A program made the translations under genes and the position numbers. The notes beneath the pieces were generated by a model. That model ran no database searches. It worked only from the letters and a program-made list of their open reading frames with translations, and was not told where the DNA came from. From Lepidodermella squamata (lineage: Eukaryota; Animalia; Gastrotricha), in NCBI GenBank assembly GCA_047495785.1, contig JBLDXI010000001.1:62001-126000 (forward strand): 64,000 nucleotides of DNA, in the 5' to 3' direction. Below are positions 1-64,000 of the stretch, piece after piece; the stretch's first letter is position 1; the number at the start of each line of letters is the position of its first letter.

Positions 1-798
1 CAGGACGAGCGCATAACGCCGCTGGACGCGCTCGGACACTCGTTCGTCACGCTGAAGCACCTGGTCGACTACGCGAACACGAACATTGTGAAGCTGAGCA
101 TACGTGCTATGGAAGGTGTTTCCGGAGCCACCGCAACGGCCGTCGCTATGACCGCCGCGCACTACGCTCAGGTAAGTTCACGCCGACCAATTAAGGAGGA
201 TCATCAGGCAGGATGCCCGTCTTATCTCGTGCAGGTGGCGCAGAGCAACTCGGCGTCGCGCGGCATCATCAACATGCTGTCCGCCGGCGGCCCGCATCTC
301 GCATGCCTGCAGTACGGCAACTTGTTGCAGACGCCGGCTCACCATCCTCACCACCAGGCGCAGGCACACCAACCCGCGCCGCCGCCCCAGCAACAGCAGC
401 AGCAGAACCCGTTCGTGTCGCTCGTGCCCGCGACTTCGGTCACGTTCCTCGCAGCTGCGCCGCATCTGCTTGGTTCGGTTTCTTCGTCGACCCCGCCTAT
501 CTTGCTGTCAGATTTCACCACAGCAGCGGCGTTATCGGCGTCACACCCCGCTGCGGCTGCCACGCTGTTCGGCGTCCACCCAACCCTGGTTGCGTCGTTG
601 CTTCAACAACAGCAGCAGCAGCAACAGCCTGGGAATGCTATGCGGCAACAGCAGAATTTTGTTCCACAACAGCAGCATCAGCAGCAAAATCTTACCCCAC
701 AATCTGTCCCGCAACAGCGGTTGGGAGTTCGTGGGAGGCCTGCAGCGGCACCGGATAGCTGGGAGACGGGGCAAAACGCTGTTGTCGAATACATTCTT

Positions 799-830
<32 letters not shown>

Positions 831-1470
831 ACAGCATAATCTAGCGAAACAGTCGTCGACTGACGAAGTAATAGTGATCAGTTCGGACGAGGAAGCCGAC
901 TCGCCGCCGGGTGGATTCGCTCGCCCGCAACAGGTTGTCGTCAACGTGGCTGATGTCGTTAAAAAAGAGATGATCTCTGACCCGCAACAGCAACGGCGTG
1001 TCATGGGCGGCGGACCGCAGCAGTCGACTGTGGTCAATTTTCAGCCGGTGGTGTCCGGGCGGCATGGCAACGTGCCCGTTGTCAGCGTGCCCCCGTTGCA
1101 GTTGAGCGTTCAGCGTGGCGACGACCAGCAGCTCAACCACCTTAACCTGTTGTCGGCCGCCGCCGTCGCCGCCTCCACTTGCCAGCCCGCGCACCAGGCC
1201 GCCGCCGCTGCCGTCGAGTTCGCGCGCAACGCCTTCCTCATCCAGCAGCAGCAACAGCACCAACAACAGCAGCATCAGCAACAGCAGCAAGCCGCCGCAG
1301 TCGCCGCTGCTCATCAGCAGGCCCAGCAGCAGCAACTGCTCGCGAACATGCTGGGCGCGGCTGGTTCGACGAGGACGGTGCATTTATTTGCGACGCCGAC
1401 GGCGCCAGGCAACGTGTCGTCGATTTTGTACCACAACTCGCCGGCCGGCATTACTTCTGCATTCCGATGA
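1..1470 (+). CDS. HIPK: Homeodomain-interacting protein kinase, 3' part (end of kinase domain plus polyQ/low-complexity tail); gene begins upstream of the window
   Basis: Frame 1 from base 1 reads QDERITPLDALGHSFVTLKHLVDYANTNIVKLSIRAME, resembling the HIPK kinase C-terminus (RITPxExLxHPFVTMxHL). An acidic SUMO-interacting motif, DEVIVISSDEEAD (862-900), is present as in HIPK2. Probable intron 172-234 (gtaagt...gtgcag). Stop at 1468-1470. Confidence 0.85.
600..1335 (+). repeat. CAG/CAA polyglutamine tracts within HIPK CDS
   Basis: Several mixed CAG/CAA runs, e.g. 799-834 and 1243-1290. Confidence 0.9.
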
Positions 1471-4082
1471 TTGAACTTCATCGCCGTCCTTTATATTTGA
1501 ACTGAAAAATCATTATTATAATCAATTACGACTTCTACTTCACACTACTACAACTACTATCTGTTACCGTTATTTACCAAATTTTAATTGCAGACACACA
1601 ACACACACCGTCTCGATGAGCTCGGAGCTTTTCTTTACATACAGCTATAGCAGAATCGAAATATCTATCGTATGAATGTATCAATTCACATCCTTATACC
1701 CGTGTAGCTGCGTGTTGAAGGGTTTTGTTGAGCGCACCTTTCGTTCTTTATATTCGGATTAAACAAACGTGAAAGAAACAGTGATAAGTCATGTACAGAT
1801 GTTTGTACAATGTTGCTGTGTGTCGGGTGGTTTTCTCATTCTATCTTTTTTTCTCTGCTTCTCTCTTTTCTTCTCTCTTTATGTTATAACGGTTTTCTCT
1901 TGTTTTGTTTCTGGTTGGTCACGCGCTGACGATTTTGATGATGAGAAGTTGATGAAAAATGATTATATATATCTATAAAATTACAAATATATATGTTTAC
2001 CAGCACTCGAGAAACCTGCGTAGAGAAGAAATTCCAGCTGCTATCATTAAAATTATTATTTACAAACAATATTTGAACAAATCGTGGCCGTCGATGGAAC
2101 GTCATCGCAGAAAGAGATCAGTGCCCTCTGAGCTGCCTTTTTCAGTCTACTGTGCGGAGGAAGCTAAAAAAAATTCTATTGAGGGTGGTTTCCATCTATC
2201 GCTTCTTCTTCTTCGTAACGAAATGCCTCTTATTACTATCATTATTAGCTACTAATATGGGTATCACTCACGATGGTATTGTATGGTAGCCATCTGAAGT
2301 TGTAACGGCTTCTTTCCCCTCTGCAATTCGAACAATACTTGTTGAATTATGCTTTGAGAAAGGATGGTTATCTACGAATTGTTAACGGCTTCTATTACAT
2401 GCGGAACGCGTGGTATATCGAAGATGTTGTTATCACTCGCACGCCAGCTTAAATTTAACCCGGAGTGGTCATGGTACCGTCTGTTGTCGGATCGCGCACT
2501 TTTTTAGTAGTCAACAGGTGTAACTGTGTTCGACGTTCGTCGATGGGCCGTCAATACGTTTTACTCGTTGTCTTCGTTCCAAGTAGCGTTGTTTCTTCTA
2601 GCGAAACAACATTATCATGCATGTTATTTCTCATCTTCTCTCTCTCTCTCTGTCATTGAAAAATGGCAATTCTTTCATATTGAAGTGCGTGCGTCGTCGT
2701 CATTATTTACCTGTATTGAAATCGTTCATCATTTAGCAATGATAACTGTCATGAGAGTAGTAATGCCGTCGTTGCAGCCTTTCGGAAACGCGATTAATTA
2801 TGATTATGGTAATAAAGAGAAAATGTCTTCTTGAGGATATATTGAAGGATGTAGTTGCTTGCGGATACGCGTCCAACTTGATGATGATACTAGACAGGAG
2901 GACGCCTGCTCTTTCCTTTGCAACACGATGATAAAAAAGTAAAAGATGTTTGTGACGATTCAGCCGGCCTTTTTTCCTTGAAAATAACTGATAGTAATCC
3001 AGTAAATGTGCTGGTGTAATTTTTTCAGGGGACACGGCTCGTTACACAGCCTGTCTGACGATGCATATCCTTTTAGCATTAGTGATTCAGCCTCGAGCGC
3101 ATGTGCAGAATTGATTTATCCTCTTTCATTAATTTGCAATTGCGAGACGCGAATTCATGCCAAAAGCTCTAAGCCAATTTTCCTGTCTGAGCCGAAATCT
3201 TGACGAGAAATCCGATGAACGGATGATTACGTTAACAACGCATCGTGTCTGTGGCACCGTTTCCGAAGTACTGAACATTGAAGAGTAACTGCATGTGATT
3301 CTGACTGGTCGACCATACAGGAAGTTATTGACGTCAGCATAGCAGCAAAATGATCTTGGACAAATCATTAATAAGTTGGTCACGGATTGAGGTGTCATCA
3401 GCGAATCCTCTGTTAGGAGTGAATATCAACTTTAACAAAACTCATTAAGACATTGTACGAGTTCAGGTTCAACATTTGAATAAGACACGTCGGAAACTAC
3501 TACTCTTTGACGGAAAGCCATTTCACTTAGCTGTACACGTTTCACATTCGCAGCTATCGACAAGTGTATGAACAAAAGCTTCTTTATTACATTATCGTCG
3601 TCATTTATATTCAGCAGTTTCAGCGAATATTTAGCGAGAGACTGGTCGAAGAAAAATTGAGCCATGCTGAGCCATGTTGTACGTACAAGAAGACATGTTG
3701 GCGATAAAAGTACATCTGAAATAATTAGTAATAATAATAGTGGTAATAAAAAAGAAAACAATCAATTCGCTTGGCGTTACAAGGCATGGTACAAAACTAC
3801 TCGTTGGTGTTAAAATGAATCATTATTTTTTGTACACAACTGCAAACAATAACGTGGTATTTAAGATTATTCGTAAATAGTAGAATGATAACAGTCAGTG
3901 ATACAAAGTAGATAGAAACAACACAAAACAATCACACATTGCGTGACGGAAGAAGTCGATGCGTCTGCAAGCGATTCGGGAGGTGCCGAACGGTTTCACA
4001 GAAATAATAATAATTATAATAGCTCTTATTTTACAATATTGCTGACTTATAGAATGCTCTGTGATGGAGTGTCCACTGCGCG

Positions 4083-6860
<2,778 letters not shown>

Positions 6861-9208
6861 GCCAGTTAATAAATCCTAAAATATTCTATCACATGGAACG
6901 AACGCCAGTTTAATTACGATGTGAACGGAAGTTGGGCACTACACAGCTTGTTGTTATCATGTTAGGACAACAGTCGTGGAAGAGCCGTAACACGTAGGTA
7001 ACTGAATACGGGCGAAACATGATCATCGCGCAGTTAGCGACAATATAATAGGCGAGCGGAGGGTAGTTGAGCTCAAGCTTACCCATCACGGTTCCATGCA
7101 AAATATATGCGCGTTATGTAAGTATATAATTCCCGGTCGCGCAGAAGACAATCAGCAAACGGTGATACCTGCGAGACGAGTAACAGCGAAACGTTAGCAA
7201 GAACGGTGCGCAAACAACAAGCGGAGGAGCAAACAGAAACACGGTTGGCATATAAACAAAGCGCACGAGCATCGCTGGTTAGCTGCCTTTTGTCGAGCGG
7301 CGCACGAGAAGAAGAAGAGGAAGCGCAGCGAACAACATGCCGGTAGATGCCGTGCCTGCCAAAAACGAATGACCCCGATGGTCGATGTTAATCTGGGCGG
7401 CTGAGCCGTACACCAAGTGTCGCTGACTGTGTCGATACACATCAAGGTCAAGCGGCCTACTTTCCTTACGCCTCTAACTGGTCAGTGATTAAACTATCAC
7501 ACTACCCGTGAACACTTCAAGTCAAGAGCGCGGATGTATCAGGCATAAAATTATGCCAACTAGTGCCGGCCTTCTACTATATATACACACACCACACACA
7601 CACAGAAAACTGGCAAGTTGAAGACGTGTTGCTTTTTTCTCGACAGCGTCTCTATTTAAGAATACAGCTTATTGTTATCAGCGCGTTTCGGTATAAGGCC
7701 AATACAATGCCATTCAAAAAAAGCAAATATACACTACGCATAAAATAAACTAAATTGCTGGCGAAATTGAGGCGCATACCTGGCCCATACACCACGGTAA
7801 TAATAGTGGTATTTATGACACAAAGGTAGCTGAGATTAGCGCTTACAGAATGAAAAGATCGGACTGTTCATTCAGGCATAATACGTAAGCCAAAATGATG
7901 CAAGGGGCGAATTATTACGGTTTCATTGACGCTCATTATTTGGTAAAACAAGCGATAATTTGCGACTGAATTGGTAGCCCAGAAAGCTAGTTGATAATAA
8001 CTGATATCACAAACTAGAAACAATGCCTACATGAAATGTCATAAAAATACAGTAGCTTTGCGCTCAGCCGGACTCGCCTTGAGCCAAGGAATTTTTTCCA
8101 GCTTAATGAAAGCCCGATTTATTGCAAGTAATTAACTTTATTGCAAGTCTGGCTTACAGCAAAACTACTGCATCTATTTCTTGCATCGACAGGCACTGAC
8201 TGCAAACAAGAGGTTTTCTTGATCAAGTTTGATTGAGTATTCAAATAAAGCTAGCTAAAATTGCCGTCCACGTTGAAATATTTCTTTTAGACATAGACAG
8301 GCTCGCTATGTGTTTTGAATACAGAAGAGTAGTATACCCGATCAGAAAAACATGAAACTGAGCTCGAAGCTTGAATTAGTAAGTAGAACACAACTCAGCA
8401 CAAGTTAGCTAAGTATTTACATACTAAAATAATGCTACAAGTCCGCAACTTAAGTAATTAAAAATTTTGGAAGGAGCGTCAGAAATTGAAACAAGCGAGT
8501 CATTGAATTTTGTCATGCTTATCAAATCAGAAAAGGTCCATTCATTTCTGCAAAACTCTCGCTCCTAGCATGACGTTGGCAGCTTTGATTAATGATTCAG
8601 GCAAACGATAAAAAATGTCGCTCAGATTAGCCAACAGCAATGCGCAATAGAAGGAATCAAGTTCTACGATTGAATAAAATGAGACACGCCGTATAAGAAG
8701 GGTCCTTATCCAAGCTGGATAATATTTTTGATAAAGCCGATTGTTCAAGTACGTTTATAAGTGCGACGCTACATCACAAATAGGGACGCGACAGAAAGGA
8801 GCGGACCTTTTTCATGCGGCGTGTCTCAACAGTTGCAGCAAACTGAATTGCACCGAATTTTAAGAACCATGATGTTTCACGGGAAGGATATGAGTAAGTA
8901 CTCGTGGTGACAATGAAATCTGGAGTAATAATATTGAACCTGGCTCGAATAAGACTAAGTGCTACACGTAGGTGGCAATGATACCCTAATGGTCGCAACA
9001 CTTAGAGGAACCAACATCTCAATCGCTGTCGCCAAACTCAGTCAGAGCCAGCATGTGCGCTAAGATGACGGGTTGTGGAGCTAATAAAGTTTTTTCTGTT
9101 GCTTGTCGGACGAGCCGCTACACTGACCTTATGGTGATGTCGCTGAGTCGTCCGAGGTCAGGCTTTTCAGTACTCTACTTGCCTACCTACCAAATAACCA
9201 AGCGATAT

Positions 9209-9586
9209 CAGTGGCGGAGATGTCAAATCTGTGGGGGTTCAGGGGCGACTCTCAAGACGTATTTTTAGGGGCGCCACCTACCGAGTTTGGCAGTCTCTGT
9301 GTCCCAGAGACCCAAACAGGAAAAATCGTCTTAAACACTGAAAAACGTTGGAAATAACACCTTAATGCAATAAAATTTGTTATGGTTAAGCGATACAGTT
9401 ACATTCAGAATAAAATCTATGAAATGAGACGTTTTGGCCACTGATGACCGATGAATTTAAAAGACCATAAAAGACCAAAGGGGGGGGGGACCCTTACATA
9501 CTGCTTCTAGGGGCGCCAAGTTCCGTTTTGGGGGGTGAACGACCCTGGTGCGAGGCACCCCCTCGCACCCCCTATCTCCGCCACTG
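9209..9586. mobile_element. Non-autonomous hAT-type MITE, 378 bp
   Basis: Perfect 13-bp TIRs CAGTGGCGGAGAT (9209-9221) and ATCTCCGCCACTG (9574-9586). Identical 8-bp flanks AGCGATAT at 9201-9208 and 9587-9594. CAG termini with an 8-bp TSD are typical of hAT. Confidence 0.9.
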
Positions 9587-12500
9587 AGCGATATTGCTCC
9601 CATCCATGAGTTCTCAAAGGCAATTGAGCTAAAAACGACGGAATAAATCCTCCCACCTCCCGATCGTACCCAATTACCAATGTCCAAACATTGTACCCAA
9701 AACAATATCATCGGCAGGTTACCTGTTATCAGTTTATCAACGAAAGCCGCGAATTGATGAATTGATAAGTGGCAGTTTATCGCAGACCCCCGAACTCGGC
9801 ACTGTATTTATCTACTTTTTCTCATTTGTCTTTACTAATAACAACCGTTGTGCTGAGGAACTGGGATGTCTCTTACAGACGCGGTCTGTAGGGAACAATA
9901 CCGAATGAAAATTTGAATGGCTTCTCAACCTGTAGTTTCTCTTTTCGCATCTCCTTGTGTGACTTCAACCGTGCAGCTTGAGATTTTTCGGCGCCATTGA
10001 GCCCATATTGTAGTCACTGTTTGAAGAGAGCAGGAAAAAGTGCTAATATTCATTCAAGCGCTAATTCTGCACCGTTGCTGGTCAACATTCAACATTTAAC
10101 ATATTCAATGTAGTTTTTCAGCGATGAAGCGTGAAGATGAGTAGATTCTTTTAGCCTAGAATAAGGCTGGAGATTAGTAAAAACTGCAACCCGCAGTGAG
10201 GTAAGTGGAAGAAGGTGAGTGAAGTGTGAAGAAGATCGAAGTTCACTAGCCATGCCAATACCCAGTTGTCTATTAGCTATTGAATGAGAAATGAGAAAAC
10301 ATGGCACGAAAGTAAAAAAGCTCAATTGGGACATCAATAAGAGATTATAACCGAAGGATTGTAAAAAGACTTGAAAGCTAAACAACAGAAAAATTGGTGG
10401 AGGACCTTACATGGTGGGGTCAACTCCCAACAACTCGAGAAAGATTATTCGAAAAACGATTTTTAAGCTAGCCGCCAATTTTGATCATAATTACACAGAC
10501 CTTGACATCAGCATATATTAACAGTGTCGATTTAATTTTTATTATATTTTTAATTGCTTCATAATTTCTGCAAAATTCAGGCGGCAAATTCAAAATAAAA
10601 TATAATGACATGGAAAATAATCAGCATTTTGATAATTGAAATTGTATGAAATTGTATTTAGCAATCCGGGCTACTAACAGTTCAAGCTCGAAATTTTGAA
10701 AATTCGAAAATTCATTTTCGGTGAATCGCTCAATTTTCATGTTTTCGAACCGACTTGAGCCCTCAACCCTCAACCCTGTGGCTACTATTAGGGATGGGCG
10801 ATTATTGGTGACTACTGTTGGAGCAAATACGGTGAACGAAAAATAGAATATCTTGGAGTGAATCTCTTCTTGAAGTGAAGCTCTTTATTTCGAAATGTAT
10901 ACTATCGAATGTACCATTTGTTGAATGGTTTAGCGTTGAAAGACACGGTTGCTAATCTTTGTTATGGAATGGCAAACCGAAATAAAAAATTCTCAGAAAT
11001 TTTAAAATGTTTATCGCAACAATAAAACGTTGGTTTCATGCGACATTGATTAGAACAGGTTTCCTGAATTCTGAGTTTGAAGCTTGGCGAATGAATTTGC
11101 TCGCAGAATTATGGGAAAGCGCGAGTTTCATCTGGACGCAGATGTACATTCAACACTACTTGTGTAGAAGAATATTATTTTACCTTCAGAAAGTTTTTAC
11201 GAGAAGCCTATTTTTTGGATCACGATACCGACTTCAATAATATAGTCTTCCATTCGCAATGCAAGCCGGAAACGTTATGGAATCGATGCCTCAGCATGCT
11301 ACCATCCATGCTGCCCCGTCTACATTCGGATGTCGCTGAGCCGATTACCATAAATGTTGAAATACTAGCCACTTGGTTTCACTATATACTCTACTGTTTC
11401 TCTCCACAAATTAATGAATAATTTTAATTTTCTTGCCATTCGTACCAAATTTAGAATTCCTCAAGCTTAGGAAAACTCCATTGTAATATCTTTAGCATTT
11501 GCACCGCTGATTCCTATCATGCGATTGCTGCTTGCAAACGATGTCTGGAAAGAGCTTCGGAACAGGACACACGGATCGATTTTTGACGTGGACTTTTTGA
11601 ATATTCATATTTTCAATTATTCCAAAATATCAAGATATGAATGATTTGATTAAAACGTTCGAATATATTTCAAATTGATGGAACCCGAAGAAAGTGCATT
11701 GATGATTCAACATTATAAATAAATCAAAAGACGTCGTAAAGCATCATGGGCAAGAGAAATATAAATTTTTACCATCTTACTCTTCATTATTTTTATTAAG
11801 CTTGAATTCAGATATCAGGAATCACCTCGCTAGAAACAAATGACATCTGAACGCAATGTTTTCCTGTATCGAGGCTTGTTTATCGATACGCTGAAATGCT
11901 TTATTTTTTCAATGTAGCAGCTATGCCCCTTGGTTATCAATCCGGGGAGGCAAATATAATCGATGCGCATGTGCCGGTGCTTTCTCTGGATTCTGGATCA
12001 TTTATGGATCTCTTCAGCGTGTATTTTACCGTGTAATATTATTTTATACTCTTACACGTAGGTAGCTCGGAAAAAAGAATGCTTTGCGGGCGGGGCACAA
12101 GCGTGCCGAGGCCGATTCGCATCTTATCAACTAATAGGAGCGCGCGTCTCAATGTATATTGCGTAAAATATTGTTCTTCAGTTTTTTCACTTAAAGGGCG
12201 CGCGTGAGTTCTGATACCCGCCGTATCATGCGCCAGCGTATGCTTGGTACATCAATGTGTTTAGAATCCGATCTTCAGCCTTGCGTAAACATCCGCCGTG
12301 TCTCTGGCAGTATCGCTTGGCGTCGGCTCCCGCATATCTTACTTACCTCTATCCTGCATCGCCTACCAACCTACTTTTTACCAACGCTACCTTCTACAAG
12401 CCGCGGCACCAAAGCATAGTGGCCGGTCATGCGCGTGCGTTGCTGCTATCACTTTATGGTTTGCTCGTTCGAGTTCGAGTTCGGTCAGCTTGCCGGCTGC

Positions 12501-12953
12501 GCTGTGAGCGATGCTGTTTCCAGTAGGCAAAATCTGCGTATTAATTTTTTGTTTTTTCAGGTAATTTTCGATTTCTTCCCATACCATGGAACTAGTATAC
12601 TTTCTCATGCAGCTAAAAGAGGCGAGCTGTTTGGTATGGCGCACACGCCCGCTTCCCACAACGCTCATTATTCGTTTTTGCGCGCCGTAATTTGTGAGCG
12701 ACCATTCCGCGGTGCGTGCGAGCAGATAATACGCGGTTCGCCGTGAGTTGCTTCAGATGGTATAACCGCACTAAAGTAGAGAGGTATTTTCGACAAAAAA
12801 TTGCTATTATTTATTAAATTGTGTTTTTCGGTTGGGTATAATGCTGCCCACCTTGGCATAAATGAGTGCTCTGCTTTTCGCTATGACCTCCACCCAGCGT
12901 TTCACTCGACGTGTTGTGTAGTTTCTTTTCTCAAGCTATAACTGCTGCCTGTC

Positions 12954-13547
12954 ATGAAGGTATCAGCCAGGAACGATTTTGTGCCTTGGTGCTAAATAAT
13001 GCAAGGTTGCTACGTTATGATGTGCCCATGGGAACTGGTCTAATTTTATCTCAAATGCAAGCGACTTCCGATCCTGGTGACTTATGAATTGCATCTTTTA
13101 ACATCTCACAGTGCCTCTTAAGTATTTATTTATTTTTAATTCTGTTCAACCGCTAAAAATGCCTCAGTGGGGTGGAGTAAGTTTTCTTTTTACCAATCGT
13201 TCTCATTCGCTACATATTTATAAATTCCTCACCAGGCCAGTGAAAAGTGCAAGGTGTGTCAGAAGACCGTCTACGAGATGGAAAAACTCACCATCGAGGC
13301 CGTCGTTTATCACAAGACTTGCTTCAAGTGCGCCAAGTGCAACAAAGTTCTGCGCATGGGTGACTTCACCGCCATTCAGGGTGAAGTTTTCTGCAAACCT
13401 CACTTCAAGCAACTTTTCCAGGTCAAAGGAAACTACGAGGAAGGCTTCAGACAAGCTCTCGTCGAAGCTCAAAAATCGGCCCAACAACAGGAGAAGAAGA
13501 AGGAAACGAAAGGCGCCGAGGTCGCTGAGGAGGAGGCGGCTGAATAA
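12954..13547 (+). CDS. Small single-LIM-domain protein (LIMD2/EPLIN/XIRP-type LIM)
   Basis: A 6-nt coding first exon ATGAAG|gt (12954-12959) splices in frame to 13236-13547. This gives MKASEKCKVCQKTVYEMEKL...HKTCFKCAKC...FCKPHFKQLFQVKGNYEEGF; the CKPHFxQLFxxKGNYxEGF ending is the EPLIN/LIMD2 signature. Confidence 0.85.
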
Positions 13548-15223
13548 TCGATAGCTAGGTCAATGACTTCCCTGCCATTTTATACTATTTAATTGAAATG
13601 CAAGATAAGTAATTCTCTTGACAAGTGATGATGAACATATGCGCTTTTCACCTTGAGTCTTGCTGTGCTTAGCTTTGAAAAGTTGACCATTCGACAACGT
13701 TGATTGTCTCCTCTATGTAGAGAAACTCACACTAGTGAGATACACACGAGATCTGAACCTTGCCCGGCGAACAATGTGAACGTTATAAGCCAAGTTATCT
13801 TACGTCGTATTGTTTAAGACTATAGGTACTATTTTACATCGATGATAATATGCGACGGTGTTTGACGCGGCCATTTTTCCTTGCGTTGATTGCAAGGATG
13901 CAACGCTTTATTTTAGCAGGGTTGGGATGGCCGCAGAAAAGCGCTCTTTATGCATGATGTAAATTGTATTGAAAAAACTATTAAAAGCTTGTTGTTATTG
14001 CTCCTTGTTTTCCTATAAGTCAGATTTTTTAAATTGATCGGCCAGTTCAACATCTTTGAAGGATCTGGGACCATTTCCTAGTTTCAGGTTGGAACGAGGT
14101 AAGGTTAGGACCGATTGTCCAATTGAAAATCCGATTCTCCAACGGCGAGTAAGAAACTTATTTAGAATGGACTAGTTAACGGAACATTTTGAATATTTTT
14201 TCTGCAGAGCAGCTCATCGCAAGAAAAAAAATCGATTGATTTACGACCTTGAAAATATTTTTATTCACAAAAACAGGCTCGAAGATTTCAACAGTTATAA
14301 GTTTTTTCAATGCTCCCAAATACACACGCAAGTTATTTATAATATTACTATTATAATATATCCGTTATTCGCCAATTTATACAGCATCATCATTACAGTG
14401 ATGGCTGGGTTATAGCATATAATAGGATAAATTTCAGGCGGATCGTTTATTTTCCCACCCAAATAATGAGAAGCACACTCACTCATGCCCGGTATATTTT
14501 GAATCCGAAATGATAATAGCCAATGACTATTGGATGACTAAGAACTAGGAAAAGCTGGTCTGATATTAAAATATAGCGGGATGAAAAGCTATTTACATTT
14601 CGAGCTAGCTTCAATTCAGTTTTGGATCAGAATCTGTGCCTCTTTCGCGCTGGCACCGCCTTTGTCATGACGCTAGGAGAAGATGAAGATAGTAGGTGAA
14701 GATATAATATGTTACAAAACAGACTGCCGATATGGTGTTATCACAGAGGCGCGACTCGAAAAGGTTGGGTATATAACATGATTTCACACGACCTACGTTT
14801 ACAAAAACCAGCTATATGATACGATTATATTGGCGAATGAGAGTAAAACAAGTCAGCGATGATTTTTTGTACATAAAATCTGCTATCCATTAATATTGAC
14901 ATAAGTGTTATTTTATGCATCGAATGGTCCATGATGTTTTCAGAAAGAGAGAGCCAAGAATAGAAAAGAATGATCATGAGAACAACAACTTTTCAGAAAA
15001 GCTATAACAACCAAAAAATGTAGCATGCGGCGAGCGTTTTTTTCATGGCATTTACCGCACTGATGTATAAGAACCGATTTTGTAAAAATATAAGATAACA
15101 CATTATTATGGTAATGTAAGGTGCAAACACCTTTTCGAATGTAGCGCTCAACCGAACGTTTTTGTTTACGATACGGCGACGGATTGGTACGCGGTATAAA
15201 GCGAGCAAAATTCTGTATACTGA

Positions 15224-17821
15224 CTAAGAAGTTGCATTGTTTGCATGGTGATAATCAGCAATGTTCGCGACGCCCAACACCGTGGAGGGCGAGCGCGAGC
15301 ACGAGCTCATTTGGCCGTCGTCTTGGCAATCGTCCATCATGCCATCCATCAGCTCATCGTCGACACCGTGCCCGTTCAAATCCCTGGAATTTCCATTCAC
15401 TAAAAAAAGCGAAAGCAAAATTACAGATAATGAAAGTCTTAATTTGAAAAACTGACCTTCTTCATCTGCCTCTTCCTCGAACCCAGTATTGTTCTCGCCG
15501 TACCACGTGCGTTTCACCTCGCCACGGCGTGACTTGAGCAAATTTTTGTACTCACTGATGCGCAGACGCCGCCCGTCGACCACGCACGTTCGCTTCGGCC
15601 GAGGGCGGTAACGGTAGTCCGGGTGCTTCTCCATGTGCTCCTTGCTCAGTTTTGATTGCTCCTCGTAGTAGGGCTGTTTCTCCGCCGGCGACATGTCTTT
15701 CCACTTGCAGCCGAGTATCTTCGAAATGTTCGAGTTGTGCATGTCAGGGCAACTCTTCAGAATCTTGCGCCGTTCCTCCCGCGCCCACACCATGAACGCG
15801 TTCATCGGGCGCTTGATGTGCGGCTTCGACGGCGCCGCCGCCGCTCCGTCCCCTCCATCGAAACCGTCGTCACCGACAGCCGCAGCAGCAGCCGCGGCAC
15901 GGCCGTTTTTAGCCGCCGATTTCGACCGGCTTCTCGGTTGCTGAAGGCCAGCAGCACTGCCGCCAACCGCTTTCCTGCCACTCGAACCCGGCGAGTTTTC
16001 GCTCAGCGCGGCTTTGTTATTATTACTAGACGCGATCTGATTGTTAAGATTGCCGTTGCTCAGGTACGAATTATCGTCGTAGTGGTCGAGGTCGTCGTCG
16101 CAATCCACGCTCAGCTCCGAGTCCCTGGTGGTTTTCGACGCCTTGGCGACGGGTGATCGATTCACAGCCGTGAGTGTTTTCTCGGCATTGTTGTTCGAGG
16201 CGGCGAGGGCGACGGCGTGGTTGATCTGCTGCAGGAGTTGCTGTGTCGGCAGGAAGTTGCCGACGTTGAACAGCTGCGGCAGGCCGGCGATGGAGTTGAC
16301 GGGGATGAAGCCAACTGCGGCAGCGGCAGCCGCTGCCAACTGGTCGAGTTGCGCCGCAGTCGCCGCGGCCGGCGGACTTAGCGACGATGGTGACGAGGCG
16401 TTGGTTTTGTGGTTGCTGGTCGACGACAGGTCGGCGGCGGAGTTTCCGTTGAGCAAACGCTGCGACTGTGACGAGTGGGCCGGCGGAGGTTGTTGCGCCC
16501 GGCTCTTCGACCCGTCAATGTCCGATCGCGGTGAGTTCTCGCTGGCGCCGAAGTGGCGCGGTTTCGCCAAGTTCAGCGCATCTGAGGCATTCTGCATGAA
16601 GTTTCCTGAAAATTGATTAAAGATTTAGTATGATATTTTGTTCGCCTTGGCATATAGGCATCGCTTTAACCGCATCTTTTGCGGAACCGCTCAAACAATA
16701 GGCTCACTCTGAAGTAATGAATTCTTTACTTTGGCGATACAAAAAATGAGACTTAAATTATTAGATTAGAATTGCATCTCGGGGCCTACTTGCTTCAAGG
16801 ATCCAAAGCTGGAATAGTTGAGGTTGAGGGGTGGCATCCATCGGTATACATCGGTAAAAGTGGAGAAAATCCTCGACAGAATTGATTTCGTCAATCGTCG
16901 TGTTTTAGTTCACGAAGCCTCTCATGAGATACGAACTAGTTTTGAAAGTCTATTATCGCTCAACTCTACTACAATAATTAGATCCCAGTTTTTTCTGGTT
17001 TATAACGGGAATTAATTTAGCGGGAACAAGGTGAGACAAATCCAAATCTATCCAAGCTTTCCAGAGAATTCTAGCAGTTAGCGAAGCTCAATTTTAGGCC
17101 AGACAAATTTCTGATTATTGACATAAAAGTTTCGGATAAAATGAGACATTTGTTACATAATATTACTTGCCGAACTATAATAGCCATTAACCAAAGGTTG
17201 CGTGTCCTCTAATAAAGGTTCAGAACATGGGTCCCGAAATTAAACGACACCCCCTATACCTTGAAATTTTAAGTTGAAATAATTTTTGTGGAATATTTCC
17301 GCATCCTGATCTGCCAGGCAGTTCAAAAATCATCTTTTCCCAAGTTATCTGCATCCATGATTATCTTAATGCCAACACTTGGTAGTGTGTTGTGCAATGA
17401 TAATTTATCAGGCAGCAATTAGACAAGACATATTTTCTTACAGATTTGAAGCTTCAAAAGTTGGGGGCTAACCTCTTTTGCGGGTCGGTTCTTCTTGCCG
17501 TGAGTTGTTGGCCTTGAAATCGTGCTGCTGTTTCAACAGCGCGGACAGATCTTCGATCAGGGTTCTGACGAAGTTCTCCTTCTCACGCTCGGATAGCAGG
17601 CAATCGAGGTGCTTCGACACCAGTTCCATGATCGCCCGCACTCCGGTAGGCCGCGCCCTAGACATGGTGGTATCGGCGCATGACGACGCCTCATCTGCGT
17701 CCGCCTCAAATGGCTCCACTTTATGACACGCCTCGCTGCTGCCGTTGTCGTCGTCGCTGAATTCCTGGCCGTTAGAGACAAGGCGCCGCGCGGGGGTGGT
17801 CTTCCGTTTGCTAGCCATCAA
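15224..17821 (-). CDS. SoxD: SoxD-group HMG-box transcription factor (Sox5/6/13, Sox102F)
   Basis: Exons 17821-17473, 16605-15457 and 15399-15224. HMG box [39 protein letters not shown]...[27 protein letters not shown] is diagnostic of SoxD. N-terminus MASKRK is as in invertebrate SoxD. Confidence 0.95.
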
Positions 17822-17849
17822 TCAATAACGTGAAAATCGCTTCATGTGG

Positions 17850-20800
17850 CCTCAGCTTTTTAAGGCAATTCTATTAAATAGAAACGAATTTTTTTCGAGT
17901 TTGGTTCTCAAGGAGGAAGTGAGGGCGATTGTTGTTATTGTTGAGCGGCGCGTCACATTGTGAGATGGCGATGGCTTTGCGTGACAAATAATAAGATGAT
18001 GTGTCAAACAATTTTTCGTGTACACAAGGCTTGTATTATTGTCGACATTATTCAACACCACCACCGTTTAGATAGCAAGTGATACGGGCGACGACGAGAC
18101 AATGGAAGCGCGAAAAAAACGGTGTGATGGGTAAAAAAATAAAAGAAAACAATAGGCTTCAAGAAACAGCACTGGCAAACAATGCAAAGTTACAAAAAAG
18201 GGAGAAGAATATTTTATCTGTATGATGCCGACTTTACTGTATTATTATGTCGGCGCGCGAGAGTAAATATTAAAATATATGCTCGCAACAATAAAACAAC
18301 GCGCAACAAAAACGGCAACGCGCGACATAAAAAGTGGAAACAACAGCCAGGTATCATACTAATAGTAATGATGATAATAAATGTCATCTTGCATGTGCAC
18401 TCCGTTACCTCGAAAAACAATAACAGTAAATTATGTGGGCAAAGCTCACGTACACAGGGCAGAAAAGAGCCATGAAGTTATTGTAACAAAACACCCCGCG
18501 ACTGTCAAAAATGTACCACTCCGGCGAAAGAAAAAGAGCGGCGCTATGCCGATCCTTTCGGGACAATAAAGGCAGTTTTTCGTGAAAAAACAACAGCTAA
18601 GCGATAACTTTGAAAAATTGTTTTGCCAACACGCATCAATTACCATTGTCGTTCTACACTTTTTGACGCGTGCCGACTCAACAACAGACAACACCGGCTC
18701 AACAAAGGCTAGGCCCGTGCGGTTAACAATAAAATAACACAGCAAAAATAATAACAAAATTATTGCCCGGGACTTGAATAAAACACATCTTTCAGGTACT
18801 TTTCTTTAATACCATATATATATAAGAAACCTGCGGCATTTCTCCTGCGAAAGCGCGCGCATGCGGTCTGAAAGTCACAGAAAAACAAGTCGGCGCGCTA
18901 TTAGCATTTTGTTTTGAGAAAATTGCTATCATTATCGTCATCATTATATTGCTGTATGACAGGTTCCTACCTATTTTTCAAGCATTCTGAGCAAGGACCA
19001 AGAAACGATAACTAAGGCGGCCTTTCTATTCAAGTCGGGAAGAACTAACTTTAAAAAAAGGATTAAGGGTGTATAGGCCCCTTGTTCCTTAAATAATATG
19101 AAACCAACGTACTAAATGTGTATACTAAATGTGCTTTATAAAATCCTTGATTTTCTTTACAGCTGAGCTTCCCAACTTAACTAAACCTGGATGAATGCAT
19201 TATCTTAACATGGATGTAAAGAAATGATCCGATGGATGGGATGGCGAGGTAATATAAATAAAAATATAGACAAAGAAAACTAAAAAATCAAGTCGTCCAT
19301 TTTGTGCGACCTTGATGTCGAGGTATGCCTCATTCTGTAATAAACGGCTAGAAATAGTTAGATCAAGAATGAAAAAATAGGATGAAGCCACGCGGAAGCG
19401 GAAGCGACCGTTGAGCGTAACCGATTTCCACGGTCACCTGGATGGTTAAAATTAGTCTAATAAAAAATGTAGCCGTAGTGTAGCATGACGGGATAAAGAA
19501 GCTGTAAGACTATGGTGAAATTTCGTCGTTTCCAGGTTTAATAACGAAATGACTCGTCGGGGTAAAAAATAGGCGACACGGCCGCGCGCTATTTGTCTGT
19601 CAGTCAGTCAGTCGGCAGTCAATGCGTGTTATCGAAATTGAAAAGAGTGTTTGAGATTTTAATAATAATCTTAAAACAGCATCAGTTGCGAACGCTTTTT
19701 GTTCACCTTTAATGTCATTACAAAAATAATGCAGCTGCGCGACGGTGGCGGGCTGAGCGCAGGCGCGCAGGCGACGGTAGCTAGACATTAACGAAGATGT
19801 GATGAGATAAAATAAAAGGCGGCGCGCGTGCGAGCACAAAACACGGCTGGGGAAAAATGCACAACATCATCAAATTATTTTAATAATAACAAAACACAAT
19901 AACGAAATTATACTAATAATAAAGAGGCGCGACTAGGGCGAGTCAAAGCGCAGAAAAACGAATACCTGAGCCGTCGTCATCGTCGCTGTTGTATAGGGCG
20001 ACACGAGCTGCGACACGACGATAATAGGTAATATAATACACTTATAATCACACGTTTTTCGCCGCGGACTTGTGTATTATCATCCGCGTAGTCGCCATTA
20101 TATTTTAGGCGAAGACAACGCACGGGCGTGTTCGCAAAGAAATCGCGAGCGCGCGCGCGCTCAAGCAGATAAATTTTCAAAAGACGCGACGAAGAAAACG
20201 ATGGTGCGCGCTTTTTACAATAATGGCTCGACATTATTATCATCTCCATCGCCATCCATCGTCCTCAGTGTGTGCCGCGGCGAAAATAACGCCAGAGGTA
20301 ATCTATATCTATAGCCCTACCTGCTCACCCTTCACCGTGTTTGCTTTTTTGCTCGCGCTCGAATTTTTTTTCAATAAAATAATAGCAGCAACAGCTCAAG
20401 TAATTATTTTGCAGTGCGCGCGCTGCCAACGCCACAAAGAAAGGAGGCGGCGAGTATTCAGGCGCTTTAAATGCCGCAGATAATGCCAAGGTGTAAACAC
20501 TATACGCTCAAGGAATAAAAGAAAAGTTTTCTTTTCTTCGCAATGCACCAACACGTGGCGAAAAATAACTCCTTACAAAACAGACAATTCTCATAATAGG
20601 AGCTATAATAGGTAGGGCGAGTAGCTATTGAATTTGAATGCGCGACTTATAGCAACAAATCGGATTTAAAAAAGGGGCAGCTGTGACGACTGCAGCCGTA
20701 TTTTATAGCCAAAACACGCACAATGAACAACAAAACGTGTTTTTCGCCGTCCCGACGTGTGTTCAGCCTGATCTTCTTCATTTTATCGCTATTATCATTA

Positions 20801-23000
20801 TCATTTTTAGCAGTATTATTAACAGCAACAATTATTTATTATCGAGATGATGGCTGATGATTATGTTATTCTGAGCTCATCGCGCGCGCCCATTCCGAAG
20901 CATGCGCGCAGACAAAAAGTGTTTCATTACAACAACAGCTGAAGATCATTGTGGCAGTAGGCTAATAAGTGGAAAATATATCGCCGTGCGCGCGCGCTCG
21001 GAGATGAGACCGAGTAAAAAATAATAAACGCTAATAAATACAACACACAGGTCGATGGCATGACGGTGATGATGAGGATGAGGATGATTATCATGATGGG
21101 GGATGAGGATGAGACTTTCGCAACGGGCAAATCATTTGAATTTTGATCAGCTGCTGCAAGGCAAACAGCAGCGCGGGAGATACACAAAAAGATGCAACAC
21201 TTGGAAAAAAGCCACCAGAAGATGTATGATAACAACGTGTATCATTGTACACAGCGATTAAAAAAGCAAAAAATAATGAAGCTAGGGATGAGGGCCGAAA
21301 AATGAGTAGGCGCTCGTCGACAAAGCGAGATCAGCTGGCTGCCGAGGCAAATAAATTTATTGTCGCGGGTTTATTTGCACACTCCTAGCTTACATTTAGG
21401 ACTGAACGCCCGGAGAAAAGGAAAGAAAAAATTTGAATGCAACGAACACGCCAGATGCTGAGCGAGGGAGAGAATTTATTTCAAACGGAACAATACTAGG
21501 TAGCGGCTGGAATAATGGACCTTTATAGCAATTAAGTCTGCATTGTGGTGGTGATGTGTGGCTATAAATAATGGCAGTTACCCTGGCAATTTACATCGTT
21601 ATTACAGTCGTGCGCCGACAACGTGCAATAAATAACCCGCCGATACCGACCTGCCACGTGCCACACGTAATATCGAAAATGATGATGATGTGCCCTCGAT
21701 TGTTTTAAACCCAATAAATTACACGTGCGAAATCTCGCGAAAAACATGGAAACCCTACGAGCTTTATCTGTTCGTCACGCAACGGATAAAGCATCTCACT
21801 CAAATTATATCACCTGTCCTAGGGTATTGAAAAAACAAGGACAATAGGCGCAACCATTGACAAGAGCGATGCTAATAATAGCGAGTATGTTTGATTAAAT
21901 TTGATTTAAAAAAGGAATGACAATCTTCTATCGACGAAAGACTGCTGAAAGTAAGATTTGAACTGGCTTGCAACCGACTATTTAATCTGACAATTATTAA
22001 GTATTGCGACTTAGTATTAAGTTTACAAGCACAATAAAATGCAAAACAATAATAATTTATTTAAAAAAAAGAGAGAGAAACAGGGAAATTAAAATAATAG
22101 CTGGCAGACGCGCGCGCGCGCTCTTTTTTCCGTGACGGCTCTGCGGATCGGCAAAGGCTGGGCTGAAAGGTACGCTGAGAGACGGCGAGTCGGGTCGGTG
22201 CACAAACACGCTTTCTGCGCCATCGCCGTCTTCGACCGCGACAACAAAAAAGTATCAGAAAGCGCCGCATCCTATTTGAAAGAATGGGGCACGTAATAAT
22301 AATAATAATAAATTGGCGCTGTTTCTACTGCTTCGCTTCTGCAGAGCCATTATGTATTTTCTCGGTTTTTTTCATTTTATTATTTAATTCTTCACCGTCA
22401 TTCTTGAGGCTGTTGTTATTTTTCGCCTCGCATTTTATACACACAATTACTACAATAATATATAAAAGATGATGAGCTGAAAAATTGTAGGCGCAGAATA
22501 AGAAGAATGAAAATCGATGCTGACACTCTGAGGCGCGCCGATTCTCGCATGTGCAAACAAAGGAAAGACCGCGCGCGCCCTTCTCACGGCTTTTCCTTTC
22601 TTTTTTTTCATCTATACCTGCGTCGAGCACATACACACGACGGCACGTTACACCTTGCGATAATAAAAACAATAAATCGCGACATAACACGGCGGCTAAT
22701 ATCAAAACAATGAATTTCAAAAGGCGCTCCCGCTCTGCAATAAAATAATATATTATTGTTCTGCAGCGCTGTTTAGCGCTTTTTCTCGCATATAAATGCG
22801 CTTGGATCATTGCTATTATATTGTTTTCCCGTTCGCCTCGTATTTTCGCCGGGAATCGCAAAAGGTATAATCCCGACACAATCACACCGAAAAGCGAATA
22901 AGAAATTGAAAATAGTTGAAAAGAAATCTTACAAAGCAGGACGAAAAGCAAAATATTAACAGAGCCAGGATTTAATCGACAACACTGATTGAATCTAAGG
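17850..23000. promoter_or_regulatory. Large non-coding region upstream of SoxD (putative cis-regulatory domain or 5' UTR introns)
   Basis: About 5 kb with no credible ORF. AT-rich, with (CG)n tracts and many AACAAT Sox-like motifs. Contrasts with the ~100-600 nt spacing elsewhere in the window. Confidence 0.5.
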
Positions 23001-24402
23001 ACAGGTGGGGACATTAGTGTATCAATTTAAAAATCATGGTATGAGCAATCACATGCATGCGAGCAATGATAGTTTGGAGAAGAACTTGAAGAAACATATT
23101 TTCGTTTCTAACGGATTTATTCCTTAAATCAAGCAATTGATAAGAAGTCTTTCTGATGCTCCCTGCTCAATCTGGTAAAACTACGAGATTTAGCTTTTTA
23201 GAAGCTGTTATAGCTATATTGGCATTATCGAATCATGAATTATCTAGATTGACTCGACGTGGAGTGTCATCAACGAGACCGCTTGATTTAGGCTTCTTCC
23301 CGAAGTCACCCAACGGATGGCAGTTCAATGTACACAAACTCACCTGAAAGTTCCGGAGGATTCGGCAGAAGCTGGCAGCTGGGACGGAAGAAACACGTCA
23401 AATAAAATCTAGATTTCGGCAACTCCGAAATATATGGTGAATAGGTTGCACCAACGCAACACTCTAGGCAAAATAATAAGAAATACGAGCCCTTCGTATG
23501 AGACATTTGAAGTTCCCAGGTAATTCCGCTAAATTGATGCACCAATAAATGACAATAAAAGCAAAGTTGATTATGCGAGCGCGCAAATGTCGCACGAAGA
23601 CACAGAGTCATCGCGGGCATCTTGAGACCTCGCCGACGTTGCCGATGCAAACACTCGCTGAAATCGATAAATTCTAGTCGCTGGTACCGGGCGGGCACTC
23701 GAAGCACGGCTTTGTTGATACACCACGGCACGTCGAGTGTGTACATGGGCGATCGGTGAAAAACAATCACGTCGCCATTCCTTTAAGGTTTTGTTTCGAA
23801 ATGTTTACTAATCTATTGTCGCTTCAATATATTAATTAACGGTACCAAATAATGCCTATACCTGCCAATTATCAAGTGCATTGTCGCAAGTTGCCAGCTA
23901 TCATCGGCAACTCTCGGCGCCGATTATTTCCAAATCGCTCATTTATTATGCACGTCACCAGAACTCGAAAAGTTCTCTGTATTTACTCAGAATAACATTA
24001 TTGAGACCCGAGGCATGGCTTTTTTACCGCAAAATTGTTTGCGATCATGAATATTGTTTTATTGTTTTATTATAAGCGCTAAATTCTCTTATTCACCATT
24101 GTGGCATTATTTAATTAAAGTGGTATTTGCTTTAGTTAAAGTAATGAGAATTAATTGATTTCAAGATTGTGACAGTGATTTTTAATCAACAGCAAAAATT
24201 ATGCAGGTATAATATATATACTGAGAAAAATAGAGCGTTTTAAACGCTTTCGCGAAAAATAATCCATCATGCAGAACATTTTCGTTAAAAAATGAGATAA
24301 CAACATTTGGCGTAGTTTCAGAAACCATCCGCGCTGCAGAAAAATAGGATAATTTATAACGAGGCATTCATCGTTACTGGTGATGAGATGAGCTGGTAGC
24401 CT

Positions 24403-26244
<1,842 letters not shown>

Positions 26245-29200
26245 TACACCGTCCCAATCCCGCCCGTCAGTTCAAATTTATCAAATGTAATCTATTATTA
26301 AATGAAGAAATTGTGTTCAAATGAACAAAATCAGTATGGTGGGAAGTGGGACATAACAATGTAAGGGTTTTATGTAAGGAGTAGCTTATTCAAGGCATTG
26401 GTCATGGTAGGATGGGCTTAGGCCTTCTTATTTCCTCCATTATTCACACTATTCATAGCTAGCTCACAACTCAAAGTCTTGAGATTAAGGAAGGGTCCCG
26501 AGATTCGATGTAGTATAAGGAATATTTTAAAATTCTTAACCGTATGGCGATTCGCATGTTACAAATTGATATGAAGTAATAAAATCTAAAGCTCGTTCAT
26601 CGAAGGTATGACGTAGTTGGTAATTAAGGTGGCGAGGAAGTGCTACACTCTCTCAAAGAAATGAGGAGTCATCTCGGGTGAAAAATTGCTAAATGCGGCG
26701 CTGCCACATAACGACGGCTGCAGTTGTGCTGTTGCTGCGTTTTTTGAGCCATTGTTCGTCGGCCAAAAAGTTGAAACTTAAAACAGCACAGTTCAGCTAT
26801 TTATCGAGCCGGCATAGCTGGCAGCAGTGGCGAAGGACGAAACGGCATTGTGGGCACCTCTCGTAGTAAACACGTTTTGTGCTTCGCTCGCAACACCTAA
26901 TACTGCCGTGTGCTGCCGAGCCGCGGCAAGGAAAAAAGGCGTATTCACGCGGCGTTGGGCTCTAAAAATTGAATCCAACTCGTGGCACAATAGCCGCAGA
27001 GCCGTGGCCGTATTTTATCCGTCGTCCTATGTATTGTCGAGCTTTGCATTTACCTTTGCGTTAATGCCGCGCTTTGTTGCGCTCTGCAACATACTGTTTT
27101 AATTTGCTACTGCTACTACTGTTGCTGTCTTGTTATTTTTTTAAACAAAAGTTGCCAACATGTGGTAACCGCCAACACGAGTGTTCTACACCTTTTCGCG
27201 GCAACGGCCGGCTCTGCGCCGTTCCGCCAAATGTAGCCCGCTGTCGACTGCAACACTTGTTGTTTCTTCTTACATTCTTTTTTTGCGCGCGCGCCGCTGT
27301 AATATTTTGATGAAAATAATAGTTGGCGCATTTTTGGCCATCATCATCATCGTCATCATCGACGTGTCGAGCGGCGCTGTTTTGTTGAAAAATATCCGTC
27401 GCTCGAAAGCGCGCTGCCGCCGGCGACGACAGCGCGACAACTGCCCACCACCTTACGGTAATTATTTGAGCGGCGGCGGCGGCGGCGCGGTTGCTGCCGG
27501 CTCGCGTGAAGGCCCTTTCTTCGGCATCGCCATTGGAGTGTAAACAAAAAACAAGGCCGGCGAACACGCTCGTTTAGGAAAAAAGCGAGGCTAAAACATC
27601 TGACGTAACTACAGCGCTGCAACTGTTTCATTCGTGATGATTACTATAAGCCGGTGGTTGCTTTTGCCGCCGTTTGACAGCAGGTGGCTCGTCGGCAGCC
27701 CTCGTGTTGCCTTGTGCTGATGTTATTTTCCGTTTTTCAACACCATTCACACACCGGGCACCCGCCTCTGTTTGCGGAAATTCTCACGCTAAGCGAAAAA
27801 GCCAGGAGAGCGATTCTGCAATGAAATAGACGTGGCCAAAAAGTGCTAGGCAAATTGAAACTTAATAGCCACAATGGCTCTTGAACGCAGACGTAAAGGG
27901 TATCTAACGTGATTTTTTCAATTTTCGGCGCCTATTTTTAGATGAGAAACTCAGTGAGCCATCGGAAATCAGAGTTGATAGATTTCACGGCAACCAACGG
28001 CGACTCAGCGTGTGGGAGTTCCCCGCCTGCAACTGAAAACCAGTAGAAAACTTAAGAGTTGATCCATTCATTGACTTGACCGGAACAAGCTTGAACAATC
28101 AGCAGAGCCAAATGACATTTTATTCGTTTCTACAGAAGCCATGACAAAAGCAGGCTGACAGCTTTAGAAAGGATAAGGCACGTGCCCTGATCGATGCGTC
28201 CACGCGTTGCAATTTCGCTTTATTTGCACAGAAAATTGCACAAGTTTTGTAACCTCAAGTCTTCAATCCAAGTATATCTCGGATCCTCTTACAAGTTCAA
28301 TCCTTCGATATAATCTTCAATTGGTTTGAATCCGGATAATAGTCGGACAAAATAGAAACAGTGAGACGGCTATTAACTCTATCTTTTTGCACTTGAACGG
28401 TATTTTATTTTATTTTTACACATATAGGTAGAAGGTTGAGATGTATTGTCTAAATGATTATCAGCCATTCGCTGCCGATCACCCCTCATCTCCAATCCAT
28501 ATATCTGAGTCGGTAAACTACGCCGTAAGTGCTTACCTCTAGTTTCAGTGTTTTCTGTTTTACTTTTCCCGTTTATGTAGCGATGCAAAATTTTAAGGTG
28601 TTGGTTTGGATCTAGTAGAATTGTATGAAATTACCCCGAATGACACTTTAACCCAATTAGATTGCCTAAATGACGCATAGATACCATAAGCTAAATTGGA
28701 TTTAGAGACAGCTTGATACGTTTTATTATATGCGTCACTGTGAGGTGTCACCGTGGCCAGCTTAGCGCAAGTGATTGATCCTTTGAAATACCAGGACGCA
28801 ATTATATCGCGCCTTCCGCGCCATCGATATTCAGGCGAAGTGGCTATGCCCATGAAATGAGGGGTGGGCGCTCAATTTGACGACGCAAACTCAATGAAAT
28901 CAACTCCTACTCTCATACGTTGAGCGCCAAAACAACTCGCCGATCGAACGCGGCCGAATCTGCAAGAATGCCGTAAAGCCCCATTCGGCGCACTCGGTTT
29001 TCCGTCATCATTACTTCAGCACAGCCGCTGATCCCGAGCAATTACATTGGAATTAAGCTTGGATCACGGCGAAATAGCCAAACAGTGCGCCGGAAATTGT
29101 TTGCAAAAATATGCGCCACGCGCAAGTGGGTAAAAACGTATTTAAAACTCAACGCCAACCAGCCATAGCATTCTCTCTGATTTTTGCTGGCGCACCAGCG

Positions 29201-29396
29201 ACGTGATGGCCACCGGTTGAGCGCTTCCGCTTGACACCATCTATTTTAACCGACTTGGGCGCTACTCGGAAGCGCTGACGCAAACGCTGTTTTACGACCC
29301 TAAAGATGGACACATGCTCCGGTTTTACACGATATTCCATTTAATTTTAGGTTATTTTTATTTTAGTTATCAACTCAGTTTCATCAATCTTGATAA

Positions 29397-29944
29397 ATGG
29401 CACATTTTTCTTCTAAAAACTGGTTCGGTGCATCTGTGCTATGTTTGGTAGCATTGGCCGTTGTAGTTTCTGGTGAGTTTGCCATAAAGCCACTGCGATT
29501 AATTATAATATTTAAAAATGCCTTAATTTAGCCCATGTTGACGATCATCAAGACAAGCAAGTGCACAACCGTCAGCGTCGACAGGCCTGGCTGCCGCGTA
29601 TCGGCCGCCGAACCACTTTAGTTTTGCCACGAACTGGTCGGCCGGAGGATGAGGTTTTCACCGAGTCTTTCGACAACACGATCCGCCAAGCTCTCCGTGA
29701 CTTCGCCAGCCAGCAACCCGCTAATGATGACTGCGGTTCGTTTGTTTCCAACCCTATTACTGATCAATTTTTAACCTCATAAATCATAGACCTGAAAGCC
29801 AGTAAGACTAGCAAGCGCGCCGACCGAAACCCGCCGTCAGTGATGATGCGTCTCGGCAAGCGTTCTGCGCCATGCAAGCGATCTGGATCCAGTGAGGCGG
29901 AGGCTCTCGATGCTCTGAAGCGGCTGGGAATTCGCTTGCTCTAA
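29397..29944 (+). CDS. Neuropeptide precursor (PRXamide/CAPA-like layout), 144 aa
   Basis: Exons 29397-29472, 29532-29735 and 29790-29944. Signal peptide MAHFSSKNWFGASVLCLVALAVVVSA, then RQRR-QAWLPRI-GRR-TTLVLPRT-GR, a spacer, and KR-ADRNPPSVMMRL-GKR. AATAAA at 30313. Confidence 0.85.
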
Positions 29945-30346
29945 ACTGGAAACCAACATGGAAGTTCTAGCCGTTGTAGTTTTCGTGATGCGAATTGAGT
30001 TCGACGTCCGAGTATTATCGATTTAATAGGCCACGACGAACAGCTGTTGTGCAACATTGTGCGTGATATAAATCCCAGAAAAACTGAAGGTGAAACACAG
30101 AGAAATCCTCGCGCTCCAACTTCTTCCAGCGCCACCCGAGATGCGAAATTTATTGCCGCTTTGTTGTCTCGTGAATGTGATTTTAATTTATGAATGCCTT
30201 GTCGTTGCGACTGGATCTCGCAACCACCCCTGTAATTTCTTTGTTTGACCCGTGATTTTTCCTATCCTGTCTTTTTCAGTTTATTTTTGCGTACGTTCGA
30301 GAACAACTTGAAAATAAAACAGTCAATCACACAAAAATATTATTCT

Positions 30347-30720
30347 TCAGGTAGGAGCTGGTTTGCGTAGCGTCCAAATACACCTAAAAAGCAAGCATTT
30401 AACCAACTTCAATAGGGCAATGGTATAGTGAACTCACGTCTGGCCCACGCCTGACATTGCGACGATTCGATAGCCCAAAGCGTCGAGCCGGTCAAGAACA
30501 ATTCGAGGGGTCAAAGGACTTTCATAATGAGAGCTGAATTAATGGTAAAATGTAATGAAAAAGCCATCTTAATAGACGATACGTACAAATTATTTCCCGT
30601 CTCGGTAATCAATGCCGCATCGAGTTGCTTCATCAGTTCGGGATCTGAACCTGCATCTCCGCAGGTTGTAGGGCCAATCTCAAGCCGAATTCTCGTGCTG
30701 ATGATAACATGCGATGCCAT
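30347..30720 (-). CDS. GCHFR: GTP cyclohydrolase I feedback regulatory protein, 88 aa
   Basis: Exons 30720-30587, 30533-30438 and 30383-30347 give MASHVIISTRIRLEIGPTTCGDAGSDPELMKQL...GNNF...PRIVLDRLDALGYRIVAMSGVGQTCIWTL, matching GFRP end to end. Confidence 0.93.
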
Positions 30721-30923
30721 AGTTATAAGAAGAGTTTTATTCTAGTTGAGAAACCCACACAGCTATGTTCATGTCATGTTTAGAATCGCAGCATGGCATA
30801 ACACGGTTCGCGCTCTTCCAACAAAACGTAATACATGAGGATGAAAACAAGTTGCGTGACGGCAACACTTGTATTTTATTGTATATCTTTTTTCTAAAAA
30901 AGCAGCAACAACACAGACTTTCT

Positions 30924-32192
30924 CTATAAGGATATCATGCGCACGGCGTATTCGCGGTGCGATTTTCCGTTCTGTTCCCGGTAACGGCTAGCACTGGGCA
31001 CGCGGTTCTGCGCCGCCGCCAGCGAGCCTTCCACCAGCGACAGCAGCTTATCACAGCTGGCCGAGTCACGCGCCCGTTGGTCCGCCAGCGCCAGCAGTTT
31101 TTCGATCGCGCCGGTGAGTCGCGCCGCCGCGTCGCTATCCGGTTCGGACTCTTGCGTTTGAGCAAGTTTCAGGAAATTCGCGTCCACCACAGCCTGCACC
31201 CATGTCATCACGTTTCGCTCATCTGAAAACGAAAAACGAACAGACATAAAATTCAAGTTATAGAATTTTGAAAGGTTAAATATTTGCCCCCAAAAATTGA
31301 GGTTCCAGCTTCAAATTTATAGCGCACTAGCACCCAATTTTTCCAAATCTTTGAAAATTCGGCTTATCTTTACTTGATTGATACTGATACTGAGGGATTT
31401 ATTATTTTAGCTTGGCTAGTTATAAACCTTTCCACTGTTGGCTTCCAAGACTTCTGAAAACAATCAAATCCTGATTCAAGAAATCAATACTGGAAATCGA
31501 TATCGGCTGTGACCTTCGATAGAGCAAATTACACGGAAATTACAAGTGAGACCTATTGCTTAGGATTAATAATGGCATTAATAATAAAATCAAGAAGAGG
31601 CGAAACTCCATTCATTAGGAAAATCTACGGCTGAAATCTCAAATAGTATGCTGGAAAGTGTGCGGATTCGCCCAACGCCCAATACTGAATTGACTAATAA
31701 GAAAAACTAACTCGTAGCTTCATCCGAAATGGCACATAAAATTGTGACGGCATGTTCCATCAAGTTGACACAGTCTTCGACGTTTGCCGACCGACGGAGA
31801 CAGGAGATTGCACTAGATATATTGATGGCACGTGATAGAATGGCTGTGGCAAGTTCAGCGTCGTTTTTCCGCAGGGCAACAACAACGGCTTCGATGAGTA
31901 GCTGGTCGTCGATTTCGAACCCGCTCTCAATTATTTTTCGCACCAGTTTCAAATCGGCTTTCGTGATAGCGAGGCTCATCAGTTCAGCAATAGCTATGAA
32001 AGGCACCTGACCAGCTTCGAGACATTGCAGCAACGCAGCGCTCGGCCATTCACCATTAGCCTCCTTAAAACGCGCGATTTGCCGCGAAACCTCCGGCCAT
32101 CGCGAGCCGTTCGCATGGCCGTCGAGCTTGCCTTCAGACAGCGAGCGTTTCCTCGCCTGACGTAACAGGTCGGCCAGCGACTGGGTCGTCAT
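30924..32192 (-). CDS. NOL11 (Utp8-like) C-terminal-domain protein, 259 aa
   Basis: Exons 32192-31712 and 31222-30924 (intron gttagt...tttcag). VMTWVQAVVDANF and terminal YAVRMISL resemble the NOL11 motifs WxxxLLDAHF and C-terminal YSIEVLEL. Confidence 0.6.
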
Positions 32193-32570
32193 TTTTTCAG
32201 TTAAAAATCAACGACTACAAATAATAACAAGTTCAAAACTCGATAATACGTGTTCAAAGTGGCGTATTTTACTGATTTAATTTACTTCGGATTTATTTCA
32301 TATCACGAAACCAGCTAAATAACCACTGTAGCCAACGATATTCGCAGACTCCAGAGTAACTCGATTACTAAATCAGCCGCGTAAAAAACTAGCCAAAAGA
32401 ACAACGATTTTTGTAAGGTTCCATCATACATTATAGTACTAGGTAGGGCGGGTATTTAACGGTGGCAGATTTCACTCGAGTCTCATCGTTATGTATAACT
32501 ATTATCATTATTTTACGGCGTCGAGTTCGTCAACTCAATTTATTAAAATCGGTCACTCGCAGGCCTGCGA

Positions 32571-33107
32571 CTACTTGAAGGTGGTGGCACCAAAGCCGAC
32601 GCCAAACGCAACCGCAATGGCAAAGAGCGTCCAGTAGGTCCTGAACAGCTCTTTGCGGCCGAGAAGATAACCGTAATCCTGCCCGACATGGCGCAAGGCG
32701 TTGGCGAAGTGCAAGCCGAACGGGAAAGCGATGCCGAACTTGACGACGTTAGTGAATAGAGGGTGGAGGCTGGACAGCAACAGGCTGGCCTGGTTGAACC
32801 AGTCGGGCCAGACGAGGCTGAGACCACCGAAGCCGGTTATAAAGACGGCCATGTAGCACCCGGTGACGCGGTGCATCAGCGACATGAACATATGCGTCTC
32901 CATCTTATAGACCGTCAAATGCGGGGCAATCGGGCGCGGAGATGCAGCAACGCGTTCGTAGTGCTGACGCAGCTCTTCCTTCGCGAGGCGCTGAGCCTGC
33001 TGTTGCAGGGTCGACGTCGGGGGAGCGGCGATGACTGCCCGGCTCATGTGGAACGAACGCGCAAGGCTCGCGATCGAAGCGCCTGATCGGCACGAAAGCG
33101 ACAGCAT
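32571..33107 (-). CDS. SDHC: Succinate dehydrogenase cytochrome b560 subunit
   Basis: Intronless 178 aa with a mitochondrial-type N-terminus, RPIAPHLTVYK, SLMHRVTG and HFANALRH. Confidence 0.93.
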   Translation of the reverse strand: MLSLSCRSGASIASLARSFHMSRAVIAAPPTSTLQQQAQRLAKEELRQHYERVAASPRPIAPHLTVYKMETHMFMSLMHRVTGCYMAVFITGFGGLSLVWPDWFNQASLLLSSLHPLFTNVVKFGIAFPFGLHFANALRHVGQDYGYLLGRKELFRTYWTLFAIAVAFGVGFGATTFK

Positions 33108-33413
33108 TGTTAAAAACGCAATAAGTACCTAGAAAATCAATAAAAAAATCCACATTAATAACCATCACAAACGTAGTTGCTTTTTCTTCTATTTCAAGTT
33201 GTAGGTATTTCGTTTCTTTTTGTTGCGAATATTTTTCTCAAACAAGACCCGGAATGTGAGACCACTCGAGTATAAAACGTCGACTTGAAATAATAACAAC
33301 AAGTGTTATAGCTATGAAACAAGACATTTTGCGCGACAATAAATTAATAGAGTGATGTTCAATTTTCATTTATAACAAGGAAGAGTACGTTCGTACGTGC
33401 ACCAGTTTCGTCG

Positions 33414-33495
33414 CAACCACTCAAGCGCACCACTGGCCTAATGAGTATGTGAATAAGGCTGACTGTGTTGACTAGGCCAATGGCGCTTGAGGTTG
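33414..33495. other. Stable imperfect hairpin in the PLEKHA8-SDHC spacer
   Basis: caaccactcaagcgcaccactggccta pairs with taggccaatggcgcttgaggttg (about 22 bp with two small bulges and one mismatch) around a ~32-nt loop. Confidence 0.6.
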
Positions 33496-33725
33496 ACTCA
33501 CATGCATAAAGGATCTACCCGTTTCAAGTTATCAGAGCAAATCTCACAAAATGTACAAAAATTGCAGAAGTCGGGGTATGGAGCTGTGTTTTCAAAAAAC
33601 AAAGACAACCACTGCGATGACACATTCCAAGAGAAAAAAAATATTGGGAATGGAGACGATCGTCGACAAAACACGGTCTATGAAAGCGATGTGAGAAATT
33701 TTCTTGTTATATAGGAAATAATGGG

Positions 33726-35347
33726 CTACAATTTCTTCGATAGACCGGTTTTGTCCAGGTAACGGCCTAGCGCATCAAGCACTTCGCGAAGACCTGTTAC
33801 GTAATGCGAAATATCCTCACGTATGTCATCGATATCACAGTTTTCGGTACCGCCAATGCTGGTCAAAAATTGGGTCGGCTTAACCGGCAACGCTTGAAGC
33901 GCCAGCGAGAACACAGTCCGAGCCATCAGACCGTGGAAAGCTCGCAGGGTCTTGCCGTACGCATCAGAAGCACATTGACGCGCATCCGTGCTGGCGGGAT
34001 CGGCTAAATATTTCAAGAAAAGCGCGATGAACTCCATGCCTCGGGTCAGCCAAACGAGGCCAACGCTGGCTGATGGATCTGTTGTCGACTTCCCTGCCGC
34101 AATTTCAATGGCGACCAACGCCTGGATGGTGCATTCCTCCGCCTTAATTTTCTTCGATGCATCGTATTTATTGAGGGCGGCTTCGATTTTCGAAATATTT
34201 CCAGCAACGTCCGAACGGACGGGCGACAACACGCTGGTCTTGAACCGATCGAGGATGGTCAGAATGCTGCGAGCCGCTTCCAGAAAAACCAGGACTGACA
34301 TATCACCATCAGGCTGGATGATTTCGATGTCGGAGAAGGTGTGACCTTCGAGTTCGGTCAACTCGCTGCGAAACTGGTACTTCTTCGGCACGATGGCCTT
34401 TGACGTGACTGGCGTTTCAGAGGCCCTCCGCTCCGACTGCTCTTTCGGCGTGCTATTCTCCGAATTGTGACCATCGTCGATGCTTTGAGTGTCGCTTTTC
34501 GGAGTCAGTGGCAACTTGCCATCGTGCAAAGCAAGACCGAGGGTACTGTTGAAATAGCTGATCCTTTAGTTTCAAGTGAAAAAAAGCGGTAACTGAAGCT
34601 AAAGCAAGCAACACGCGGGGGTGCGGGACTTACTGCGAATTGGAGTCGTCGACCGGGGCGGCTACGGCATCGATTGGCAAATCGTTTACACTCATTGCAT
34701 CGAGATACTTTGCCGGTGCTGGGGTGGTCGCGGGAGAGACGACGAGGTGCGCCTCGCTGGGGCCGTTGAAGTTGGCAACAGACGAGGTCAGCAATAAACA
34801 CTCGTCCACTGATCGAGCCAGGACGTGAGCAGTCGTCACCAGCATTGCTGCATAAATCAAAGAACAAAATTTGTCAACGAAATGTAAGGCCTATAAAAAG
34901 CGTACCTAGCGAATTTTGAGCAGCAGCCTTGTCGTCATCTCGAGACAGTGCTAATTGAGCTTCGCTGGCTTGTTGCAAGATTAGGTCCATGTAGAGACGC
35001 ACCTCGGATCGCCGCGCTTTGACAGCGTCGGCCAGGTCGGCCTCAGTCGACCGCCGTTTTCCGACAAGTTTCGACGAGCCAAGAACTTTCAACCACGCCG
35101 ATCTGTCCCTGTCGCTATAGGCCTTCAAACTGTAATGTTGTTCGCCAGGAATGACAATGTCTAAGCGTTTCATATCGTTTTGATGAACAATTATTTCGCA
35201 AAGAGCGAGATTGACTGAGCCACGGCAGCCATTACGCGTGTCGTCCTTCGAGTTAAAGTACGATAGAGTTCCGTCATCGTTCAGTACGAACCAGCGGGGT
35301 TGCCAGCCAGACATGTAATTCGTCCATTTCAAAAGGACACCCTCCAT
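33726..35347 (-). CDS. PLEKHA8: FAPP2/PLEKHA8 (PH domain + glycolipid transfer protein domain)
   Basis: Exons 35347-34906, 34847-34634 and 34545-33726. PH domain MEGVLLKWTNYMSGWQPRWFVL; GLTP domain SPVRSDVAGNISKI...GLVWLTRGMEF...AYGKTLRAFHG. Confidence 0.92.
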
Positions 35348-35783
35348 TATTGCGTGGTCAAAATAATTAACAGAAAAAAAAGCTAATAAAAAATGTTCTA
35401 AAATAACATTAAATTAGAAAGCTATCGTTCCACCAGCGACTGAAAATCCCCGCAACGATTCGAATATACAATTTAAAAATCTAAATAAAAAAAACAGCAG
35501 ATATAATTATTGTGGTCATTTACACGTTTTACTAAAAAGAAAAGGCAAGGCGCTTAACGCACCGTCAAACAAGAACGCAGCCTTTATTGCAGACGATTAT
35601 TTATAGAATCATCGGTTGCCGTGCTGATGAGCAACTCAAGAGGACAGCCAAAACGAAGAAATGAAATCAATCAGCTTTTGCCGTGCGGTTTTGTATCAGT
35701 AACGTTGATTATGACGATGACAGGTATACATAAGAAAACGCTATACACCTATGATATTTACGACTCGAGCCAGATTCAGCAAG

Positions 35784-37321
<1,538 letters not shown>

Positions 37322-37408
37322 CTATCTATAGAATTTTTCAAAAAATCAATCGGTGCTATTCATAGGTAAATATTGCACATAGAATATAAGAAGTATATAG
37401 AATTTAAT

Positions 37409-38749
37409 TCAGTTGACCAAGTAATTGGCAGTAAGCTTTTTTTGTGCAAGCTCATAGCTGTAAGTGGTAAAAAATAGTGTTTTCTCGTTGATAACAGTAT
37501 TTGAGAGCAACTTCAGCCTGTTGGAATTCTTCTTAGCAGCCAAGAGATTGACTTCGACCGCGCAATCTCTTTCAACAACGACGCAAACAATTGTACCAAA
37601 AGGTCGGAAGAAAATTGGCCTGCTGATGTGATTTAGAGGCGAGTCGACAACAAAGTAATTGGTGGAACTGAGACTAAGCGGCCGGTGACCAATCAAAAAT
37701 TGAAAAAATCCACCGCTCTCTTCAGGGTAAATTAAGAACACAAAGAAAGAAGACGAGAAGGCAAAAGTGGTGTACTCAGGTGTTCGCATCCATTTTCCAG
37801 GTAGCACCAGGTTCTCTTTTAGGCTTGAGTTTTCTATGGGGCTGAATTCGGACGTAACATATAAGCGGTTCATGCACGACCCGTCCGTGTCAGGATAAGC
37901 GCACAAGGCGAAATTACCGTCAGCAAGCAGTATCTGATAATCAGAATATTCTGATGCAATTTCCAACGACGAAAATCGGACAATTGCGGTTCCGTAACTA
38001 TCACTGTCATGACAGGAACCCCGAAACGTGTTAATGATTGCGAATATTTCCGACGTTGTAGGGTGCGTGAACAAAGAAGCTCGTTTAGCAGAAGACAAGA
38101 ATGTGCTGTTTTCAACGATAAATTCTTTCTTGGTCCAGTGCAAGCTCACGTTAAACACCATTGTATGGAAGATGAAAAGGCATGACGTAACATCAGTGCG
38201 ATACGGATGCTGCAGTATACAAGGTGGTCCAGCGTACTCAACAGGAAACCAGCTTGTTTCATCGTCCATCCATCTTAATGTCCATGCTTGAATATCTCCT
38301 GATGCAACGTTGATCACCTTGAGATCTGATGATTCAGAGGCATTGTAACCGGTGGGGATAAATAAGAAGCTACCCACGACGAACCAATGTTTTGCTCTCA
38401 AATCAAAAACATCTGAAACTGGTAGGTACTGTGAAAGTTCAGTGATCGTGAGCGATGGAGGAGATGAACAGCATCCACATGATTCATAAAACAGTTTAAC
38501 GATAGCTTCATCCCGGAGTGATGAGCTAAGGTCAGCCAAATAAGAATTACCAGGAGCAGCTATCTCTTGAAGGAACTCTACTGAAATATCATTCTTCACA
38601 ATAATCTTCCAGCCGCCAGATGACAAAAACGTTTCCACGGCCAATTTGAAAACGTTGCATACACCCTTAAACCGCAGGATATCAGGGTAAGCAAGGTGTT
38701 TGATTATACGCTCTAAAACATCATATGGAAGGCACGCAAGGTCCTTCAT
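37409..38749 (-). CDS. F-box protein, lineage-specific, intronless, 446 aa
   Basis: N-terminal F-box LACLPYDVLERIIKHLAYPDILRFKGVCNVF, followed by a beta-strand-rich region I do not recognise. Confidence 0.8.
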   Translation of the reverse strand: MKDLACLPYDVLERIIKHLAYPDILRFKGVCNVFKLAVETFLSSGGWKIIVKNDISVEFLQEIAAPGNSYLADLSSSLRDEAIVKLFYESCGCCSSPPSLTITELSQYLPVSDVFDLRAKHWFVVGSFLFIPTGYNASESSDLKVINVASGDIQAWTLRWMDDETSWFPVEYAGPPCILQHPYRTDVTSCLFIFHTMVFNVSLHWTKKEFIVENSTFLSSAKRASLFTHPTTSEIFAIINTFRGSCHDSDSYGTAIVRFSSLEIASEYSDYQILLADGNFALCAYPDTDGSCMNRLYVTSEFSPIENSSLKENLVLPGKWMRTPEYTTFAFSSSFFVFLIYPEESGGFFQFLIGHRPLSLSSTNYFVVDSPLNHISRPIFFRPFGTIVCVVVERDCAVEVNLLAAKKNSNRLKLLSNTVINEKTLFFTTYSYELAQKKLTANYLVN

Positions 38750-40302
38750 AATCTATCAATGAAATTATACCAAGGATCAACTTAACGGTGTAATGTAACT
38801 AATAATGCTTGGATTGTACACGAGTCATATAGGATGAAGTGATGCGGTAGATGAAGGCAGACAGAACTTCTCTCGCTCGGAAGTATTCAGTAGAGATGAA
38901 GGATATGTTTAAAAAGACAGCCCTGGAAATCGAAAATCGAGGTAGTAATATAACTGAAGGCTTCTACTATTTCGAAGGGATATTTCTCTCGGGTTCTCAA
39001 ATCCTCAATATTATCTACCAACAGAACTTTTACTGCGTTGAGAGTTTAGATACATGAAAAAACATTGAAAAATGTTATCAGTAGCATTATTCCGCATTGC
39101 ACTAACTTAATCGTACTCACATATCACATTCCTGTTTCCAATCCTTCGTTCTATATAAAATTCATTTTTTTACTTTGTCAAACAAACAACTTGGACAAAG
39201 TAAAAAAATGCGATATATGCAACGAATGAAAGCAATGAGAATAGTAGTATAAAATACAGCATAATTCATATTAGAAGGCAGAAGCTAAATATAGGACAGT
39301 CTCGTACATAAGGAAGAGCCCGAGGTCATTAATTTAAAATACAAGGCATGATCATTGCGTAGAAATTATAATTTTTGTTCACCTTTGCATCCAACAACCC
39401 GCAAAACAGAGATATCGAATCAGATCGGCAAAGGTAATCTCAATCTTATGCAGCAGGTTTCATTTCATCAACAACAAACAAAATTACAAAATTAAACTAA
39501 TTTTAGCCATTGTGCGGGACGTTTGGTCTTACGCGATGCGGTTCAGGGTGTCCTAACCGAGGAATTCATTTGTCTATTTCAATAATTATTGACAATTTAA
39601 ATATGATCAATACTCAAAAACTTATTTTTTGATAGAAATTAACCAGTATCTACTTTATTTCGAAATTATTTTAATTTATTGCCGCATGTCATTTTCGGGT
39701 TCGATTTCAAACCGGCCAAGAAGGGAGTTGAGAGAACAAGTTCTGCCATTGTGATTCATCGTCTACTCATCGACAAAGGCCAGCCCATCGGCATATATCG
39801 GTTCATACCCCGCTCAACATTATCATAACCAAATGAACACTAGAGGCTCATTTTTCTCATTTTAAGCTGCCCTTAAACGTCTTAACCTGCCTTAAACCTC
39901 CATTTGTGGTTGTTGAAGTAATGTCCCTTATCTTACATTATTACAGCTGCTCAGTGCTCAAGCCAAGCGAAGTGTGTTCCAGAGGGGATGAACACGTAAG
40001 AACTCGCGGCGGCGAGCGCTTACGGGTAAACGTGGCCCGCTTTACTCTAATGTATCTCCAACGGCCAACGGTTGTAGCTCTGTGTTTTGTGTTCAAAGAT
40101 TATCCTCCTTTCCTCCTCGCACTGAGTGCGGCTGTTTTTCTCTTCAGAGTTGACATCTTCTACTTCTCTGCTACATGAAATGACATAGTCGCTTTCTGGA
40201 TTTATACTTGGGTTATTCGTGAGTATGGTTTTGCTTATCATCGCTTTTCAGCTCTATATCGTATATCATGAAATCATGATCAAGTGCATTATTTTTTCCT
40301 AG
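38750..40302. promoter_or_regulatory. Divergent (bidirectional) promoter region between the minus-strand and plus-strand gene clusters
   Basis: The F-box ATG (38749, -) and PHF21 ATG (40303, +) face away from each other across 1.55 kb with no credible ORF. Confidence 0.55.
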
Positions 40303-41412
40303 ATGACATCTGTCGATTTTAAAGTTTCGATCGAAGGTGATGAACGATTAGACAAAAATTCTCCTGAGACTTTACAAAGCCTGATAATAAAGCATCAGGT
40401 TTGTTTTTCTGCCTAACATTGCTCACAATTCACTGTGTTATGTAAAAAAAACAGGAAATTTTCAGAAATTCGGTAAGCAATTACTCTACATTTTTATATA
40501 ATTTATTTACGTAACTTCCTTGTTTCCAGCGGGGAACCGGATCTTCCGATCGCGAATTACGAGCAATTCGTAGGGCAATTGCTGAATTGGCCATCAAGCA
40601 GGTATGTCTATGCCCTTTTCTCAATACGGTGATTTTATCTTACTTGTTTCTTTCGAACAGCGCTCGTTGTATGAAGTTGCCGTTGATGACAAAGACACAG
40701 CGGTTTGCTATATTGTATGATCCGTTTTATTTATGACGTCCTTGCTCCTTACAGGAAGAAGTTGACGTTATTTTGCATCGCACTATAGAACATTTGCCTG
40801 ATGGAGCACGCGAGGTGATTAGTCATAAAACCAAAGTTGAGTTATATGTCTGAAATTGTGCTCATAGAAAGCTCTGTTCATGAGGCGGCTTGACTTGCTG
40901 CTTGTCGATGCAGCTCGAGGTAACTACTCCATTCAAGCTCATGTAATATGATGCGATTAATTTTAGCACTCGAGGCTAAACGGGAAGCGAGAAAACGGCG
41001 ACGCAATGCTATGTCGACCAATGTTGCAGCAGCTGGCAGTGGCAAACCTGAAGCCATGAAGAGACGCAGCACTCGGCCTCTACGATCGAATTATGGTCCT
41101 GGAGGGAGTGAATTCTTGAAAAATAGTTTGTTCGAAAATAACCAATCATGGCTACGAAGCGGCCAGATGGACCATCATTCCGGTGGCAATGAGCACGGCG
41201 ATGGTGATTTCGACGTGTTAGACATTGACATTGCAGTTAAAAACTCGAAAATACGTTCGAGGCGTTGCAAAATATGCGAAGCCGGGGGCGATGTCGAGGT
41301 TTGCAAGAGTTGTGAATCTGGGTATCATGTCGGGATTTGTGTTCCTTCCGCCATTACTGGGTCTAAGCTATTCCTATGTCCTGATTGCTCGAAAAAGCAA
41401 ACCGAGTCATAG
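40303..41412 (+). CDS. PHF21A: Compact PHF21/BHC80-like PHD-finger protein, 261 aa
   Basis: Exons 40303-40398, 40455-40472, 40530-40601, 40661-40702, 40755-40814, 40868-40919 and 40967-41412 join in frame. It has an N-terminal coil (LIIKHQ...IAELAIKQ) and a C-terminal PHD. KALFMRRLDLL...LEAKREARKRRR resembles PHF21A FMxxLGLVT...IQSKRQERKRR. Confidence 0.7.
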
Positions 41413-41548
41413 CTGTAATTCTTTCGCTCGTATTCTGAATATAACTCTCATTATTTGTTTTATTCGGGCAATGTTGGTTTTTCAAATAATATCCAAGAGG
41501 TGGTTTCCGGCCGTTTAAAATTATTTTGTTCTTAGGGTTTATTTTATC

Positions 41549-43023
41549 ATGGATCATCATCGTAGCTTCAACTTCGGTTATCGCCCAACTTGCCTGATCG
41601 CTCTTTTGGATGTGAGCAGTAGCCAAGTCATGTTCGTAAAATCAGCCGAGAGCAACGAAGTATCTCCGAGGGATCATAAAATGATATCTATAATCGCTAA
41701 CACTGCTATATTCGCTAAAATGTCCAGTAAAGAGCAAGTTCTAATTGAAGAAGCATCTGGTTCAGCGGTTCATGTCGTTTGGAAACCAGTTTCATCGAGG
41801 TACCGTTAACTATTTTCATCCAGTTCTATACTAGTTCTTATTTTTTCAGCTTGATGGTTTTAATTATGGGATCAACGGATCGATTCAGCGACTCGAATAT
41901 AATGAATGATTACGCAGGGCAGGTAGTCGCGTGCTGTGAACTTCTTTTCGGACACATTTTGCAAAAATCCGACGGAGGAATCGGGTGTTTGAGACTGCAG
42001 CACAGCGCTTTCGCCACGTTTGGCTCATTCATTGACTTGATTTTCCGGCAACTCGAAAAGATTGATTACCTTTTGACCTATTTAATACCGTACGTTGAGG
42101 TGCGTCCAGCATCGAGATCTGTAGAATCGCTGTCCGCGTGTCTGACGTCATTTAGCGATTCTGTAAATGCAATCGGCGGCGTGATATTTTCATCTTCACG
42201 AATTTGCCTGATTAACCATCGACTGAAGGAACGTTTTAGCCCATTGCAGCTGCGAGCGTTTGTAGCTTTGTGCAACTCAGTTTTTGGCGGATCTCACAAA
42301 GCCATGTTTCGATCACGATCATCGTCTCTTCGCTCACTCTTAGCTCACGTTAGCGCCGTTGAGAGTCCGAACCGTCCGCCTTATTTCGATTGTTATCTAC
42401 CGGATTCAACGAATCATGCGACTGTGTCGTGTCATCGGGTGTTTTGCTCGGCTATAAGTCCCGACTCAAACTTGATGGCTGCCTTCGTGTTTGAACTCTC
42501 AGCCAGCTCTGAGTTTTTACCGGAAAATTTGGCGATGGAAGTTTCGCGATATTGGACTCCGATTTTGCTATCACCAAAAGATTCGCCGGAATTTAACTTT
42601 GGTCAACTCGTTAGCAACCCATCCGAATCGCTTTTTGACGACAAAGTAATGCTAAGTGAAAAACATTCGGTCGAGAAGTTGAATCCATCTATAATTTGCG
42701 TTGCGCATTCTGAAACATATTTGTGCAGTATTTACGTCTCTGGCGAGGGTTCAGTTATGCCCAAGTTATACCAGCGGCTAATTTCGCTGATAACCAAGGC
42801 CAACAAACAGTTTTGCTCAATTGAAAGTTCTCATATGCAATCGCGGCATCCGGCCGCCATTTGCCTGCGATATCCAGATTGTTTGGCCGTAGCAATTCAT
42901 CGACCTCCATTGAGCGTTTTTGCTATCATCCCTCCTTCATGGCAACCTCAGAGTGCAATCAAAACCGTGGCCGATATTGGCCTGGATTACTTTTTCCGAT
43001 CTCAGATCTCTCTTACGCAGTGA
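41549..43023 (+). CDS. FUZ: Fuzzy (CPLANE tri-longin planar cell polarity effector)
   Basis: Exons 41549-41799 and 41850-43023. HVVWKPVSSSLMVLIMGS, DCYLPDS...CHRV and RYWTPIL resemble FUZ TVVWKSFHDSITLIVLSS, PVYLPHGS...PHRL and RWWQPLL. Confidence 0.75.
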
Positions 43024-43187
43024 TATACACATGCATTTTTATACATCTTTACAAGAATTGTGATATATTACAACCTTTTCACGGACCTCTATTGTTTTGT
43101 ATTCTTTCAGTGAAGTAAAAATTGTCTGTCTATCCAATTCTTTAATTTTAGGCTCGTTAAATATATTCTGTTTGATCGGCGTCAAAA

Positions 43188-45487
43188 ATGACAGCAAACA
43201 TCTCTGTTGAACAAATCTACGCAGATTACGAAACGTTATCGAAAGCCGAAAAGGCTGACATGCCGAAGGTGAGTGATACATTTCAAATCAGGATTGATCT
43301 GTCTAATTATTGTCATTTTTCATTAGCATGTTGGTCTTTATCGGAATTTTATGGCTGCGCTGAAAGGAGGCGTACAAGAGCGTCGCTTGGCTGCCCAGTT
43401 TTTGTCGAAGTTTCTGCCAAATTTTCCCGAACTTGCTGACGAAGTTGTCAATTGCTTGATCGATTTGCTTGAAAACGAAGACATTTTGGTAAGACTGGCC
43501 GTAGCCTTTGGGGCAGCCATTGATGAAGTTTTTTGTTTCATCTAGATTCGGAAACAAGGTGTCATTGATTTATCCGCGTGTTGCAAGGCCAACCATCAGC
43601 TTTGCGCGAAGGTTGCCGACGTCTTCGCTCAGCTGCTCGTCACGAATGACGCTGGCGAGAGGACTTTGGTCTCGAACAGCTTATTAGGGCTTTTTAAGCT
43701 GGATGCTAAGGGCACACTGAACGGCTTGTTCACGCAGATCTTCTCCGGCGACGACGAGGTGCGCCACAACACGATCAAGTTCGTGAGCCAGAAGCTGGCG
43801 ACCCTGCCGGCCGAGACGTGGAAGGGCGAATTGGAGCAGCTCATGATCGAGTACTGCAACAAGGCGATCCTCGGCGACTGCACGCTCGACGAGTTCGTCG
43901 GCCTCGTGAAAGCCCTGGCGGCGATGCCGTCGCTCAGCAACCTGCAAGGCCGGCAACAGCTCGTCGAAACAATCGCAGACGTCGCCAACCTCGCGCAGCC
44001 GTTCAACCCCTCCGACCGCGAGCTCGTCGTCCGCGTCTTGCAGTGCACCCGCCAGGCCCTGGCGCTCTTCTCGAAGAACGTGCCGTCGAACCGTTTCGCC
44101 GTCTACATTTTGCTCAACGTGCTGCCCGCCCTGCCGCGCACCGAACCAGTAAGCGACGACGCGGTTGAATTCTCGAAACTGGCGGCCGATCTGACGACGC
44201 ACCTCGGCCCGGTTGCCGCCGACCAGTTGACCCCGTTGCTTGATGCCGTCTACGCCGCTGTGATCGCCCACTTGCCGATGCCCTCAGCGCCCCCGGCGAC
44301 TGAAACTGTAGTCGAAGGCGATGGCGCCGCTGCCACCGAGAAGCCGGCGGAAGTTCAGGTTGAGGCTGACGAGAAACTTCATTACACCCAGGTAAGCTCT
44401 TATTTTCCAACTTGAGGCTGGAGAATACCGTGAAGTCGCTCAATAATTGAGCATAGTCGAAATTCCAGTGGAAATTAAGAAAATAGAACATTTCTTCTCA
44501 AACTGGGGTCGCCTGAAAACTTGGGTTAATGTAAAGATGGCATAGGTATCTTTCGATCCATTTTTAGAAAATATTCGAAAATGGCGCCCGTTAACAATTT
44601 ATTCGACTATAAACGCGGCTATCAATCCAATCGTGCTAATTCAAAAAATTACTGTAGATTTGAAGGATGGTGGATATTTTAATACTCAAAATTCCATTCA
44701 AAAAGGCGGAATTTTTGGAACTTGGAGCTCTTTTTCTAAGCGGAAGAATCGATTAAAAAGGGGACATATTTTACTTCGCAGGGGTTGGAGCCTGATTGGA
44801 ATTTCATTTTTGGGTCGCCAAGTGTTTTATTTTGAGCAGTCCTAATATAGACTCTGAATGCCGTGACCATTTATTCAAATTTTCAAGAATATTTTCTATT
44901 GGTATCAGTTAAAACGAATTCGCAATTATTTGATTTGTCACTGAGCTATTGATTTTAATGACATCTTTATTTTGCAGGCCGAGTGCTTGCTGTACCTACT
45001 GCACAAGTTGGGTTCGCGGCAGCCGGCGTTTTTCAGCGCCGAAAAGACAGCGGCGTTGAAGCCCCGCCTGCAGTACTTTGCCCAGCGCAACCAGCATGCG
45101 ATGAAGCAGCTGAAAGCGGCGCTGACGGGCAAGAAGCCGGCCGAGATCGAGGCGGACGACGGGCTGCACGTCAAGCAGCTGGCACTGCGGACGACGACCA
45201 ACATCCACGCGCTCATCATCGACCTGTTGCATGTGCCGCCGAGTTTCAAGGCCACGGTCACGCTGTCGTGGCGCCAGACCGCGGCGGACAACAACGACGA
45301 AAAGCCAGCGGATAAGCACCAGGCGAAGAACGGCGGCGGCCAGCACCACGACGGCGGCGATGCGAAGCGCCCGCGATTCAACCAGCAACAGCAGCAGCAA
45401 AATCGCGGCCAGCAACAGTCGGGCGGCGGTGGCGGCGGCAATCGGAACTGGCGCGGCGGCCGAGGCGGCGGCAATCGTCGGTTTTAA
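43188..45487 (+). CDS. API5: Apoptosis inhibitor 5
   Basis: Exons 43188-43268, 43327-43488, 43546-44391 and 44978-45487. Motifs ERRLAAQFLSKFLPNFPELA, DLLENEDILIRKQ, ECLLYLLHKLG, RLQYFA, ALRTTTNIHALIIDLLHVPPSFK, and an RGG tail. Confidence 0.93.
44489..44843. mobile_element. Degraded hAT-like MITE in API5 intron 3
   Basis: Left end ttctcaaactggggtcgcc and right end gggtcgcc...tttgagc resemble the usual hAT MITE terminal and subterminal layout. TIRs are decayed and no TSD was found. Confidence 0.3.
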
Positions 45488-45750
45488 CGCAATAACATGA
45501 CGAAATCTAGTCTCGATTCAAAATCACATCGTGATGTTGACAGCTTTTTTTCGTTTTCTGTGTCTATCTCCCCTCTCCTGTGTGTGTCGTACTACGGTTT
45601 TGCTCAGCATCGAAGAGTTGTGCGCTTCGTGCCTTATTCACCATATGCAATACGGGCGCGCTGCTGTGAAATCTTCATTTTTCTAGCCATTAAAACTTTG
45701 TCTAAACATTCGCCTTTCTTCACTCCCTAGGTTTTCTTAATTAAAAAGCT

Positions 45751-46609
45751 ATGCAGCGATTGTTCGGTAGCTCTAAACCGAAAGCACCGCCACCGGATTT
45801 GACGGAATGCGTCGGCAATCTGGAATCGCGAACAGAGACGGTCGAGAAGAAGATTGCCCGTCTCGATGGCGAGTTGGCGAAGTACAAGGACCAGCTGAGT
45901 AAGATGCGCGAAGGTCCGGCGAAAAACGCCGTCAAGCAAAAGGCACTGCGAGTTCTGCAGCAGAAGAAAGTTTACGAAGGGCAACGCGACAATCTGTCGA
46001 ACCAAGCCTTCAATATGGAGCAAGCTGCCTACTCGATTCAAAGCCTTAAGGATACGAAATCAACGGTAAGCTTCGATCAAGATTTCCCACCTTGGCTTAT
46101 CTTATCGATTTCGTTTGCCTTTTTGTACCAAAACAGGTCGATGCAATGAAGATGGGCGTGAAGCAATTTAAGCAGGAGTACAAAAAGATCAACATCGACC
46201 AGATCGAATCTTTGCAGGTAGGCTTGCTGTGCCAGCATCGATTTCCTATATTTAATGCCTTCTCCTACTTTCACAGGACGACATGGCGGATTTGCTTGAG
46301 CAAACCGATGAGATCCAGCAGATCCTCGGCCAGAACTACGCCGTGCCTGACGTGGACGAGGCTGATTTGGACGCCGAGTTGGCGGCGCTGGGCGACGAAC
46401 TCGAGGCTGATACGAGTGCCTCGTATCTCGACGAGGCGCTCAGCCAACCGACACCCATTGCCATCGGCGGTGGGGGCGCTGGCGGCGGTGGTCCGTCGGG
46501 TGGTGTCCGCGAACCAGCCGCGCCAATCGCTGTACCAGCCGGCGGCGGGTCGTCTCGGGGTGGCGCTGTTGCCGTCGACGAATTCGGCTTGCCACAAATT
46601 GCGAAATGA
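45751..46609 (+). CDS. CHMP5: ESCRT-III subunit CHMP5/Vps60
   Basis: Exons 45751-46065, 46137-46217 and 46277-46609. [17 protein letters not shown]...[15 protein letters not shown]...QAFNMEQA...VDEFGLPQI. Confidence 0.96.
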
Positions 46610-47112
46610 AATCGCTGTATAGATAACACCACCCCAGCTTGAATTTTGCGAAAGTTTGTAATTTTAAAAGCTATTGTTTTCTCGGCAATGCTTCTCTCGT
46701 TGAATTAACCGAGTAAAGTTATTATTGTAATTATTTGTTACGATGCTGCGGCTTGCTAAAAAAATATTAATTAATAAAACGCTGCGATTTTTCTCTTTTT
46801 ATTCCTGCTTTCTTATCACTTACGACTAAAAAATGAACTCAGTTTTAAAAGTTCTGGGTCCATATCGTTTTATTTACAGAATTGCGTTGCTTAGATAAAA
46901 GAGATCTTCAACTTTAAGACTAGATTTTTTCATCAAAACCGACCGCTCATCATTGTGTATAAATTAAATACGAATCATCATCACAGTTTCGCGTAGTCAT
47001 CTGCGGAATAATCAGATAGAAATTACATTTTTCAAGGACTAATTTGATATCGATGATGTACACCAAAAGTAAATAAGCAATCGAGACAATGTATACAGTT
47101 TCAAGGTGGATG

Positions 47113-47454
47113 TTACTGGCGGTCCATGACGCCGCCGTCGAGTGCGTTAACTTCACGCGCCGCCTGTATCAGTACGCAACACGAACACCAGTAAGATAGG
47201 CAGCAGTCATTCATGAAGGAGCCTTCGATGCCCTTGGCCTGGCGAATCTTCTCTCGCATAACAGCCATTTGGTAGACGGTCCAGCAGCACAGGCCGAGCT
47301 CGACGGTCCAGAAGAAGAAGCAGCAGCATTTCATGTAATCCTCGCCCTGTGTCGCGTACGTCTTGCCGTAGGTGATGCACGGGCACCAGTAGGTGATGCA
47401 CAGCGCCTTGCAGTCGCTGCAGCACGAGCACAAACCGTTTGACCACTGAGCCAT
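47113..47454 (-). CDS. PLAC8/cornifelin-family cysteine-rich protein
   Basis: WSNGLCSCCSD, CITYWCPCITYG, REKIRQAKGIEGSFMNDCC and CVLIQAAREV are PLAC8-domain motifs. Confidence 0.92.
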   Translation of the reverse strand: MAQWSNGLCSCCSDCKALCITYWCPCITYGKTYATQGEDYMKCCCFFFWTVELGLCCWTVYQMAVMREKIRQAKGIEGSFMNDCCLSYWCSCCVLIQAAREVNALDGGVMDRQ

Positions 47455-49175
47455 TTTTTAAGTTTGTTGGGGTTGGTTAATTAATTCGAAAGTCTATTAA
47501 CAACGATCGGCCTATCGCTGAACAAAATAAAACAATAATTATTATACGATTTTTGGAAAACGATTCGATGGTTATTTGAAAAAAATCAGCACATGCTTTG
47601 ATGAAAAATCGCGGTCACGCAAAAAAGCCGCTATCCGTGAGAGTGCCTCCTCGAGTAATTTATATAAGGTATAGGCTGGCGCTTATTATTATCCGCGCCC
47701 AAGAGGAAGAAGGTGTTTCTATTGTGCGGCTACTATAGGAATCGACTGAGGAATTTCGGTGCAAAAAGCGCACGAGATTCGTGTTATAGTACTGTGCCGC
47801 TTGGCAGGAAGTTTTGGGGTCTTTATAAGCGTCGTTATGCTTCTCCATGGTCGTCCATCCTTTTGTCGTCGCGATGCCATGGCATGCATAGCAACGCTGT
47901 TACTAGGCGTATTGCCAACATCACAGGCGGCAGTCGATTGATTGAAAAAGCGCGATGCATTGGGCAGTTGGCGCGCGTGAGCCCGTACACACCGGCGCCG
48001 CTTTGCACCTGAGCGCAAACAGCGGCGCGTAGGCCATCGATAGTCGCCAATCGAAAAAGTGCATTTATAATTGCTGTGCATGTTTTTTATTCGCTTTTAA
48101 ATGACGGCAAATCGTTATTAGACTGTTGTTCGTCGCCGTCGTTGTTTTCTCATTGCCATGAGCGACCAAAATCGTTATTTCGCTCTAATTATACAGAGGC
48201 CCATGGCAATCGATTGTACCGGCAAGAATAACGAAGCGTTTTGGCATCGGAGGCGAAAAATAGGTAGATCAATCGATCGATCGCAAGGGAATCGCTACCC
48301 CGCTGGGAAAAGTTGTAATTAAAGCAAAAGCATACGCTGCAACCAAGTTCAGCCCATGATATGCATAATTCACACAAAAACACGGTGTCCTTCAAACGGG
48401 TATTCATGAAGTACGTTATACATTTCCAGTAAGTATAGGCTGCGCTAACTAACGCTGAAAGAGTGGCGCAATGCTGATTGAGGTTCTTGCTTTGGCTCAA
48501 GGGCACTTTAAAATATCCTAGGCAGTATATTTTTTCCGACTGAATATCCGATCGTCTAATATAGGCCAATTTTCCAAAAAGGAAAACAAAACACATTGAA
48601 AGCCTTGACATCTTTTACCTGGAAGTTGTAATGATTAGAACGCTAGACAGGTTTCACTTGGGTTACGGTTAACTTGCACACTGGATAGATACCTAAACTA
48701 ATTTTATCATTGATTTTCTATGAAAAGAGATTAAGAATATTGGAAACGAAACGAATGCCCAATGATCCGGGAATCATGGGACCAGATTTTCTTGCACTAG
48801 CTGCCAGCAGCGATAGACCCCAGTAATGGATGTAAAAAGTTACAAGCCGTTTTTAAGCGTAGCTTCTAGGGTGGAGGAAACGTCTGTTAAGTGAACTGCG
48901 AGAAAACCGAAAATATTTGAGGTTCTTGAAAAATCCTGATGCAACTTGGCTTCAGTAATCCCGGCGTTGACGCAGAGCAATGCATGGTTATTATTGGCGC
49001 GTTCCTTGGCGAATTAAACGAGTTTTGCTTTACGTCTTGGGAAGAAATTGAACTCCTGCTTTGAAAAATTTGGAAACCAGGTTTTTACTAGTTTGTACCC
49101 GGTAGCGCGCTTGAAGATTGCTTTTTGGCGATGATTTTAATTGTGCGGATGAGCATACCGCACAAGACTGTGAAT

Positions 49176-49262
49176 GGATGATGCTTCCGCCACGCCGTCA
49201 ACGGGTGATGCTTCCACTACGCCGTCAACGGATGATCCTCCCACTACGCCGTCAACGGATGA
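49176..49262 (+). repeat. 27-bp tandem repeat x3 (encodes D/GDxxxTPST)
   Basis: ggatgatgcttccgccacgccgtcaac / gggtgatgcttccactacgccgtcaac / ggatgatcctcccactacgccgtcaac. Confidence 0.9.
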
Positions 49263-49342
49263 CCTTGGTCTAATTATTTCGATTGTGGTTCCAATAGGTG
49301 TTGTGGTGTTTGTGGCAGCCAGTGCTACAGTAGGCTTCTTAG

Positions 49343-50105
49343 CCCTTTCACGGCGGAATTTTTTTTCAGCCAAGCAAAAAAATCGAATTTTTTTAATTTC
49401 CAGCAAATTAAGGAAGGAATCGGAAAATCGGCAACCACATGCTATTCTAAGGCCAGATGGGCAGACCGCCATAACAGCGAATACCCGAAACAGCGAACAC
49501 GACAAAACAGCGAAAAATCTAATTTGCGACATAACAGCGATTGTAATATAGGACATTACACAGCATTTTGGGGAGGATTTTTCGCTGTTTCGTCGCTTTC
49601 GCTGTTATGTCGGTTTCGCTGTTCTGCGCATTCGCTACCGCCAGACGTCCTACCGCCAGATGCGCATATTTCCCATCAGTTACTGGTTTCACTGAAATTT
49701 TCAATCCCGCTATTTTTTCAAAAATAGATTCATCCGGATGAATTCATAGAAATCGTCAGCCAGGCTATTGTGCTTTCAGTTTTTGATGGAATTTCGAAAA
49801 AACTAAATGGGTAGTCAATTAGACCCTGCCGGACACGCCTGTGAAGTCCGATGGACCAGGAATAATACCCAAGACATCGTTTTACTTGATTGAAAAAAAA
49901 ATAAGAAAAACGTGCGTCGGTTTGAAATTTTAAAATTGATCGTATTCCGAGAGGGGAAGAGATAACTAAATTCGACTTTCGGATTCTTGTAGGCAACATC
50001 CGAAAGTAGTATTTTGCCAATTATGATGGAAAAATTCGTTAAATTGATGGAACTGTGAATTAGCAAAGCCGAAATTCCGAAATCGTCCTTCCCGCCGTGA
50101 AAGGG
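49343..50105. mobile_element. Non-autonomous piggyBac-like element, 763 bp
   Basis: Perfect 14-bp TIRs CCCTTTCACGGCGG (49343-49356) and CCGCCGTGAAAGGG (50092-50105). Flanks are TTAG (49339-49342) and TTAA (50106-50109), i.e. a TTAA TSD with one substitution. Confidence 0.8.
49460..49654. mobile_element. Nested foldback/Merlin-like MITE built from AACAGCGA units
   Basis: 8-bp direct repeat GCCAGATG at 49452-49459 and 49655-49662, with GG...CC termini. Four AACAGCGA units are followed by three inverted TCGCTGTT units; cgacataacagcga/tcgctgttatgtcg is a perfect 14-bp inversion. Confidence 0.7.
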
Positions 50106-50605
50106 TTAACTTTCAAGTATTGCCATAAACCTCGGCCGATGGATCCATTTTCTAATTCGATGGTACTCAAATCTTTTTATATGAGCGGCTTGCCTCGAAA
50201 TTACGAACTCGCTCCCACTCCAGAGCAGGCATAACCTAATTTTCAACTTGAAAGACGCGATTCAATACCACTCAGTATATTAGCACCTGTGCACTTCTTG
50301 TGGCTTCGCATTGCTCATAACTCATTTTTGAATGGCTGATTATAACGGTACGGGAGATGAATGCAATAAAACTCATGCTTTCTTCAGTGTTTTACTGTTG
50401 TTTTCTGCATTGGCTTCAAAACAGAAGATGGTTCAGACTAAGTATATGTTACTATCACATTCGCTGAAATACGTGATACAGAAACATGAAATGCACGTGC
50501 TTCAAAAATTTAACGTGTTTTATCACAGAATTTAGTAGGGTAAAACAGAAAAAATCAGCGGTCTTTTGATGATTTGAGCGTTCTTCTGGAATCTGGAATC
50601 TTCAA

Positions 50606-51008
50606 TTACGCAACTTGGACCACAGGAGTAGCCATGGCCATCGACTCATTCGCAGCCTTCACTTCTTCAGCCTCAGCATCCAAGTCTTTGTTTTCGTCGA
50701 TCAATTGCTTCAACTCTTCGTAGGCGATTCGCAATCGATTGCGACAGTCAGGAATAACGGCGAGGGTTTCTTTCGTCATTTCCTCTTGTTTTCGAATGTC
50801 GTACTCGTCCTTGCCTTCAGCTTTCATCTTCTCCACGCGCGCTTGCATTTGCTGCGCCTCTTTTTCGTAAGAAGCTGTCTCTTTAACCAACCTGAAAAAT
50901 TCGACTTGAAATTTTAATATTCCTCCTTAACAGTGTGTGTATCGCCAACCTTTTGACGACTCCTGCTTTGATGCGAAGCGCCTTGAGCGCGTCTTTATTT
51001 GCAGCCAT
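50606..51008 (-). CDS. TBCA: Tubulin-specific chaperone A
   Basis: Exons 51008-50950 and 50891-50606. ALRIKAGVVKRLVKETASYEKE...DEYDIRKQEE...IPDCRNRL. Confidence 0.95.
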
Positions 51009-51318
51009 TTAAAATAAGCCTAAATTAAAGGAAACACATCTTGAGCCACCATTGCATTCTTGATTGAATAGTGTAATAAATTCGAATTTTCGAAAAAGCG
51101 CAATCCAACTAGACCAGCTAAGCCGTGTGTAAAAAGAACAAACCGGGGTAGTAATAAGGTGTTTTGTACAAGAGCTCGTTAATTTAACGCCTTTCAAGGT
51201 AAACAATCGGAATGAGACAACAAAAATTCGATCGGAAAATTCGTCTTCAAGGAAAAGATGACGCTAAAGGCAAGAGACCGTATGGAAACTAGATCAGCAG
51301 ATTCATTAATTCAAATGT

Positions 51319-52827
51319 TCATTTCGTCCCATGCTTTCTGCCCGTACTGCCAGCAGTAGACGGCCGACTCGACGGGGCTTGATATCGCACCGCATGGACA
51401 TTCATAGACTGGGCGGCCGGGTTAACGGTCGAACCTGGTAAAGTCGATCCGGTTGTATTAGTTCTCCGAACAGGGGCCTAAAAAATGAGAAAATAAATTA
51501 TGAAGAATAGCGATGTATCAATTCTAAATACCTGACTAGCTGCTGCTGGAGCTACAGATGCTCTCATCATTGCACTTGGAGCTGCCATTTTATTAGGTAA
51601 AACGACGCCAATACTCTGTTTCCGTGACACGGTGTTGGCTGGGGCAGGGGCTGTTGAACTCCTTGAGTCTTTCGTAAATGTGCCAGCCCGCGTCAACGGC
51701 ACAGGCGGGGCTAGCATGTCCCCGGCGTGTTCACCCGGGCGAGACGAATTCGACGCTAGACTAGACATAGAACCGACCAATGACGAATTCGAGCCAGCCT
51801 GTTGTTGGGCAGCAGGTCCCGCTGAGTACACCTTAGGTTGCATTAATCGCGAGGAAAACGAAGGAGCTGGAAGGCCAGACGCAGGTCTTGCGATTCCTGT
51901 CGGGCGAGGTTCTAGATGCTGAGCTGGTGCTTGATTCTGATGCGCCAACGCCGGCACCTGTTCAGCCGAAGAGCTGCTAGTCATCGTCTCAGGTAGCCCA
52001 CATGACAAACTCTCGCTTTCATCATCGCTCTCTGCGGCAAATTTCGTCACTGTTTGCTCCATAACATTGCCATTTTGCTTCATCAGAAGTAGATCAGCTT
52101 TCGTGAAAGTTCGATTCAATTTTTCACCCTTCCCATCCAAAGTAGGCGCGGGAGGGCTGATATCGGTATTTCCATCAGGTTCGTCACAAGAAGTAGTAAT
52201 TATCATTGTTGAAGACGCGGCAGCTACGCCAGTGTCTAAACTCATTGTTTGATTGTGAGCAGAAAAATTGCGGCGACAAGCTTCAACTTGTTCGCGGTTA
52301 TGCTTTGTGATCGTCATCGTCAGCGATTGACCAATTGCACCAAGTGATGGGGTCGAGTGGGTAGGCACATTGCCCACTGACGGGAATATATTTACCGACG
52401 GACTCATAGGAACAGGCTGGATACCCGCCGTGCTGAATGAAGGCAATGATGGGGTGTTGTGGAATGATAACTTCGGAGGACTCCTGGTTTGGAAAGTAGC
52501 AGTGGCTTCCGAGCCGAAATGGCGATGTAAATGATTCGAGTCGTGCTTATTTGTGATATCCGTCACGCCAAAACTGGGCGTGCCTTTCGGACGAGGGTTG
52601 AGAGGAACATGCAGCTCGAAAACTGCGCTTTTCTTCAGCTGATCGACTGGAATACCGCTAAGCTCTGATATGTAATCATATGTGTAGCGCTTCGTTGCAG
52701 GAATAGAGGTCAAATCCAAGAGAGCAGTTTTTACTTGAGGCACAGTTTCTATAAGACGGTCAAAACTGTCCTCGGCTGGCAAAATATATATATCGTCATT
52801 TGTTAATAAAGCAGCAGTCATTTGCAT
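51319..52827 (-). CDS. Uncharacterised S/T/P-rich, largely disordered protein (possibly microtubule-associated)
   Basis: Long open exon 52827-51532, intron 51531-51478 and last exon 51477-51319. Contains LNRTFTK/RAGTFTK repeats and SxIP-like TGIA/SGLP motifs. The start is uncertain (acceptor at 52840). Confidence 0.7.
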
Positions 52828-53887
52828 GATTGAGAGCACCTACAAAGCACGGAAAATACAAATGGAATATTCGAGAGATGAGTCCTTCCTGTAGGAACCT
52901 AGAAGACACGGTTTACGATTTTAACAAATATCTTCTGCCCCTAGTTTGCTGTTGTAGGAACGGTGCCAGGTTCCAGGTTTCGTGTTTCGGAGGTTAGACG
53001 GGAGCTAAAACCTTAGAAAAAGTTCAGCTGTAGCATGCCCCGAAGAATAATGATGAGTGATTCCAAATAAAGTCATATTCAGCAGAGGACATTTTTGAAA
53101 TTCAACCATGGAGCAGGGAGTTGGGATAGAATCCTACCTACTAATCATCCATGAACCATATACCATTATGGTTTCCTCATCGTTCATCCTCAGCCTCCGG
53201 AAATATAAGGATTTTCTAGGGACTAACGCCACAAGACACTCACGGTACTTGCGGATTTTCCAGCAGGAATGAGTAGCCTAAAGACGCTTAGTAATGCGAT
53301 AGCCAATTACAGTTTTGCGTAGGTGAGGAGGGCGGCGCTTTATTGCCTCTACCATGCAAGTTGCTGAGAGCGCTAAAAGGTTAACTTCACTTGACTCATC
53401 CCGATCGTCCCGATACAGATACAGTAGTGTTATTGTGATTCTCAGAATCAATAATTTGTCGAAATGACCACGGGGTTTCGAAGAAAAAAACAAATAAAGC
53501 ACAGATTATATGCTTGCTTTTCCTTCCGTTGGCTCAAGTTAGTTCGATAATGTTGACTGTTGTTTGTTTACACGGAGGACAGTGAGCAGTGAGTTTCGTT
53601 CAGTTTGCCGTATTATCGAATTGACTCATCCCGCTTACTCATCCGCATACGCGCAAATGCCCGCGCTCTTCAAATATTTGCTATTTTTATAAAGCCACAC
53701 GTATTTTTAAAAATGATACAAAATATATTTAAATGACTCATAAATAAATTTCGGCTATTTCTTTTTTGTATAGTAACTAAAGCGCGCCCTTAGTAACGGT
53801 CCCAGGAAGGCAATCTCGCACTACTTATCTACAAGCTCCGCCTTATCTACAAGATTGAGTCCGTCAGGGCGAGGAGAAATCGTAATT

Positions 53888-53912
53888 CCTGATCCTGATC
53901 CTGATCCTGATC
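53888..53912. repeat. (CCTGAT)4 microsatellite
   Basis: cctgatcctgatcctgatcctgatc. Confidence 0.85.
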
Positions 53913-54276
53913 TTACCATTACTTCACTTGCCAGCAAATATTGATAATAGGTGAAGTTTTGAGATCGAACGATCCTGGCTGTACCAGCGTATTGCTTTAA
54001 CTACCGCCGGTTCCTTAACCTCCCATCATCTCCCAGCCCCATTTTTCGAACTCGTGGGAAAGAGTCAGGCTTAGTGGACGTTTCACGTACCTGAATTTGG
54101 CGGGCCACCCTCCCGTGTTAGGCAAATTTGTGCTCTTTCGGCGAAACATGTGCCTCGGTGAAACAAATAATACCATGCTATCAGCACAAAAATAGCACGT
54201 TCTCAAAATAGCTGAAAATTACCTGCCACCTGCCACCTGTCGTTGTGTTGAAATTAACTTGTTTTATCACTTTTAG

Positions 54277-55470
54277 ATGAAGGAAAACAAAGCTGTTGAT
54301 GACATATTGGGTTTACTACACGAATGGGATCAAACATCGAAGGACAGAAGGAAAGCTATTTGCGTCGATTTCACAAAATCTTACAATGGAAAAACTGCTC
54401 CGGAGCTTGAATCATCCCTCGCTCAAGCTGCTAGTTTGTTATTAGCTCGTTTCACAGCTTATCTGCGCATTTCCTACATGCACAATCCCAGCGTACCAGA
54501 TCTGATAAATGCTATTGGTGTGTTTCTGAAAGCAGCTGGTGGAGGAGAATATGTGCGAGAGTTTGTTGAAGTTGGTGGAGTTCTCACACTAATAGAAATC
54601 GTCTGCCTACGCCAAGCGGCTGAAAATCACAAATCGGGGGCTCTACATCTATTATATGTGCTGGCTAACTCAGGTCGCAATTATAAGGAGATGATCTGCG
54701 ATGCTTATGGTGTACGAGCAGCGGCGGAATGTCTCGCTCAAGCTCACGAGGATGAAACTCAAGAGAATGCTCGCTTGTTACTTACAACTCTTGCTGATGG
54801 AAATCCGAAATATACCGAACAAGTTTACAGCGCTCTCGTTGCGTTACTTGGCTCGCACAATGCGCGGGCCCAGCACCTCGCCGCCGCTTCCCTAAGACAT
54901 TTGCAGAGTCGAGTGAGCACACTTCATCCTTCTTTAATCCAAGCGACTTTGAATTTGCTAGCGAGCCCTTCTCTGGACGTTCAAACTGAAGCTACGTTTT
55001 TAGTGAAAATGATAGCCAGCCGACCAGATGCCTGTGCATCTATCTTGAGTGGAGTTGTTGGCCTTCTGACGCCAGCTATTCAAATGTCATCGAAAAATCC
55101 GCCAACCTCAATAATAGTCCCACCTCGACCCTGTGACTTGCAGCAAGCCGCTGCTGCAAAAGTCATCCGAACTTTGGCTGAAGAGTCTTCTGAGTTCAGT
55201 GAAGCTTTCTTGCAACTGAATGTAGTTCGCGGTCTTCTCGTAACTATCGGAAACATGGCACATCCGGATGCTCAACGCAAAGCAGCTTTAACTTTGGCAT
55301 TTTTCGTAAGAATGTTTCCTGCCGTTGACGAGGATGTTCGAGAGGCTATGGGCCCCGTGGTTTATGCTGCCTTCATGGCTGACCCTGAAGGTCTTTACAA
55401 CCGCATTACACCCCTGCAAGCCGACGCCCTTGTTCACAACCAAGTCAAACAAAAATTAGCCTTAAAGTGA
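54277..55470 (+). CDS. ARMH1: Armadillo-like helical domain-containing protein 1 (C1orf228)
   Basis: Intronless 397 aa. LHEWD, GKTAPELE, AASLLLARFTAYLRISY, EFVEVGGVLTL, ANSGRNYKEMICDAYGVR and GNPKY all resemble ARMH1. Confidence 0.88.
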   Translation: MKENKAVDDILGLLHEWDQTSKDRRKAICVDFTKSYNGKTAPELESSLAQAASLLLARFTAYLRISYMHNPSVPDLINAIGVFLKAAGGGEYVREFVEVGGVLTLIEIVCLRQAAENHKSGALHLLYVLANSGRNYKEMICDAYGVRAAAECLAQAHEDETQENARLLLTTLADGNPKYTEQVYSALVALLGSHNARAQHLAAASLRHLQSRVSTLHPSLIQATLNLLASPSLDVQTEATFLVKMIASRPDACASILSGVVGLLTPAIQMSSKNPPTSIIVPPRPCDLQQAAAAKVIRTLAEESSEFSEAFLQLNVVRGLLVTIGNMAHPDAQRKAALTLAFFVRMFPAVDEDVREAMGPVVYAAFMADPEGLYNRITPLQADALVHNQVKQKLALK

Positions 55471-56375
55471 TGAAATTTTACGAGGAACTTGACGAAATAA
55501 ATTATTAAAAATAATAATATATTTTTTCGCTGCATTGCTTTTTGCTTATTGACGGATATGCCCTGCTATTTCAGGAGGGTTGCGGTTAGCCTTGTTTTTT
55601 TCATACAGCCCTTTGGCTTAGATCAATCGGCAACATTATACCGTAAAATGGTACAATTTTATACAGGTACAAATTTGAACAATTCACGCACAACGCTTTA
55701 TCTCAAGAACCATAAGGAATTCAGACCTGGGAATTTTTCTAAAAATACTCAGCACTGATTGCTACCACCAAATTTTTTGTAAATTACTTATATCAAAAAA
55801 TCTCCACGTTGCCTTTTACCACGGTGACCACCTTGTCGGCAGCTTACATTCGAGATTCGACTCGATTTTCGTACCAGATATTTGATTTCTCTTTGTTATT
55901 CATTAACTCATATGTGAATGATATTTAATGTCAACTTGGAAACGATGCACATTTCCAGATGAAAATGGTCCCCCGTCCATTTGTTTTGTCGTGGAAATGC
56001 TCAATAATAATGAAAGGGCGCTGAGCGGTACGTGGATTTTACTGCATTCACATCGCTTCAATATCCTGACATTTCGATAGGTATCGCCAACACCTCAGAT
56101 AGCTATACGTTCGGAAATACTTCTTTCCTATTGTTGAGCAACATATTCAAGTACATCTTAGCGACACCAGTCACGGTCGATCGATTTCCAATGCATTAAC
56201 AAGAAAAATAAAAATTGGGTGAACAAAAAGTCAATAATATTTATTCGTCAAAAGCTGTGCCCAGAGATCACATGAAATGTAAAATCGTGCGTAAAAACAG
56301 AACTGTGTTTCAAAAGATGAAATGAGGATGAATAATTATTGCATCGGTTTATTGCTTGAAGATCTGACGAAATGT

Positions 56376-59300
56376 TCACGACCAGAAATCATCGCTAGCC
56401 GATGGCGGGTCGTCTCGGCTTTTCGAACTGACAATTTTCGGCCGACTGCGGCTCGCCAACGGAGCTTCGAACTCCTCCTCGTCGTCATCGTCGTAGGTCC
56501 GCTTCGCCTCTTCGTTCTTACTCGCCGCTTTGTTGGCCAACACCATTTCCATGTACTTTTTAAGCACATCGTCCATTTCCTCGGCCGGGGGCTCCTCAGG
56601 CTTCTTCTGCGGCTCAGGTTCAACAACAGCAGGTGGCGGATCCGCCTTAACAGGGCTTTCAGGCTCATTCTCGTGATGATGAATCGATTCTCGGGCGGCA
56701 GAAATAAACTCGTCCACCTTGTTCAATTCAGGACTAGCGTCTGCTACAGAGTAAGCCGGCGGTGACGATTCAACGCGGCGAGTTTGAGGCACCGGCGGCG
56801 ATTCGAAATGCAGCACGTTTTGCGCTATCTGATGCACGGTGGTTTTCGGCGACTGATCGACGTCTTGCTGGTGCTTGCTCGCGACGGCCTGTTGGCTGTT
56901 CAGCACCGTCGGCGAGAAGAAATTCCCAGCCGTCGGTTGCTGGCTGTCCTCCGGATTCGAGACCTGAGTGTCGAAACGGGTTGGTGTGCGTGGTTCATCG
57001 TACGACGGCTCGATTCGCTTGTGCACCAGTGGAGGAGTTGAGTCACGAGGTTCGAAGTGAACCGTCTCCTGGCGACGTTTTTGGCTACTTTCAGGCCGTC
57101 GCTCTTCAATTTCATAGTCTTGGACATGCCTGCTAGGACGGTTATTCACACTCGATGACGTTGCGGAGTTGGTTGGTGGTGCTGTGGGTTGTTGTTGCTG
57201 AAAAATGTGTTGAAGTGCGCTTTGCACTTCCTGCTGAATCGTCCCAGTAGGAAACACAGAGAACGGTAAGACAGGCGGAGGCGGAGCGACAACCGGAGTG
57301 GGCATCTGCACATTCGACGAGATCAAGTTCCGCTCGATCCGATACTAAAAAATGAAATAAAAAATTACATAACAGAATGAGTAGTCGATTCTTATAGATT
57401 GTTATACAGATATAATTGTTATACATTTTTCTTTTTTCGAAAAGGAACTCCTCCCTCCAACCTCCCCAACAAAAGATTTCAAGATTAATTTAGATTGATT
57501 ATAACTCAGGTAATGAACACGATTATAAAGTTACTATGACTCACATTGGCCCATCGGTGATCTGCATCCGGAATCGACGTGAGCAGGTTGTGAGACTGGG
57601 CGTACTCGTTGCTGCTATACGGGTCGCTGGTTGACATCGGCATTGTCTGCTTCAACTTGGCCAGTACCTTGCTGCTCGCGGGCAGGGACAGCCCCACTGA
57701 AAGACGAACTGGACTGGTGCGTCGGGTACTGGAAGTACACATCGAAGGCGCACCCAGAGTGGCGGAAACAGGCCGGTAAAGAGAACTAGCGGCTGATGAG
57801 CTGGTTGCCTTCGGCGGTGCGTGGAATGCTGATGAGGAAGACGGTCGAATAAATGGAGCATTTGCATGCACTGGTTCTGTGGCTCGGTTAACGGCAAAGG
57901 AAGCTCGGGCAGAGTTGATTCGCTCGATCAATTTCACGGTAGACGTGATCGGCTGGGCAGAGTCAATGGACGCTAAACGCTGATTACAGACACTCTCCAA
58001 TTTCTGTTAATAAAAAATTGTTAATTTAGATTTTCATTACAAACAGGTATTTTTACCGCAGCCTCCAATTCGAGCATTTCAAGCCTTTGTCTAGTATCGT
58101 AAAGATCAGGAAGACCTTCATTCGCCGATCTGGTTTCGGCAATTCTGGAAAGCACTGATTTCGTCGGAGAACTCTCTTTCGCTTCATGCATCGCCAAAAT
58201 CGCGGCAATCGAATTGGACGTGTCAGATTTCGAGTGGTGGGACGATGCAAAAGCAGCTCGACGCTCTGATTGATCCTTCTTTGCAGTGGGCGATGCGACA
58301 AATGACAACTGCTTCCGGTTACTTTTAACCGAGCTCTTCGACGCATTTGCATCTTTCGATTTCGAGACCTTTTTCGTCTTAGGTTTCGGCTTCTCCTCAA
58401 CGCTCGTCTTTTCAACTTGGTTCGAGACGCTGACAGTTGAATCATTCCGTCGAGACATCATTCTTTCGACCATCTAGGAAAATTCAACTTTAAAAATAAT
58501 TCAAATAAATAAAAAAAATCATCCAAACCTTTTCGATGTATTCATGAAGCCTGGCCTCGTCTAGCCCGGTAGCGCTTGCTGGCGCGTGAGCCGAAGAAGT
58601 TGGAGGCTGGGCGGTGTTGAAATTCTCTGATCTTGCAGTTTCAGCGCGCGGATGTCTCTCGGAAATCGAAGTTGAAGTGTCTTTCTTAGAGTAGTGACTT
58701 ATTTGATGTTGCTGTTTCACAGGCGCTAATTCTTCACGAATCAAATTTCTCATTTCGCTCAAAATCGACTCGGCAGATCGCACGGGTTGACTAGCAGGGG
58801 CTGGTCGCTGCTCCTCGACAACGGCTGGTGGCTTCTTATCAACACAAGGCTGCCACGATGGGTAGAGTACTCTGTCGGTAGCATTCGCTTTAACGCTTTC
58901 GTCCAGTTTTACTCGAAGCAAGTGTTGGACAATGCTTTCCAGAGCACTAGCCGCGTTCTCTTTCTTGCTCGGATCGATCGGAATGCCAAGCTGATAAGAC
59001 CCAAGAAATTAAGGTGATTAGGTGGCTTTATAATAAGCACTTACCCTGTTGAGAAGAAGCGATTCGTTTTCATCGACTGGCAACCAAGCGAGGTTAGCTT
59101 CTGCCATGAACACGCTAAAAGTCGCGGGGAAATGGTGGCGGACAAAGCCGGCGACCAGGGCAAGAGAAAGCCGACCCGGGGTACTAGTCAGCATGTCGAT
59201 ATCCACTGCATTTGCCGATTTATTGGCATCAATCAGGTGCGAGAATATTTCACGCCGTAAGTGGGCCTGTAGTGAAAATTCATTTGAAAACATCTAAATT

Positions 59301-59496
59301 GTGATTAATTTGTACCTACCCGAATTTGGTCAAGACGACCAGTCTCACTCAGCATCCTGTAAACACCAGTTACCCGCTGAGATTCTTCATTCTCGTTCTC
59401 TATTATAGCGGAAGGCTGGTGACGAGGGCTTCTTATCGAAGTGTCTGCTTTCGAAGACGGCGACGCACGAAGAATACTTCGCTGCTGTGATCTCAT
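56376..59496 (-). CDS. OFD1/FOP(CEP43)-family LisH centrosomal protein, about 901 aa
   Basis: Exons 59496-59320, 59266-59045, 58990-58529, 58473-58057, 58003-57545 and 57344-56376, all phase 0. TOF/LisH region VYRMLSETGRLDQIRAHLRREIF...GRLSLALVAGFV...TFSVFMAEANL; C-terminal LKKYMEMV...DDFWS. Confidence 0.75.
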
Positions 59497-59670
59497 CTAT
59501 AACAGCTGATTTTCTAGAACACCGTGAATCATTTCAAAGTTTATTCAACACCCTTTTTCAAGATAAATTATTATTTTGTTATTATTTAGCCAGCCAGTAA
59601 CAATGCTGTTAATAAACGCGTGTGAAAGTACATAAGCGGATGACTTCTAAGCATCTTTTGTCCTTTTTCG

Positions 59671-60644
59671 TCACGCCTGGTGGAAACCGAAGTGGAGATA
59701 CAGCAGGAAGAAAACGTGAACAACTGGCATGAAAATGCCGATGCCAAATCGGTGTTCAGGTCTTGCTGCGGCGCGAACAACCGTGCCAACCTGGTAAAAC
59801 CTCGATATAAATGGGGGTCAAATTGCGAATGCAAGATTTTACCATTTTCAGCGTGCTTGGGAAAACAACTAGAGCTGACATAATGTAGAAGAGAATGTGA
59901 TCATGAGAAGTGTGAAGGATAATGCCGCCAAACAGCACGATTGTATGACCGAACAAACCATACCCCTGAAATAAATTCTGATAATGCCATTCAAAAATAT
60001 CCTTCTTAAACTGACTGTTAGTGAAAGGATTTGAACGAGAGATATCGGAATTGTGCACAAGTACGAGATGAGAAAAGAGGCTGCAGAAAATAGCAACCAG
60101 TAGCCAAAACATAGGCCAAGCGCTTCTCCCATTAACGTTCCTTCGCGCTGTTGAAATGATGCATTTCATTTAAAATGTTGAAAACTTCGTAAGAATAGAC
60201 ATACCAGCGTATGATTAGCTGTTTTCATTTCCAGTAAAAGCACGGCTGATAGGGTGAAAATGATCATGATGGGACCATAAAGATCTGGATGGGGCGAGGT
60301 AGCGAACGGTGGAACAGGCCGCAGGGAGTCAACCAGTCGCCGCATGACAGTCTTAGGTTCGACGTCAAAAAGCGGCTTCAAGAAATCTAGATGGCGATAT
60401 ATATCGAGGACTTTCTTCGCCTGGTTCTTGCCTTCCTCCCATACCTGCAACATTTAAAATTATCGGATAAGAAATTATTTCGCTAGAAAGCGCTTACCAA
60501 TTTTCCGACTTGAGATTGAAAGTCTACGGTTGCGCTGTTTCCAGTCGGCTCACCGGGTTGCGCACCAGGCGTGAAAAAAGTTCCAGGCGGAAGTTGCTCT
60601 TGGCCGCCAGCTGTCGTAGGATCGTAGAACAACGGTTGAGACAT
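59671..60644 (-). CDS. YIPF3: Yip1-domain family member 3, 253 aa
   Basis: Exons 60644-60498, 60444-60205, 60147-60016, 59965-59843 and 59790-59671. LDFLKPLFDVEP, DLYGPIMIIFTL, REGTLMG, GYGLFGH and FLLYLHFGFH. Confidence 0.92.
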
Positions 60645-60823
60645 CAATTCGAATTATAATGGTCTAAAAATTCAAACAAGGAAATAATGAAATAATTTTA
60701 TTCTGGTAAGCACGCGTCGGGATCTTTCTACAAATGACACAGCGTGTCGATCGAAAGAAATTCAAGGACATTCAATTAAGTGTGCGGACGCTATGGGGTG
60801 GAAAATCACATGGTTTTAGTCGA

Positions 60824-61145
60824 TTATTTCTTATTTGAAGCTGGCTTTTTAGAGGCGTCGTAGTTCCAAGTTTCTTGGCTAGGTCTTTTCGCTACCGGTT
60901 GCTGCTTACGAAATCGAATGAGGTGGTTTTCAGCTTCGTAGTAAGTGAAAGGGTTATGCTTGATGTACTCCTCGCATTTGTAATGCCATAGAGGTTTGTC
61001 TGTCGGCTTTTGAGTGGCTGTGGTAACATTCCAATAAGTTGACTTATTTATTGATGCGAAATTACTCACCATTTTTCAATCCTTTCGATAGAGCAATGTT
61101 ACGAGAAGCGATTCGAAGTGATGAAAAGACCCGTGGATAAATCAT
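60824..61145 (-). CDS. NDUFV3: Complex I flavoprotein 3 (NDUFV3)-like small subunit, 89 aa
   Basis: Exon 61145-61070 encodes a mitochondrial-type presequence MIYPRVFSSLRIASRNIALSK. Intron 61069-61018. Exon 61017-60824 has YKCEEYIKHNPFTYYEAENHLIRFRKQQP, resembling the NDUFV3 motif YxxxEY...YxxxExxxxxxRxxQP. Confidence 0.75.
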
Positions 61146-62028
61146 TATTATAATTCAATGTAATTATCTAATCGAAAAAATTCAGAAAAATAATGTCTGA
61201 ACAAGGCTGCTGCTCGAGTTACAAGCGGAGTACTTAATTTTTGAGAGCCAAACTAGAGAAATTCTCCAGTCAATAAGAAATAACGGCAAGAACAAAGTAA
61301 ACTGTCCTGTTTAATGGAACATGAAAGAAAGTGAGAAGGCTGCTGGGTATTCGTTATCCAGACACAATCAATAATGAATGTCTATACGCCAAGACCAAAC
61401 ACTATCAAGTTTCAAAACGGCGATGAGGTGGCGCTACTTCGGAAACGTGCTGCAAAAGCCTTGGCATGCCCCCGTACAGAAAGATATGTCAAGCTACGCC
61501 AAGCCTGGTCTTTAGAAGCATCTCCGCAGAGCTCACTTAACGCCACCAAAGCTGCCAAAATGATTCCAACGCGTGGAATCATGACCAAACCCACGGTCAG
61601 AACCCGGTCTGTGTCTTGGCTTAACTACCGCAATCTATAAATAGCGCTGAATACATCACTCTACAGAAAGAAGCAGCTGCAGATCGCGAATGTTAGAGAG
61701 TTGCGGTGAAACTCACGACCTCCCCTGCAATGCAGTGAAATGTTTAAACTAACATAAACACTTACAATACTACAACTGATTCGATATACTTACTTACACT
61801 GTTCGGTGAGCAGTTGTTATTTTTAGCTCTAAGGTTGGGAACTAGGTACGCGAAACAGGATAAATTCCTTCGAATATTAGTATTAGCGTTTCAAAATCCA
61901 TCCAATGACGTTAACAGGCGAACTTCCCGAGTCACCGACTGCCGACCATTATGGATTAAAGATTCGGCGGGCAAAGTTTGCAACTACTTATCTGGCGTCT
62001 GGCGTGTTCATCGCTCTCCAAAGCTTTT

Positions 62029-62068
62029 TTGTTTGACGCTGACATGAGTTGTTTGACGCTGACATGAG
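62029..62068. repeat. Perfect 20-bp tandem duplication
   Basis: ttgtttgacgctgacatgag repeated twice. Confidence 0.85.
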
Positions 62069-64000
62069 CGCACTGAAAGGGAAAAGGAGACCGCTGACCG
62101 TTTGCACAACCAAGGGCTTGGGACTGCCCGCTGATGGCGTTATTCAGCAAAAGTAAGGCCCCTTACAACTGTCGCTCCACTGATATAGTTGCCCTTTATG
62201 ATGATACAATTATTTAGATAATTTACATGCTTATAGATTATGCATGAAAATAAATAGCTGTTGACGATTTTAGTAAAGAGATTTTTTATGCTTGAAAAAT
62301 ATGAGCGGCAAAATTTGAAAATTGATGATGAGAATCGCCATCATCAAAAGCGGTGCCCGGGCCTCCTTTCTAGTTTCGCTGACGAGATTCTGATCTCTCA
62401 TATTTCAGGCGATATTGTGTTCTTCTTTATCAACAACATCAGTTCAAGATCAAGGGTTTTTACTAAAAATTGTTGACAGAATAACTGGAGTTGCTCGAGG
62501 CACCTGATGCGCAAGCGTCAAGCGTTGCAAGATATGGCACTCATCATTATCATCAACGTTGTAGCACACACGACGGCTGCGGCGAGAACTAGCGAATGAT
62601 AGCGGATGGCAGCTAAAAATTGTTTGGGAGGGAAGTCATTTTATGAGACACGACTGCTAAATCCGAGGTCTAAGACGACCTGACCGAAAATGAAAGAATA
62701 AACTGTTGAACTAAATAAAGAATGAATATGGACTTCGCATGGCGGCAGACGAATATTGGCGGACGACAGACGACAATCAAATTTCCATTTCCTCAGTTTC
62801 CACCGAGAATTAAACCACACCAGTTGACATTTACTGAGGAAACATTTAATTGAATTCAAACGAAAACATGAATTCTTCTGTGATTAGAGAAGGTATTCGA
62901 CCACGGCTATAATTTGTGATCATGTGATATAAACAATGCGCGAGTGTTTTGCCGCCTTCGACGAAGAATCACAAATTCACGCAGTCAGATGCTCGCAGTC
63001 GGTAGCGAGTTAGCGCTGATGTTGTTATCTCCAGTTTCGGCCTTAGATGTAAACACAAATTACCTAGCAACAATACGGTTAGGCGATCAGTGATCCTTTG
63101 TTCGAACCTTTTAATTTCATCTGATGGTGGAAATTTCTGATTTTAAATGCTTAACCGCTCGTCATTTATCAGTTCAGTCAAATTTTTCTTTGCTTGATAA
63201 CAAAGTTCCCATGCAAAGAATAAAGAGCTCCGGGGTGATCGAACTAGCTGCCCTTGTGTAAGTGAAACTAGATGAACGATACTGCAATAATAAGTCGTTA
63301 CATCTATCTTGTTTATATCGTGCTTTATGCCAATGCCGAACAAGTACTATTCATTACACATAATTTCTGGTCGACATCCGGGTGGAAGTTTTGGACAGAG
63401 CTGATCTCTCAAATAATGTGTTACAGACAACTTTTTCACCTCAACTCGCCAAATTATTCGAACACGGTTAATAACACTGCCACGTAAGAAAAGCGTTAAA
63501 TTTGTCGGAACGAAGCACCAACACCAGATATTGACGAAGTAATTTGCTTAATCGTACTAATACCAAGCGCGCTTTTGGCGTGCATCACGGCCGGGTGCAC
63601 TGCAACATATAAGCGCAGTATAATGAGGGCTGGTGCGTTCGCGCGAAGACACACGGCGAATACTAGCAAAGCGAGCACCCGTCAAAAAGGCGTCCTTTCT
63701 TTGCAAGCTTACATCTTCCACCCGCGGTTAATAAAGTTGCCGCCGCGCAGCTAAATCGGCGTCTTTTGGATGCCGAGTCGTTGTTTTGTTAACTTGTTGT
63801 ATTGTGTTTTGCGTATCAATTAGCGTTTTGTTTTATGTAAAAGCGCACAACAATAGGCACACCTGATGATGAACAACCTATACACACACCTCCTCAGAAT
63901 GAAACTTTTCTAGACCGCCTGAGCCTCTTGAAAGAAAAATTCTTAATTTTCACTTAAGAATGAAGAACAATTAATTTGCAAGCAATCAAACAAAAAGATG

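Follow-up and report, generated by a model that had tools for sequence, protein, structure and literature searches.

A neuropeptide precursor gene lies hidden in three short exons on the forward strand of a 64,000-nucleotide stretch of the Lepidodermella squamata genome (the window), and this gene is probably the gastrotrich representative of the spiralian myomodulin-PRXamide precursors (myomodulin-2, or Aplysia MMG2-type). The gene itself is real and its peptides are under constraint. Its family membership is probable, judged from short motifs and from architecture, both of which are open to convergence. A mixture of PRXamide and MRLamide peptides is already a known hallmark of myomodulin-2 precursors in molluscs, annelids and nemerteans, and the gene is probably the first such precursor from a gastrotrich: the sequence compilation of the one broad survey that included Gastrotricha contains no gastrotrich myomodulin. 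A literature search for the exact peptides returned nothing relevant.

A compact gene in three exons

When joined, the three exons give 435 nt of open frame on the plus strand, 144 codons and a stop (Table 1), spliced at junctions 29472/29532 and 29735/29790 across two GT-AG introns, with an in-frame TAA immediately 5' of the ATG at 29397. Lists of open reading frames break the gene up, and in that of the window it appears solely as pieces of 44, 73 and 34 aa. The first-pass annotation had proposed three spliced exons that such lists do not reveal; its translations and junctions hold, and an orthologue has the same introns. Neither exon 2 nor exon 3 has a second copy or a paralogue (E <= 10) elsewhere in the 121-Mb genome. 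All sequence comparisons were made with the exons taken one by one.

Table 1. Position of exons, introns, candidate acceptors and peptide units of the precursor gene in the window.
Feature	Position	Strand	Description
Candidate spliced-leader acceptors	29365..29378	+	Unpaired TAG ending 29366 and CAG ending 29378, 30 and 18 nt 5' of the ATG
Exon 1	29397..29472	+	ATG and signal peptide; 25 codons, then position 1 of an Ala codon; reads MAHFSSKNWFGASVLCLVALAVVVS
Intron 1	29473..29531	+	59 nt, phase 1, GTGAGT...TTTAG
Exon 2	29532..29735	+	Propeptide, both PRX units, acidic spacer, first Cys; contains ...HNRQRRQAWLPRIGRRTTLVLPRTGRPEDEV...NDDC
RQRR	29570..29581	+	R-x-R-R convertase site 5' of peptide 1; RHRR in L003
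QAWLPRI-G-RR	29582..29611	+	Predicted heptapeptide PRXamide, (p)QAWLPRI-amide; same residues in L003/L004, with silent changes in the codons
TTLVLPRT-G-R(-P)	29612..29641	+	Possible TTLVLPRT-amide by monobasic R-x-x-R cleavage; exon 2 translation
First Cys of conserved pair	29732..29734	+	Exon 2 translation; kept in L003
Intron 2	29736..29789	+	54 nt, phase 1, GTTCGT...CATAG
Exon 3	29790..29944	+	MMRL unit, second Cys, C-terminal tail, stop codon TAA; reads LKASKTSKRADRNPPSVMMRLGKRSAPCKRSG...GIRLL*
KR-ADRNPPSVMMRL-G-KR	29813..29863	+	Predicted ADRNPPSVMMRL-amide, myomodulin-like; L003 has KR-DGKNPPQVMMRL-GKR
Second Cys	29873..29875	+	Within the conserved block GKRSAPCK; exon 3 translation; kept in L003
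Dibasic site and C-terminal xGIR[LM] tail (KR-LGIRLL)	29918..29941	+	No Gly, hence unamidated; RR-YGIRM in L003

Two candidate spliced-leader acceptors lie just upstream of the start codon, and the orthologue on the metagenome contig L003 has an AG 17 nt 5' of its ATG. The nematode SL1 leader was not found in the genome, and an Rfam scan of the window gave no matches; a nematode source for the DNA was considered and rejected.

A distant orthologue establishes the gene

A HMMER search with exon 2 against 1.84 billion representative proteins recovered one orthologue, P0001 (E 1.8e-19), which is a mis-called 95-aa ORF on L003, a metagenome contig in ENA; a second contig, L004, is near-identical. 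A word-indexed protein search, sized to admit the 144-aa product, returned P0001 alone and no full-length or transcript-derived product, a JGI metagenome scan gave no further orthologues, Pfam had no family match and the ESM Atlas was blank. Read by eye and checked by script, the L003 gene has the same three exons, with 405 nt in frame. Its exon 1 consists of the ATG and a predicted 18-codon signal peptide, and the Ala codon that follows is split by an intron of 64 nt; its second intron, also of 64 nt, falls inside the Asp codon after DDC. Both introns thus sit at identical codons and in phase 1 in the two species, with the sequence of intron 1 diverged to 37 identical positions in 64.

The exons themselves evolve in a very different manner. 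Exon 2 shares 65% amino acid identity with L003 at a dN/dS of 0.11 and a pS of 0.71, and exon 3 shares 59% at a dN/dS of 0.14; at a pS of 0.71-0.73 silent sites have reached saturation, which places the two species far apart. In the stretch RxRRQAWLPRIGRRTTLVLPRTGRPE, 25 of 26 residues are identical and 17 of the 26 codons differ, and the KR...NPPxVMMRLGKRSAPCK block is conserved with 16 of 22 codons different. The spacers and the signal peptide diverge. Since silent sites are saturated while dN/dS stays low, and since the peptide block is near-identical despite so many codon changes, the gene must be real and its peptides constrained. In fact, peptides that are fixed, spacers and introns that drift and synteny that is kept are the pattern of a functional prohormone gene, one which antisense frames cannot produce.

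We also considered that there might be no gene at all, only three ORF pieces with peptide-like motifs brought together by chance. In favor of chance, the protein searches turned up neither an annotation nor a protein derived from a transcript, and Pfam gave no match. Against it stand the low dN/dS at saturated silent divergence and the second species, in which both introns keep their place and phase but not their sequence, and gene order is retained. This explanation is effectively refuted.

Gene order is conserved on the 3' side, where four downstream minus-strand genes (window 30449-33038, the last being SDHC, Sdh_cyt) follow in the same order and orientation on L003. These four genes are convergent with the peptide gene and overlap an operon candidate of the first-pass annotation (30347-38749). 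Upstream of the peptide gene, L003 (593-1126) and L004 (451-1683) carry one or two carbohydrate sulfotransferase (PF03567) genes. No counterpart was found in the window, so synteny breaks just 5' of the peptide gene. Elsewhere in the window, at 54277-55470 on the plus strand, lies an intronless 397-aa ARMH1/DUF5578 homologue. Its identity is 76% to a metagenome protein in ENA and 44% to vertebrate ARMH1, and no closer named relative was found. That the best named matches are vertebrate, at 44%, indicates that the lineage is poorly sampled.

Peptide units and predicted processing

The first-pass annotation had listed a signal peptide, an RQRR site, QAWLPRI-GRR, TTLVLPRT-GR, an acidic spacer and KR-ADRNPPSVMMRL-GKR, and all of these can be read from the exon translations. 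Exon 1 has the features of a signal peptide: one Lys within the first 8 residues, an 11-residue hydrophobic core of mean Kyte-Doolittle 3.5 and a predicted c-region V-S-A followed by His, in a layout that has its equivalent in the orthologue. The propeptide HVDDHQDKQVHN stands directly before RQRR in exon 2.

We envision that the signal peptide would be removed, probably after Ala26, and that proprotein convertases would then cut at RQRR, GRR, KR and GKR, with the monobasic RTGR as a possible further site. After trimming of the basic residues by a carboxypeptidase, PHM/PAL would turn the C-terminal Gly (three of which are conserved) into an amide, and the N-terminal Gln of the first peptide would cyclise. 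This would leave (p)QAWLPRI-amide and (ADR)NPPSVMMRL-amide as mature peptides, with TTLVLPRT-amide as a possible third.

It is uncertain whether TTLVLPRTa is released. Its R-T-G-R obeys the monobasic R-x-x-R rule, and monobasic PRxG-R sites are usual in published myomodulin-2 precursors, but Pro at P1' is unfavourable. Doubt over this cleavage had been raised in the first-pass annotation, and the Pro does argue against release; GRPE is conserved in the orthologue. The 12 residues TTLVLPRTGRPE of the second PRX stretch are identical in L003, and such perfect conservation means that the stretch matters, whatever its final form. The MRLamide unit begins with a conserved [RK]-N-P-P, and a further cut at the conserved R/K before N-P-P may yield a 9-mer, NPPSVMMRL-amide.

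Genes for such processing enzymes are present in the same genome. Convertase P-domains number at least 10, and the best match to the PHM-type Cu2_monooxygen domain (E 2e-39), which lies at C12:759231-759629 within an open frame of 603 aa, probably marks the actual amidating enzyme. PF01082 (PHM/DBH-type copper monooxygenase) has 39 matches in the genome, about 25 of them within 0.37 Mb of contig C13 (about 1.99-2.36 Mb), in what looks like an unusual tandem expansion.

Two Cys had been noted on either side of the third peptide, and both are indeed there and conserved in L003. The pair brackets the MMRL unit together with its cleavage sites and, after processing, would link the spacer peptide to the C-terminal peptide. 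The xGIR[LM] tail is without Gly in both species (L003 2690-2707); it is maybe a decayed second myomodulin-like unit or an unamidated C-terminal peptide.

Could the product be a Cys-bridged small secreted protein instead, or a non-neuronal peptide (e.g. glandular, adhesive or defensive), whose disulfide-linked propeptide is the functional part and whose basic sites go unused? Conservation of the Cys pair with its flanking SAPCK block would fit, as would that of the unamidated C-terminal tail and of the uncleavable-looking GRPE. However, conservation is highest at the units flanked by Gly and basic residues and lower in the spacers, which is typical of a prohormone, and all three Gly-plus-basic amidation signals are conserved. 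We therefore regard this explanation as very unlikely, and a neuropeptide precursor of the myomodulin-PRXamide type as the better account.

Likeness to myomodulin-2 precursors

Precursors with both peptide classes are well documented. De Oliveira et al. 2019 describe [LM]R[LM]amides together with PRXamides on the myomodulin precursors of molluscs, brachiopods, nemerteans and annelids, the gastropod myomodulin-1 and flatworm genes being exceptions without the mixture of RL/RMamides and PRXamides (PMC6425005). Lophotrochozoan myomodulin precursors normally bear RL/RMamide and PRXamide peptides according to Thiel et al. 2021 (PMC8557429), and Ahn et al. 2020 likewise report both classes (PMC7749107). 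Thus, because published lophotrochozoan precursors already carry both, the combination found here is the known myomodulin-2/MMG2 signature and no new hybrid. The first-pass annotation had taken a PRXamide precursor with a myomodulin-like slot for a new combination, and this part of its reading has to be given up.

Several features of the myomodulin-2/MMG2 type can be found in the gene. A small secreted precursor with a signal peptide is present, as seen from the composition of exon 1 and from the orthologue. An [LMV]R[LM]-Gly-basic unit is present as ...VMMRL-GKR in the window and in L003/L004, and so is a PRX unit of 7-8 residues that starts with Gln after RR (RQRR-QAWLPRI-GRR). An N-terminal myomodulin doublet before the PRX units (RxRR-GGLSMLRL-GR-GLQMLRL-GKR or an equivalent) is absent from exon 2. 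This doublet is common in the family, not defining, and gastropod myomodulin-1 and flatworm mpl also differ. A phmmer search with exon 2 gave no myomodulin match at E <= 0.001; short-peptide precursors rarely score significantly.

Secreted precursors of this type hold xxM[LM]R[LM]-Gly and short PRX-Gly units together, as this gene does, and the resemblance extends to single peptides. A first PRX unit of the form R(R)-Q-x-x-x-P-R-[YIV]-G-[KR] recurs in the published set (Supplementary Note S3): RRQPPLPRYGR in Aplysia, Deroceras and chitons, RQVPLPRYGK in bivalves, RQPHFPRIGK in the nemertean Tubulanus and RQVTYPRVGK in Lineus (PMC6425005). The first PRX unit of the gastrotrich gene, RR-QAWLPRI-G, is a Gln heptapeptide like RR-QPPLPRY-G (Aplysia, Deroceras) and R-QPHFPRI-G (Tubulanus), and its LPRIamide ending is shared with AVALPRIa, which is made from Aplysia MMG2 (PMC7749107). 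A lone Arg comes after the further PRX units of myomodulin-2 precursors (PRIGRF, PRLGRF, PRGGRY; PMC6425005), as it does after the second PRX unit here. The MMRLamide ending recurs in myomodulin-2 of the scaphopod Antalis (GGLSMMRL-G, NLGMMRL-G and ALPMMRL-G; PMC6425005), in line with the earlier description of the third peptide as myomodulin-like.

The gene also departs from myomodulin-2 precursors in several ways. Its one MRLamide unit, of 12 residues against the usual 7-8, comes after the PRX units, and the N-terminal doublet is missing. Its PRX units are directly adjacent, and the second ends in PRT followed by R-P. The conserved Cys pair is absent from the published members compared, a conserved unamidated tail is a further difference, and at 144 aa the precursor is shorter than the about 200-400 aa of myomodulin-2.

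Likeness to NmU-type PRXamide precursors

Tandem peptides ending in P-R-X-amide are also found in insect capa/hugin/ETH, C. elegans capa-1/nlp-44 and mollusc pleurin/sCAP precursors, and by analogy the PRXamides of this gene would be expected to signal, as theirs do, via the NmU/pyrokinin receptor family. Could the gene belong to that CAPA/pyrokinin/pleurin/sCAP lineage and have gained its MRLamide-ending peptide independently, with no orthology to myomodulin genes? Its two PRX-Gly units in tandem are consistent with such an origin, and the sole non-orthologue HMMER match of exon 2 is a shrimp precursor with FxPRL repeats (pyrokinin-like; E 7.6e-4); moreover, the MMRL peptide is present once and is longer than canonical myomodulins. 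Yet the peptides are shorter than those of the NmU-type precursors and have no FxPRL, FPRV, YxPR[IV] or YLAFPRM core. The CAPA/pyrokinin/ETH cores FxPRLamide, FPRVamide and KxxKxxPRxamide are absent, the ends being WLPRI and VLPRT with no aromatic residue suitably at -5 or -4, and neither the pleurin 14-15-mer xFYTxxxxxxYPR[IV]a nor the sCAP 9-mer xxYLAFPRMa is present (by eye against Table 1 of PMC7749107). Furthermore, capa/hugin/ETH, capa-1/nlp-44, pleurin and sCAP precursors have no MRLamide peptide, whereas this gene has one, and its PRX peptides match the MMG2-type Gln-start heptapeptide and LPRIa, alongside an M[LM]RLamide as in MMG2. An origin in the CAPA/pyrokinin lineage is therefore unlikely. 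Of the first-pass interpretation, the hidden secreted PRXamide/myomodulin-like precursor stands, and its framing as a CAPA/ETH/pleurin-type hybrid does not, as the CAPA, pleurin and sCAP cores are absent.

SIFamide is a 12-mer with R-[KN]-P-P, and a C. elegans nlp-44 peptide may end in MARV, a point given no weight here. A SIFamide-like reading of ADRNPPSVMMRLa was dropped because its C-terminal, receptor-binding end is unlike that of SIFamide.

Predicted signalling

Processing, amidation, receptors and neuronal expression of this precursor are what we infer by analogy, chiefly from molluscs. The PRXamides would act on a GPCR of the NmU/PRXamide type and the MRLamide on one of the myomodulin/myosuppressin type, and the two classes would serve as co-released neuromodulators. 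In a slug, the NmU/PRXamide receptor is activated by QPPLPRYa, QPPVPRYa and AVPRPRIa; activation requires a C-terminal PRX-amide and a length of >= 5 residues but not the N-terminal Gln (PMC7749107). In Aplysia, PRXa-R1 and PRXa-R2 were deorphanised by screening MMG2-derived peptides, pleurins and SCPs; both respond to pQPPLPRYa (MMG2-pDPb), and LC-MS/MS detected QPPLPRYa as well as pQPPLPRYa (bioRxiv 10.64898/2026.07.28.741146). The genome studied here has > 100 7tm_1 matches, and the three best full-length 7tm_1 frames, compared with the PDB, included no NmU-type receptor, being of aminergic type or without a strong match.

Evolutionary meaning

Gastrotricha has been placed as sister to Platyhelminthes (PMC11660948). 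The planarian precursors mpl-1 and mpl-2 (Smed) are likewise short, with a few xxLMRL/LMRM-Gly-KR units whose MRLamide end is close to MMRLamide. They hold AVRLMRL/M-G units alone, and flatworm precursors are without PRXamide units (PMC6425005), whereas the gastrotrich gene has them. This suggests that the linkage of the two peptide classes is older than the gastrotrich-flatworm lineage and that the PRX half was lost in flatworms.

A fuller reading is quite possible, and we put it forward tentatively. The gene would then be the first myomodulin-PRXamide precursor of Gastrotricha, the MRLamide/PRXamide linkage (myosuppressin-type and NmU-type, respectively) would predate the split between Rouphozoa (gastrotrichs plus flatworms) and trochozoans, flatworms would have lost the PRX half, and both the disulfide loop around the MRLamide and the strictly conserved PRT-Gly-Arg-Pro unit would be new to the family. 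If this is true, the PRT-Gly-Arg-Pro unit may give a new ligand.

The gene reveals no new kind of signalling system, and its evolutionary value is modest. Even so, a compact gene with one copy of each peptide, found in what is reported to be the sister group of flatworms, is of help in dating the linkage of the two peptide classes. Gastrotrich neuropeptides are almost unstudied, and the predicted peptides, made synthetically, would give three defined ligands with which to deorphanise receptors of the NmU/PRXamide and myomodulin types in this emerging model.
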